NCBI GenBank assembly: GCA_950097015.1
Contig: CATNEN010000032.1
Span: 2,795,546 to 2,859,545 of the forward strand
DNA from: Macrostomum hystrix
Lineage: Eukaryota > Animalia > Platyhelminthes
Direction of reading: 5' to 3'
Length of the DNA stretch: 64,000 bases
Part shown: piece after piece, positions 1 to 64,000 of the stretch
Position numbering within the stretch: position 1 is the first letter of the stretch
Layout of the letters: each line of letters starts with the position of its first letter
The notes under the pieces: generated by a model
Databases searched by the model: none
What the model was told of the DNA's origin: nothing
The model's input: the letters and a program-made list of their open reading frames with translations, nothing else
Made by a program: the position numbers and the translations under genes

Positions 1-225
1 CCTCCTATCACTGCAGTGTTCCCTGTTTTCCCCAGACCAACAGTTGTTTTGTTGTTGTCTTCATATGAAAAAATAACACAGACCAGAGCAAAAGTGAAAT
101 TCCCATTGGAGGAGTGGAACTGAATAAACAATCGGTTTATCAGACTGCACTGACTGCCTCTCTCCCTCTCAGACAGATTTACCTGCGACAGAGTCCACTA
201 TGCAAACACATGGCGTTTGTTCACA

Positions 226-430
226 CACTAGGACCCCACGGAATTTCCGAGGACTTCCTTGCGGCAGAGTTTTGCTATGTAAAACATGGGCCTATGTACA
301 TGCACTGGGTCCCATGGAATTTCCGCGGATTTCCTTGCGGCAGAGTTCTGCTATGTGAAACATAGGCGCTATGTTCGCAAACTAGGGCCCCACGGAATTT
401 CCGCGGAATTCCTTGCGGCAGAGTTCTGTT
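226..430. repeat. ~77-bp degenerate tandem repeat, ~2.5 copies
   Basis: Core ggaatttccg(a/c)gga(c/t/a)ttccttgcggcagagtt recurs at 240, 316 and 394 (periods 76 and 78 bp). Confidence 0.85.
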
Positions 431-1842
431 AACCCATACTACTGAAGTACAACCACCGACAGTGGCTAAATAGAAGCTACAGCTAACAACCAGGTACCTA
501 CTTTATCCACTCCATCTGTACTGTCAGCTAAGTATTGATGGCCGGCCCAATTGCCTTTTCGCCTGTAAAGTGGCTAATCCACTCGATACCTGCGACTCAG
601 TCCGTCAGTCGTCTGCTAAAACAGCGCATCACTCAGCAATCAGTAGCGTTGCTGCACTGTTGTAGTTCATAATTGAATTCACGTCTAAATCTAATTATTA
701 GCAGCAGTTTCAAGCCGGAATCAATCAGCGCTAGCTTGACAGCTCTGGCCAACAACACGACAAAATGGGAGGAGTTCATGCATTTTTGAGCTGCTCACTT
801 TATACGCTCGTACCGCTCCATTTCTAGCTCAGACCAATCATCTCGAACGTTCTATGAAAATTAGAATGAAGCACAAAAGGTCTCTTTGAGACAATAGTGA
901 TCAGTGAAATTGGACATCGACTTGGCTTATCGAGGTTATCGAAGAGCTTGGAGCTTGTTGTACTTGAAGCAGCTTCCTCTAGGCCCGGGCGGAGCCAGAA
1001 ACTTTGGTTCCTGGGTGGATTCCTGGGTCGTAAAGACGGTCTTTCTGACTGTCTAAGAGTTACCAGTCCGGTTGGGCGGGTCTCGGAACCAGCACCTCCT
1101 GGTCGAAACCCCGTAGTCTCAAACCCGGTAGCTAATCAAGAAATACGAGCTACATCTGGTTCAGTCAGTTCCAGCCCAATAGGGCCCAGTTTTAAACAGA
1201 CTCCGGTAGGAAATCCACGTCTAGCTTGGTAGGAATCTTGGTAGGAGTCCGGTAGGAATCTCCATCGATTGGTGAAGAGGTGAAGGAGTGAACCGGGCCA
1301 AATAAGATGTAGAGCCCGTTCTGCGAGTATAAAGCTGATTTTCATACGTTGGGACTGAAATTGACACTGTCGAGATAGGAGCTGATTTAAAACTTTTCTT
1401 ACGAAGTACTAAAGCTTTTTGATACGACGTCATATGTCTTTGCGCGACAACCACATACTCGTACCTCGTAACTATGCCATGATTTATTTTAAACGGCTAG
1501 CAAACTTGACAAAAACTTCTACTACTAGTCTTTAGGCGGTTGCAGATATGAGCACATGATCTATCAGATATAAGTTTGGAACGAAGGAGCGGAAAAATAT
1601 GTAGTTGCAGCCAAAACTTGATGCGTGACAAACATTTTTTAAACTTCGAGGAACCCACGAGCAGTCGGAGCAGCAGACGTCATTTTCCTAAGAAAGAAGA
1701 ACTGCTCCAATCACATGGCATAATATACCTGTTAAACAGGTGGAGTCTCTGCCCTGTAACACGATGCCGATCTTGAATCAGAAAAATCTGGTGATTTTTT
1801 GTTTAAAAAGAAGCTACGACGCTCAGTGTTTCTGACGGCCAA

Positions 1843-4800
1843 TCAGTGCCGATGCTGCGAGTTTGTCGCCGCCGTTTCCGCCCGCCGTTGTCTGCGTTTC
1901 TGTCGTTTTCGACGTCGTCGTTTTTGTTCGGCACGACGGGAAGCCTTGGATGACTTCGGCAACGGCTGGGGCGGCGGCTCCCGTCGAGCAATGATCCCAA
2001 GTCGTCGGCCAAGTCGTCGGACCTTCTCGATAACCTCCTCCTGCATCAGTTTGAAGCACATAGCGAATACTGAGAGACCGACGGCCACGTACAGAGTGGT
2101 GGCGATGAGCTTCTCCTTAGGGTTTTGCGAGTCCACCTCAGTGCCTGCGGGAATATGTAACCCAGCTGTGAAATGGGTGCCATGGCATCAGCTGGGGTAG
2201 AAATTGGGCCGACCTTCTCAGTCCACGGACTGAGCAGCTGTACACAGCCTTTGGAAGCCGTGTGCAGTAGCTGCGGCTGTGGCACTGGCTGAGCATCAGG
2301 CGCAACTGGTCTTTGTGTAGTTAGTATCTGTCTTCCACATACTTTTACATCTTATTTAGCGAGAACGATTCTCCCTCTTTCATGAGAAAAAAAGAGTTAT
2401 GTGGCGGGCAATAAGTTTTGCCAAATTTGTATGTAAGTGAAGACTTGACTAGGAGTTTGGGGTTAAAGAAGGTGTAAAGAGCTTGTTAAGAAAACACAGC
2501 ATGAATTCAATAAAAAAATGGCGTCAACGTCTTTCTGTCTCCGCCGGGGCTCCCAAGAAGCGCTTAGAAGACAGTTTCAAGTTTTAACGACACAATTTTT
2601 TCTACCTTCCACCTTCTTACAGGTAAAAGACAATTAACGCGAAGTTGGTTAGCATCTGTCCAATTGTCTCCAGGCGTTATCGGGCTGGCAAGAGAGTGAG
2701 GTAGAGAGTGGTTGGCCTACTCAAGCTGGCGCCATACGTCTTGGCTGGAGTTGACAGGAATTCTCAGCTCCCATGCAGTGTGGGAGAAGTGGAATTGAGG
2801 AAAACGACAGTCTGTGGAAAATACTAGGAAATAGCCTTGACGACTAAAAAAGAGACTGCTTGTGGGATGGGTGGGAAAAGAAAGTCTAGCCTAGCCAGCA
2901 TAAAGCAGCTCGTTCAAAGCACCTTGGGCAATCGGCGTCTAGAATTTCTATTTGCCATCCTGCCGCTGCTTCTTCGCGGCCAAGCGGAGATGCGATAGTC
3001 TCAAAATGCGCTGGTGCAAGTATGTGCCGGGGGGCAGTTGATGCTACAGTCCGTTCGCGATGCCTTTACTGGACAATATTAGGCCCGGAGATTTAGGTAA
3101 ACACATGGCGGGAAGAGTAGGAAGGGAGGGCGCTCCTACCAGGCACAATGTCGCCGAATCCGATTGTGCTGAGCGTGATGAAACAGAAATAGGACCACTT
3201 GATGTAGTCTGCCTGCTCCCAGATGGTGAATAGAAACGAGCCGAAGATCACATAGCCCAGCATGACAGTCAGCGACAAGCTGAGCGGCACTGTCACCTGG
3301 CGCAGCTTCTTGTCGTGCGGACCGCGGCCGCGACTCTTGCGCGCTTTAACATAGTCGTAGTAGCCTTTGTAATTGTCGGTGCCATTGTAAGCCTCCAGCG
3401 AAGATAGAGAAGAACTCGAAGACGAGGACGAGGAAGAGTCCGAGTCGATGGACGATCCGGATGGGCTCGGCAGGGTGATGTAGCTGATTGTTCGTGTTAG
3501 TGGCTCCACGACAGCTGAGGCAGCTGACGTCTGAGCCTCGGAGTCGTCCTCGTCCAGCGGCTCCGCTTCTTCTGTCAGCGCCTGGTCGATGTTGGCCCAA
3601 TCTACCACCGGCGCCCGGCCAATCCCGGTAAGAGAGTCTGGCACTGTCAACGACGGAGCCAGACAATCTCGACGAGCTCGAAACGGCGATGGTGTCGACT
3701 GGCTTCGAGCGAGTCGTCGCTGATGAGGCGCGAGTCGCGATGTGCGGATGGAAGACAAACTCGTGAAGCGCCTGTTTTTGTGAATGATTCAGAGTTAAGC
3801 TTGAAAATTGGAATTCAAAGCGAATATTTTCATCGCTGTTTTACTGATAGACGCTTCATGCTTTTTAATATATGACCCGATCAACAAGCAGCGACTCTCA
3901 AATCAAATCGTCTCATAAGCAGCTTACCTCGTCGGCGAATCTTCATCAGACTGGTGCATTGGCTGTCGGTGACGCGTCGCCGGAAGAAGGCGAGCCACAG
4001 CTAGGGCTCGTCGTGCCCCTCGAATGTCGCTACTTGCAGTTGCTGATGATGCCGCCGTCATCGGTAGATCGTCGACAAATAGGACGCGGCCTGTGCCAGC
4101 CGGAGTGGACCAAGCGGCCATCAATGGTCGCGCGAAATCTGTCTTGACCCGGATGATGTCCAAGCCGTCGTTGGTTCGACGTCCCGTAGAGGCCGAGACC
4201 AGCGCTCCATTCGCTTGTGACGTTCCTGCAGATACTGCCGCTGCTGCTGCCGCAGCGGCTGCGGCTACCTCGGCTGGCCCGCGCGGTTTTACTGAGCACA
4301 GACGAAACTGTTTCAAATAGGGCCGGCACATTGTGCTATAGAGCAGTCGGAATCCGTCGGCCAGGTAGTCGCCAATGTTGTTCAGGTAGAGGAACATCAG
4401 GGGAATGCCAAGGAAAGCGCAAAACATTGTGGCGATCATACCCTGCCACGTTTTGGGAGCTGCGTGACCGTAGCCTGGCGATTTTTAGGTGAAATCATGG
4501 AAAAAATTAGGCTCGGTATTTGGAAAAGATGACGAAAGGAATATTTGGAAGCTCCTGCTTTTAAGAGAGATCCTTCTCCTCTATTCGATGACCAAAAAGT
4601 AACGTGCTGTGGACGATTGAAATCTAATCTAAAGGCTTTTTTGCATTGCTATCAAATGACTCGTTTTGTTGTACATTTATTTGAGTTCAAATGAATTGGG
4701 TAATAAAAATGTACACGATCATGCATTCCGTCCTCATTCGATGGCTGCGTGAGCGAACCTATAGTCCTTCGTTTGGACCGTCCCAAAGTCTTTAATAATT

Positions 4801-7800
4801 AAACCTTAAATTTTTTCTCCTAGTCATGCTTCATGCTAAAAGCTTGAGTTACGCTAATCCCTCTATTAGCTTAAGTACTTGCTTATTAGCTTAATTGTTT
4901 GTTGAAGCTCATCTGTTTTATGCAACAAGTAAAGCCCTTTCGGCTGATAAGGCAGCTAAATTAAACTTTACTATATCAATGGATGTCAAAAGTTGAGTCG
5001 GTCCAACTCAAAGACCAGTCTGTGACTGGTAGCGCATGTGATTTGATTTGACAGGCCAGGTTGCAATGGCTGCTATGTATTCTACTCGTAGACATTTTCG
5101 GCCTGATTTTGTCGATAGGGAAACGCGATTCCCTCGGGCAGTAATCAAAGGTCATTAACGATAATGGAGTGGCATCTTTCAATATTAACACTGCACACTT
5201 GTTGATTCTGCTTCTGCTGCACATAAGTGGAAAATCTCTTTACTCGGCTGAATCGAAGCTAGACAATTCGAAGATTTGCTCTTGTGCTGCAGGAGTACTT
5301 CAAGCGTGTGTGTAGCATATGTGATGCGTATGCAATCTCACAGTACAAGCTATATGCTGCCAGCCACAGTGAGTAAGCTGAGATTTTTCCCACGCGGAGA
5401 TTAAACGGCCTAATTTCTGCTATCGTGCTTTGTCTGGAGTTAATTAACCGACCCCCAAATACAGCTGAGCAATCAATTAATAATGCCATTCCGCTTAATT
5501 TTGTACCTGTACCAAACTCACGCAGCGAAATCGCTAATTGACTATCTTAAAGTGTTATAACTGAATAAAAAATTTAATCGACTGTCGCTATGAATTGAAT
5601 AATTGAGTAAGCTGCTGGAATTGATGTTAGCAATCAGCAATCAGGCGGTGCTGGAAATAGAAGTCGTATAGCTCTACCCAGGTGCACGCAGGTGATCTGA
5701 ACAATATCACGGACTAGAAACCTGATGCTGCTAACTTGTATCGACGATTTGTTACTCTCTTTCTCACTTTCTCTCGCCTCCAAGCCAACTTCCCAATTTT
5801 CTACCGGCTTCTCCTGTTCTCTCCTGCCGAGGTCTTTAACTTTGAGAATGTTTAACAGAAGTCGTATCTGAGACTACAGCTATTGGGACTACTCCCAAGT
5901 ATGTCTTACAACTGCAGTCCCTTACAACTGCTACTCTCGGAGTCATGTTCGGAGCGAGAGTGAAAGCTGCCAGATATCGATTTCTAATGCTGCTGTTGAC
6001 ACTGCAATTTCTGGCCCAGAAAATTGGGGTCAGTGTCTCAAATTCGGGGCTCAGGCTCAATGCCGCAGCCAGTCATTATTTTCCACCTGCGAATGATGGA
6101 AAGGCGTCATTTTTTATATTGAAGCAGAGAGCGAGGTTGGTCATGGGCTCAATCTTGACCGACACTGCTGCATCACTAGTGCTAACGGCTTCTGGGTGGC
6201 CGGAACAGGGAGTGTGAGGCTTTAAGGACAGAACAATATGAAAAGGGAGTGTGAAGGTGTGGAGATCGGGGCAGAACGGATTTGCGGATGAGGGTGCTGG
6301 CGCTGCAGATTTTGCGGCCAGTGTCAGGAGAGCAATTATGAATTATGTAAAAAATACTGTAAAAAAATTGCATAGTCCGGCCGCGAGAGCTAATGGAGAT
6401 GGTTGTGCTTTCTGGACCAATGTAGACCTTTCTGAGCTCCTCTGTGCACTCAGGAACCAGCCCTGCTTCTGACTTTCATTCAGAGTAATATCGGAAGCAC
6501 TAGTGTACATAGCAGTGATAGATCCTTTACTGAGTTCTTGAACACTACAAATTAACGAAATTAATTTTTTTTCGTTTTTGCAAAGGATCGATTCCCAGTA
6601 GATAAAAAATAACTATTGAAGCCTGTTGCCTACTCGCTAGCCAACATGAGTGGCTCCCATGGCGGCATTCCAATCATCAAAGACCCCAGGAGCCGAACAG
6701 CTGCGTGCTCTGCCCGAGAAATTCTTCTGAGGAGTGTCAGAGTTCAAAATATCGAAGACCCAAGGCTCTTAGGCTCTAAAAAATTACAGAATTTCGCCAC
6801 TGATCGAAGTGTGTCAGTGTCCACGGAACTGCTTCTCCCGTGTGAAGAGAAATCAGGAAACTCTGGGATTTTCTCTATACCCACGGAGAAAATTTAATGA
6901 TGGGATCGAAGGAACACTTGCTGGAGAAGATTATTGCAGCAATTGGGATATTTCTGTTGGATTATTGAAGCGGGGGATGTCTGTAGAGAGTGGGACCCTC
7001 CTTGTTTGTCCTCAGAATGGAGGCCGCGGTTGTTGGGGGGTACAACTGGGCAAACATGCCATGATGGAGAAAGAGAATGCCTAATTCTGCACTTTCCACA
7101 TTCAAGAAAATTTGTTTTCACGTACTGCGTCTACGTGATAGACGTCTCTCTTGTAGTTTTGTAAATATAGGCCCTGTTGCAGCTCATTTTATAGACGAAG
7201 GATGAAAAAGTACCCATCAGTGTTAGGCGCAATACTAGCAACAGCACCATCAACAATGCTAGATCAAAGTGAGAAAGATGAAGCTTTCTGCACTGCCACG
7301 ATGTCCGAACCCGAGGCAGAAGCTAGAATGTCTATTGTTGCAAGTTCGTGCTGCACAATCAGAAATGTACAGGGCATTTGTACAGCCAGCATGCATGTTC
7401 TAGTAAACATTAACTCAACATTGAACTTTCAATTCGCTCGTACGATGCCAATAGCTTGTCGAGCTATTAGTCAGACAAACGCCAACAATAAAATTCCCTC
7501 ACAAGCTTTCAAGTCTGTTTGCAATCTTACCTATAGTGGTGATAACTGTCACCACAAACAGAATCGCCCCGGCGAAGTTCCAAGTGTAGTCCCGCTCCGA
7601 CAGGCTTCCATTCCATCCGTCATCCTTCACAAACACTGTCACGTTGGCAACGATTCTGGCCACGATTTCGTTGAGCAACCTATGCTGGCTCAGCTGGTTC
7701 ACTTCAGCGACTGTAGCCGCATCCGACAAAGCTGCTGCCACTGGTGGACGATGGCCAGAACTGCTGATGTTGGACTGCGCTGTTGTCTCAAATGACTCTG

Positions 7801-8302
7801 TAGTTGTTTTCGATGTGGTTGCCGTGGTTACTGGCGGTCCAGCGCAGACCAGCTTCAGCTCCTCGAGCCAGGCTGCTTGCTGACTGCGTACTCGCTCTTT
7901 CAACTGACGCTCGTGCGGCATTTCAATAGCCTGGAAGATCAGGCCACCCACGAATGTGTAAGCCACAATCAGGCCTGACAGGCCGATGTGGCTGAATACA
8001 AAGGCAACGAATCGCTTGCAGAAGACTTTCGTCTGGCGCAATCGCCGGCGTCGGCGTTCGCGCCGCTTAAGCTCGCGTCGCTCCTGACGCGAGAGCTTCT
8101 GGCGTCGGGACACTTGAGGCGCCATCTTGTTCCCTTGATCGTCTTCCACGGTTTCAGTTTGGCCCATCTCGGTCTCCTGCTCTTGCTGCTGCTGCTGCTG
8201 CTGTATTCCCGACGCATAATGCTGAAAATCGACAATTGAAATCTGTGTTTCCGATTCCACTATCATTTTAGCCGTTATTTCAGTTTTGACAGAAGCAGCC
8301 AT
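1843..8302 (-). CDS. Two-pore-domain (K2P/TWIK-family) potassium channel, 4 coding exons
   Basis: Model complement(join(1843..2144,3140..3771,3928..4474,7531..8302)); all junctions GT-AG and in phase. It encodes M1 (FSHIGLSGLIVAYTFVGGLIFQAIE), P1 (WNFAGAILFVVTVITTIG|YGHAAPKT), M2 (FCAFLGIPLMFLYLNNIG), M3 (LSLTVMLGYVIFGSFLF), P2 (YFCFITLSTIGFGDIVPG) and M4 (LYVAVGLSVFAMCFKLMQEEV). Confidence 0.93.
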
Positions 8303-9855
8303 TCGGAAGACTTGAAGATCCCTTGTAGAATCCAATAATTCGAACACCAAGCTGACATGTTCAGACGTTTATCATTGTGGAAGCGGAACATGAGAGCCAT
8401 TAAATCGTATACTAATCCGGGTTCGCTTTAAGTTTCACTAAATTTTTTTATAACTAAGCAGGTCTGGCGATGAGCCAATCAACACTCTCAGTGGCTCCGC
8501 AATGCTAAATGGCCCAATAGAAATGTCGCATTCTAAATTTAGCTCGCAGCCGAAAGTGGCTCGTTTTATTCACTCTGAAGTCGTCGCTGAGAGGACTTCG
8601 ACCGGGTTTGTTTAAGCAAATAGACCAGGCAAGGGGCGTAAAGTTATAGCCAATCTGTCAAACTGGGGTCGAGAATTGCTACCAATTTTTTCACTTTACA
8701 TACTGACGCCTGACATTCGCTCGCACAAAGCGAGAATTGTAAGCTGGTGCAACGACTTTGTCTGATCTCTGCCGTCACGAAATGTTGAACCGATCAGAAG
8801 TTGAACTGACTGGTTTAGGCGACACACCGGATGGCTAGGCAGAATGGCAAAACGAAGGCAAGGAAAATTGATGAAAAGTGTGCAAAGCGAATAAACACAA
8901 ACACAACCAGTACACGGCCCACCAAACTTACAGAGTCGCATATCTGCATAATATACTGATTGCCTACGAGGTGAATTTTTATGACTGAAGTCCGACCAAC
9001 CCGCCCCTGTCCGGACCGTTGTGCAACAAACACCGGGCTCCCTGCTGCGGTGGTGCGCCGGTTATTGCAGAAATCGGATAGAGCAGAGAAGGCAAAGAGG
9101 GAGCGAGGGAACTAGAGTTGATGGGGATGCATTGGGGAAGGCGGGAATTGCGTGTGACCCAGTTTGTGTCGGTGAAGGGACAGACCGCGGCAGCGACTCC
9201 ACTGCAAAGTTGATGCATCGGCGAGCTGACTGTCATCTGGTGCCAATTCAGTCACGCGCACGGAAAGCTTGGAAATAGCTTTCATTTTACCCTGATTCAT
9301 CTTAAAGAAACAGCACTTGGCGTCGGTCCCGGTAAGGGTCTGCGAAGTTGCTCATGGTCGCCAGGGACAAGCATGAGAATGGCTAGCGAGGCTGCATCTT
9401 ATCTCGCATCATGAAAACTGTTCGAACTGTTCTCATGGAACGACTAGTTTTCTAAATTTCATATTGTATCTATACTACTGTAAGTAATATCATCGAAATT
9501 CTAAAATATGTCGTAGGTTCAGCAAGTAGTAGTAATAGACAAACATAAAAAAACCTATAAATACTCACTGTTTTCTTCATAATAGAGTGACAGAAACAGT
9601 TTTGCAGCGAACTTTCACCTGTGCGTCGTGCAGTTTGATCAGTTTGAGCAGTTTTAGATTTAAGAAAGATAATTTCTCTTATAAAATACGAAATAATGTG
9701 CACTCGCGCAGATCGTGACATAGATTGCGCCTAGCTTATCAGAGAGCTCCACAGCGAGCTTATCAGTTAGCCTCTATTAATTTGAGAGCTGCTTTTCTGT
9801 TACTGTATTTGTTATAATAAACTGAATTTTCATTCAGTGTAGAAGGGCCACAAGC

Positions 9856-12800
9856 ATGACGGGCGGCGGAAAATGCCGGACCTTCTTGAAGGAGAACCTG
9901 TTGCTGATCAGCACCCTGTTTGGTGTCGGTGGCTGGCATCGGGCTCGGCATTGGGCTGTACTTCGCCAAGCCGGACGACACCTGGCTGCTGTGGATCGGT
10001 GCGTGACTGTTGGGCGTGCCTGAGGGATTCATGTATGTTGGAGGCCCAGGACTCCTGACCAGGAGGTCGGTGAAAACCAGGGAAATATTCAGGTAAGAAA
10101 CATGAGATGAGGTGCGATGAGGAAAGCTGAGCATTCCTAGCTGCCTTCTCTAGGGTTTCCTGGCGAGCTGGTGCTCCGTGCCTTCAAGCTGCTCATCCTG
10201 CCACTTGTGATTTCCTGCGTGATCAACATCACTGCCAGCAGCAGCATTCGCGCTAACGGCACCATGGGCGGCCTTGCAATGCTGTATATCGTCACTACCA
10301 ACTTTGTGGGCGCGCTTCTCGGCCTTCTGTTTGTAGTGCTTATTCAACCCGGTAAGGCTGGAACCTAGGACTGCGTGCTATGCACTGGGCTCAAGCCAAG
10401 CACCCATTCCACGACAACCACCCTGCTCACGCCAGGCACCCAGCCGACACCGAACACCATCCAACACCGAACACCATCCAACACCAAACACCATCCCACG
10501 CCAAGCACATTCGCAAAGCAGCCACCAACACACCGATTACGCAACTTACGCCGAAATACACACACAAAGTTCATAGCAATGCAGGAATTTTAATCATATA
10601 ATCAAAACTTCAGGCTCCTCAGGTCAAGGTGGCGGTGGTGGTGGCAGCGGCGGCGGTGGAGGTCCCCCAATCAGTCGACTTACCACTTCGGACATCCTGA
10701 CAGATCTGTTTAGGTTTCTATTCCCTGAAAACTTCTGTCTGTAACTTCAAGACTAAGATATTGACTAGTACCTGTGACATATTATCTGTTGGTGTCAAAT
10801 TTCAGAAATCTCATACCTGACAACATCATCACAATGGCGTTTGAGACGGTAGCCTCTTTATTTCGCTTTTATCGATCTGGTATAAAGAGTCGCTGACTAA
10901 TGAACAATGTACTATTTTTCTCAGAGTCAGACGGTGTACATGCCCCAGCTAAGCAACGGCAGCACTCTTTACGTTCGGCAAAACGGCACCAGCCGGGGCA
11001 TGAACATCCTGGGCGCCCTGTTCGTTAGCGTACTGTTCGGCTTGGCCACCTCTGGCATGGGCGGGCGCGCGAGCGAGACATTTCGAGAGTTTTTTGACGC
11101 CGTCACCGGAGCTACGACGCTGCTATTGAGCAAAGTAATTTGGTGAGGCTCGTTGCTCCTGTTATGACGGTGCAGAGCATGATTCGAATATCCATGACTG
11201 TTGAAGCTCCTGTTATGACGGTGCAGAGCATGATTCGAATATCCATGACTGTTGAAGCTCCTGTTATGACAGTGCAGAGCATGATTCGAATATCCATGAC
11301 TGTTGAAGCTCCTTTTATGACGGTGCAGAGCATGATTCGAATATCCATGACTGTTGAAGCTCCTTTATGACAGTGCAGAGCATGATTCGAATATCCATGA
11401 CTGTTGAAGCTCCTGTTATGACAGTGCAGAGCATGATTCGAATATCCATGACTGTTGAAGCTCCTGTTATGACGGTGCAGAGCATGATTCGAATATCCAT
11501 GACTGTTGAAGCTCCTGTTATGACGGTGCAGAGCATGATTCGAATATCCATGACTGTTGAAGCTCCTGTTATGACGGTGCAGAGCATGATTCGAATATCC
11601 ATGACTGTTGAAGCTCCTGTTATGACGGTGCAGAGCATGATTCGAATATCCATGACTGTTGAAGCTCCTGTTATGACAGTGCAGAGCATGTGTAAGAGCC
11701 GGCGAAATTTAGATTGTCAGAAAGTACGCACGAGTTTATTTGGCATAACGATTCAATATATACGAGCAGGGCAGTGATGAGCACGATGAATAATAAAATA
11801 GGCTAAAGCCAGCCCCACCCCCAAGCGGGTGAAAGGCCGACGCCATGTACATTTAGACCAATCAGACAAGACGAGCCAACGCACAACACACCACGCAGGA
11901 ACCCCACATTACTCTCCCCCAAGAAAAGCGCAAGGGGAAGCAACAAAAAAAGGCAATAAAACACAACGAAAAAAAATTCAAAATGCATAACAAAAATAGT
12001 CCAAAAACTACAGTCCCTGTCACACAGTACCTAACTTGGCTACCAAGACGCTCTGAAATAGTCAGGAGGTCGCCGCTGCCTTCCTGAGCGACGGGGCCCT
12101 CCCTGACACTCGCCAGCCGCGGGCTCGCGCAGCAACTCCCAGGTGCCAGGGCCGTCCAGCTCCGGGTCGTGGCTCGCGTCAGCGGCTGCTGGAAGGGCCG
12201 CCGGCTGGCTCGCCGGCTGGGTCGCCGGCTGCGCCGCCGGCTGGGTCGCTGCGTTGTCAGTTCGGCTGACGAACGGCTTCATTCGATCATGGTGCACCAA
12301 TAATTTACGCCTGCCGTTCTCGGAGCGCACTCGGTAGTTCACGGGGCCGACCTTCTTGATGATGGTGTACGGGCCGGACCACCTGTTCGATAGTGACTTA
12401 CACTGGCCGCGCTTCATCGCCTGGTTCGTCAGCATCACCAGGTCCCCGACCTTAAACTCGACAGTCTCGGCGCCTCGGTTGTAAAACGCGTGCTGAGAGC
12501 TTTGAGCTGATTGCAGATTCGCTCGGACCACCTGAAAGCCGCGTCGGATTCTTGCCTGGATGTCCTCGCAGCTCCTCGGCAGGTCCTGTTGCCCTTGGAC
12601 ACCGAGCAGCAGGTCTGCGGGCTGTCGCGGCTCCATGCCCCGCAGAACCTTGAAGGGCGACTCGCCCGTAGAGCTGTGCGCCGAGCTGTTGTAAGCCCAC
12701 ACAACGTAGGGTAGCAGAATGTCCCAGCTGGTCTGGTTCGCTGCGCAGAAAGCTGACAGCATGTTGCCTAACGTTCGGTTGAACCTCTCGACGTTGCCGT

Positions 12801-15800
12801 TGCCACTGGGATGAAACGGTGATGTCCTCGACTTCTCTGTGCCCAGCGGTGCGCAAGTCTCCTTGAACAGCTCGGCCTCGAACTGCCGACCCTGGTCCGA
12901 GTGCACGACTTCCGGAACACCGTGTCGCAGTACCACGGCAGTCACCAGGGCCTCAGCCACCGTCTTGGCGTCGATCTGGCTAAGGGCTGCCGTTTCAACC
13001 CATTTTGAGAAGGTGTCAACAAAGCACAGAATGTAGCGCTTACCAGACGCGGTGGCCGGCAAGGGTCCCTTAATGTCAAGCTGCACGATTGACCACGGTC
13101 GGGCAGGCAACGGCTGCCGCACGAGCTCGGCACGGGCTCTCTTCGGCGCTCCCTTCCGGCGCTGGCAGACCGTACAGCTGCGCACCCAGTCTCGTACGTC
13201 TTCGCGCATTTCCGGCCACCAGGCGCGAGCTTGCAGCGCTCGCAGAACTCGACGTTGTCCGAGATGCCCGGCGCTAGGCAGGTCATGCGCCTGTTGCAGC
13301 AGCTCCGCACGCATGTGCTGAGGAATCACTGGCAGCCCGTTGTGAAGCAGCGCGCCGGCCGGTGACATCGACAGGCCAGGCATCAGTCTGTGAACCGCCG
13401 AACTCACAGCAGCAGGGACCTGGAAGTCGGGCTGTAGCATCGCCTGACGGGCCGCGTGTAGAATCTGGTCCAGGTCTTGCTCTTCCGGCAGGTTGGCGGT
13501 CTTAAATTGCACCGCGGCTGCTCGGCTGAGAGCGTCCGGCACGATGTTCTCCTTGCTAGGCCGGTAAAGGATCTCCAGCGGAAACTCCTGGATGAGCTGC
13601 AGCCAGCGCGCCAACCGTCCCGCAGGCTCCTTGGTGTTCAGCAGTCCGATGATCGGCTTGTGGTCGGTGAACACCTGGATACGGCTGCTATTACTCAGGT
13701 ACATTCGAAACTGCTTGAGACTCCATACCACGGCCAGGAGCTCTCGGTCCGTGGTGCTGTAGTTGCGCTCGGCCTTGCTCAGCGTTCTGGAGGCATAGGC
13801 CACCGGCAGATCCTCGCCGTCTCGCTCCTGGCTGAGCACCGCACCCAAAGCGACGGCACTGCTGTCACAGCTGATGGTAACGGGTCGATTGAAGTCTGGC
13901 AGCTGGAGCACGGGAGCCTGGGTAAGAGCGTCCTTCAGCTTGGCTAGTGCTGCCGCATGCTCGTCTGTCCATGCGAAACCCCCAGCGCTTTTCTGTGCCA
14001 GATGGTGCAGCGGCTTGGCGATGTCGGAGAAGTTGGGCACAAACCGGCGGTAGAAGCTCAGCATGCCGAGGATGCGCCGGACGTCCTGGTCCGACCGCGG
14101 GTCTGGCATCTGTCTGATCGCCTCGACCTTCTTTGCCGACTGTGCGATGCCGCTCTCGGAAACCTCGTGGCCCAGGTAGGTGACCTTCCGATAGGCGAAG
14201 AAGCTCTTGCCAGGGTTCAGCTTCAGTTCGGCGGACCGCAGACGCTGAAGAACATTGGACAACGACTGGAGATGACTCCCGAAGTCCTTGTTGAAGATGA
14301 TGAGATCGTCGATATAGGCGATGACCTCCTCCCAGCTGAGCCCTGTCATAATGAGTTCCATCATGCGCTGATAGGTTGCTGGCGCATTGCACATGCCAAA
14401 TCCCATTTTCCTGAACTGCATCAAGCCGCTCGGAGTGTAGAAAGCAGTTAACGGCCGGTCCTCCTCCCTGACTTCCACCTGGAGGAAGCCTTGTCGCATG
14501 TCGATGGTAGAAAACCAGGTGCAGCCAGCCAGAGAGTCGAGTGCCTGGTGCAAGTGCGGCAGCGGGTGAGCATCCTTGACAGTGAGGCTGTTTAGCGCTC
14601 GCCAGTCTACGCAGACTCGGATGTCATTGTTCTTCTTCCTGACGATCATGAGATTGCTGGCCCATGGGCTTGAAGACGGCTCGATGACGCCATGTTTTTG
14701 CATTTGAGCAAGCTTCTCGTCCACTTGCTTCCTGAAGGCGTGCGGCACACGACGGGGTCGCTGACGAATCGGATGTGCGCAGTCTTCCAGCTCGATCTTG
14801 TGTTGTGCAGCGCCACTCGTCCCTACGTCGAATTAGTGTGCCGAGACCACATCGGCGAACTGTGTCAGCAGAGCCTTTAGTCGGTCGCCGTCGACTGCTG
14901 GCAGATCCGGGTTGATGTTGAATTGGTCCGCAGGGCCTCGCCAGTCGTGCAAGTCCTCGTCCTCCTCGACGATATCGGCGCTCTCGAAGGTTCCGATGTT
15001 CTGGTTGGAGTACAGCGTGACTGGAGTGCATCCCAGATTGCACACCCGCACTGGGATTCTTCCATCGTTCGAAGACACTGCGAACACTCGGCAGGGCAGC
15101 ACTCCAGTTTTGTCAACGAACTCCTGGGAAGGTTCGAAAATGCCCTGGGCCTGCTTTGTTTCGATTGCCACCTTGACAACCTTCGTCGCTCTCGGCGGCA
15201 CGACTACAGCGTCTTGAACTCGGGCGATGAGCACCGTGGGAACCATGCAGTAGGACGACGACGCTCCTCGTTCAGACTCGGTGCTGCTGAACGGGACGGA
15301 AGCCTTGTCAAAGGTAACCGTCTGGGCCTTCTGGTCGATGCTAAATTGCGATGAAGCCATCCTGCTGATGAAGTCCATTCCAAGGATGAAGTCAGGCCGA
15401 ATTCCTTTCACCACCAGCACTTCGAGATGGCTGGTCAGCTGCTTGCCCAGTCGCACCGACAGGCTTATACTGCCCAGCAGCTCGAGGGTGGTGCCATCCA
15501 CCGATACCGGTTTAACCTCTGCTGGTTTCAGGTCGTTGCTGACCCCAAGCGATCTCACGGCGATGTCGCTGATAAGAGATGTCTGCGCTCCGGTGTCCAG
15601 CAGCCACCGGCACGGCATGCCATTCGCTAGGCCAGGAATAAAAATAGCATGCAGAACGGGATTGCTCCTGTGGGTTGGTGTGGGTCCCGCACCCGTCGCA
15701 CCAACCCTTAGAAGTTTCCCTGGGCCTTGGATGGGCAGACGGAGGCTTTGTGCCCCTTCCCTGAGCATTTGTGACAGATGATTGGGTCCAGCTTCTTCTC

Positions 15801-18524
15801 GCGCTGGCGACAATGAGCTGCCAGGTGCCCGGGCTGACCGCAGCTGAAGCAGGCGCCTGCTCGTTGCTGCCGGCGTCGCCGAGGATCGCTGCCTGGCTGC
15901 ACGCTGACCCTGGCGATGAGCTCCTCCATGCACCGCTCCAGCCGATCGAGGCGGTCAGATGTCGCATGAATTTCCGTAGTAGTGGCGCCAACAGCCTTGA
16001 CTGCTGTAACTGATGGTCGCCCTACCAGACCTTCCAGTCGGGCTGCTCGCTGCAGCATAGACTCCAGGCTGCAAGTCTCCGCGTCCTCTGCCTTTAAAAG
16101 GCTGTCGCGGATGTCAGGATTGAGCAGGTGCAGAAGCTTGAAACGCACGTCCCGATCTCGCTGCTGTGTTGAATCGTTCGGCCTGGCCTTCTGATGAAGC
16201 AGCCTCAGGTTAAAGCACAGCTCGCGTAGCGTCTCGTTCTCTCCGCGCTTCCTTGCGTGGAATGTGTTCATGGCCTTGAAGCTGTCAGACTCGCCACCAT
16301 AAAATTTTGTAAGCGCGGTTTCAATTTCCTTGTAGCTCTTCTGCTTCGTCGGCTCGAGATCCCAGACGATCAGTTGCGCCTCTCCAGTGAGCAACAGTTT
16401 GACTTTTGACGCCGATGTTTCGTCGTCCCACTTTGCATCCTGGCTGAATTCCTCAAACATACGCAGCCATCTTCGCACGTCAGTGTCGTCTGTGCCACTA
16501 AACTTTGGCGGCATAAGTGCATTTGAGTAGGCCATTAGAGCTCTGGGTTCTAGCTCGCTGCCACCAATGTAAGAGCAGGCGAAATTTAGATTGTCAGAAA
16601 GTACGCACGAGTTTATTTGGCATAACGATTCAATATATACGAGCAGGGCAGTGATGAGCACGATGAATAATAAAATAGGCTAAAGCCAGCCCCACCCCCA
16701 AGCGGGTGAAAGGCCGACGCCATGTACATTTAGACCAATCAGACAAGACGAGCCAACGCACAACACACCACGTAGGAACCCCACACATGATTCGAATATC
16801 CATGACTGTTGAAGCTCCTGTTATGACAGTGCAGAGCATGATTCGAATATCCATGACTGTTGAAGCTCCTGTTATGACGGTGCAAAGCATGATTCGAATA
16901 TCCACGACTGTTGAAGCTCCTGTTATGACGGTGCAGAGCATGATTCGAATATGTCTGACTTACGCGAGCACACTTTCTCACTGTTTTGTTCGTGAGTATG
17001 CTCTTAGGAGTGATATTTCAGTTTACAGCAGCGTTGTAGTACTCGTTCCACAAAAAACCTATTCACAGAGAACGGTAAATCTTTAAATCGAAAAGGTGTC
17101 TCCCACTCGGCCTAATGAGCCTAATTGCCAAATCACTGGCCGAAGTGCAGAACATGGAGCAGACCTTCATCAGCTTAGGCACCTTCATCGGCACGGTGGT
17201 GGCGGCGCTGGCGGTAAACCAGTTCATTGTACACCTGGTCATGTTTCTGGCATTCGTCCGCCGCAACCCATTCCCATTCTACTGGAAGATGATGAAGGCC
17301 TACCTGGTGGCCTTTAGTGCCAACAGCAGGTGCGTAGATGCTGCTTTGAACACTAATAGAAATTTCCATTTTTACAACGCTAAGTAAGGTCACACCTTTG
17401 GAAGGTCAGTACCGTCCAGAGATTTATACCGTCCTCCCCACTTTAATCTCTCCTAGTCAAGTTTGTAGCCAATCACCGCTCACCCTTCACTTTCTTTTTC
17501 TCCCCTCAAGACACCCACCTCACGCTAAGCCAATCAAGCTGCTCTATTCACTGACTATAACCCTTCTTATCCTGCTGCCCAACCACACGCCTCTCACTTT
17601 ACAGCCAATCGTGACTCGTCTATTAATAACTTCTTCTTGACATCTACAACTGGCTTCATATCTTGTGCATTTCACTCCAAGCGCACAGTCAGTCTGACCT
17701 GCTGAATGCCACGTCATCTCATCCTCGATTCACACCTTCGCAACCCCCAGCGTGTCAGCCCTCCCGGTGATGCTGGAGTGCGCTGACAATGCCGGCCTGC
17801 GGCCTCGCATCTCTCGCTTCATCCTGCCATTGTGCTGCAACACCAACTCGGACGGGTCCTGCGCCTACATCGCGGCCTCCGTCACCTTTCTGGCCCAGCT
17901 GAGCGGCACGCCACTCAGCTTCGGAAACTACATATTGATTGCGTAAGCACCTGTTGATAGCAATCAATATGAATCCTAACCTCGCTGACAAAGACCTCTG
18001 AAATCTTGTTAGATTCCTAGCAGGGGTTTCTGGACTCTCTCTGCCATCGGTTCCCAGCTCCAGCATCATCGTTATCATCGGAATTCTGTCGAATCTGGGC
18101 ATCCCGGATGCTGGAGTATCGCTGCTGTACACTGGCGAGTTCATTCTGTGAGTCTGCCTGCTTGATTAAGCTTTTTAATGACAAAAAACTCTATGCATTC
18201 TACTTAATTCCAATCCGTGACGCCTTCAGCGACCGTCTGCGCACCGGCTGCAACACCTGGAGCCACTGCACCTGCGCCGCCGCAATGGACGCCAGGATAC
18301 CCCAGTCCGAAGCTGAGAAGGCAGGGGCTACGGTCTTTGTTGAAGAGGGCGGCGATGTCGGCAGCGGCCAGGAGACAACTGAGCCTGCAGCCGGCTCGGC
18401 GACTGCAGTCGATGAAAGCAGCATCGCCGACTCGCAGGCGAACAGCGAGAGAGCCTTGCTGAGTGGTGGCCTGGGTGGTGACTTCGGCAAGGATGATTCA
18501 ACCCTGACTTCTGTGCAGGTCTAA
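9856..18524 (+). CDS. Divergent SLC1/EAAT (dicarboxylate/amino acid:cation symporter family) transporter, 9 exons, with a +1 frameshift in exon 1
   Basis: Model join(9856..9998,10154..10351,10614..10713,10806..10848,10925..11142,17096..17329,17751..17942,18013..18147,18230..18524), GT-AG and phase-consistent once one extra G at ~9928 is removed. SLC1 landmarks: FPGELVLRAFKLLILPLVIS, DLFRNLIPDN, GMNILG, RFILP..N.DG, LDRLRT..N. Confidence 0.88.
11155..11690. repeat. 51-bp minisatellite, left block (~10.5 copies), in SLC1 intron 5
   Basis: Unit ctcctgttatgac(g/a)gtgcagagcatgattcgaatatccatgactgttgaag; starts 13 bp after the splice donor at 11143; one 50-bp variant unit near 11360. Confidence 0.97.
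11691..11908 (-). repeat. Gypsy 3' LTR
   Basis: Direct repeat of 16568..16785; adjacent polypurine tract at ~11909-11922 on the minus strand. Confidence 0.95.
12040..15720 (-). pseudogene. pol: Gypsy pol (protease, RT, RNase H, integrase) with one in-frame TAA at 14833-14835
   Basis: Protease LLDTGAQTS; RT YIDDL; RNase H CDSS..G/DRELLAV/TDHKP; integrase HHCC (H..GH..CTVC), DIKGP/SDQGRQF/NGNVERFN and GPY motif. ORFs 14833..15933 and 12040..14748 share one frame separated only by the TAA. Confidence 0.92.
15657..15720 (-). promoter_or_regulatory. Putative -1 programmed ribosomal frameshift signal (G GGA AAC plus downstream stem/pseudoknot)
   Basis: Heptamer at 15714-15720 in the gag frame two codons before the gag stop; pol lies in the -1 frame; 6-nt spacer, then a perfect 9-bp stem GGGTTGGTG/CACCAACCC. 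Confidence 0.8.
15708..16535 (-). CDS. gag: Gypsy gag with two CCHC zinc knuckles
   Basis: ATG at 16535 just after the PBS; PPKFSG..DVRRWLRMFE capsid-like start; CFSCGQPGHLAAHC and CHKCSGKGHKASVC. Confidence 0.92.
   Translation of the reverse strand: MAYSNALMPPKFSGTDDTDVRRWLRMFEEFSQDAKWDDETSASKVKLLLTGEAQLIVWDLEPTKQKSYKEIETALTKFYGGESDSFKAMNTFHARKRGENETLRELCFNLRLLHQKARPNDSTQQRDRDVRFKLLHLLNPDIRDSLLKAEDAETCSLESMLQRAARLEGLVGRPSVTAVKAVGATTTEIHATSDRLDRLERCMEELIARVSVQPGSDPRRRRQQRAGACFSCGQPGHLAAHCRQREKKLDPIICHKCSGKGHKASVCPSKAQGNF
16555..16566 (-). other. Primer-binding site complementary to tRNA-Leu (AAG/UAG type) 3' end
   Basis: TGGTGGCAGCG immediately inside the 5' LTR is complementary to the known ...CGCUGCCACCA 3' end of these tRNAs. 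Confidence 0.75.
16568..16785 (-). repeat. Gypsy 5' LTR
   Basis: Minus strand TGTGGGGTTCC...CTCTTACA; ~99% identical to 11691..11908. Confidence 0.95.
16786..16952. repeat. 51-bp minisatellite, right block (~3.3 copies)
   Basis: Same unit as 11155..11690, resuming in register at the duplicated CATG. Confidence 0.96.
17397..17542 (+). repeat. 146-bp interspersed repeat, copy 1 (SLC1 intron 6)
   Basis: Reverse complement of 19166..19311 with three mismatches seen. Confidence 0.9.
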
Positions 18525-19165
18525 CTGATCTACTTTATATCTGCTAACTTTTTCACTCCAAAAATTATCACGAGTATATCCCTGAGTTAATAAATACGTA
18601 AATTTAATTATCCTGCATGTTTTTGTTACCTCAGTGTAACATTGCTTCTTCATTGAAAATCTACGATTACTCAAGTTCGTAAAATGAAATGAAAATCTAC
18701 CGTTTTAATTAATAGAAACCTGAAGCGTACACGGCGTATATACAAGGACTACTCAAGTAACTAGATAAATACTTGCTAGTAGCTAACCAGCTAACCAGCT
18801 AAACTTATACAGTCAAGCTGCAGCCAGTGAGGGGCCATCATTTCTATTCCGTTGACCTCTGAGCACGCAATTGTACGGGTATGTGTATCTGCTATCTGCT
18901 TTGAATTTTTCATCATCATGCAGTGAACACTACAAGGACCACTAGTAGTTAGCCTACTTTAGTAGGCGTTGGTACTTTTTCACTGTGCTCTGAGGGGTTG
19001 GCTCTCATGGGCGTGAATCGCGTGACAAGCGCCAAGTTTTCTCTCCGCGTCTCAAATTAATGTCACCTCACCGTGGATAAGAGCTCACGCATGAACTTAC
19101 GCCTAGATAATCAACAGTAGAAAGAACACGGGGCTATTTCAAATACCCACTGCCTACTGCCTACT

Positions 19166-19311
19166 GCAGCTTGATTGGCTTAGCGTGAGGTGGGTGTCTT
19201 GAGGGGAGAAAAAGAAAGTGAAGGGTGAGCGGTGATTGGCTACAAACTTGACTAGGAGAGATTAATGTGGGGAGGACTGCATAAATCTCTGGACGGTACT
19301 GACCTTCCAAA
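19166..19311 (-). repeat. 146-bp interspersed repeat, copy 2 (inverted)
   Basis: Reverse complement of 17397..17542. Confidence 0.9.
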
Positions 19312-19839
19312 TCACGATAGCTCCCAAAATGACCCATTTTCGTCAAAGTGCACCATATGGATAAAACTAGATTGTCATCAAGGACTACTAGACAATGAGT
19401 TTAGTATTACTTGAAAGTTTTCAGTAGGTATTAAACGAATTTACACGAGTTGAAGAAAGAAAACTAGACTAAGGGGGACTTTTAACATTTAACCGCCTCT
19501 ACACGTATGGCATGCTGGGCGTTAAGAACCGGTGCGAGCTTTGGGACTGGAGCTTAAAGTACAAAGTCGGGTATTTAGCGTTCAGTCTGGGCTATTTTAT
19601 CTGGCTGTGCCTGGCGATTAATTTGAGTGACAGCTGCCACTTGCCGATTGCTGAAATAGAGAAGGAAAACTGTCCCGTAGGTCCAGGATACGATTATGAA
19701 AACTTCCTGCGGAAATCATTTTCCAAAATAATAATCAGCACTGTTTTGCAATGGAATTGTCTGCTGTTCCGTTCTGTATCTGCTATTAGATAACGACCTG
19801 TGTAAAGAACTGTACAATGAATTTTATAAATCTGCAAGT

Positions 19840-19902
19840 AGTAGTACGAGCTAGTAGTAATAGTAGTAGTAGTACTAGTAGTAGTAGTAGTAGTAGTAAT
19901 AG
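19840..19902. repeat. (AGT)n microsatellite
   Basis: Imperfect agtagtagt run. Confidence 0.9.
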
Positions 19903-21266
19903 TTGTTCTATGGAAATGCGCTCATGTTTGTGTACCCGCAACATTTTCAACGATCCCTGTTCAATTTGTTACGACCAAGCCGCATTCTACGAAGCATACT
20001 CGCGAGTGGTATGTAAATGCCTGCCATATGATTGTTGTGTTGTCATGCGGATCAATACAAGCAACAAGCATTTGTGAATTGCCCAGTATCAAGTGAAAAG
20101 CTTTTTGCAGTTTACTGAGTGCTAGAATGCGTTTGACAATTATCCGTTTCCGAATCCGAACATTTAGCAGCGATAATTTATAAATAGTAAAGAACAGCGA
20201 GTATCGAATGCGAGTTGATAAACTTCCGTTTAATTGCGCACTGCGAGATGCACAGAGGGTCACAAAATCAGCAGATATTTTCAGCGGCGAGGACCAAAAT
20301 TAATTGCCAAAGGCCCTCCACATGTTCAGACTTGAGACTGTGCAATTAAGGATCTTTAGGAGCGCATTACAACCGCTTAAATACCGTCATAGGGCAACTT
20401 TAAAACCGCTTTGGGACCGTTTTGGGACCAAATAGCTCGTAGCACAAAATAAGTTATGAAATTATAGCGTTCTAAATTAGCACAGTAAATAATAGCTATG
20501 AATTTGGCATAATCGGGAGTCAATGACTTCATTCTTTCCCAATCAGCGATCAGAAATCGGACCTTTACCAACGAAACTTTGCTCAAATGCGGCACCTCAA
20601 GATCATCTCTGCCTTCTGAAACATTATTTTGCAACAGTTGTCGAATGTCAAGCTTTTTCATCCGAAATACACCTTTACCCAATAAAACGAAGACGAAAAC
20701 TTTTTTGTTAGTTTTGCGTTCAGACAATCGTAAGCTGATGCCCTGTATGTTTCTTGCTTTCATGGTTTGTTCGAGTGCCATAACTGCAATTCCTTTTCTG
20801 AATACAAAGGGGGTCAGCGGGGTTTATTTTGAAGTAAAAAATCTAAATGCAAATACCTGCCTTCGATCACTTGATTTGTATAATTTACTTTTGGGAATGA
20901 ATGTCGAATTGAAGAGCCATGGTTTCTGCTCGATGAAACCAAATCGAAGAACAAAGTGCAAAATGATCACATAGGATATAGGACATCAGAGGATGACTTA
21001 GAGGATACAGGCTCGTGCGAGATCCGCAAATAGCAAATATTTGCGCAATCTCGCAATGCTTGAAAAGTTCTATTTTGGCGCCATGTGCGGAAGCCAGGAT
21101 GCATGGCGGCTTTGGAGATGAAACAAGCTTTTCAATTCAACTGGGAGCGGAGCCATTCGTCATCCTCGTCCCGTCCACTGAACTTTGCTCCCCGACTTGC
21201 ACTGTGAAGCGAAGATTTATTACTTTCGTTGCCAGGTCACCCGTGGAACCCATTTCTGTGCGCTCC

Positions 21267-23790
21267 AAATTCAAATGCAGAACCGATTAAACGCAAGCAA
21301 GTGCAGAAAATGTCACAAGAATTGTCGAATGGTCAACTGGCACGGCCCTTCGGCTCGCGTGGCCAATGGTAGAGCAAGTCCACTTCTAACCAAACCGAAT
21401 TCGCAACAGCCATTGCGATAGTATAACCATACTTGATCAGGATCAGGATCAGAATCACCCTAAAAGCTAGATTTTTATCTCAAGAATTATGTCTCCGTTG
21501 CTGCTCCTGTTGCTGCTGCTGCCATCAGTGGCTCCGCTGATTGCGCGCGATCGCCAGTACATCCTCGTATTGGACGCCGGCAGCACCGGAACTCGCATCA
21601 ACGTGTTCGCGTTCCGCTCTGACCTCAACCACTCCACCGGGCTGCGCATCGAGAGCCTTGAGGAGGAGAAAGTCAACCCGGGCCTGTCCGCATTTGCGAA
21701 CGCGCTGTCGCGCCTGCGCCAGAACCTCAAGCCGCTGTTGGACTTCGCCGCAGCTAAGGTGCCGGCAGAATACCACTCCCAGACTGCCGCCATTGTGCGG
21801 GCTACGGCCGGACTGCGTCTGCTGACACTCGACCAGCGAGATCGCGTCATCCGCGCTGTCGCCGAGGTTCTCCGCCGCTCCACCTTCAAAGTGCCAGACA
21901 GTGACCGGCGCGCGGTGCGCGTCATCAGCGGCCAGGAGGAGGCCGAGTACGGCTGGGTGGCCGTCAACTTTCTTATGGACTCCTTCGACAAGCCCGGCGG
22001 CGACACCTATGGCATGCTGGACTTGGGCGGTGGCTCCACGCAGATCACATTTGTACCGAAGGCTGACGATACGGCCGACTCCTACCGAGTGGTGTTTAAA
22101 ACGGTGCGCGGCAGGTCTTATTCTCTGCACGAGCACAGCTACCTGGGCTTGGGCATGTCGCAGGCCTCTCTGTACATGTTCGGCCACAACAGCAGCGTGG
22201 AGGCTTCGCTGCCGTTGTACACGTCACCGTGTCTCAACCCGGACTTTCGCGCCGAATTCAGCTTCGGCACCGTCTCGATCAACGTCTCCGGAGAGGCCGG
22301 AGTTGCCAGTTCCGATCGGCACCGGCTGTGCTCGGACATCGCCCGCATTCCGCTGCGCATTGTGCCAGTGCACCAGCCGCCGGGCGTCAAGGTCGCCAGA
22401 TTCGTGGCTGTCAGCTCATTTTACTACACGGCTGCCACGCTGAGTAAAGGGGGCTATTTGACAAACAGCATACCTGGCAATGCTAGGATTAGTGACCTGG
22501 CTTCGGCAGCTGAGAGGGTGTGCCTCAATCCTCCAGTGGTGGGAAAGTACGAGCCATACCTGTGCATGAACACTCTGTACATTGTTACTCTGCTGCGCGA
22601 GGGCTACCGATTTGAGGCCAACCAGAGCCTTTTACTCACTGACAGCATCAGGGGCTACTCGGCCAGCTGGCCGCTGGGCATCGCCATTCATCAGCTGACC
22701 TGCCATGACCGCAACAGCCTGGCCTGCCTGGGCAGCTCCGCTCAGCCCAGTGTTTTGGCTGTCCAGCTGTTGCAGCCGGTGACGCTGCTGCTGTCGCTGG
22801 CGACGCTGCTACCCAGACTGTTCTGATTGGAGGGCAGATTTGCGCCATAAAATCACTCTTCGGCTTTATTTAATGTGAAACCCATATTAGGCATAAAAAC
22901 TAAACTCTTGTCAGCAAACATCAGACTCCTGGATTTTCCTACAAACACTTAAAAACCAGAAAAATACTTTCGAACGACGACGAACGTCGAACGATGAACG
23001 TGAGTTTCGTAGCTTTAATGCAAAATTAAAGCATCATTAAGCAAATATAGAACTTAAAAACACAGACACTCTTTGAACTACTAAATCAGACTTTTGAACT
23101 TTTAGATTCATTTTTATTTCTGTTTTTATAATGAGATTTTCCTTCAGAATTTCCGGCAGAGAGACCTGACTTCATTTGCATTTTCCTACGGTCCAATGGT
23201 TCTGGAGTGAGCAGTTTTCAATTCGCCTGACAGATTCAGAGATTGCACAAGAATTCAATCAATCAACCAATCAGTGCATGACTTGATCAATTCATCAAGC
23301 CGGTCGATCTCCGAGGGATTTTAGACCCCAGCAGCTACTTTGGGTAAGTAAAAGTTCGACAGTAGGGGCCCGGCCGGACTTGCTACATCTGCTGCGAGAT
23401 TTCCTTCGCATGAAGAGGAAAATGTCACGGACTTTCGGGTGCGGCAGCAGTTGCTACCCAAGTCGGGTGAATGGGGAGATGCTGCAGGTCAGCTGTCTGG
23501 GCAACTGCGCGCTGTTGTGAACGGACACGGGTGCTGCGAATGTAAGACTGTAGAGGAATTCAGTCAAATAAAGTAGGATCTGGGGGTGGGGTCACAGTCA
23601 CTTCTCTAGGACTACAGTCGAATCTGTATCATTTTGGAGGTTTTCAGCTTTTCAGCTATACCGAAGTTCAGTCTCCATGGAAAACTGCTTTCAATTAATC
23701 TACTGGCAACAATGTCAGCCACACGGTACCTCTACTTCGTCAAAGTCATCTTGCTTGCCTGTCTTTCCTGACTCGATCGCCAGTTCTTAA
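21267..23790 (+). repeat. Segmental duplication copy A (contains NTPDase A)
   Basis: Colinear with 37198..39417, except for ~295 bp (about 23317-23610) absent from copy B. Confidence 0.92.
21489..22826 (+). CDS. Intronless GDA1/CD39-family NTPDase (apyrase), copy A, 445 aa, signal peptide plus C-terminal hydrophobic (GPI-like) tail
   Basis: All five apyrase conserved regions: VLDAGSTGTR, ATAGLRLL, GQEEAEYGWVAVN, DLGGGSTQI, ASWPLG. N-terminus MSPLLLLLLLLP; C-terminus SSAQPSVLAVQLLQPVTLLLSLATLLPRLF. Confidence 0.95.
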   Translation: MSPLLLLLLLLPSVAPLIARDRQYILVLDAGSTGTRINVFAFRSDLNHSTGLRIESLEEEKVNPGLSAFANALSRLRQNLKPLLDFAAAKVPAEYHSQTAAIVRATAGLRLLTLDQRDRVIRAVAEVLRRSTFKVPDSDRRAVRVISGQEEAEYGWVAVNFLMDSFDKPGGDTYGMLDLGGGSTQITFVPKADDTADSYRVVFKTVRGRSYSLHEHSYLGLGMSQASLYMFGHNSSVEASLPLYTSPCLNPDFRAEFSFGTVSINVSGEAGVASSDRHRLCSDIARIPLRIVPVHQPPGVKVARFVAVSSFYYTAATLSKGGYLTNSIPGNARISDLASAAERVCLNPPVVGKYEPYLCMNTLYIVTLLREGYRFEANQSLLLTDSIRGYSASWPLGIAIHQLTCHDRNSLACLGSSAQPSVLAVQLLQPVTLLLSLATLLPRLF

Positions 23791-23861
23791 ATTTCATTCT
23801 CTTTTTCAATTTTATATATATATATGACTTTTCATTTCATGACTTTTCATATATATATATA

Positions 23862-26800
23862 TGTCAATTCTTAGCGAGATGGAACACTTGAATGTTCTTA
23901 GCATTTGTTTCTCTCTTAAGTTAAGCCTCTAAATTAAGTCCTCTGGACCCTTAATAAACGTGAGCTGTAGTAAGGCGCAGGTGGAGAGAGTTTTACTCAG
24001 CAGTCAAACCACACGACAACACTCTTGTGACTTCATTCAACTACATGGCACCCGAACTGTGAATTATTAACTTTGAGTCTTCAATTTGACAAACCGCGCT
24101 TTAAGCTACAGGACACCGGACCGGACTACCGCATAGATTCCTGCCTGAGGCTCATCTGAACTTCTATCAACGTGGCATCTATTCATCGAGCTGCACGGCT
24201 TTGTTGAGTTGTTGAGACATTCACATTTTGTTTTCGTCATTGCTTGTTGCTTATCGCAAGGCAGTATATTTTAGCTGCTACAGTACCTTCTTTAGAGCCT
24301 CTATCGATAGTCACTTATCGCAAATATCTACTGTTAGCGCCTTTTCTGATTTTAATCGGCGTTTTCTGTTGCACTGCGCACCGCTTCTGTTCCTCGACGT
24401 TCCTGTTTGCATGCCATCTGTTTCCTTCTTTGCTCTTTCCTTCGCCATCTAATCTTTCCTCGCTGTCTGTTTCTCTCTTGGACACAGTCTTCAATGGAGG
24501 AGATAAAGAAGGACCGTGCTGTGCTGCGCCGTTCAGCGGCAATGTTAGTGGAGAGAGTTCAAGCAGTTCTGGACGGTGCTGAGAAGTCTGTTGACGAGTT
24601 GGTAGGCTTGATGCGGTTACTAAAGACAAAGAAGGCTGAGCTGGAGAAGCTGGACAAACAACTCCTACGCGAGTTAGTCACGGAAGATGGAGAACCTGCG
24701 GACAAGCTACAAGAGGAGACGGAGAAGTGCGACGAGTATGCGCTAAAGCTAGAGAAGGCAGTGGCAGGCTTAGAACGAATTCGAGAGAGGAGATTGACTG
24801 TGTTGGCTAGCCCATCGGCTTCGTCTAGCTCTGGAACTTCAGAGAGTCCTGCTCAGATCGGGGCACAAGGGCGTGCGTGGACAGCCGATCGTAAATCACA
24901 ATGCACCGTAAAACTGCCTAAGCTTAGTCTACCCACCTTCGATGGTAGTGACTCTACACAATGGCCGAATTTCAGCTCACAATTCAATTCCTCAATTCAT
25001 CAGAATGTGAATCTATCCGACGTTGAGAAGTTTGCTTATCTGCAAAGCTGTTTGAAAGGCGAAGCGAAACGATCGCATTGAGAACCATAAACTCACAGCT
25101 GGTGACTACCACAACGCCTGGGAGATGCTGGTAGACAGATACGGATCTACAGACCATCTGGTTCAACACTTCATGAAGAAACTCGAGACGATTCGATGTG
25201 TGTCAGATTCCACAGCAGCTCTTCTAGCCTTCTTGGACACAGTGAGGTCCAGTGTTCGAGCACTCCAGACACTAGGTGTGAGCACGGATAATTACGAAGT
25301 GCTACTGCTGCCGAATTTAGAATCCAAGCTTCCCAATTATATCCGAGCAGATGTTGTGCGGTCGATGTTGACGAAAGCCTATAGAGGGAAGCATAACCTG
25401 GAAAGCTTCTTAGAAGCACTTGACAGCGAGATCAAGCTGCGAGAACGCTGCGCACTGAGTTCAAGCAAGTCAGGTGATCCGTCTCGCCAGACACCGGAGA
25501 TCCGAAGCTCAGTAGCTGGAACTCAAAAGAGTTTTACACTGCCCGGATCCGCCTCCATCATCGTTTGTCACACACCACCCGATAGCGAAGGAGCAGCATA
25601 AGGCTCCCAAGAATGCGCAAGCGAACACTGTGGCGTGCACGTACTGTCGACAGAGTCACTACTCCGAATCCTGCATGTTGGTACCTACTGCAAAAGAACG
25701 AATGGAGATACTGAAAAAGGAGAGACGGTGCTTCTGCTGCCTGCGCGCTAATCACCCCGCCAGTCTGTGCAAATCGAAGAGAGCATGTCGCCACTGCGGA
25801 AAAATGCACCATCCGAGCATCTGTCTGGCACTTCACTCAGGTGATGGCGAAACCACAATGAAAAGCAAAGCCAAGGCCGAATCTATTGTCCAAGAAAAAG
25901 CAACAGCTTCTCCAAACGGCGGTAACGCGACGGTGGCCGTGCCGTCCAATAATACTACAGTTTCTACCGGCCAGTCGTTCGTTGTGCACGCCAATCCAGC
26001 CGTGATCATGCCGACTGCAAAGTGCATCATTGTGAGTTCTGATGGCAAAACCGAAGTGCTAGTACGTGCTTTATTCGACACCGCCAGCAATAAAACCTAC
26101 ATTAGACAAAACTTAAGCCGACAGTTAGGCTTCGTGGCAGAAGCAACAGAAGTGTTGCGCGTGAATACATTTGGATCAAGCAGCACCGAGTTTACATCGA
26201 GTACATAAAGTTTCGCATACGCCGCGCATTCGAATCCGACGGTGATTATGTCACTCTAAAAGGCTACACAACGCCTCGGATTTGCGAGCCGCAGGCATCC
26301 GTAAATCTAGATGCACATCCAGAACTTCAGCATCTTGATTTAGCCGATCCATTCGATCTCCGAGATGCTAAAGAGCCTATCTCCATTCTAATCGGTGCGG
26401 ACACCTTCTACGATCTGGTCAACGGTGACGTCGTTAGGACTGTGAGCGGTAAAGGACCAGTCGCCGTAAAAATCAAACTCGGCTACCTAGTGAGCGGCAG
26501 ATTGAGCATTTCGGACACGACCGGTGACTCTTCGATGGCATGCACTATGCACTGCGCTGGTGAATCCCTAATGATTGGGATGCTCAGAGAATCGGTGGAA
26601 AACGACGCGAACGAGCACAGCGCTGCGTCGTCACTAACGCGAGACTTTCCACCAAAGCTCGAATTTCGAAGTGGACGCTATTCTATCGGTCTACCATTCA
26701 AAGAGGGGTATCGAGAAGCCCTCTCCGACAATTTCAATCTAGCCTACCGACGTCTGAAGACAACAGCTGAAAAACTACGAAAGACTGGACATCTAGACGA

Positions 26801-29800
26801 GTACGACAAAATCCTGCAAAAACAACTCAGACAAGGGGTCATTGAGCCCGTGCCGAAAGATGAGGATCCGCAAACAATCAAGCACTACCTTTCTCATCTA
26901 CCGGTTTTCAAGGAGGAAGCTCCACAGCACGACTTCGAATCGTGTTTGATGCAAGTGCAAAGACATCGATGGGCTATTCGCTAAACGAAGTACTTAATCA
27001 GGGACCATGTCGCCTACCATCGGTCTTCTCGCTACTGCTGCGGTTTAGGACTCATCCGATTGCAGTGATCGCCGATGTCGAGAAAGCCTTCCTGCAAAAA
27101 AAATCCAAGAGCCGGACCGCGACGCGGTGCGCTTCTTGTGGCTAACACGGCCTGTCGAGAAAGAATCGAACGTTCTCATTCTACGTTATGTCCGTCTTGT
27201 GTTCGGCTTAGTGTGCAGCCGAGCAATCCTGCAAGAGGTGCTTCTGTATTACCTTCGAAACACGAAGCAAGCTTCATTCAAGATGCGCGAACAGCTGGCG
27301 CGCGATACGTACGTAGACAATCTGGTAACCGGAGCACCCTCCGTCAGCTCAGCGATTGAAGTTTACGTGCGGACTCGAGCAATCTTCCAAGAAGCCTCCA
27401 TGAACATGCGGGGATGGATTTTGAACTCTATGGAACTCAACGAAATGTTCAGCGCAGACGGTACGGGAGCTCAGCCCTCGACCACTGTCAAAGTACTCGG
27501 CATGCTGTGGAATCCTCATAAGGACACATTCGAACTCTCAATTCGCGATCATCCGACAGTGAAACTCAAAGAAGAAGGAGTAGAACTTACGAAGCGAACG
27601 ACACTGTCTGCCTTCTCCAAGACATTCGACCCTCTGGGGCTGCTCAGTCCACTTCTAACGCGACCAAGATTGCTGTTTCAACAAAGCTGCCGTCTGAACG
27701 TAGAATGGGACGCTGCGCTTCTAGAACCACTAAAGAGTCAATGGAGCGAGTGCCTCAATGAGTTGACAGACTGGACATGTCGCATCGATAGACCAGTTTC
27801 AGCTTTCAGTTCAGCCTCTAAAGATATCCATGGCTTCTGCGACGCCTCACAGGTAGCGTATGCCGCCTGCGTCTACCTACGATCTACGTCCGAATCAGGA
27901 GATGTTCGAGTATTCCTAGTGGCAGCCAAATCTCGCGTTGCACCAGTTGCAGAGACTACGATTCCGCGGTTGGAGCTGATGGCAGCCAAGGAACTCGCTA
28001 AACTGATCCACGAGGTTCGAAGAGAGTTCCCCGAAGTCCCTGTGACCTGTTGGAGCGACAGTATGGACTCACTGTGGTGGATAAAATCAGTGCACAAAGT
28101 CTGCAAAGCTTTTATTGAGAACAGAGTAACGTTCATCCGAACGACAGTTCCACCGGAGCAATGGAGACACTGTCCCGGAAAGGACAACCCGGCGGACATT
28201 GCGACCCGACCAGTCGACCCGGGAGCATTTGATGGTCGATCAGCATGGTTTCGTGGGCCTTCGTGGCTGAAAACCAACTTTTCAACATGGCCCTCCAGCT
28301 AAAGTTCAATGATAAGTCGAGCAGCGAAAATGGCGTCTATGCAACGGTAACAAGCAATGCTCTCCTGAGTCAAAGTAGGCACATTGATAACATCATTGAG
28401 CTACAGAGGTTCAGCACACTGGAAAAGTTTCTCCGTGTCACTGCGTGGGTCCTCCGCGCAGTCCAAATGTTGAAATCTCGAACACGATTTCTGGCCAGTT
28501 CTCTTACCTCCGAGGAACTACAGGCAGCCGAACACCTCTGGGTTTGCTCTCTGCAGGCAGAGTCCTTTACTACTGAGATTAAATGCATCACGTATCAGAC
28601 TGCTAAGACACCGTTGCATCAGAATCTGCGCTTGTTTATAGACCAGGATAACGTCCTACGCTGCACTGGACGTCTAGGAGAGTCCGATCTTTCGCCAGAC
28701 CGTAAGTCACCTATTCTGTGCCCGACAGACGACAACTTTCAACGGCTGCTTTTCAGATATGCTCACAGAAAAGTAGCCCACGGAGGGGTAACGGCCACAT
28801 TGGTACAGATTCGCGAGAAGTATTGGATGCTGAAGGCGCGACAGAAAAATCGGTGCTTAGACGGTGTAACATATGCATTAGGCTGCAAGGTTTGCCATAC
28901 AAAGTTCGACAGCAGTCTCAGTTACCGTCTTTTCGAATCGAGTCGCTCAGAGCATTTCAACACGTTGGCCTCGACTACTGCGGTCCACTACTCTACCGCA
29001 GGGGGGAGGGTGACGGCCAGCACAAAGCCTATATTCTGTTATTCGTGTGTACCAGTACCAGAGCAGTCCACCTTGAAGTGGTGTCAGACTTGACCACTCA
29101 GTCATTTCTACAAAGCCTTCGCCGTTTCTGTGCTCGCCGTGGAATACCCTCCAGTATTTCCGACAACTTTAAGACGTTCCACGCTGCAGCGCGTCTGCTT
29201 GATACCCGACCAGCACCACTACAGACTACAGATGGTCAAGAGTTCCTGACAACCAAGAGAATCAGCTGGTCATTCATTCCAGAGAGAGCCCCATGGATGG
29301 GAGGGTTCTACGAGCGTCTAGTAGGCGTTGTGAAAGCAGCACTCAAGAAGACCATTGGCAAGGCATTCCTGACTCTGGAAGAATTATCGACAGTGGCGTG
29401 TGAGATGGAAGCTGTTGTCAACTCACGCCCGCTGGGCTTTGTCGCGTCCGAAACTCATTCAGAAGTGATCACCCCGAGCCACTTTCTCGTGCTCAACCGG
29501 CCAACTAACGATCCAGAGGCTACTTCTGAGACGTTGACAATATTGCCACTGCCAGAGAGATTGAGGGGAGTTCGGCAGACACTCAACAAATTCTGGCGAG
29601 AATTCAAGAATGAATACGTCCTAGCTCTGCGCGAGCGCTCAATTAGAGAAAGTCGAACGTCTACTCGCGAAGTCATGGTCGGTGACGTTGTGTTGGTCAT
29701 GGACTCCGGCGTGCCGAGGCTGCAGTGGAAGTTAGCTGTTGTGGAAGCGGTTCACCATGGTCGAGATGGTTTGGCGAGATCATGTCTTCTCCGGTTAGCG

Positions 29801-30717
29801 AATCCACAGCGTCGTTTCTCATCTCATTTTCGTCGTCCGGTTGCATTGCTGGTTCCTCTTGAAGTCTAAGCGCGCGCCGTCTCGCTCTTTCTCGTCTTGT
29901 CTATCACGTTTTTTTGTTCTTTGTTCATTTCCCTCTAGTGCTTCTTTTCCTGCGTGCCGCTCTTTGTTTTTATTGGGAAGCTCAAGTTGGCGATCTTATA
30001 TTCACGTCTATATTTATGTTTGTTGTTATTCTGGAAAAGGCTCTTTAAACCGTGACTCAATATTGCTTTTCAGTTTTCAGTGTCCTTTTTCTTGAGAGCT
30101 AAAAGTTTTCTCTTTTGGTGTTGGTTATACAGTATCCTATTCCGTTGCGCCTTTTGGCTACACTATTATCTTGTTTTGTTTGTTCTGTGCACGAGTCCAA
30201 AACTTCGCGGCTTCGACTCCTCCTGCGTAGGCTTGTACTATTCCATTCACTTTGTCTTTAAGCTGATAATCTCTACGTATACTCCCGATGCTATGATTTC
30301 TCGAACAGTTACTTCACTCGCTCGTGTGCATTATCCCTTTCCTTTTTTGAGCCAGTGACTCGTGCATCGGTCACTGGCGGGGAGTGTGGCGGAAAGTGCA
30401 AATTTCGATGTCTGTATGCTACATTTACTTGTTATTTAATGTCTATTTTCTTCACTAAATTCAGCTTGAATTCTCAGACCATTATCTAATGTACGCTTAT
30501 GTTTTCTTCGCTGCACCGCTCTAACTTACGTGCATGGACTCGTCTCGCCTCCCCCCTCCCAATGTGCGTGCGATTTCTCTCTTAAGTTAAGCCTCTCAAT
30601 TCAGTCCTCTGGACCCTTAATAAACGTGAGCTGTAGCTTAATAAAGGCGCAGGTGGAGAGATTTTTACTCAGCAGTCAAACCACGCGACAACACTGTTGT
30701 GACTTCATTCAACTACA
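23862..30717 (+). mobile_element. Decayed BEL/Pao LTR retrotransposon
   Basis: 5' LTR ends ctaca at 24045, followed by PBS-like TGGCACCCGAAC; PPT TGGCGGGGAG, then 3' LTR 30385..30717. The LTRs share only their last ~140 bp. Internal gag-pol has multiple frameshifts and stops. Confidence 0.93.
24494..29869 (+). pseudogene. BEL/Pao gag-pol, fragmented
   Basis: KLPKLSLPTFDG..W..F..QF (BEL gag); three Cys/His knuckles (CTYCRQSHYSESC, CFCCLRANHPASLC, CRHCGKMHHPSIC); protease LFDTAS; RT ADVEKAF/YVDN; RNase H GFCDAS/PRLELMAA/WSDS; integrase GLDYCGP/SDNFKTF/PWMGGFYERLVG. Confidence 0.93.
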
Positions 30718-31365
30718 GGGATAACATGATTTATAAACGGGCTTGCATTAAATATCGAGGGGAGGCAAGTGTTATCCAGGGTAAAGCGGGAATTATCGAA
30801 GGGGAAGCATAAATCATCAAAGGGAAAGCATGAATTATCGATGGGGGCATGATATATTGAGACGGTATCATTTTCTAAAGCGGTAGCATGATTTTACAAG
30901 GGTTTACATGATTAGTTAAGGGTGTAGCATAAATTTCTTACGGGCAGCATAAGTTATCGAGAAAACAGCAATTGTTAGTGAGGGAACTTCATCAAATGTT
31001 GAGACACGATGCTGGCACGATTTATCGTGGAATTAGCATAAATAATCGAGGGGTAGCAAGCTTTGTCGAGAGGGTAGTATGCTTTGTCGAGGGATAGCAT
31101 GATATATCAAAGGGGTAGCATGATTTCTCGAAGAGATATCGAGGAGAGGGCATGACATATCGAGACGGTAGCATGAATTTTCGAGTGGAAGCATGAATTA
31201 TCGAGGGTGAAAAACGAATAACCGAGGGGAAGCATTAATTATCCGCCGTTAGCATGTATTAACGAGGGGGAGCCTGAATTATCAAGCGGAAGGGATAAAT
31301 TGAAGGGGTAGCATAAACTATCGATGGGGTAGCAAGTTTTGTCTTAGGGATAGCATGATACGAAG
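30718..31365 (+). repeat. Degenerate ~21-bp minisatellite (consensus ~gagggg(a/t)agcatgaattatc)
   Basis: Recurrent agcatga(a/t)ttatcgagggg units; same family as 36715-37190, 41440-42360 and 44280-44440. Confidence 0.85.
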
Positions 31366-31399
31366 GTATCACCTGTTAAACCAGCCGTACCTGATCACG

Positions 31400-32700
31400 C
31401 TCAGGTACACGAACGCTGCGGACTGGCCGCATGCCCTGTTAAGGTCAAAGGGTGACACCTTTCCCTCCAGCCAGGGCTAGAGGTACCCAGTTCGAATGGG
31501 AAGCTTCACGGCGGTGAGTCACCTGCTGCATAGCCATAGCATTTCTTTTCTCTGCAAGTAGCTGCTTCCGTCCGATCACTAGGTGGGTTGTGCCATACAA
31601 CCCTGACCTGCTGCTCCAGTTCGCGTCCCATTTGAACGTTGAAGTTTGCAACACTGTCAAGTCTGTCAAGTACGTGATCAAGTACTTGATGAAGAATGGC
31701 GAAATGGCTGTTTTCAAAGTCGCCGCCACGGCAGAAGCTGCTGAATCTCAGCCGAGTGCTCCTCCTGAGAGGCAGGCGAAGTCACGTGATGAAATCTCGG
31801 AGTACTTATCTGCACGCTACATTGGCCCGATGGAAGCTGTAGACACCATTCTGGCCTTTGAGGTATAATAATTGCTCTGCTGTGATGTAGCCGTACTTTT
31901 AGCACTGCATTTAGTCTTGGCAGCAACTCTGATGCTCAAATATCCTCACCTTTGCCCAGGTTCACAACAGGTTCCCGGCGGTCATCCGACTCTGTGTGCA
32001 CAAGTCGGAAGAGCAGCTTGTGAACTTTAGCGAGCAGACCGCGGGCGCCAATGTCGGAGGACATCCCGGCGTGAAGCGCAACACCAACATTGCGCGGATG
32101 AACACGGTCAGTCCCAGAGCTGGTGACCTGTTCTACCTGCGACTGTTGCTCCTGCACGTGCGGGGACCGACTAGCTTTGAGTCGCTGCAGACCGTGGCCG
32201 GCGTGCTTCGTGCCAGCGCCAAGGCCGCCTGCATGGCTCTCGGCCTGCTGCAGCGCGATGAGCGCCTGGCATCGCTGTATGATTGAAGCTGTCCCGAGCC
32301 TAATGCCGCGAGCTCTAAGTCACCGGCTGGCTGTCGTCCTCATCTGGGGCGAGCCAGACGACGGCGCTGATCTGTGGAGCAGCTTTGCAGCGGATCTTTG
32401 CGAAGACCTGCGCTTCCACCACCCGGACCTGAGCGCCGAGGAAGTCAGCGACCTGACTCTGTGGGTGCTGCAGAGCATGCTGACGTCCATGGGCGGCCGC
32501 AGTCGGGCCGCTGCAGTTTGACACGGTCGAACAGGTGAAGATCACCGAGACGCGGCTGCCAATGCTCACGGCCGATGGCCACCTACGAGGCTGTGACTGC
32601 GGATCTTGTCGCTGGCTCGGGCGGCCTGCATTTCCTTGACGCTCGTGCAGGCACTGGCAAGACCTTCTGCTGGAGGTTTTGCTGGCGTTTGTGCGGAGTC
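31400..32700 (+). pseudogene. Helitron Rep/helicase relic
   Basis: WVVPYNPDLLLQFASHLNVEVC..VKSVKYVIKY (Rep motif region), DEISEYLSARYIG, VSPRAGDLFYLRLLLLHVRGPTSFESLQTV, and Pif1-type Walker A FLDARAGTGKTF; broken by stops and frameshifts. Confidence 0.88.
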
Positions 32701-32734
32701 GAGGGCAAGCCGCCCTGGCTGTTGCGTCATCTCT

Positions 32735-35170
32735 TTATGTCATTCATGCTATCCATGCTATCATGCTATCATGCTATCCCCTCAATAAATCATTTAATCC
32801 TCTTTTAAAATGTGCTTTGCCCTCAAAGAATTATGTTATTTATAGGAAATCTCATGCTATATCTTAAAGAAATCGTGATATTCCCTGGATATCTAATGCT
32901 ATTCTCCACCAATTCCACGCCGTTTTCTTGATATCTCATGTATGCTATCCTTTGATATCTGGCGCAAATATTCTTAAGTTTCATGTTTTCCTTAGAAAAA
33001 TTTTTTTCATTAATTATGTACATTTTATGTACGCATAATTTTGCAGCAAAAATTTTACGATTGCAGCAATGCTCAAAACAAATTTCTCTAGTTTTGAATA
33101 TAAAAGGCGCTAACACGTACGCATGCTAAAAGAGTCTTCATTTAGTTTTGAATCGAATAACGCTTGAAGCGAATGCTCGTTAAAACGTGAACATTTAAAA
33201 GGAATAACGCTTCTAACTGTGCTCAACATATTTTCTTCTACACTTGTAGTTCTGAATCTGATAAAACTAAAAAAAGCAATGCTAAAAAATCATTCCTTAG
33301 TTTTAGTATCGAATAGCACTTGCTCCTACACTCGAAAAATCGTATATTCCTTTCTTACAGCGAGAAGAGTAATAATATAGCTAAAACTATTTACTTTAAC
33401 AGTAGCTAATCACAAGCGCTTACTACCAGGGTTGTGTCATAAATTCGCTAACAAACTTACATAGCGTCTGTTTCTTTTGTACTTTGGGGCAGAATTTTTT
33501 TATACAGACTAAGGCACCATCGATTTTATTGTCTATGGAAAATCTTCCCTCTGGCTTTTGAGACAAGGCAGAAATCGAGTGGGATTCAAACCACCCTTTT
33601 ATCCAGTATGGAGAAAAGTGAAGCTACCAAGCGCACTGTCATTTGGTCTTTGTGGAAGCAGCAGAAGAAGCAGGCTGATATTTACCGCGAGCTGCTGCAA
33701 ATCTTTAGCGAGGATGCACCTTCGAAATAAGCTGTGTCAAAGTGGGTGCAGCGCTTTGAGGACGGCTGGGAAACAGTTGATGATGCTCCCCGCCCAGGTG
33801 CACCGCGGTCATCCACTTCCAGTGACAACATCCAGCGTGTGCAGCATGCCCTGGACGATGATCGTGGAGCAACCCTGAGGCAGTTAGAGGACTTGTTGGA
33901 GATACAAATGAAGAGCATTCATCGCATCATCTCCGACCATCTGCATATGACACGAGTTGTTGCACGATGGGTCCCTAAACTGCTGACTCCTGTCCAACTG
34001 CAAGAGAGGGTCCAGATGTGCCGCCACCTACTCAACGCCTATCAAAACGAGCCCGACTTTCTTGGCCGCCTGGTGACTGGTGATGAAACGTGGTTTCACC
34101 TCTACGAACCAGAAACGAAACGGCAGAGCAGCGTCTGGAAGGCTACTCACGAACCCCCACCGGTCAAGGCCAAGGCGGTGCAGTCAGCAGGTAAGCGCAT
34201 GGCCACCGTGTTCTGGGACAGAGAAGGCATCTTGCTGATCGAGTGGCTACCTGAAGGCAGAACCATCAATGCCCAGTACTACTGTGAAATATTGGAACGG
34301 CTGCGTGAGAAGATCAAGAGTGAGCGTCGGGGAAGGATCACCAGGGGCATTGTGCTGCAGCAGGACAACGCCAGGCCGCATACCTGCAATGCAACTATGG
34401 ATGTCATCAGGAGACTAGGCTTCGAGTTGCTGCCTCACCCTGCCTATTCTCCTGACCTGGCCCCCAGTGACTACTGGTTGTTCCCTAAAATGAAAGAGCC
34501 TCTTCGTCGCCATCTCTATGGAAGCCTTTCTGCACTCAGCTCGGCCATCAGCCAGTGGGTACGAGGGACCCCCACCGAATTCTTCGCCCAGGGCATCAGC
34601 AAGCTGCCAGAGAGATGGCACAAATGTGTGCAGCTTGGGGTGACTATGTTGAGAAGTGCAATGTTGACAATTAGCTGTTCTTTGTTTTGTTTCTTTGATA
34701 TCTGCAGTTGTCAGCGAATTTGACACAACCCTCGTTTTTATACCAAAAAGCCAAATAAATAAAAATAACTATAAACACGAACTTACGTTTTTAACATTTG
34801 ATTCAACTCGTAGACGATAAGAAGAAAAAGAAGTAGTAACAAAACTGATGTTGAAATTCGACCTGCATTCTGCAAAATAATTAAAGTTCGTTACTTCGGA
34901 GCTAGATGAAAAGAATTGAGCATCATACGAGTAAAAGCCCAATCATTGAAATCTGCCATGTGCGTTTTTCGCTCAATCATACAAGAGACCTATATCACTA
35001 TCGCCATATACTCGTATAAACGCACGTACGGGTGCTAAAAGCAGTGACGCAATCCCATTCAATTAACGGTATAAGTCTCTCTGTTCTGCTTACACACTCG
35101 CGGGCGAGAAAAGCAGTGTTGCCATCTCATTCAATTGAGAGTATCGGCCCTGTTCTGTGCTAAATCTATC
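32735..35170 (-). mobile_element. Partial inverted copy of the Helitron-like non-autonomous repeat, interrupted by a mariner
   Basis: 33380-33425 and 34735-35165 are reverse complements of blocks in 39880-40380 (e.g. cgcacgtacgggt, gtagctaatca.aagcgcttacta); atgctatc units at 32735-32790 are the inverted minisatellite. Confidence 0.75.
33426..34734 (+). mobile_element. Mariner (DD34D) DNA transposon, 1309 bp, transposase inactivated
   Basis: ~28-bp TIRs C(C/G)AGGGTTGTGTCA..AATTCGCT(A/G)ACA; left TA target; transposase from ATG 33608 with GDETW, QDNARPH and YSPDLAPSDY (34 residues between D2 and D3); in-frame TAA at codon 41 and a 1-bp deletion near the C-terminus. Confidence 0.95.
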
Positions 35171-36700
35171 TGAGCCTCTTCATTGCTCACATCGCTCCAG
35201 CAATTTACCTTCAAGCCTTTACCCTGCCCAGGGACATTACGACGTCCCTGAAGCACCTACCCTTAGGAGTAAGGAACACCCCTCCACCAGAGGACAAGGA
35301 GGTGCGACTTGATCTCCTAATCGGTAACGACTATGCTCAACGCCTCCTCGGTCCAAGTGTCGGTGCCATACCACTGCACCCAAGTTTTACTGCGCATCTA
35401 ACTCCTTTTGGAACCATTCTAACGGGCTCTCTCGATAATCCCACCAACCTAATTTCGGACACTATCCTCAGCAACTCCTTTTTTGTCAGTCTCAGTCGGA
35501 CAATCTCGAACGGCTCGTGGATCGAATGACCAGTCTTGAGATCCTCGGTTTAGAGCAGAGCACTGATCTCCCCATTGTCCCGGCCGATGAGCTGACTACC
35601 CAGCTTCTTGCGACTGCCACACGCCAGCAGGACGGCCGGTTTTCAGTCGCTTTCCTTTTAAAACAGGAGCAGAAAATCTTCCATCAAACTTTGCTAAGCC
35701 TTTGGTCGCGCTCAGTTGGTACACAACCGGTTGACTCAGGAGCAGCGCACGAAATACTATGCTGAGTTCGACAAGCGCAAGGTCGAAGGTGTCCTCGAAC
35801 TAGTCGACAGACAACAGCCTAACGGCCGAATCATTCACGTGCTGCCTCACTTCCCGGTCATAAAAGAGTCATCTAACACCACCAAGATCAGACCAGTTGT
35901 AGACGCCTCCTCTCCGACATCCTACGGTGGCCTCTGTCTGAATGATCTACTAGAGACTGGGCCTAACCTACTTACCACCCTGCTTCAAGTGCAGCTACGT
36001 CTTCGTGTTTTCCGACATGTATGTGTGAGTGACCTTCAGTCAGCATTCTATCAAATCCTGGTTCATCCGGAGTGTCGCGACGCTCTAAGAATCATACTCC
36101 CAGAGGACATTACCAAGACCTCTCACCAAGGAAAGTCTACAGCTCTGGCGTTTTACTCGCATTGTAATGGGTGCCAGCCCATCACCGTGGATCTTACTCG
36201 CAATACTGAAAAACTGTGCCACGATGCCTCCGTGAGCAACAAATTTGGCCTCACACCGAACGAGGCTAAAGCAATACCTGCTGGCTTGTATATGGACAAC
36301 CTAGTAATGGGCTATGATCATCAAGAAGACGGCCCGCGTTTAGTCGCTGGCCTTGCTGCTCTGTTCCGTTCGGCCTGTTTCCACCTTCGAGAGTTCGCGG
36401 CTAGCGACCCGACGTCACTCTGCCAGCTTCCTGCGGCAGACGTCATCAATGATCCAATACTTCGAAATCTTGGAATCGCCTGGGACACAACCAAGGATAC
36501 CCTCCAGCTTGTTAAGCCAAGCGTCTCACCAGATCTAAATCTATCTCGGGCGAGTCTGCTAAGCGCAATCTCCAAGCCATACGATCCATTCGGCTACGCC
36601 GCCCCACTCTTGCTCGCTGGTCGTCTCCTCTTCCACACGCATTCAACTCTCAAGCACCCTGGAATCAACCAACTGACGCACCCACAAACTTGGGTGCGTC
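35170..36700 (+). mobile_element. Second, distinct BEL/Pao pol fragment (RT region), no LTRs
   Basis: LDLLIGND, LPHFPVIKESSNTTKIRPVVDAS, LNDLLETGPNL, SDLQSAFYQI, YMDNL, LGIAWD, YDPFGYAAP. Confidence 0.85.
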
Positions 36701-36714
36701 AAGATGCTTCAAGT

Positions 36715-37190
36715 TTGAATAATCTTCAAGAATTATTGAAGGGGAAGAATGAATCAGGTAGGCAGCAATTATTAACGAGAGGGAAGCATGAATTAACTAG
36801 GTTAAAGAATTAATTATCAAGGGGATAGCACGAATTTTCGAGGGGTAAGCAAGCTCTATCGAGGGATTATATGATATATATATGTAAGGGATAGCATGAT
36901 TTATCAAGGAGATATCTCAACAAGTATATATTCAAGTCGAATATTTTAGATGATTTTTCTTCTCATGGCTTTAAAACGTGATTTTCTTCCCCCGCTTTTA
37001 ATCATGATTAGCATGATGTTACAAGGGATAGCATGATTAATTAAGGGTGTAGCATAAATTATTTACCGGACAGTACAAGTTATCGAGGAAACAGCAAGTA
37101 TTAGTGAGGGAAATTCATCAAATGTTGAGAGTAGCACGATTGGGTAGCAAAAAATACCGAGGGGTAGCAAGCTTTGTCGAGGGCGTAGCA
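36715..37190 (+). repeat. Degenerate ~21-bp minisatellite block of the Helitron-like repeat family
   Basis: Matches 30900-31080 (tagtgaggga..ttcatcaaatgttgaga) and 42360-42445. Confidence 0.8.
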
Positions 37191-37197
37191 AATGCAG

Positions 37198-39417
37198 AAA
37201 TTCAAATGCAGAACCGATTAAACGCAAGCAAGTGCAGAAAATGTCACACGAATTGTCGAATGGTCAACTGGCACGGCCCTTCGGCTCGCGTGGCCAATGG
37301 TAGAGCAAGTCCACTTCTAACCAAACCAAATTCGCAACAGCCATTGCGATAGTATAAACATACTTGATCAGGATCAGGATCAGGATCACCCTAAAAGCTA
37401 GATTTTCATCTCAAGAATTATGTCTCCGTTGCTGCTCCTGTTGCTGCTGGTGCCGTCATTGGCTCCGCTGATTGCGCGCGATCGCCAGTACATCCTCGTA
37501 TTGGACGCCGGCAGCACCGGAACTCGCATCAACGTGTTCGCGTTCCGCTCTGACCTCAACCACTCCACCGGGCTGCGCATCGAGAGCCTTGAAAAAAAGA
37601 AAGTCAACCCGGGCCTGTCCGCATTTGCGAACGCGCTCTCGCGCCTGCGCCAGAACCTCAAGCCGCTGTTGGACTTCGCCGCAGCTAAGGTGCCGGCAGA
37701 ATACCACTCCCAGACTGCCGCCATTGTGCGGGCTACGGCCGGACTGCGTTTGCTGACACTCGACCAGCGAGATCGCGTCATCCGCGCTGTCGCCGAGGTT
37801 CTCCGCCGCTCCACCTTCAAAGTGCCAGACAGTGACCGGCGCGCGGTGCGCGTCATCAGCGGCCAGGAGGAGGCCGAGTACGGCTGGGTGGCCGTCAACT
37901 TTCTTATGGACTCCTTCGACAAGCCCGGCGGCGATACCTATGGCATGCTGGACTTGGGCGGTGGCTCCACGCAGATCACATTTGTACCGAAGGCTGACGA
38001 TACGGCCGACTCCTACCGAGTGGTGTTTAAAACGGTGCGCGGCAGGTCTTATTCTCTGCACGAGCACAGCTACCTGGGCTTGGGCATGTCGCAGGCCTCT
38101 CTGTACATGTTCGGCCACAACAGCAGCGTGGAGGCTTCGCTGCCGTTGTACACGTCACCGTGTCTCAACCCGGACTTTCGCGCCGAATTCAGCTTCGGCA
38201 CCGTCTCGATCAACGTCTCCGGAGAGGCCGGAGTTGCCAGTTCCGATCGGCACCGGCTGTGCTCGGACGTCGCCCGCATTCCGCTGCGCATTGTGCCAGT
38301 GCACCAGCCGCCGGGCATCAATGTCGCCAGATTCGTGGCTGTCAGCTCATTTTACTACACGGCTGCCATGCTGAGTAAAGGGGGCTATTTGACAAACAGC
38401 ATACCTGGCAATGCTAGGATTAGTGACTTGGCTTCGGCAGCTGAGAGGGTGTGCCTCAATCCTCCAGTGGTGGGAAAGTACGAGCCATACCTGTGCATGA
38501 ACACTCTGTACATTGTTACTCTGCTGCGCGAGGGCTACCGATTTGAGGCCAACCAGAGCCTTTTACTCACTGACAGCATCAGGGGCTACTCGGCCAGCTG
38601 GCCGCTGGGCATCGCTACTCATCAGCTGAACTGTCGCGACCGCAACAGCCTGGCCTGCCTGGGCAGCTCCGCTCAGCCCAGTGTTTTGGCTGCCCGGGTG
38701 TAGCAGCCGGTGACGCTGCTGCTCTCGCTGGCGACGCTGCTACCCAGACTGTTCTGATTGGAGGGCAGATTTGCGCCATCGATCATATCACTCTTCGGGT
38801 TTATTTAATGTGAAACCCATATTAGGCTTAAAAAATAAACTCTTGTCAGCAAACATCAGACTCACTGGATTTTCCTACAAACACTTAAAAAAGAAAAACA
38901 CTTTTGAACGACGACGAACGTGAGTTTCGTAGCTTCAACCTAAAATTAAAGCATCATTATTACAGAAAATCTAGAACTTAAAACACAGACACTCCTTGAA
39001 CTACTAAATCAGACTTTTGAACTTTTAGATTCATTTTTATTTATGTTTTTATAATGAGATTTTCCTTCAGAATTTCCGGCAGAGATACCTGACTTCATTT
39101 GCATTTTCCTACGGTCCAATGGTTCTGGAGTGAGCAGTTTTCAATTCGCCTGACAGATTCAGAGATTGCACAAAAATTCAATCAATCAACTAATCAGTGC
39201 ATGACTTGATCAATTCATCAAGTCGACGGTCGATCTCCGAGGCACTACAGTTGAATCTGTATCATTTTTTAGCTTTTCAGCTTTTCACCTCATACCGAAG
39301 TTCTGTCTCCATGGAAAACTGCTTTCAATTCGGCAACGATGTCAGCCACACGGTACGTCTACTTCGTCCAAGTCATCTTGCTTGCCCTGTCTTTCCTAAC
39401 TCGATCGCCAGTTCTTG
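37198..39417 (+). repeat. Segmental duplication copy B (contains NTPDase B)
   Basis: Colinear with 21267..23790. Confidence 0.92.
37420..38703 (+). CDS. Intronless GDA1/CD39-family NTPDase, copy B, 427 aa, lacking the last 18 residues of the hydrophobic tail
   Basis: All five ACR motifs intact; TTG->TAG at 38701-38703; the ancestral tail and TGA (38755-38757) are still readable downstream. Confidence 0.93.
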   Translation: MSPLLLLLLLVPSLAPLIARDRQYILVLDAGSTGTRINVFAFRSDLNHSTGLRIESLEKKKVNPGLSAFANALSRLRQNLKPLLDFAAAKVPAEYHSQTAAIVRATAGLRLLTLDQRDRVIRAVAEVLRRSTFKVPDSDRRAVRVISGQEEAEYGWVAVNFLMDSFDKPGGDTYGMLDLGGGSTQITFVPKADDTADSYRVVFKTVRGRSYSLHEHSYLGLGMSQASLYMFGHNSSVEASLPLYTSPCLNPDFRAEFSFGTVSINVSGEAGVASSDRHRLCSDVARIPLRIVPVHQPPGINVARFVAVSSFYYTAAMLSKGGYLTNSIPGNARISDLASAAERVCLNPPVVGKYEPYLCMNTLYIVTLLREGYRFEANQSLLLTDSIRGYSASWPLGIATHQLNCRDRNSLACLGSSAQPSVLAARV

Positions 39418-39452
39418 ATTTCATTATATATTTTACGAAATATTTTTTGCAT

Positions 39453-42400
39453 TCTATCTACGTATACTAAATCTCTAATCATAGTTTATTCTTACAAACG
39501 CTAGCGTTTGCAAAATGGCTGATAGCAAGAAGGCTATCAATTCCTACTATACAAAATGTATTGAGTTTGTATAAAAACTATATATATAAATAATAATAAA
39601 AAAAATTAAAATAATAATAAAAAAGTATAAATATAATATACTTTTGTGGCGCTTTATCGTTTAAACTATTTGACCAATTTTTATCGTGTTTTCACAAAAA
39701 AGTGCCAATTCATCTAAGGATTAGACTGATCAAATTTCATCATGCCGTCTCAATGCCAAGGGTATTAAATATTCGAAAAACGAGTTTTCTGATTGCTTTC
39801 AATTGGGGGCCAGACAAGGTTAAATTAGAATAGGGCCGGACACTCAGTTTCATTAGATTGCATCTGTGCTTTTTTTCGCGTGCATTGATATAGCACAGAA
39901 CAGGGCCGATACTCTCAACTGAATAGGATTGCGTCACTGCTTTTGGAACCCGTACGTGCGTTTATAAATTTTTCTTTTGGCTGATTGAGTGATTTGATTT
40001 GAATAAGGAAACGTACATAGCAGATTTGTCTTTAATGATGCTCAATGCTAGCGAGACCTCTTCTGAAAACTGCAGCCTCTTTAATGTCAAACCCTAGCTG
40101 TCTCGAATTCGATCATCGTGCCGCTTTCTTTTCATCTAGCTCCGAAGTAAAGTACTATTATTATTTTGCAGAATGCATATCGAATGTGAGCATCAGTTTT
40201 GTTACTGCTTCTTTTTCTTCTAATCTTCAATCATCAACAGTTTAAAACGCTAGTTCGTGTTTATAAGTATTTTTTATTGGGTATTTTTGGGCTCGAGTAT
40301 AATTAGTAAGCGCTTTTGATTAGCTACTGTCTAAGCAGATATTTGTTAGATCTATTATTACTGTTCATTATTTGAGAAAAGAATGTAAGTTTTTTTGAGT
40401 GAAGCAGCAGGTTTTATCCGATACTAAAACTAAGGAAAGTTTTTTTAGCATAGCTGCAAGCGTTATTAAATTCAGAACTGCAACAAGAAATATTGAGCAT
40501 AGCCAAGAGCGACGTAATTCATTTCTAATTTTAATATTTTTTTCAAGCATTGCTTCAGCGTTATTATATTTAAAAATATTTTTTTTAATAATCATAATTG
40601 TAATAATTTATTCGAGGACGACTGATCGAGCATTAACGAGCATTACAGTATAAAAACGTATGCGTACGGTTCGTAAAAGTTTATTGTTATTTTTTCTTAT
40701 GTTTTTGGGTACAACTAACTGTAAGAGCTATTAATTAGCTACTGTAAAAAATAAAATATTTTTTGTGTAGCAGCAAGTTTTATTCGATACAAAACTGAGT
40801 AAAGAATTTGCGAGCATTTCTGCCTGCGTTTTTATAGATTCTAAACTATAAGAAAAGACCTTGAGCAAAGCTATTCGCGAAGCTCATTATAAAATTTGAA
40901 GTTTTTTTAAGCATTCTTGCAAGCAATATTCAAAAGGAAAAAAAATGTATGAAGACTGCTTGAGCATATGTCGCTGTTGAAACTTTGTTTGTATCCCAAA
41001 CTAACAAAACTTTCCAGCATACAGCTGCAATCGTAATCAGATTCAGAACAAGAAAAATATATATTGAGCATAGCTAAAAGCGTTATTCTTTTTTGTTTTA
41101 ACTATTTTTCAAGCATTTTTTTCATGCTTTATCGATTCAAAAATTAAATAAAACTAAAGAAAATTGTTTCGAGCATTTGCTGTAATCGTTATTAGATTAC
41201 AAAATAGGAGACAGTGCATTACATTAGCAGGGAAGTAATGATTGTTTTTTTCTATTTTGAAAGCATAATAATTCGAATGAGAACATGAGACTTGTTATAC
41301 CAAATAAATTGCATGGAATTTGTGGGAAAAAGCATTTGATACCCAGGGAATATCTTGATTTCTTGACATGAATGCAAGAGATTTCCAAGAGAAAGAATGA
41401 TATTTTCAGGTGATCGCATAATGCTTTCAGGCTAGGGTAATGTTTTAGGACGATAGAAGGAATTATTAAAGACGGTAGCATGATTATCGAAGGTGTAGCA
41501 TGAATTTTTGAGGAGAAAGCATGAAATGACGAGTGAAAGGAATTAATTATCAAGGGGAAAGCATGGCTTATCGAGAGGGCCGCATGAATTATCGTGGGGG
41601 TTGCATAACTTATAGAGGAGGAGCATGACTTATCGAGGGGGAGCATGAACTATCAACGGGGAAGCATGAATTATCGTTAGGAAAACATGACTTATCGAGA
41701 GTGTAGCATGAGTCATCAGGACTGGTTGTCTAAATTATCCAGGGGGAAGCATGAATTGTCGAGGGGGTAGCATGAAATATTGAGGGGGTAGCATGATTTA
41801 TCGATGTATAGTCCTAACTTTGCGGGTAGCATAAGTTATCGAGGGGTAGAATAAATTATTAAGGGGTAGCTTGATTTATTAAGGGGAGCATGAATTATCG
41901 AGAGGAAGCAGGAATTATCTGAGGTTAGCATGAACTATCGAGGGGAGGAGCAGGAATTATCGAGGGAAATAAAAAGTTATCGAGGGGAAGAATAAATTAT
42001 CGAGGGGAAGCATGAATTATCAAAAGGGAAAGTGCAGTGAAATATCGAACATGATCCATCGAGGGAAAAGCATGATCCATCTGGGGAAAAGCATAATGCA
42101 TAATATATCACGTCTGCGAAACGATATATCGAGGGAGTAGCATGAATTATCGATGGGAAAGCATGAATTATCGATGGGAAATCATGAATTATCGATGGGA
42201 AAGGCTGAATTATCGAGGGGAAGCATATATTTACGATGGGGAGCCTGAATTATTATGGGGAAAGCATAAATTGAGGGAGTAGGATAAATTATAGAGGGGG
42301 TAGCAAGCTTTGTCAAAGGATAGCATGATATGTCAAAGGGGTAGTATTACTCATCAAGGAGATATCAAGAAAAGATAATCATAATATAGAAGTTGCATAT

Positions 42401-42467
42401 TTTAAATTATTCTTCTTTCCTGGCTGTAAAGCGTGATTTGCTTCCATCAAAGGGGGTGGGTTGCTAG
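39453..42467 (+). mobile_element. ~3-kb non-coding repeat element with Helitron-like ends and internal tandem arrays
   Basis: Begins TCTATCTACGTATACTAAAT and ends GGGTTGCTAG followed by T; contains ~45-bp degenerate units (40400-41220) and the ~21-bp minisatellite (41440-42360); related copies elsewhere in the window. The subterminal hairpin is weak, so the Helitron class is inferred. Confidence 0.6.
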
Positions 42468-44440
42468 TCTTCTATCTTCTACCTATGCTAAATGTCTAAT
42501 CTAAATCTGTACAAGCGCTGCAGAGAAACAATGGCTAGAACAATTTTTATCGTGTTTTCACCAAAAAGTGTCAATTCCTCCAAGGATTAGACCGATCAAA
42601 TTTCATCATTCCGTCTCAATGCCAAGGGTATTAAATATTTCGAAAAACAAGTTTTCCTATTCCTAGGGCCGGACACTGACAATTTTATTGCATCTGTGCT
42701 TTTTTTCGCGTGCATTGAGATTGCACAGAACAGGGCCCGATACTCTCAACTGAATAGAATTGCGTCACTGCTTTTGGAACCCGTACGTGCGTTAATAAAT
42801 TTTTCTTTTGGCTGATTGAGTGATTTGATTTGAATAAGTAAAACGTACGAGTACATATCAGATTGGGCTTTTATGATGCTCAATGCTAGCGAGACCTCTA
42901 CTGCTCCTTTCAATCCATAATCCATTTCAGCCTTTATATTGTCAAACCCGGTGATGATTGTCGGCGATATGGAGAGTACTTCCGTGCTTGCCAATCCCTA
43001 TCTAACACTCCGTCAGCAGTTGGCCAGACGTACCGAGCTCAGCGCAAGCTACTTATTGACGTGGGATTGAGTGTGGGGTTTTCTTCGACTAGCTAGTTGG
43101 ACCGGTTTACCTGTCCCGGTATCTATTACTAGGATGCGTAACAACGATTGCAACGAAAGACGCACGAAAATACACACGAAAAGACACACGACGATAGAAT
43201 CAAAATGACAACGCAATAGTCAGTTATATAGTCAAGCGCCCGCCCCAACCCTCATCAAGGCCTGGGTGCCGGCCGCGCCGCTTGTTCTTCTGCCAGGTCG
43301 ACCCTGCCGTTTAACGAACTGGCTGCTGATTGGCCCGGCCCGGGGTATCGCGCTTAAGTCGGTTCGCATCAATTTGGCTAGCCGTCCTCCTATTGGCTGG
43401 GCCCACCAGACCGGGGTTAGTCCGACGCCTTGGCTGTAGAGCAGGGTGACCGGCTGATCGCGTGCATAGGCCTGGCTGGCGCGCACGTACAAAAACAACC
43501 CTATAACATACATTATAATAATTCATTGATGTTGAGTGCGCGAATATGTTACTTCAAGTAGAAATATACGCATTATAAAATAAACATGCCGACACTACAG
43601 CGTTGCTGCAACTTTTATCATATTCAGAAATCTAAAAAAATTGTTGAGCACAGCTACAAGCGTTATAAATTTTTTATTTTAACATTTTTTCAAGCCTTGC
43701 TTCAAGCGTTATTCGATTAAAAACTTAATGAAGACTGTTCGAGCATGCGTAGCTTCTACCGTTATTCGATGCTAAAACTAAGGAAAAGTTTTTTGAGTAT
43801 AGCTGCATGCGTTATCAGATGCAGAACTAGAACTATGTTTAGCATTGCTAAAAGCGATATTCATTTTTTAAACAATTTTTTTCAAGCATTGCTTTAAGCG
43901 TTATTCAATTTAAAACTTAATGAAGACTGATAGGGCATACGTAGCTTTTAGCATCATTTTTTTAAACTTAAGAAAACCGTTTTGAGCATTGCTGCAATCG
44001 ATATTACGCTCGTAGATTCAAGACTAAGAGAAAAATGTAACCAACAACGAGTGGCGAAATTCTTTTTAACATTACATTTTTAAATTATGCGTTTTTAGCA
44101 GAGAAGCAATCTTTGTTTTTCCATAGAAGCCAAATTCTTATTTCGATTTCTTATAGAGATAGCATGAGATTTCCAGGAGAAAAAAGAAATTTCTACGGGA
44201 TAAAATAATGCTTTGAAGGTATTTCAGATTTTTTCAAGAGGATCGCATGTTTATAGAGTGGGATAGCATGTTTTTCTCGAAGGAGTAGCATGAATTATCG
44301 ACGGAATAGCATAAATTATCGAAGATGAAGCATGAATTATCGAAGGGAAGCATGAATTATCGAAGGGAAGCATGAATTATCGAAGGGAAGCATGAATTAT
44401 CAAAAGGGAAAGTGTGAAATATCGAGGGGAAGAATAACTT
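42468..44440 (+). mobile_element. Second tandem copy of the Helitron-like repeat, interrupted (about 42900-43560) and 3'-truncated
   Basis: 42471-42900 aligns with 39453-40060 (caatttttatcgtgttttcac, ccgtctcaatgccaagggtattaaatatt, acccgtacgtgcg); 43570-44440 aligns with the middle and minisatellite parts. Confidence 0.7.
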
Positions 44441-44448
44441 AGCGAGAG

Positions 44449-44480
44449 TAACTTAACTTAACTTAACTTAACTTAACTTA
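44449..44480. repeat. (TAACT)n microsatellite
   Basis: About 6 perfect 5-bp units. Confidence 0.95.
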
Positions 44481-44580
44481 CCGGCCGTTAACTGCTTTCT
44501 ACACTCCGAGCGGCTTGATGCAGTCAGGCAACATGCTGTCAGCCTTCTGCGCGGCCAGCTGGGACATTCTGCTGCCCTAC

Positions 44581-44797
44581 CGTTTTCTAAATGTGTCCAA
44601 CAGTTTTCTAAATGTGTCCAACAGTTTTCTAAATGTGTCCAACGGTTTTCTAAATGTGTCCAACAGTTTTCTAAATGTGTCCAACGGTTTTCTAAATGTG
44701 TCCAACAGTTTTCTAAATGTGTCCAACGGTTTTCTAAATGTGTCCAACGGTTTTCTAAATGTGTCCAACAGTTTTCTAAATGTGTCCAACAGTTTTC
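44581..44797. repeat. 21-bp minisatellite, ~10 copies
   Basis: Unit gttttctaaatgtgtccaac(a/g). Confidence 0.97.
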
Positions 44798-44817
44798 TAC
44801 ATTGGTAGACGGGACAT

Positions 44818-45322
44818 AGGGGACATTGGTTGTCTGCTGCTGAGGGGACATTGGTTGTCTGCTGCTGAGGGGACATTGGTTGTCTGCTGCTGAGGGGACA
44901 TTGGTTGTCTGCTGCTGAGGGGACATTGGTTGTCTGCTGCTGAGGGGACATTGGTTGTCTGCTGCTGAGGGGACATTGGCTGTCTGCTGCTGAGGGGACA
45001 TTGGTTGTCTGCTGCTGAGGGGACATTGGCTGTCTGCTGCTGAGGGGACATTGGCTGTCTGCTGCTGAGGGAACATTGGCTGTCTGCTGCTGAGGGGACA
45101 TTGGCTGTCTGCTGCTGAGGGAACATTGGCTGTCTGCTGCTGAGGGGACATTGGTTGTCTGCTGCTGAGGGGACATTGGTTGTCTGCTGCTGAGGGGACA
45201 TTGGCTGTCTGCTGCTGAGGGGACATTGGCTGTCTGCTGCTGAGGGAACATTGGCTGTCTGCTGCTGAGGGGACATTGGCTGTCTGCTGCTGAGGGGACA
45301 TTGGTTGTCTGCTGCTGAGGGG
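44818..45322. repeat. 25-bp minisatellite, ~20 copies
   Basis: Unit ggg(g/a)acattgg(t/c)tgtctgctgctga. Confidence 0.97.
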
Positions 45323-48300
45323 ATAGTAGTCGCATGTACTGTAGTGGCATTAAGCTGAGTAGTATCGAAAGTAAGTTTATTTTGTAATTTTGCCCCAATG
45401 GGGCTCTTGGTGTACAGACCGAATGTCTCAGAATGTATTCGAGCTCAGACTAACCATTTTTATATTTAGTGAGAATTCAAATTCTCGCTGAATCACAATC
45501 ACGAATGTTCGCAATCAGGCAAATTCATACTGACGAAATGAGTTTTCGTTTTTGTTTACTTTTAGGTGGGTTTTGTCCTTCTGCATTACACAAGATTTTT
45601 TTATCTCAACAGTAAGGGGGGCTAACCCCGTTGGGGCTTTGTGTGCTTGTAAAGAACACTAACAACTACACGGCATTGGGGCCTTAGGCCTTCTCGGGTC
45701 CTTAGCACTTCTTAGATGTCACAAAAAACTCAAAACGACAAACACTGCGCCCACACGCGCGCACTGAGCTTGATTGCTAACTTTAAAAAATTGCGTACAC
45801 ATGTAGGGAGAGTGGGAGTGGCTGGACAACAAATAATAGCGCTAGGGCGTACGAAGCGATTTTAAGAATGCCTCATACAAGAAAAGCGAGTTTGAATTTC
45901 CAACTTGAGTTCTGACAGTCGACAACTGACTGCCTCAATCCCCACACGCAAAATAGACTTCCCACGACCGCATTGAAAAGTACTTAGTTTTTTATTCCAA
46001 ATGCACTATCATGCTATAACAATGGTGCGATTAACTGACTATTCACAGATGCGTTTTATAAAAAAAAGCTTAAAAAGCCGAGGTTACATAGTAAGTTAGT
46101 CAAGTCAAGTACGTCTAAAAGGCTCTTGCAGGGACGCTTCTCAAATCCAAGCGTTGCGCCAACTAGCCAGCGCGATCAGGCTGGCGGTGGTGGCGCAGAA
46201 TCCAACTGCGGCGGCCAAACAAAACACCCCTAGCAACCGTTGCCAGGTGGGTGACGCGGAATTGGAAGCAGCCTCTCTATCGATGATTCTCCATTCTCTG
46301 CGGGTTTTTGTCAGCAAAAATGAAGAAAATATTCACCTGATGGATCAGAAGTTCTATTTGCTCACCGATTCATTTTTTTCAAGCAGCTTGGATTTTTTAA
46401 CTTTGCTACCAGAGGCTTAACAGATTAAATGCGTGGGGAATTAAATACGTGGCCAAATCCTCACGCACAGCGGTGTGCGGTGCTCAAGGTAACCTATGTA
46501 GGGAGAAGCTCAGGAGTAGCTACCGTTTTCTCTGGGCCAGCTGTTGCATGCACTGTGCATTCAGTGCGCACAAATTCATTGCAGTGTCGTGTGCTCAGGA
46601 CACTTCACTCATTTGAGCCTAAATACACTTCTCTACATTGCTATTATCCCTATACACACCTTCGTGTCCAGTTCTATCTGATTTCATGCGTTGATCCCAT
46701 GCACATTTTGTCCACGAACAGTTGGGGTCAATGTACGGATTGGCGCGAAATTACTACGATTTCGTCAATATGCATCGTAAATTTATAGTTGTAATTTCTG
46801 TCACATGGCGATGGATCTCTCCTATAAAGAACTATGCATGATTTTTGCCACAAAGGCGGAAATGGTAGCCATCAGACTCTGCATGACGGCTCAATATTGT
46901 GGTTTCTGGTATGAATGAAAGTTATAGGTATCTAAAGACAGCGTGTTTGCAAAATGCCTTGCAAATCAACTGAAAGCACGAGTCAAAAGCGAATCGTCGC
47001 ATGTAAATATTGCATGCGTGTGTGACGTTGTCACTTACTGCAAGAGCCCCTATGAAGTTTAAATTTATGTGGTACTGAATTGGGCCGTTTAACAAATGTA
47101 ATTACGCTGTCACCAACTTTGCAAGTCCGTATATTTCTTAGCTTGTTACTGTAAGTAAACGCCAACGCACATCGCGCTATCCCTAAACTTATCTCGCAGT
47201 TGTCAATTCTCTCAGCCAATGAGCGAGCGTGCGTGCTCCGTTTCTCTAGATTATCGATCGCCCTGTTTTTACCGCGGGCTAGCTTATTTAACTAGGCTCC
47301 CTGGGCCCGCCCGTGCCACAACCGGCCCACCCCTTTTGTCACTGCTCTTGTCCCGGCCACTGTTACTTTCACTGCAACCTACTTAACCACTGTTCCGCCG
47401 AGTGTTCGTTCTGTCATTACCTATCTACTGTCATCCGCTGTCTTCTCTATTGCATCGTCATCATTGAGCTCCTGCACCTGACTTTAATTATATTGCTTGT
47501 CGTGTGTCTCAGTGATAATAAATAAAGATAAAGTGCTACCGCTACACTAGATTACGCGAACTCTGGACTCTAATTGGAATATTGAACTTCCGCCTGACTC
47601 TGTCTGCCGTTAATTTCGTCACACGTGCTTGGGATCGGCCCAACTGCTTCAAGGTGGCTGATTTTCAGCGCATTTTATATGCACATTTACTTGGTATAGT
47701 GTATCCTGTGGTTTCCTTTTATTGTACAGCTGTTAATGCTAGGCACACAGGAATGTTTTTCATTTCTTATAAACCCAACAAATTTGTTATAGAGTTAAGT
47801 CGAACCAAAAAGATACTTTTTGATATCGGGTCATTGTCCAAGACTCGAACTCCAAGCTGAAATAGATGTGGGTGTAACTTGTAAAACTTGTTACCGATAA
47901 AGGTTCAATGATGGAATTGTCAAATCAGTCAAGGATAGTCTTAATTTAATGCCATTCAGTACTATTTTTTTGTTTTATGATTGCCCAATATCTAGAGTGA
48001 TTCAAATGGAGTCTAAAAACTATTTTTGTAAGATTTGGCGCTTTTATCAAAAAGTTTTTAAGCTTGCCTAACTTAAAATTGACCCAGTACTAGCCACAGA
48101 AACTCCACAGAATGCTGAATCGCCTATGCTGTGAGGGATGTGATGCTGAATATACCAATATTGATAGGCTGCAGAGGGCTGAAACGAGGTAAAACGTCGA
48201 GAAGGCGCGTAGCGAAAGCTAACTACAACTCCATAGCGGCTTCCTGTGAATTTTCTGTGGTGCTAACCTTTAACCTTTGCTTCTATTTCAAAATCGTGCC

Positions 48301-51300
48301 CATTTACGGCCCATAGACCAAGTAATGTACGGTAATTCTTTTTCGGAAAAAGGCCTCGACGCATAGGAATGGCTTACTAAGGCAAAGTAAGATATTGAAC
48401 AATGACAGAAATACCAATGATCTGCTGGGCGAAAATGGCGAATCCCCGGCCCCTGATTATCAAATTTACGCCCTTAAAGCATTGGGTATGCACGAGTGAG
48501 TGGATAAAAAATCGGCCTCCATTTTTTCTGATTTTTTAGAATTTTCCGTGTCCCGTAATTTTCAATCGACTACCTTGTAAGAAACTTTAAACAAAGTTCC
48601 TTCAGAAAAGTACAAATCTTGCGGGGGTTGTAGCCTATAGTGGTTAGAGAGTTGGACTCTCGACTTAAACGACTTCTATTCTTGACTTTGCAGTGGAACA
48701 ATATGAGTCCTTTAGCAATACACGTAACTCTGCGTTGCTTCAGCTAAACCAGCTGTTGAATGGTGTACCAATATCAGCTGGGTGATTGAAGGTGTGTGTG
48801 GCGTCCCCACAGTCCATGGACTGAACAGTCATAAGTAGCCTTCCCTGATGCACCGCGCGACAGCTGCGTCGGTGCTGTCGGTTGCACATCTGGCCCAATT
48901 GGGGCAGGTGAATTCGATTTTTATTGAAGACCAACGAGAATTTAGTCACGAAGTACTCTAAGGCCTGAGGACCTCGTTATGTATATTGGTTAACAATTGG
49001 TGTGTGTCGGTGGGTGGGCTCAGTATAGCTCTTTAGAGTTGGACTCTTGAATTTTTTTAGACAATGTTTTCCAAGTTCCAAGTTTCAATAACCGAGGGAC
49101 CTGAGCGGGTCCGGTCCCGAAAGGGTGACAGACTGCAGCAGAGTGCAGTCACAACAACCACTTTCCCTCCTCGTTCTTGGTGGCGGGCCACATTGGAATG
49201 GGGATTCCCAAGAGTTCGCATCCTACCCTACCACTGTGACATGCCAACTGAAGAGGCATCTAGCATTACAACGGCCGGGCTGTACATTCTAGCGTTCTGC
49301 GGCCTCCAGACACGCGCCTTCTCGCCCGGTGCGAAATTTAGCGGCGGCAACCGCTTCGGTTCCGGCTTTCTATATGTATCGATGCTGCTAATTTCGGCTG
49401 CCCGCAGTGGAGTCGCTATCTTTCACCCGAGCATCAGTTTTGCCGAAAAAGGCAAGAGAACGCGTGGCAAGTTGCCCTGTAGGCCTCCGCTGTCAACTCT
49501 AAAGCCCATACAAAGTAAACCGCTGGATATCGCCGATGTCCTAGTCCGTAGTGATTTGGGTGAAGAGGTGAGAGATACCGGCAGAGGGACCTGAAGCGAG
49601 TCGGCAGAGTGCAGCCGCGACATACTTACAGAGTGCTGTCACAACAATCGATAGTAAATTTTATTCCATTTAACTTAAAAGTATGTAAATTAACATATAT
49701 GCATCCAAGCAGGCCACCCAAATGATGCCGTAAACAATACTCATTGATAGATTGACACCAAAGAATATAAAGGTTGCGTCTAAAAAGCGCGAATTTGGCG
49801 AAGTTACGGCGCATCCATTGTTGCGCAAACGGGGTCTCACATGCTGCCTACATATTGCTGTCAGCTGTTCGTTGTGGTGAGTTGATTTTTTCACTATTAA
49901 ACTATTAGCGATACCGAAATTATAAGAAGCGATCGGCGAATTTAATTTATAATAAAGTAGGGTTGTGCTTATCCTGGAATCTTCAGCAGCAGTATATTCT
50001 TCATTGTGTTAGCTTTGGTACGAGCTATGTATCACGAATTTGTTAATATTTAAAAAACTTTTTAACATCTTCATAACAGTCGCGGCATGCGCGTGCGCAA
50101 TCGTCACTCACCCTATAATCCTGCGCACACATAGGGAAGAAATGAGAACAGATATGTGGTTTCGTAAGTGCTTATTCAAAAGAAAAATTTATGTTTAGAA
50201 GATTCAAATACTTAAAAATTAATGTCAATTAGTCGTGGTCAGTATACCCTAGGCTTTTGTTTTTAATAATTTAAATTAATTCTTGTGTGCCATGTATATC
50301 CATGTATGGTCAGTATGGATTGTATGACATTACATTTATTTGGCATGTCGTGTCATGTCTAGACCATTATCCTAGCCTTTAAAAAGCATAGAATGTACAG
50401 CATATCAAGAATAACACCAAACTTCTCGACATATTTGCAATGGTTAAAAATAGCTAATTGTTAGGCCTATTTTATACTTTGTATTTCAGTGTGTCTAGAG
50501 TCTGCTTTTTGTCAATTTTCACTGATTGCATCTGATATTTGACAATAGAAAATAATTTGTTTCTTTCTTTGAATCTAATACATTTGTTTTTATAATAGTG
50601 TAAGGACAAAAATACACTAGTACAAACCATGGTAGGTGACCCCCTTTTTGTAGGATGACCTAAAATATTGCAAAGGGGAACCAGGTAAATTTTTCACCGA
50701 AACAGCCCTTGAACCCTATCTGCCACTTGTCCAAGATGATTCACCTTTGGTTACCCGCCTTTGGAAAATCCTAGTTGCACCATTGGATATAAATAGGCCT
50801 ATGGAGAGGAGAAGGCTTTCACTGCCTTTGGTAGGGAAAAAAGCTCAAGTTTGAGTTTGACTCACATGCAACGAAGAGTTTGGTTAGTTCCCTTATAAAT
50901 TGAATATATAACCCTGGTTATATCAATAAAATTTTTATGTGCCTATAAAATTTATACTTAGCTATTATAATTTCTAGCTTTTCAGTTAATTCTTACTTTT
51001 TATATTGTACTAGGCCTAGGGCTATTTTATAATATTTAATATCCCACTGAATGCCACCAAAGTTGTGCTAGGGGTAATAAGATAATATAGGCCTATAAAA
51101 AATCCTACTGCTGTTACCAATCTTGTCCTAGTGCTAATTACTATACTAACTTTACTTTCAGAAAGTCTCAGAGAATGTTATATATATTAAATATATATTA
51201 AATAATTTCTTGGTAGGCCCTAGCATATTTTGTCTGGTAGCATATTTAGTTATTCTGAGTATGTATTCAGTTATTCTGAGTATCACATTTAGTTAGTCTA

Positions 51301-53256
51301 GGTAGCATGTTTAGTTATTCTGGCTGATTACTTTATTGTATATATTTATTTCTGAGAATAGGCTTTCCGAAGAGCATTACCAATGATCTCAAGTATACAG
51401 TAATACTTTCTATTTCTCTCTCTCTCTCTTGAATATTTCTTAGTATTCGTCTCTGTAGGCCCTGTGTTTTATAAAGAATGAAAGAACACAGTTCTGAGTA
51501 TTGTATACAAACATTGTTTCAGACTGCATCAAACATTGTTAGTTTATCCCTCAATACCACTCCTGTATTTGTACTAAATTTGTATCATTTTGAACAAAAT
51601 AATTATAGCACATTCAAACAAATTAACTTCGCATTAAAACAAACTATTTACAAATTTACACAATTTACACATTAAAAATATATATATACAAAGAAAAGTT
51701 GCAGATTTTCAATTTTACTATTACAGTCTACATCAATATTAAGTTAAAGAAGCCTATTTAGTTTTTATTTATAATTAGGGAGCCTTGAAAATAATATATT
51801 TAGGCCTAAAATGTTTATATAATTCCTTGAATATATATACAGTGCTTTAAACTCACTAGTATTTAGTAGCTATATTTGAATTGGTAAGTATGCCTTGGTT
51901 TAGTTTTTTTAATTAAAGTCTTAATTGTGTTTCCAGACTGGTATGAGAAACCATTTTAATTCTATTAAAAAAATTGCCATTAAGCCTTAATTATTTTCTT
52001 AGCCAAATAATATTAATAATATGTATATATAATATTACGAGTATATATAATATTATAATATAATATAATATAGCTGACTATATATATATATTTTTATATA
52101 TAATAATAAATAATATAACATTAATTTCATTTAATGTTATATATGTTTACATGTTATATATTTTTACAAACTTTTGACTCAGTTTGGCCTATCTATATTG
52201 GAGTAATTATACCAAAGTGCTTTGGTTTTATCATATTTATTGCAAGAGTAACACTATATTCATGGCCAAAAAATAAAACAAATGGTCTTTTTCTGGCTAA
52301 CAAGCCTACCAATGGACTGTAAAAGTCTATTGATCTAGATATAAAATTTGTATCATGGAACCTGCTCTTGTTGCACTTATAAAATAGGCAATCCAAAGTA
52401 ATATTAGGTAAAGCACACTTCATTCTATACAAAATTTGGGTTAAGCTATCTATCTATACAAAAAAGTTCCACAAACCTACATTTTTAAAGTCTCTCTTAT
52501 CTTTCCTTAAAACCCCAGTTGTTTCTTACTTATCTTCTTGGCTTCCATCAGTCATATTGTTTTACCAATTCCAAAAATATTTAGCAATCTGTCACTCATC
52601 CATAAAGTTTGTTATTGCAAATGACTGTTCACTAGTTAGTTGTCTCTGAAAGTGCAAAGTGGGCAAGTCAAGTGCAGCACAAACCCCGAAATGATAATTG
52701 ATTTGCATTAATTAGAAAAACATTCTGGTAGCTGTGCCAGAGCTAACAGACAGAATCTAGAGTGACACTGCATCCAAACATCCTTGAGTTGAGAGCTCTC
52801 TCCAGTTTTTCTTGCTCACACTCGAGATCACATAATTAATGTTCGATGTTGTATAGGTGCACATGTGCTGCATACACTGTCCACAGTAGTATTCCCAGTG
52901 CTAGCAGCAGTCAAGTGTTAACTTTTATTATTCCGGGTCACTCATCGGCCAGCTCTATTTACTATCCAGACTGTCGGGCCTCTGTCATTGGCTCACTCTT
53001 AGGTGCCGGTTGTCCCTCCAGGGTATCGTTCCCCCACCCTCCAGGCATCCGATCTATCCTTTATTCCGAAAGTTCCTGCACTCCCCTTTACAAAGCTGGA
53101 CAGGCCAGAGTTTCTGTTCAGCAACGCTGCTAAAAGATCAGCTTTCGCGAATCAGTCTAAGTACCCTGGAAACTATTTCAATGAAAATTGAACTCGAACT
53201 GTGAGCAAGACTTCACCGGGGCCTCCTTGCCAAGGCCCTGGCAGGGCAAGTTGGCT

Positions 53257-55098
53257 ATGCAGCAGCAGCAGCATCTGCATGCCTGCAGCAACTCGACTGG
53301 ACGGCTGCAGCAGGCGAGTCAGCTGCTACTCCAACGAGTGGCTACCACCGATGCCGATCGGCAGCGCCTCGCTGAAGATGTTCAACGATGCCGCCGGGAT
53401 CTGGTAGTCTCCGGGCTGCTGGCGCTGCCCACGCCCGCGCGTGGACTTTGCGGTTCCGTTGGCACTAGTAAAAGGCAACAAGCAGCTGCCTGCAGCGGCG
53501 ATAGAAGTCCAGGAAGAAATGGTGGCGGCGCCGTAGGACGCGGCTCGGTTGATCTGTCCCATTTCCGACCAGCTTACTGGGCCCGGCGTCGCTCAGGTCG
53601 TCCGGACGTGCGGCCGCTGCTGACGCACTCGGACGCTCAGGAGGCGGCCTCGGCGGCAAAATTTCCAGCCGCTCTGCGCCTGCTTGAATCCGCCGAGTCT
53701 CTGGCCGAACCGTCGGCTGTCCGCACCGCGCAGGCGCTCTTGCTGCGCTGCATTGGCGGCGGTCCGCTCTGCAGCGAGCTCTGCCTGCTGCTTATTCGCC
53801 AGACCACATGCGACTGGCAGTCTGCCGCCTGCGAGCGCGCCTTCCGCCTGCTCTGCGCCCTGTGTGCCGTGGCGGCTCCAGCCTCGCCTCCCGTCCTTGC
53901 CTACCTGCGCTGCCACCTGGACCGAGCGGCACTGGAGGGCCACACGGAGGCTGGCCGGTGCGCCCAGTTCTGCCTGCGCTGCCTCAATCGCTGCCTGCTG
54001 CCCGGCCGACCGCCTCGGCTTTGCCCGCCATCGGCGCCGGAGCTTCTGGCGCTTTATCGACGCGCCGCCGCGTCGGCGTCAGTTCAGCTGCCAGATGGGG
54101 ATCAGCGCCGGTTGGATTATCACGCCCGCCTCACAGGCTCCGAGGCGCTGTCTGTTGTGCTGACTCGCATCCCCTTAGCCGCCTCCGCTGTGGGCTGGGC
54201 CTTGTATGAGCAGTTCGGCAGACTAGAGCGGCCCACCGGGCCCCAGGATTACATTGGCGATGTCCTTTTCCGCTGGGAGCGGCTCTGCCAACTGGCCGGA
54301 CCAACTGGCATGGTTGGTCCCGTTCGCCTGGTATGCCGGAAGCGCCTGTTTGTGCCGCCCCTCATTGGAGCCGGAGATCGCGCCGAGGCTGCTCTGCTGG
54401 CCCATCAGTGCCTCGGCGACGTCTATGACGGCCTGCTCCCGTTGGACGTCCGGCTGGCGGCTCAGCTGTGCGGCATTCGGGCCGTCCGTGAAGCTTCTTC
54501 ACCTACGGCCGCTCTGCGCATCCTGCCCCTGGCCTGGCGTGATCGAGTCACGCCCCGGCGAGTGGCAGCCGCGGCAGCAACCGCCACAGCAGCCTGCTCC
54601 GCCGACGGCGCCAGCGACGCCGACCAACGGTACGCACTCGACCGGATGCTCATCGACGCCTGCTCGCGCTCCTGCAAGCCTTTGTTTGGCTGCGCGCAAT
54701 TCGAAGTTCGCGTACTCGCCGCGTCCGGCACCTGCGCCGTTGGCATCGCTTCCGCGGCTGGAGCTGTCGGCGGCGACGATGCGCCGCAGATTCTGGCCGT
54801 CGGCGAGTCTGGTATTCACGTACTACCTGGCACAGATCCTGCCCAGCCTCCTTGCCTCTCCTATTCGCTGGATTGTGTCCTGGCATTCGGCACTGAGGGC
54901 CGCCGGCTACTGCGGCTGCGCCTTCGTCAAGCTGGCGATCTGGCGCTGCAGTGCCGCAGGGCCCTCCACGCAGCCAGGCTGATTCGTGACTACCTGCTGC
55001 ACCTAAAACTGCTAGCACCTGCTGATGCCGCCGATGCCTCCCCCGCCGTTGCTGCCTCTTCCTCCGCTGCCACTGCCGCCTTTGAAACACAACTTTAA
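53257..55098 (+). CDS. Intronless MyTH4-FERM domain protein (PLEKHH/MAX-1- or myosin-tail-like); 5' end uncertain
   Basis: MyTH4-like ELCLLLIRQTT, RAFRLLCALCAV..P, LAYLRCHL, AQFCLRCL, PPSAPEL; FERM-like SVQLPDG, GWALYEQ, DYIGDVLFRWE, RLVCRKRLF, LFG..F, LAVGESGIHVL. First ATG at 53257; ORF open from 53188. Confidence 0.8.
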   Translation: MQQQQHLHACSNSTGRLQQASQLLLQRVATTDADRQRLAEDVQRCRRDLVVSGLLALPTPARGLCGSVGTSKRQQAAACSGDRSPGRNGGGAVGRGSVDLSHFRPAYWARRRSGRPDVRPLLTHSDAQEAASAAKFPAALRLLESAESLAEPSAVRTAQALLLRCIGGGPLCSELCLLLIRQTTCDWQSAACERAFRLLCALCAVAAPASPPVLAYLRCHLDRAALEGHTEAGRCAQFCLRCLNRCLLPGRPPRLCPPSAPELLALYRRAAASASVQLPDGDQRRLDYHARLTGSEALSVVLTRIPLAASAVGWALYEQFGRLERPTGPQDYIGDVLFRWERLCQLAGPTGMVGPVRLVCRKRLFVPPLIGAGDRAEAALLAHQCLGDVYDGLLPLDVRLAAQLCGIRAVREASSPTAALRILPLAWRDRVTPRRVAAAAATATAACSADGASDADQRYALDRMLIDACSRSCKPLFGCAQFEVRVLAASGTCAVGIASAAGAVGGDDAPQILAVGESGIHVLPGTDPAQPPCLSYSLDCVLAFGTEGRRLLRLRLRQAGDLALQCRRALHAARLIRDYLLHLKLLAPADAADASPAVAASSSAATAAFETQL

Positions 55099-58000
55099 GA
55101 CCTACGAGTATAGATAACTGTAAAGAAGCTCTAAGATTTTTGCTCCATCATAGACTATCCTTTTTCCTGCCTGCCCAACTGCACCGGCCGAAACCTTCCT
55201 TGCCATACATTAAATGCCCAGTGCCTCGTCATTCATTGTCCGCTACTATCGTGGGCTCCGCTCATTGTGAAGTGGCGTGCCGGGCTTCCTTCCAAGACTG
55301 GCCCCGCCCCATGTCTGTGTTGGCTTCTAATTCTCTTGCTATATTTCTTTTACTGAGCCAAGAGAGGCAGCCTGATTCCGCTGACTGTTGATGAACTGCG
55401 CATTAACACAGATACGGACTTTTTTGCCCCGAATCAATGCGTTTTGTCGCACAACCAGAGGCAGAAAATATAGAGACGCGTGAGAGAAATGCCAAAATCT
55501 GCACACGCACACACAAACACTGGGTGCAGATGTTGCTTGTAGGAAATAGGGCAGACAGTCTCTTGGACAGGATTTTCTGTGAGTCCAAAATTGTGAGGCT
55601 TTTTTCTCTCGATTCTCTTCACCGCAAGGGGTTAATTCATGAAGACTCTTTTGCGTCTTTCTTCTTTTTGTCTGGCGAAACCGTGGGAAAGGCAGATGGA
55701 CAGTTTTAAGCGTGCCTTGACTAAATGCTGGAGTTTTTTAAGAAAATCAATGCTAGATTATTTCCCTCTTGTCTCTCTTCTGTCAGTTTCCCTTTTCACG
55801 CCTGCTGCGACCTGCTTCGCCCCTGAGCTTATCTAAGCCCACTTGGATGGCCTCTCCATGGTTCTCTGTTCGGCAGCAAACAGCAAAAAAATTAGTTTTT
55901 TAAAGACGCCAACAGAGATAGCTCCCTTCACAGAGCCAGGGTTGTGGACCAATTACTGTGTCCGAAATGCGGGACAAGTGGCCTTCTTAACCCGGCTCCC
56001 ACTTGCGCTCTGCCGCTCTTCCCCGTCCCGGCCGATGCGTGGACAGGCGGGAGGTCTGGCTTGCTCCTGAGCTTCACATGGACGGGTTGAGGGAAATCCG
56101 TTGCGAAGCTTGATCCCTGGCTGATCGCCTGCTGCTGCATCTAGCTACTCTTATATCATACACACAGTCTACAGCCACAAGGAGAGAACTAGAAAGGTCT
56201 CTGATTCGCATCCAACCACCCTCCTAGTGGCACGACGAATTTTTCTATATAAGAAGCGGTTTCCGCTTTCTGTGCCGCCCCACCTAGCCGCGGCCTCTCT
56301 GAGACCTCTCCATCACAGCCTGACCCGCCCTGTTCCTGTCCCGCAGCAAAAACCACCTCCATCCAAGCCCCCACCTACTCCTCGTACCCTCGTATCCTTT
56401 GGCTCCTCTGGGTCGCTCCATAGCCCTCCAACTACAGCTGTGCCTTTACCTTGCCTTCCACTTCTGCCTCTCTGACCACCCTGCACAGCACAATGACAGA
56501 TGCGACGGCATTTATTGCCACTCGTTCCTCCCTCATCTCTCTCAATGCTCACTGGGCCCACTGAGAAAGGCCAGATTGTGTTCGCAGATTGCTGCTTCGT
56601 TATTTTGGGAATCTGTTTTCTCTCTAAAAACCAATCCCCACCCCCACTGTTCTCGACACATCCGGCCGGTACAGAAGAGCAGATTTAGAAAATCTCTGAA
56701 ACCAATCGGAAACTGTGAAATCAATTTGAACTGAAGTACGAGCTCGTACTATCGTATAGCCATATTATCGTTAACACTATGATTTAACAGTGTTAACACT
56801 CGCAAAATTATCGCAAAATTAAGTTTTGTTTAATTCACACTTCAAGTTATAATTAAATTCGATATTGAAATGTAGAGTAAAAACTAGCTTGACTACATAG
56901 TGTTTGCCTTTGTTGATTGCAAAATTATATATTTGATTTTGTTATTGTTTTAGCAGTTTAAAACGTACTGCGAATGGCGTCTAGATTACTAAACACCTGA
57001 ACTGAAAGCATAGATTAACAAACGATACCAAAGCTTAGTATTTGTTCGACTAATTCTACGAGGCAGACTTTGTGCCTACAAAACAGGATTGGTCCAGTTT
57101 TCTCTTGAGCATCAATATATGACCTGTATGTAGTTTTCCGCTCTGATGGATAGGTAGTCTAGAATCTTGCCTGTGCTCAATACGGTTGAAGTTGCTTGAG
57201 CCAATGGGCACTGAGATAAAAAAAACTTTGGACGATGATAGTCACGTATTTCGTAGCCGATTTTTCTAAGAATCTTTCTGCTCTATATTTAACGATTAAA
57301 ATTATTCGAAATAGGTGCTCTGGCACTATATGACATCTGAAGGTTTTCTGAACAGCCAATAGCTTAAACTATAGTTTTTATATAAAATAGTGGCTTTGGT
57401 TACCCCTTTACTTATCTTAGTTTTAAGACTTGCACTTTTACGATCCTTCAATTAAGCTAGTAGAGCCGATGAGCTCGGCTTAAGCCACAGCTGTGCAGAA
57501 GCAGGCAATTAATTAAATTGAGTGATGCATAGAATCAAAACTTAGGGTCGCTGCTGGTCTCTGTGGCCGTGATTTTAATTTTCGCTTTCGCTTTATGAAT
57601 CGTAGTAACTAAATAACTGGCTTATGCTTAACTACTGACTTGATTGGTCAGCTAAATTATAGGCCTAGTTGTGAGCTAGACTCCGTAGCCTAAACACTAT
57701 CAAGTTGGAATAGGCTTTTTACCTTTAGATTGTTCTATATTCTATAGAATTTTTTTTTCTAAACCCTATCGACAGAGTAACCCAGGCTAGGCCTCGGATT
57801 GATGCATAAGTAATGGTTTAGGTGAATTAATTTGCAACAGTAGCCTCAATGCCCACGGTTCATATAGGAACAATAGACTAGGTCCACAAGCTTGTATCAA
57901 CTATTCCGTGTTGTCGGCCTTTGGCCCAGATGTCGCTTCGCTGAGCATCGCTGTATCGCCCATAACAGTCTAATTTGGAATGGAAAAGCCAATGATTGCG

Positions 58001-60896
58001 GATTGACTGTCTGGCCCGCTACCAATCTTGCTTGCAGTCAACTCATAAATCACTATTCCTATCTCTGATGTACTCACATTGGCCAGCATTGAATAAATAT
58101 TTCAGTAGCCTTCAGTTATAGCTTTCGACTATAGTTAGCGTAGGCAGCAGATTGCACACCTATTTGGCTGATTAACTAATCCCTGGCTAGTGACTCCACT
58201 CTTCCAGAGGCTTAATCTCACATTCCCGTTGATTCTCATTGCTGATAGATTGCTATAAAGCATTTTATTTCTGTTTTCTTACTGAGGCCGCCACGAGAAA
58301 CTAGACATTGTTAGATGCTGTAGGTAGGTCATTTTAGCTGGTTAATGCCCCTTTGTAGTAAAAAGTACTTTCAAAACTCTTCATGTGAGCTCAACAACTA
58401 CAAGCCAATCGTGTATTGTATGTAAAATGATTATGGCAAGGTTTTGACTTTTAACAATCTTTCACAACAGATACTTCTGAAAAACCAAAAGTACTGTATA
58501 GGCCTAGGGCTTTAGACCAGAGCGGCTTGCGTGTATAATTTTTATTAATTCTTTGTTTTAGTAAGCATAGATTCAGTGTAAATACAAGCGTGGTACCGGT
58601 TGTCAGACTACGTCCTCTCCGTTGCTTTTTTCAAGTCTGTTTTGGTTTCTGTTTCCTCACCACACAGCCTTAATCATATTTTTACGTTATATATATTACA
58701 ATTAACGGAGTACACGAGTAATGCAAAAATCGATGATCCTGGTCTTCCTTCGTGTCTGTCTTCCTAGCTACTCCTCTCTCCCTTGCTTCCATCCTTGTTT
58801 TCGGAAGCTGCGCAAACTTACCCAAACCAGTCCCGACTGTAGCGCTTCGCTCGCTCGCTTCCTCCCATTGAGCTTGCGCATGACTATTTGATGTTAATTC
58901 ATCGATGTTTGTGTTGCCGTCCTTTTTTTATCTTCTCTGTTCGCGCATGCCGGAAAGCACGAAAGTCAATCAAATCTTGCCGGCCTCCCTCCCCCCCCAC
59001 AATCTCCAGGCTCTGTCTTGCCAAAACTGAAACTGCAAAGCCAGGAACGAGACGGTGGGAGAATTCACGGGTGACGGACGGGTGAGGGAAACGGGTCCGC
59101 GGGATTAGGAAATTGAGTTTCTACTGTTCACAAACTCGGCCTGCCTCCGCCTCCTTTCCCTTTCCAGGCCCATGATAATGCAGCATTCACGCGCACATGC
59201 GTACGCAAACAAACCCCTGGTTTTCACTTTCTCTTTTTTCTGTGGGCTCGAAGCTGTGGGTCTCCTAGTCTTTTTTCTCGCCTATCCCTTCCGCTCCACT
59301 CATTTTCCAGGCGACTGAGCAAATAAGACTTCTAAACGGTCACTGAGTCTTTCTTTTATCCCTATATAATATCCCTCTTCTACGCGCCACTCTCGATGTC
59401 CGCTTCCTCCGGCATATTCGCAGACAGGCATCCAAGAAAGATGATGAAGTCTTGCGGATTAGACGGAAAGCTTGAGGATTTGAAGCTGAAATATGAGAGT
59501 TATTATGACCTCCTGGTTCAGTTTCAGGATTTTGCCGTCTTATTTGACCCGTATTGATTGATATTAGGGCTGCAGTGAGTTGTGCATTGATTAAAGGGCT
59601 TTCGTGAGCGTGTGTTGCTCCTAGTTCTACTGGCTCTCTTTGGGATAAATTTATCGAAAGCAGACGTACTTATTTGCTGATGTTTTTGCAGTAAAAGTTA
59701 CTTATAAATCAACACAATCTAGCCAGTGGATTTACATCGCTGCCTTTTTGGCTCTCGGGTAATAGCAAAACCAAACTGAAGAACAGGAGATAAGACAAGA
59801 ACGGCTATTGTCGTCTTCAGCTTTTCGTCGACAATAGCAAATATATCATTGATGCTTGTTGTAGTAGGAAGTACAGCGAGAAAAAAATTGCAATGTGTCT
59901 GGCAGAACTTATGACTACATGCGCGCTAGCGAAGCGAAGCTGAGACCAGCTAGCCAGCCAACTTGAGCACTTAATGTTGCGTGTTCTGTAAGTCTGTCAG
60001 GCAATCATGCGTTCTTGGACCACAGAATTGGGAATAGAGCTGCGGACGGTGCTTCGATTAGGCAGGATTGCAAGCAAAGGCCGGGAATAGTATGGAAAAT
60101 TGGGGTAGAAAAAAGCAAACTCGGCTCTTGCTGCTGCTGCTTAATTTGTGCGCACGGAGCGGTCTCGGTCTCTGTTGGCCCGCTGCCGCCGGCGAAAAAA
60201 GCTGAGCGAAAGACAGAATGAGAGGCTGAGGTTTTTGGCTGGCCTCTTGTTGGCTGATGGGGCTCGAGGCTACATACGGCCTGCTAAGGCGGGTTCCTCT
60301 CAGATGCCTGCAGCATCTTTCTCTGTCTGAGCGTTCTGTTCTTTCTGAGAATCGACCCGCATCACAGCGAGGGAAAAGGGAGTTGGCAAAGAAAAGGTTT
60401 GATGGCTTTCTTTTCCGTTCCCTCTGGACACACTGCCCTTCGGAACTTCCCTCCTCCCCCTGGCTGTTTGGTCCGGTCGGACAAAACGCATAGGCAGGTG
60501 GTGTGTGGACAAGAAATAATAATTCTCATCTGGACTTACCTGGAATTTTTTCTCTCCTCTTTCTCTATTGCTCTCGCTCTGTAAACTATAAGAAAATTGA
60601 CGGATGTCGGCAAGTTGAGTTGGTGCGCAAAATTGTGCTCATCGATCAAGGACTTTCTATCGCCTTTCTTCAACGCCTCATCAATATGGTGTTATAATTG
60701 TAGTATTAGTATGTTTTTTGATCTCTGATATGCCATTTTCGGGCAGTGTCTATTACTTCTGAAGTATCTGAATGCGCGAACACGATGATTTTTCCAGCCA
60801 AATACTCGAATTAACTATCTTCGCTCGCTTTTCGCCTACAGAAATAATGCCGGTTAGGGGGACAAAGAATAAATCGAATCAACAATTGGCTACTTC

Positions 60897-60942
60897 TATA
60901 TATATATATATACATATATATCGTGTGTGTGTGTGTGTGTGT
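60897..60942. repeat. (TA)n(GT)n compound microsatellite
   Basis: Direct reading. Confidence 0.9.
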
Positions 60943-62570
60943 GACAGGTACACCTGTCTAGATTAATTCGTATGGATGGTGTGAAGGCTGAAAATATTGT
61001 TATCCACCTTTGAGTATGGTAAGTCGCAGATACTTCCCAGTGTACTTTACACAAAAATACCACACAGAGGCAATATGTGCAATTCGGTAACACTTTTCAC
61101 TCTTTGAACCCAAACGGTCCATCTATTTTTACGGCTGTGTCCGTCAAAGGAACAAAACGCAGCATTGGCATGACAGGATTAGTTAATAGATATGTTAGAC
61201 ATCCAGGGATCTTGTAGTTCAATTGTTTAAGCTTTGGAATTTTGACCGAGACTTTAAGGAGTTCGAAGCTCAGCCCAAGGAAAAGAATTATCTTTTTTGA
61301 GCGACACTTTTTACCTTTTGCTTCATTTTTGCCACCTGCAAAATTGGTTCTGACTGGGTCAAGACAGCAGATACAGTGCTGAGTTACTGCTATAGAGACT
61401 TCAGTGTTTCGCCGTATGGCTTTTATATGCGATGTATTTTAGGGTGTCCAAGCGGTGTACGAGTAGTGTTGCACTTTCACTGACGTCCAATGTTCGAAAT
61501 CTGCTTGCAATGATTAGAAGTGTCTAATTATTAATCAGGCATGTGTGTGCCCCTTGCAATTTAAAACGAGCCCTTCAATTGACACGTTCTGTCAAATAAT
61601 GAAGCCCTAACATAGCTTAGTTGCCTACACAGAAGTGAAAATTAAAGACAGTATTAGTTTTCTTTCCCGCCCTTAAATCCGTCAGTCAGTCGCTAAATCG
61701 AAATTTTGTCTTTTAGATTGCGGCTCGAGTTACTTTAGGAAATTGACTAGCATAAGAAGCTTCCATCGATGAGAACAGCTAGTGGGACTTAGGCGGGGGT
61801 CACTTGAGATCCTCAATTTCATTGGATTTCTCTGCGGACAGAAAGAGAATCTGCTCCAGTAGAAAAAATTGAGAAAAGCTTTTCCTCCTTGTAATCTAGC
61901 AAATTTTTAGGCCAATCGATCATTGCCTACGTGGGATCAGTTTCAACTTAAGCGGATTAGTATTTACACTGAGCTACATGCCGCTCATGTAAATCTTAGA
62001 CTTGGTCTGCTCGTTCTGTCCTTTATTGGCTCAGAATGTGCGACTCATGCCATCCTGTCTATTTAAAAGTTTTTCTAATCAACTCAGCCTTCTGGGAGAT
62101 AATCATAGACTTGAATTTTGTTTTAAATTTAATTATAAAAAATTATTATAGTTTCTAAATTTACCACTGAGTCTATCTATAATTTCTGCGTATTAGTCCT
62201 TTTTAAGTAATACTTTCTATTTATAAATATGAAATCCTTATAATAACAATACCTTTGATATAGATACATACAATAAATCAAAAGGCCTCCAAAAGTCCAG
62301 ATACACAATCATTCGATAATTATATAAATACGTAAAATAATTTACAGTCACATAAGCATACTGTCAGTTAGATTGTGAGACAGACACAAGCAGATAAGCA
62401 TTCTGGCAGTTAGATAAGCATGTTGCCATGCTGATTAGCATCACACAGGTAGATTAGGTACGCAAAGGTAGACAAGTCAGGCCGCGCATATCGAGTCGTT
62501 GCTATCTGCAGCATGTTTAAATAAAGCTACTTAAAAAACGGTTTCAATACGAAACTGTTCACTATTGCAG

Positions 62571-63836
62571 CTGCTCCAAGCTGCCTTGGCGCTGTGGCAG
62601 CAGCCGTCGCTGCCGGATCGTCTAGCCAAGACCGGCCTGCTTGCAAGCCGTCTGGCCGCTGTGGCCGCAGCTCTACGGCTGCTGCAGCTGCTGATCGTTG
62701 AGCCACTGCCCGCGCTGCGGAGCCGCTTGGCCCCTACGCAGCTACTCAGTAACTGGAGGCGCCGCGCCTTCCGTGCCTTAGCCGGCCTCGCGCCGGTCTG
62801 TCGCACGCCGGAATCGGCCGGACGGCTGCGCCTCATGCCGGAGCTGCTGGAGCCGCAGCAGACGGTGACAAACGACGCCGACGGAGAATACATTGACAGG
62901 GACGACGAAGAGCGACAGCGGCAGGTGGCGGTCATGTTTGACGAAGAGGGCCGCCTGTTTCCTGAGGACGATGACGACGGCCTTGGCGCCTCGGTCCTCG
63001 GCGACGAGGCCGGCTGCTTCGGCTTCAGCTCATCTGCTGACGAAGCCGACGATGCGGAGGAGCTGGCTGAAGAGCCGGCCTGGCTGGAGCTGCAGGAGCC
63101 GAACCGCATGGTCCGCCTGCCTGATCCCTACCAGCTGTGCTATGGCCTGAGCCCCGGCCAGCAGCGCCAGCCGGTGCTGAACTACCACGGCGGCTTCTCC
63201 TTCGCTGTGGACGATGAAGGCGACGGACTGGTCGCGTTTCACTGCGACGCGTCCACGCCGGAGCCAAGAACTGCGTCTGCGGCGGCCGATCCGGCCGCGC
63301 TGGAAAAACTGCAGCGCCTTGAGAGCGAACTAGCCGCCCTCCGAGAGCAAGTAGCCCGCCTGGTGTCCGCTCAGGAAACCGCGGCCAAGCAGCCGCCTCC
63401 GCCGCCGCCTCCGCCTCCGACGCGTGCGCCGCCTCCGCCTGCGCCGCCGCCGCCACCGCCACCACCGCCTCCGACGCCATTGATTCTGCCACGGCGTGGT
63501 CGGGCGGCGGCCGACTCACCCTCCAGCCTGCAGCAGCCAGCAGCGTCAATGCCAATCGATATGGGCGCCCTTCTAGCTGATATCGGCAAAGTTAGACTGC
63601 GGCCAACCAGACTGAACAAGTCTCCAGGCGGCACGCCCCTGAAGCCGAAGTTCGGCGACCAGCCGGGACAGCGGCAGCGCCAGCCGCCGCCGGCCAGCGA
63701 TCCCGCAGCCATCATCGCCGCCGCGCTTCGACGCAAATTCAAAAACGTTGCCTCTCCGCCGCCACAGTCGGCGTCTTCGAGCGCGATGAAGCTCATTGAG
63801 TCAAATGACAAGGAAAATGGGGAGTCATTTGCTTGA
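62571..63836 (+). CDS. Mitochondrial fission regulator (MTFR1/FAM54-like) terminal coding exon; start not located
   Basis: ALEKLQRLESELAALREQVARLV coiled coil, poly-Pro, DMGALLADIGKVRLRP..KSPGGTP and DPAAIIAAALRRKF match the MTFR family layout; plausible acceptor ttgcag at 62565-62570. Confidence 0.78.
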   Translation: MLQAALALWQQPSLPDRLAKTGLLASRLAAVAAALRLLQLLIVEPLPALRSRLAPTQLLSNWRRRAFRALAGLAPVCRTPESAGRLRLMPELLEPQQTVTNDADGEYIDRDDEERQRQVAVMFDEEGRLFPEDDDDGLGASVLGDEAGCFGFSSSADEADDAEELAEEPAWLELQEPNRMVRLPDPYQLCYGLSPGQQRQPVLNYHGGFSFAVDDEGDGLVAFHCDASTPEPRTASAAADPAALEKLQRLESELAALREQVARLVSAQETAAKQPPPPPPPPPTRAPPPPAPPPPPPPPPPTPLILPRRGRAAADSPSSLQQPAASMPIDMGALLADIGKVRLRPTRLNKSPGGTPLKPKFGDQPGQRQRQPPPASDPAAIIAAALRRKFKNVASPPPQSASSSAMKLIESNDKENGESFA

Positions 63837-63917
63837 CGCATTTTCTCATTGATTTTTTAGCTTTTTTGGGCTTCTAATTTATTTCTGTTCAGTTTTCATT
63901 TTTGTCATTCTCATCTT

Positions 63918-64000
63918 CTCATCTGGTCGGTCATTACCCTCGCTTCTCATCTGGTCGGTCATTACCCTCGCTTCTCATCTGGTCGGTCATTACCCTCTCT
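63918..64000. repeat. 28-bp tandem repeat (3 copies, reaches window edge)
   Basis: ctcatctggtcggtcattaccctcgctt at 63918, 63946 and 63974. Confidence 0.93.

What the first reader, a model, noticed from the sequence alone, without database searches (positions are those of the whole stretch)
17096..18524. SLC1/EAAT-fold transporter with altered ion-coupling and gate residues
Seen after splicing exons 6-9 and aligning by eye to canonical motifs. TM7 NMDGTALYE becomes NSDGSCAYI (the Met and the EAAT proton/K+-coupling Glu are lost). HP1 TSSSSAT becomes ANSSVSA. The HP2 tip GAAGIPQAG becomes SLPSVPSSS (gate glycines replaced). TM8 DRLRTTTNVLGD becomes DRLRTGCNTWSH, so the Na1-site Asp (GltPh D405 equivalent) is His. 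The substrate Asp/Arg/Thr/Asn (GltPh D394, R397, T398, N401) are retained. Established: these positions determine Na+/H+/K+ coupling in EAATs and GltPh. Inference: this may belong to an uncharacterised invertebrate SLC1 clade that binds an acidic substrate but is uncoupled, differently coupled, or acts as a ligand-gated anion channel or sensor.
Basis: partly seen in the sequence, partly recalled or inferred. Interest (0 to 1): 0.72.

Follow-up and report, generated by a model that had tools for sequence, protein, structure and literature searches.

The report
Divergent SLC1 transporter subfamily in flatworm
This is the 3' half of an expressed, strongly conserved flatworm (Macrostomum) gene from a previously unremarked animal branch of the glutamate-transporter (SLC1) family, in which the residues that normally bind sodium, protons and potassium are replaced while the amino-acid-binding residues are kept, so it probably carries an acidic amino acid by a different ion-coupling rule.

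Summary
Observation confirmed. Exons 6-9 (17096-18524) belong to a 9-exon SLC1 gene (9856-18524, + strand).

The gene is not decaying. An RNA contig from a public run is spliced exactly as modelled for exons 1-5 and joins exon 5 to exon 6. Against the Macrostomum lignano orthologues, dN/dS is 0.02 with dS about 1.6.

An apparent frameshift in exon 1 of the window is absent from both a DNA contig and the RNA contig.

The odd residues are not private. Hemichordates, gastropods and a cestode carry the same signature: N-[R/S/G]-D-G-S-C, P-S-V-P-S, and ...S-H in place of ...G-D405. Together they form a clade with 100/100 support, which stays at 100/99 when the motif columns are removed. Its sister is an arthropod pair with canonical sodium sites.

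The window protein changes the same three positions (T92, M311, D405) that mark proton-coupled bacterial homologues. It also lacks the EAAT proton/potassium glutamate.

The altered-coupling part is well motivated but untested, and the HP2 argument is weak.

Novelty: new variant of a known kind. Interest 0.55.

The parts
9856..9998 (+). Exon 1 (ATG at 9856; N-terminus and TM1). The window has one extra base at 9927/9928 that shifts the frame.
   Evidence: Frame 0 reads MTGGGKCRTFLKENLLLISTLFGV, then frame +1 reads VAGIGLGIGLYFAKPDDTWLLWI. The DNA contig of X1 and the RNA contig of X2 both leave out one base here. Without it the ORF is intact at 518 aa.
10154..10351 (+). Exon 2 (TM2-TM3). It holds the Na3-site position, LPLVISCVINIT, where N72 stands for GltPh T92 / EAAT3 T101.
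   Evidence: Joint 9998|10154 is seen in the RNA contig. Pfam SDF profile 29-93. Alignments.
10614..10713 (+). Exon 3 (Gly-rich loop after TM3, start of TM4a).
   Evidence: Joint 10351|10614 in the RNA contig.
10806..10848 (+). Exon 4.
   Evidence: Joints 10713|10806 and 10848|10925 in the RNA contig.
10925..11142 (+). Exon 5 (extracellular loop with two N-X-S/T sequons, TM4c).
   Evidence: In the RNA contig the loose end behind 11145 reads the start of exon 6. Sequons NGS172 and NGT181.
11143..17095 (+). Intron 5. It holds a 51-bp minisatellite (11155-11690 and 16786-16960) split by a young Ty3/gypsy-like LTR retroelement (11691-16785, genes on the - strand).
   Evidence: pol ORF 12040-14748 (902 aa), with gag and protease ORFs up to 16661. 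The 218-bp LTRs are 99.1% identical, run TG..CA, and are flanked by the duplicated CATG. The intron is spliced out in RNA. The M. lignano intron 5 is about 108 nt.
17096..17329 (+). Exon 6 (TM5, TM6, HP1a; ends in ...AFSANS-S).
   Evidence: Pfam SDF profile 181-254, E 2e-11. 81% nucleotide identity and about 95% amino-acid identity to M. lignano.
17751..17942 (+). Exon 7 (HP1b, TM7). NSDGSCAYI is at 17845-17871.
   Evidence: Pfam E 7.7e-15. Ungapped alignment to ASCT2, EAAT1 and GltPh 281-339.
18013..18147 (+). Exon 8 (HP2). SLPSVPSSS is at 18038-18064.
   Evidence: Pfam profile 322-360. Alignment to EAAT1.
18230..18524 (+). Exon 9 (TM8 with DRLRTGCNTWSH at 18231-18266, His433 at 18264-18266). 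It continues into a disordered acidic tail that ends in the conserved TSVQV, then the stop.
   Evidence: Tail pN is 0.51 against core pN 0.037, while the last five residues are identical to M. lignano. The tail has pLDDT below 50 in the model.

Best explanation
The stretch is the transport-domain half (TM5 to TM8 plus tail) of an intact, transcribed, 9-exon SLC1 gene. The organism is a Macrostomum flatworm that is not the sequenced M. lignano strain.

The protein is a functional member of an old bilaterian SLC1 subfamily that has gone unremarked. I call it the 'SH clade' here. It was found in flatworms (Macrostomum, a cestode), gastropods and hemichordates. Its sister is an arthropod group with canonical sites.

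The subfamily keeps the residues that hold an acidic amino acid: D394, R397, T398, N401, T314 as Ser, and an aromatic residue at 317. So it most likely still binds aspartate, glutamate or a close analogue and moves it by the usual elevator mechanism.

It has lost the carboxylate of the Na1 site. D405 is His and is invariant in the clade, and G404 is Ser. It has also lost the EAAT proton/potassium glutamate, which is Ile or Val here. The NMDGT methionine is replaced by Arg in most members and by Ser in Macrostomum. Macrostomum additionally replaces the TM3 Na3 threonine with Asn or Lys.

Because neutralising D405 in GltPh mimics a Na1-bound state, and because T92, M311 and D405 are the signature changes of proton-coupled bacterial homologues, the most likely mechanism is transport without Na1 and without K+ counter-transport. 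That means a carrier or exchanger with reduced or no Na+ dependence, possibly pH-sensitive through the His.

Shown: gene structure, expression, selection, clade membership and residue states. Inferred: substrate class and ion coupling.
For: - Gene model and family. The AF2 model of the orthologue has pLDDT 77.7 (core above 85), with TM-score up to 0.93 to ASCT2 and 0.84-0.89 to EAAT1-3 chains.
- Expression and splicing: the 1704-nt X2 contig carries all E1-E5 joints and the E5-E6 joint across the 5.9-kb intron.
- Intact ORF in reads: a 1-base deletion relative to the window is seen in both X1 and X2.
- Purifying selection: against M. lignano L001/L002 over 300 core codons, dN is 0.038, dS about 1.6 and omega 0.02. 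Across E6 to the end of the core there are 9 nonsynonymous against 97 synonymous differences. Third-position identity is 52%, against 94-96% at first and second positions. The tail is nearly unconstrained.
- Clade: shared motifs in P0153, P0205, P0088, P0204/P0140, P0068, P0046/P0324 and P0148. The careful ML tree gives 100/100 and 100/99 after dropping the TM3, HP1, TM7, HP2 and TM8 motif columns.
- Residue roles: PMC12668577 gives the signature [T/S]92X, M311L, D405N for H+-coupled homologues, and assigns R397 and D394 to the substrate carboxylate and amino group. PMC9171649 shows that D405N uncouples HP2 opening from Na+ and partly mimics Na1 occupancy.
Against: - There are no functional data for any member of the clade.
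- N310 and D312 are kept, and most clade members other than Macrostomum keep the TM3 Thr or Ser. Na3, and perhaps Na2, could therefore still bind.
- The Met position has a kinetic rather than stoichiometric role in GltTk (PMC8431971).
- His is not the Asn of the bacterial proton-coupled proteins, and the putative protonation change S279E is absent (Val or Ala here).
- The Met-position residue differs within the clade (Arg, Ser, Gly), so no single chemistry is conserved there.
- The clade sample is small, about ten sequences from three phyla, because the searches were capped.
- The reference sequence itself carries a frameshift in exon 1, so a null allele in the assembled haplotype cannot be excluded.
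Confidence: 0.6

Rival explanations
1. It is an ordinary Na+-coupled EAAT-type glutamate/aspartate transporter. The substitutions are tolerated, and Na+ is still bound through backbone carbonyls, N310, D312 and water. Only affinity and kinetics are shifted.
For: N310, D312, N401 and the substrate residues are kept. The Met does not set stoichiometry in GltTk (PMC8431971). The uncoupled reconstructed ancestor in PMC12668577 shows that the residues at these sites and the coupling behaviour can be dissociated, so residues alone do not prove the mode.
Against: The only acidic ligand of Na1 is gone in all clade members, and the proton/potassium glutamate is hydrophobic. The same three positions mark non-Na+-coupled bacterial homologues (PMC12668577). 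From my own knowledge, not checked here: EAAT3 D455 mutants are exchange-only, and E374Q loses H+ coupling.
Confidence: 0.15
2. It no longer transports. It works as a substrate-gated anion channel, like EAAT4/5 taken to the extreme, or as a sensor (transceptor).
For: All SLC1 proteins have an uncoupled anion conductance (established knowledge). Loss of the coupling sites could slow the cycle. The same genome is noted to hold further SLC1 paralogues with even more eroded motifs (untested notes).
Against: The whole transport domain is under very strong constraint (omega 0.015 from E6 to the end of the core). The substrate site is intact, which fits transport at least as well as gating. Nothing here specifically points to channel function.
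Confidence: 0.1
3. It has a different substrate class, for example neutral amino acids, dicarboxylates, taurine or cysteine-type substrates. The Cys/Ser-rich pocket (LPLCC, DGSC, GCN, SHCTC) would have retuned specificity.
For: A315 is Cys across the clade, and there are several extra Cys around the pocket in Macrostomum. HP1 differs (SSV/SSA in place of SSS). Arg at the Met position in most members would add a positive charge next to the substrate.
Against: D394 and R397 define acidic amino-acid selectivity (PMC12668577), and both are invariant in the clade.
Confidence: 0.12
4. It is a decaying pseudogene or a dead paralogue.
For: There is a frameshift in exon 1 of the window. A 5-kb retroelement sits in intron 5.
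Against: The extra base is absent from independent DNA and RNA contigs. The intron with the element is spliced out. Omega is 0.02 at near-saturated dS. The motifs are conserved across phyla.
Confidence: 0.02

Closest known systems
Human EAAT1-3 and ASCT1/2 (SLC1A1-5; structures 5llu, 8oui, 7xr4, 6s3q)
   Same: The proteins are collinear end to end (E 4.6e-76 to EAAT1cryst) at about 30% identity. The fold is the same (TM-score up to 0.93). HP1, TM7, HP2 and TM8 have the same architecture. D394, R397, T398, N401, N310 and D312 are kept. As in ASCTs, the proton/potassium glutamate is absent.
   Different: D405 (Na1) is His and G404 is Ser. The NMDGT Met is Ser, the TM3 Thr is Asn, A315 is Cys, and the HP2 tip reads SLPSVPSSS in place of GAAGIPQAG. 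Unlike ASCTs, it keeps the Arg that binds the side-chain carboxylate.
Proton-coupled bacterial homologues (GltP/DctA type, the 'Ext-H' group of PMC12668577)
   Same: The same three signature positions are changed: T92, M311 and D405.
   Different: The replacement residues differ: Asn/Lys, Ser/Arg and His here, against hydrophobic, Leu and Asn there. There is no S279E. The change arose independently inside the metazoan EAAT radiation.
Arthropod sister group (Eumeta P0025, Darwinula P0045)
   Same: These are the nearest relatives in the tree (100/98, and 100/95 without motif columns). They share the S-V-P-S HP2 and a hydrophobic residue at the EAAT glutamate position.
   Different: They keep NMDGT and G-D405, so their Na1 and Na2 ligands are canonical.
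Other SH-clade members (Ptychodera XP_070535618, Glandiceps, Lymnaea CAL1527171, Aplysia XP_035824745, Nucella, Mesocestoides VDD79308)
   Same: They share ...S/L-H at 404-405, D-G-S/T-C/A, P-S/N-V/I-P-S, and E-W/F before DRxR. D394, R397 and N401 are invariant.
   Different: Most have Arg at the Met position (the cestode has Gly, with Lys at N310) and keep a Thr or Ser in TM3. Macrostomum has Ser at the Met position and Asn or Lys in TM3. Identity to these members is only 32-35%.

Membership tests
SLC1 / sodium:dicarboxylate symporter family (Pfam PF00375) | A significant match to the family profile, collinear over the protein. | tested here: met
   Exons 2, 6 and 7 score above the gathering cut-off on their own. 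Exons 5 and 8 match collinearly with weaker scores. The orthologue P0151 carries PF00375.
SLC1 / sodium:dicarboxylate symporter family (Pfam PF00375) | The GltPh/EAAT fold: a scaffold domain plus a transport domain with two re-entrant hairpins. | tested here: met
   The AF2 model of the orthologue has pTM 0.75. Foldseek's top 50 hits are all SLC1 structures, with TMt up to 0.93.
Canonical EAAT (3 Na+/1 H+ in, 1 K+ out) | An Asp at the Na1 site (GltPh D405 / EAAT3 D455). | tested here: not met
   His433 in the window (18264-18266). His is invariant in all clade members.
Canonical EAAT (3 Na+/1 H+ in, 1 K+ out) | The NMDGT motif with Met311. | tested here: not met
   The motif reads NSDGS.
Canonical EAAT (3 Na+/1 H+ in, 1 K+ out) | The proton/potassium-coupling Glu in TM7 (EAAT3 E374). 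| tested here: not met
   Ile352 in the window, and Ile, Val or Leu in the clade.
Canonical EAAT (3 Na+/1 H+ in, 1 K+ out) | The Na3 ligands: TM3 Thr, N310 and D312. | tested here: inconclusive
   N344 and D346 are kept. The TM3 Thr is Asn72 in the window and Lys in P0151.
Canonical EAAT (3 Na+/1 H+ in, 1 K+ out) | The acidic amino-acid site: D394, R397, T398, N401 and T314. | tested here: met
   D422, R425, T426 and N429 are kept, and S348 is a conservative change.
Canonical EAAT (3 Na+/1 H+ in, 1 K+ out) | A measured stoichiometry. | not testable with these tools
   This needs flux or reversal-potential assays.
ASCT-type neutral amino-acid exchanger | R397 replaced by Cys or Thr. | tested here: not met
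   The Arg is retained (R425).
Bacterial H+-coupled GltP/DctA type | The signature [T/S]92-to-hydrophobic, M311L, D405N, together with clustering with those bacterial sequences. | tested here: not met
   The same positions are changed but to other residues. The protein nests inside metazoan EAAT-like sequences, far from DctA-type rows.
'SH clade' (proposed here) | Monophyly with the hemichordate, gastropod and cestode sequences that carry S/L-H at 404-405. | tested here: met
   UFBoot/SH-aLRT is 100/100 and 100/99 with the motif columns removed.

The most novel reading that the evidence does not exclude
A bilaterian SLC1 subfamily has independently repeated, inside animals, the switch away from Na+ coupling that is known from bacteria. 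The Na1 aspartate has become a titratable histidine, and in most members the methionine beside Na2 and the substrate has become an arginine. The protein would then be a Na+-independent, pH-driven or pH-gated carrier of acidic amino acids. The tethered charges would stand in for bound ions.
Probability: 0.25. Interest if true: 0.75.

Novelty: new variant of a known kind. Interest (0 to 1): 0.55.

Why it matters
How SLC1 transporters couple substrate to 3 Na+, H+ and K+ is an active question. The one natural 'experiment' studied so far is the bacterial Na+-to-H+ transition (PMC12668577).

This clade offers a second, independent and animal-internal case. The same three positions are changed, but to different chemistries (His, Arg/Ser, Asn/Lys). 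The changes are held under strong purifying selection and conserved across at least three phyla.

It gives concrete constructs for testing what the Na1 carboxylate and the NMDGT methionine contribute to coupling: the Macrostomum, Ptychodera and Lymnaea proteins, plus reversions at the His, the Met position and the TM3 position.

It also warns that automatic names such as 'excitatory amino acid transporter 2/3-like' on these proteins should not be read as evidence of glutamate clearance of the vertebrate kind. Macrostomum lignano is a tractable model (RNAi, in situ hybridisation, transgenesis), so the biology can be followed up.

Tried and rejected
- **Pseudogene.** I raised this after finding the exon 1 frameshift. 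I rejected it.
- **Word-index protein searches.** The three searches used P0151, the clade alignment A2 and the Ptychodera region 320-460. They returned mostly bacterial or canonical proteins and added only Ptychodera and Glandiceps. The gastropod and cestode members came from the exhaustive phmmer search with exon 7 and a motif scan of its hits. The taxonomic breadth found is therefore a lower bound.
- **Organisms B and C.** X9 and X10 did not lay on E1-E5, so no within-complex dN/dS could be made.
- **Literature.** Searches for the motif strings, ApGT2, the Mlig gene ids and a flatworm glutamate transporter found nothing relevant.
- **Cys/His metal site at Na1.** I considered one formed by C340 and H433. 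Model coordinates are not returned, so I could not measure it. It stays a speculation.
- **Convergence as the cause of the clade.** I considered that the clade might be an artefact of convergent motif columns. I rejected this by the control tree without those columns.
- **Macrostomum with hemichordates.** This grouping inside the clade is not robust. It scores 98/94 with the motif columns and 81/47 without, with a long-branch warning.
Full report
**1. What is in the sequence**

The + strand between 9856 and 18524 carries a 9-exon gene. All introns are GT..AG.

| Exon | Coordinates |
|---|---|
| E1 | 9856-9998 |
| E2 | 10154-10351 |
| E3 | 10614-10713 |
| E4 | 10806-10848 |
| E5 | 10925-11142 |
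| E6 | 17096-17329 |
| E7 | 17751-17942 |
| E8 | 18013-18147 |
| E9 | 18230-18524 |

The finding covers E6-E9. E2-E9 give one open frame of 471 codons.

Each conserved exon matches Pfam SDF (PF00375), and the matches run on collinearly across the joints: E6 covers profile 181-254, E7 257-319 and E8 322-360. This is strong homology support for the splice model.

E7 alone finds ASCT2, EAAT1-3 and GltPh among solved structures, in ungapped alignments.

**2. Is the gene alive?**

Exon 1 of the window is frameshifted near 9927. Frame 0 reads MTGGGKCRTFLKENLLLISTLFGV, and frame +1 continues VAGIGLGIGLYFAKPDDTWLLWI.

- A genomic contig of run X1 leaves out one base at 9928.
- A 1704-nt contig of run X2 leaves out one base at 9927.
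- Either deletion gives ...TLFGVVAGIG... and an intact 518-codon ORF.

The X2 contig is spliced at 9998|10154, 10351|10614, 10713|10806 and 10848|10925. Its loose end behind 11145 reads the first bases of exon 6. The gene is therefore transcribed, and the 5.9-kb intron 5 is removed.

For E6-E9 the RNA evidence is indirect. Seven runs from two studies hold 0.54-0.64 of the sampled 31-mers of 17090-18530. I compute about 0.53 for words lying wholly in exons. The 911 letters of the X2 contig that lie beyond exon 5 fit four spliced exons plus about 58 nt of UTR.

**3. Organism and orthologues**

An exhaustive phmmer search of E7 against 1.84 billion representatives found one close cluster, P0001 at 98% identity. 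The next best hits were about 42-52% identical.

P0001 and P0151 are Macrostomum lignano proteins (PAA52316, PAA71826, PAA49806), and P0152 is a third copy. All three carry ANSSVSALP, NSDGSCAYI, SLPSVPSSS and DRLRTGCNTWSH.

The window protein is 84% identical to P0151 overall, and the exons are 76-86% identical at the DNA level. The window therefore comes from another Macrostomum species. No protein of the window's own genome was listed in the 90% clusters.

I compared the window with the two M. lignano loci over 300 core codons, using Nei-Gojobori.

| Measure | Value |
|---|---|
| dN | 0.038 |
| dS | 1.56-1.64 |
| omega | 0.02 |
| Nonsynonymous differences, E6 to end of core | 9 |
| Synonymous differences, E6 to end of core | 97 |
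| Third-position identity | 52% |
| First- and second-position identity | 94-96% |

The C-terminal tail is almost free to vary (pN 0.51), except for its first dozen residues and the last five, TSVQV.

The data do not meet it.

**4. The odd residues define a clade**

The full-length alignment showed that Ptychodera flava 'EAAT3-like' (P0153) shares the same peculiarities: FNRDGSCMF, SLPSVPSGS and DAIRTGVNCVSH.

A motif scan of all fetched proteins added more members:
- Lymnaea P0088: NRDGSC, IPNVPSSS, ...NLVSH.
- Aplysia P0140/P0204.
- Nucella P0068.
- A Gigantopelta fragment, P0148.
- Glandiceps P0205.
- The cestode Mesocestoides P0046/P0324: LKGDGS, IPNIPSSS, ...VLH.

A careful IQ-TREE analysis (LG+C20, 32 rows) puts these sequences on one branch with UFBoot/SH-aLRT 100/100. 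The sister group, at 100/98, is an arthropod pair: the moth Eumeta and the ostracod Darwinula. That pair keeps NMDGT and G-D but already has S-V-P-S-A-A-L in HP2 and a hydrophobic residue at the EAAT glutamate position.

As a control I removed the TM3, HP1, TM7, HP2 and TM8 motif columns. The clade stays at 100/99 and the sister relation at 100/95. The grouping of Macrostomum with hemichordates inside the clade is not robust: 98/94 with the motif columns, 81/47 without.

Invariant in the clade are D394, R397, N401 and His at 405.

First-reader notes on the same genome mention further odd SLC1 paralogues, one with KGDGS like the cestode protein. I did not test these notes.

**5. Residue by residue**

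The numbering is GltPh, followed by the window protein.

| Site | GltPh residue | Window residue | Notes |
|---|---|---|---|
| Na1 | D405 | H433 | G404 becomes S432; N401 is kept (N429); G306 becomes C340 |
| Na3 | TM3 Thr (T92; EAAT3 T101) | N72 | Lys in P0151, Asn in P0152; N310 and D312 are kept |
| Na2 and substrate lid | M311 | S345 | Arg in most clade members |
| Proton/potassium Glu | EAAT3 E374 (GltPh Q318) | I352 | |
| Substrate | D394, R397, T398, N401 | D422, R425, T426, N429 | all kept |
| Substrate | T314 | S348 | conservative change |
| Substrate | Y317 | Y351 | kept |
| HP1 | S277-S279 | S311, S312, V313 | |
| HP2 tip | GAAGIPQAG | SLPSVPSSS | the central Pro is kept |

PMC12668577 states that biochemically characterised proton-coupled homologues carry [T/S]92-to-hydrophobic, M311L and D405N. 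It also states that R397 and D394 set the preference for acidic amino acids.

PMC9171649 shows that D405N in GltPh uncouples HP2 opening from Na+ and partly mimics a Na1-bound state.

PMC8431971 shows that the methionine does not set the Na+ stoichiometry of GltTk.

**6. Mechanism**

From these facts I infer that the protein still binds an acidic amino acid and moves it by the elevator mechanism. The AF2 model of the orthologue superposes on ASCT2 and EAAT structures with TM-score up to 0.93.

I also infer that it does so without Na1 and without the proton/potassium glutamate. In Macrostomum the Na3 site is probably altered as well.

The likeliest outcome is a carrier or exchanger with reduced or no Na+ dependence. 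The invariant His may make it pH-sensitive.

Two N-glycosylation sequons lie in the long extracellular loop, and the C-terminal motif is conserved. Both fit a surface membrane protein.

None of this has been measured. The retained N310 and D312, and the retained TM3 Thr in other clade members, leave room for partial Na+ coupling.

**7. Comparison with what is known, and novelty**

It is a member of the SLC1 family by profile, by collinearity and by fold.

It fails three defining features of the canonical EAAT coupling machinery: the Asp at Na1, the Met of NMDGT and the TM7 Glu. It also fails the ASCT feature of an Arg replaced by Cys or Thr.

It resembles the bacterial proton-coupled type in which positions are changed. 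It differs in the residues used and in descent.

I found no paper in the held library that describes this clade or its motifs. The sequences are public under automatic EAAT-like names.

I therefore rate it a new variant of a known kind, with moderate interest.

**8. Limits**
- The clade's taxonomic spread is a lower bound, because the three word-index searches performed poorly.
- There is no direct read evidence over the E6-E9 joints.
- I had no model coordinates with which to inspect the His and Cys geometry.
- The extra base in exon 1 could be a true allele of the assembled haplotype.

Noticed in passing
window 9927-9928: The window has one extra base in exon 1 that frameshifts the SLC1 ORF. 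An independent genomic contig (X1) and an RNA contig (X2) both lack it. It is probably an assembly indel, or possibly a null allele of the assembled haplotype.
   Followed up: partly
window 11691-16785 (- strand genes): A young Ty3/gypsy-like LTR retroelement lies in intron 5. It has an intact 902-aa pol ORF (12040-14748) and gag/protease ORFs. Its 218-bp LTRs (11691-11908 and 16568-16785) are 99.1% identical, run TG..CA, and are flanked by the target duplication CATG. It is absent from the M. lignano orthologues, whose intron 5 is about 108 nt, and it is spliced out with the intron.
   Followed up: partly
window 11155-11690 and 16786-16960: A minisatellite with a unit of about 51 bp (...CTCCTGTTATGACGGTGCAGAGCATGATTCGAATATCCATGACTGTTGAAG...) is split in two by the retroelement insertion. 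It creates long spurious ORFs on both strands.
   Followed up: partly
window 18507-18521 (protein C-terminus TSVQV): The last five residues are identical to those of M. lignano, although the preceding tail of about 55 residues is almost unconstrained (pN 0.51). This may be a PDZ-type or sorting motif. Ptychodera ends in -SKV.
   Followed up: no
window 10069-10071 (codon N72) versus P0151 and P0152: The residue at the Na3 threonine position varies among close Macrostomum copies (Asn in the window and P0152, Lys in P0151), while the rest of the core is nearly invariant. This suggests the position is no longer an ion ligand.
   Followed up: no
other pieces of the same genome (notes s1-313518, s1-342714, s1-300531): First-reader notes describe three more SLC1 paralogues with eroded motifs: KGDGS; NKNAA with R397G and D405N; and one with all motifs lost. 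The KGDGS form matches the cestode Mesocestoides protein (LKGDGS) that falls in the same clade, which hints at an expansion of non-canonical SLC1 genes in flatworms.
   Followed up: no
window 10614-10680: The Gly-rich (GGN)n stretch in exon 3 attracts unrelated contigs from several runs. It explains the depth spike and the loose ends at 10627-10662 in the reads table.
   Followed up: no
window 21489-22826: There is an intronless GDA1/CD39-type apyrase ORF (445 aa) downstream. Other first-reader notes already flag it (s1-270699, s1-268171).
   Followed up: no
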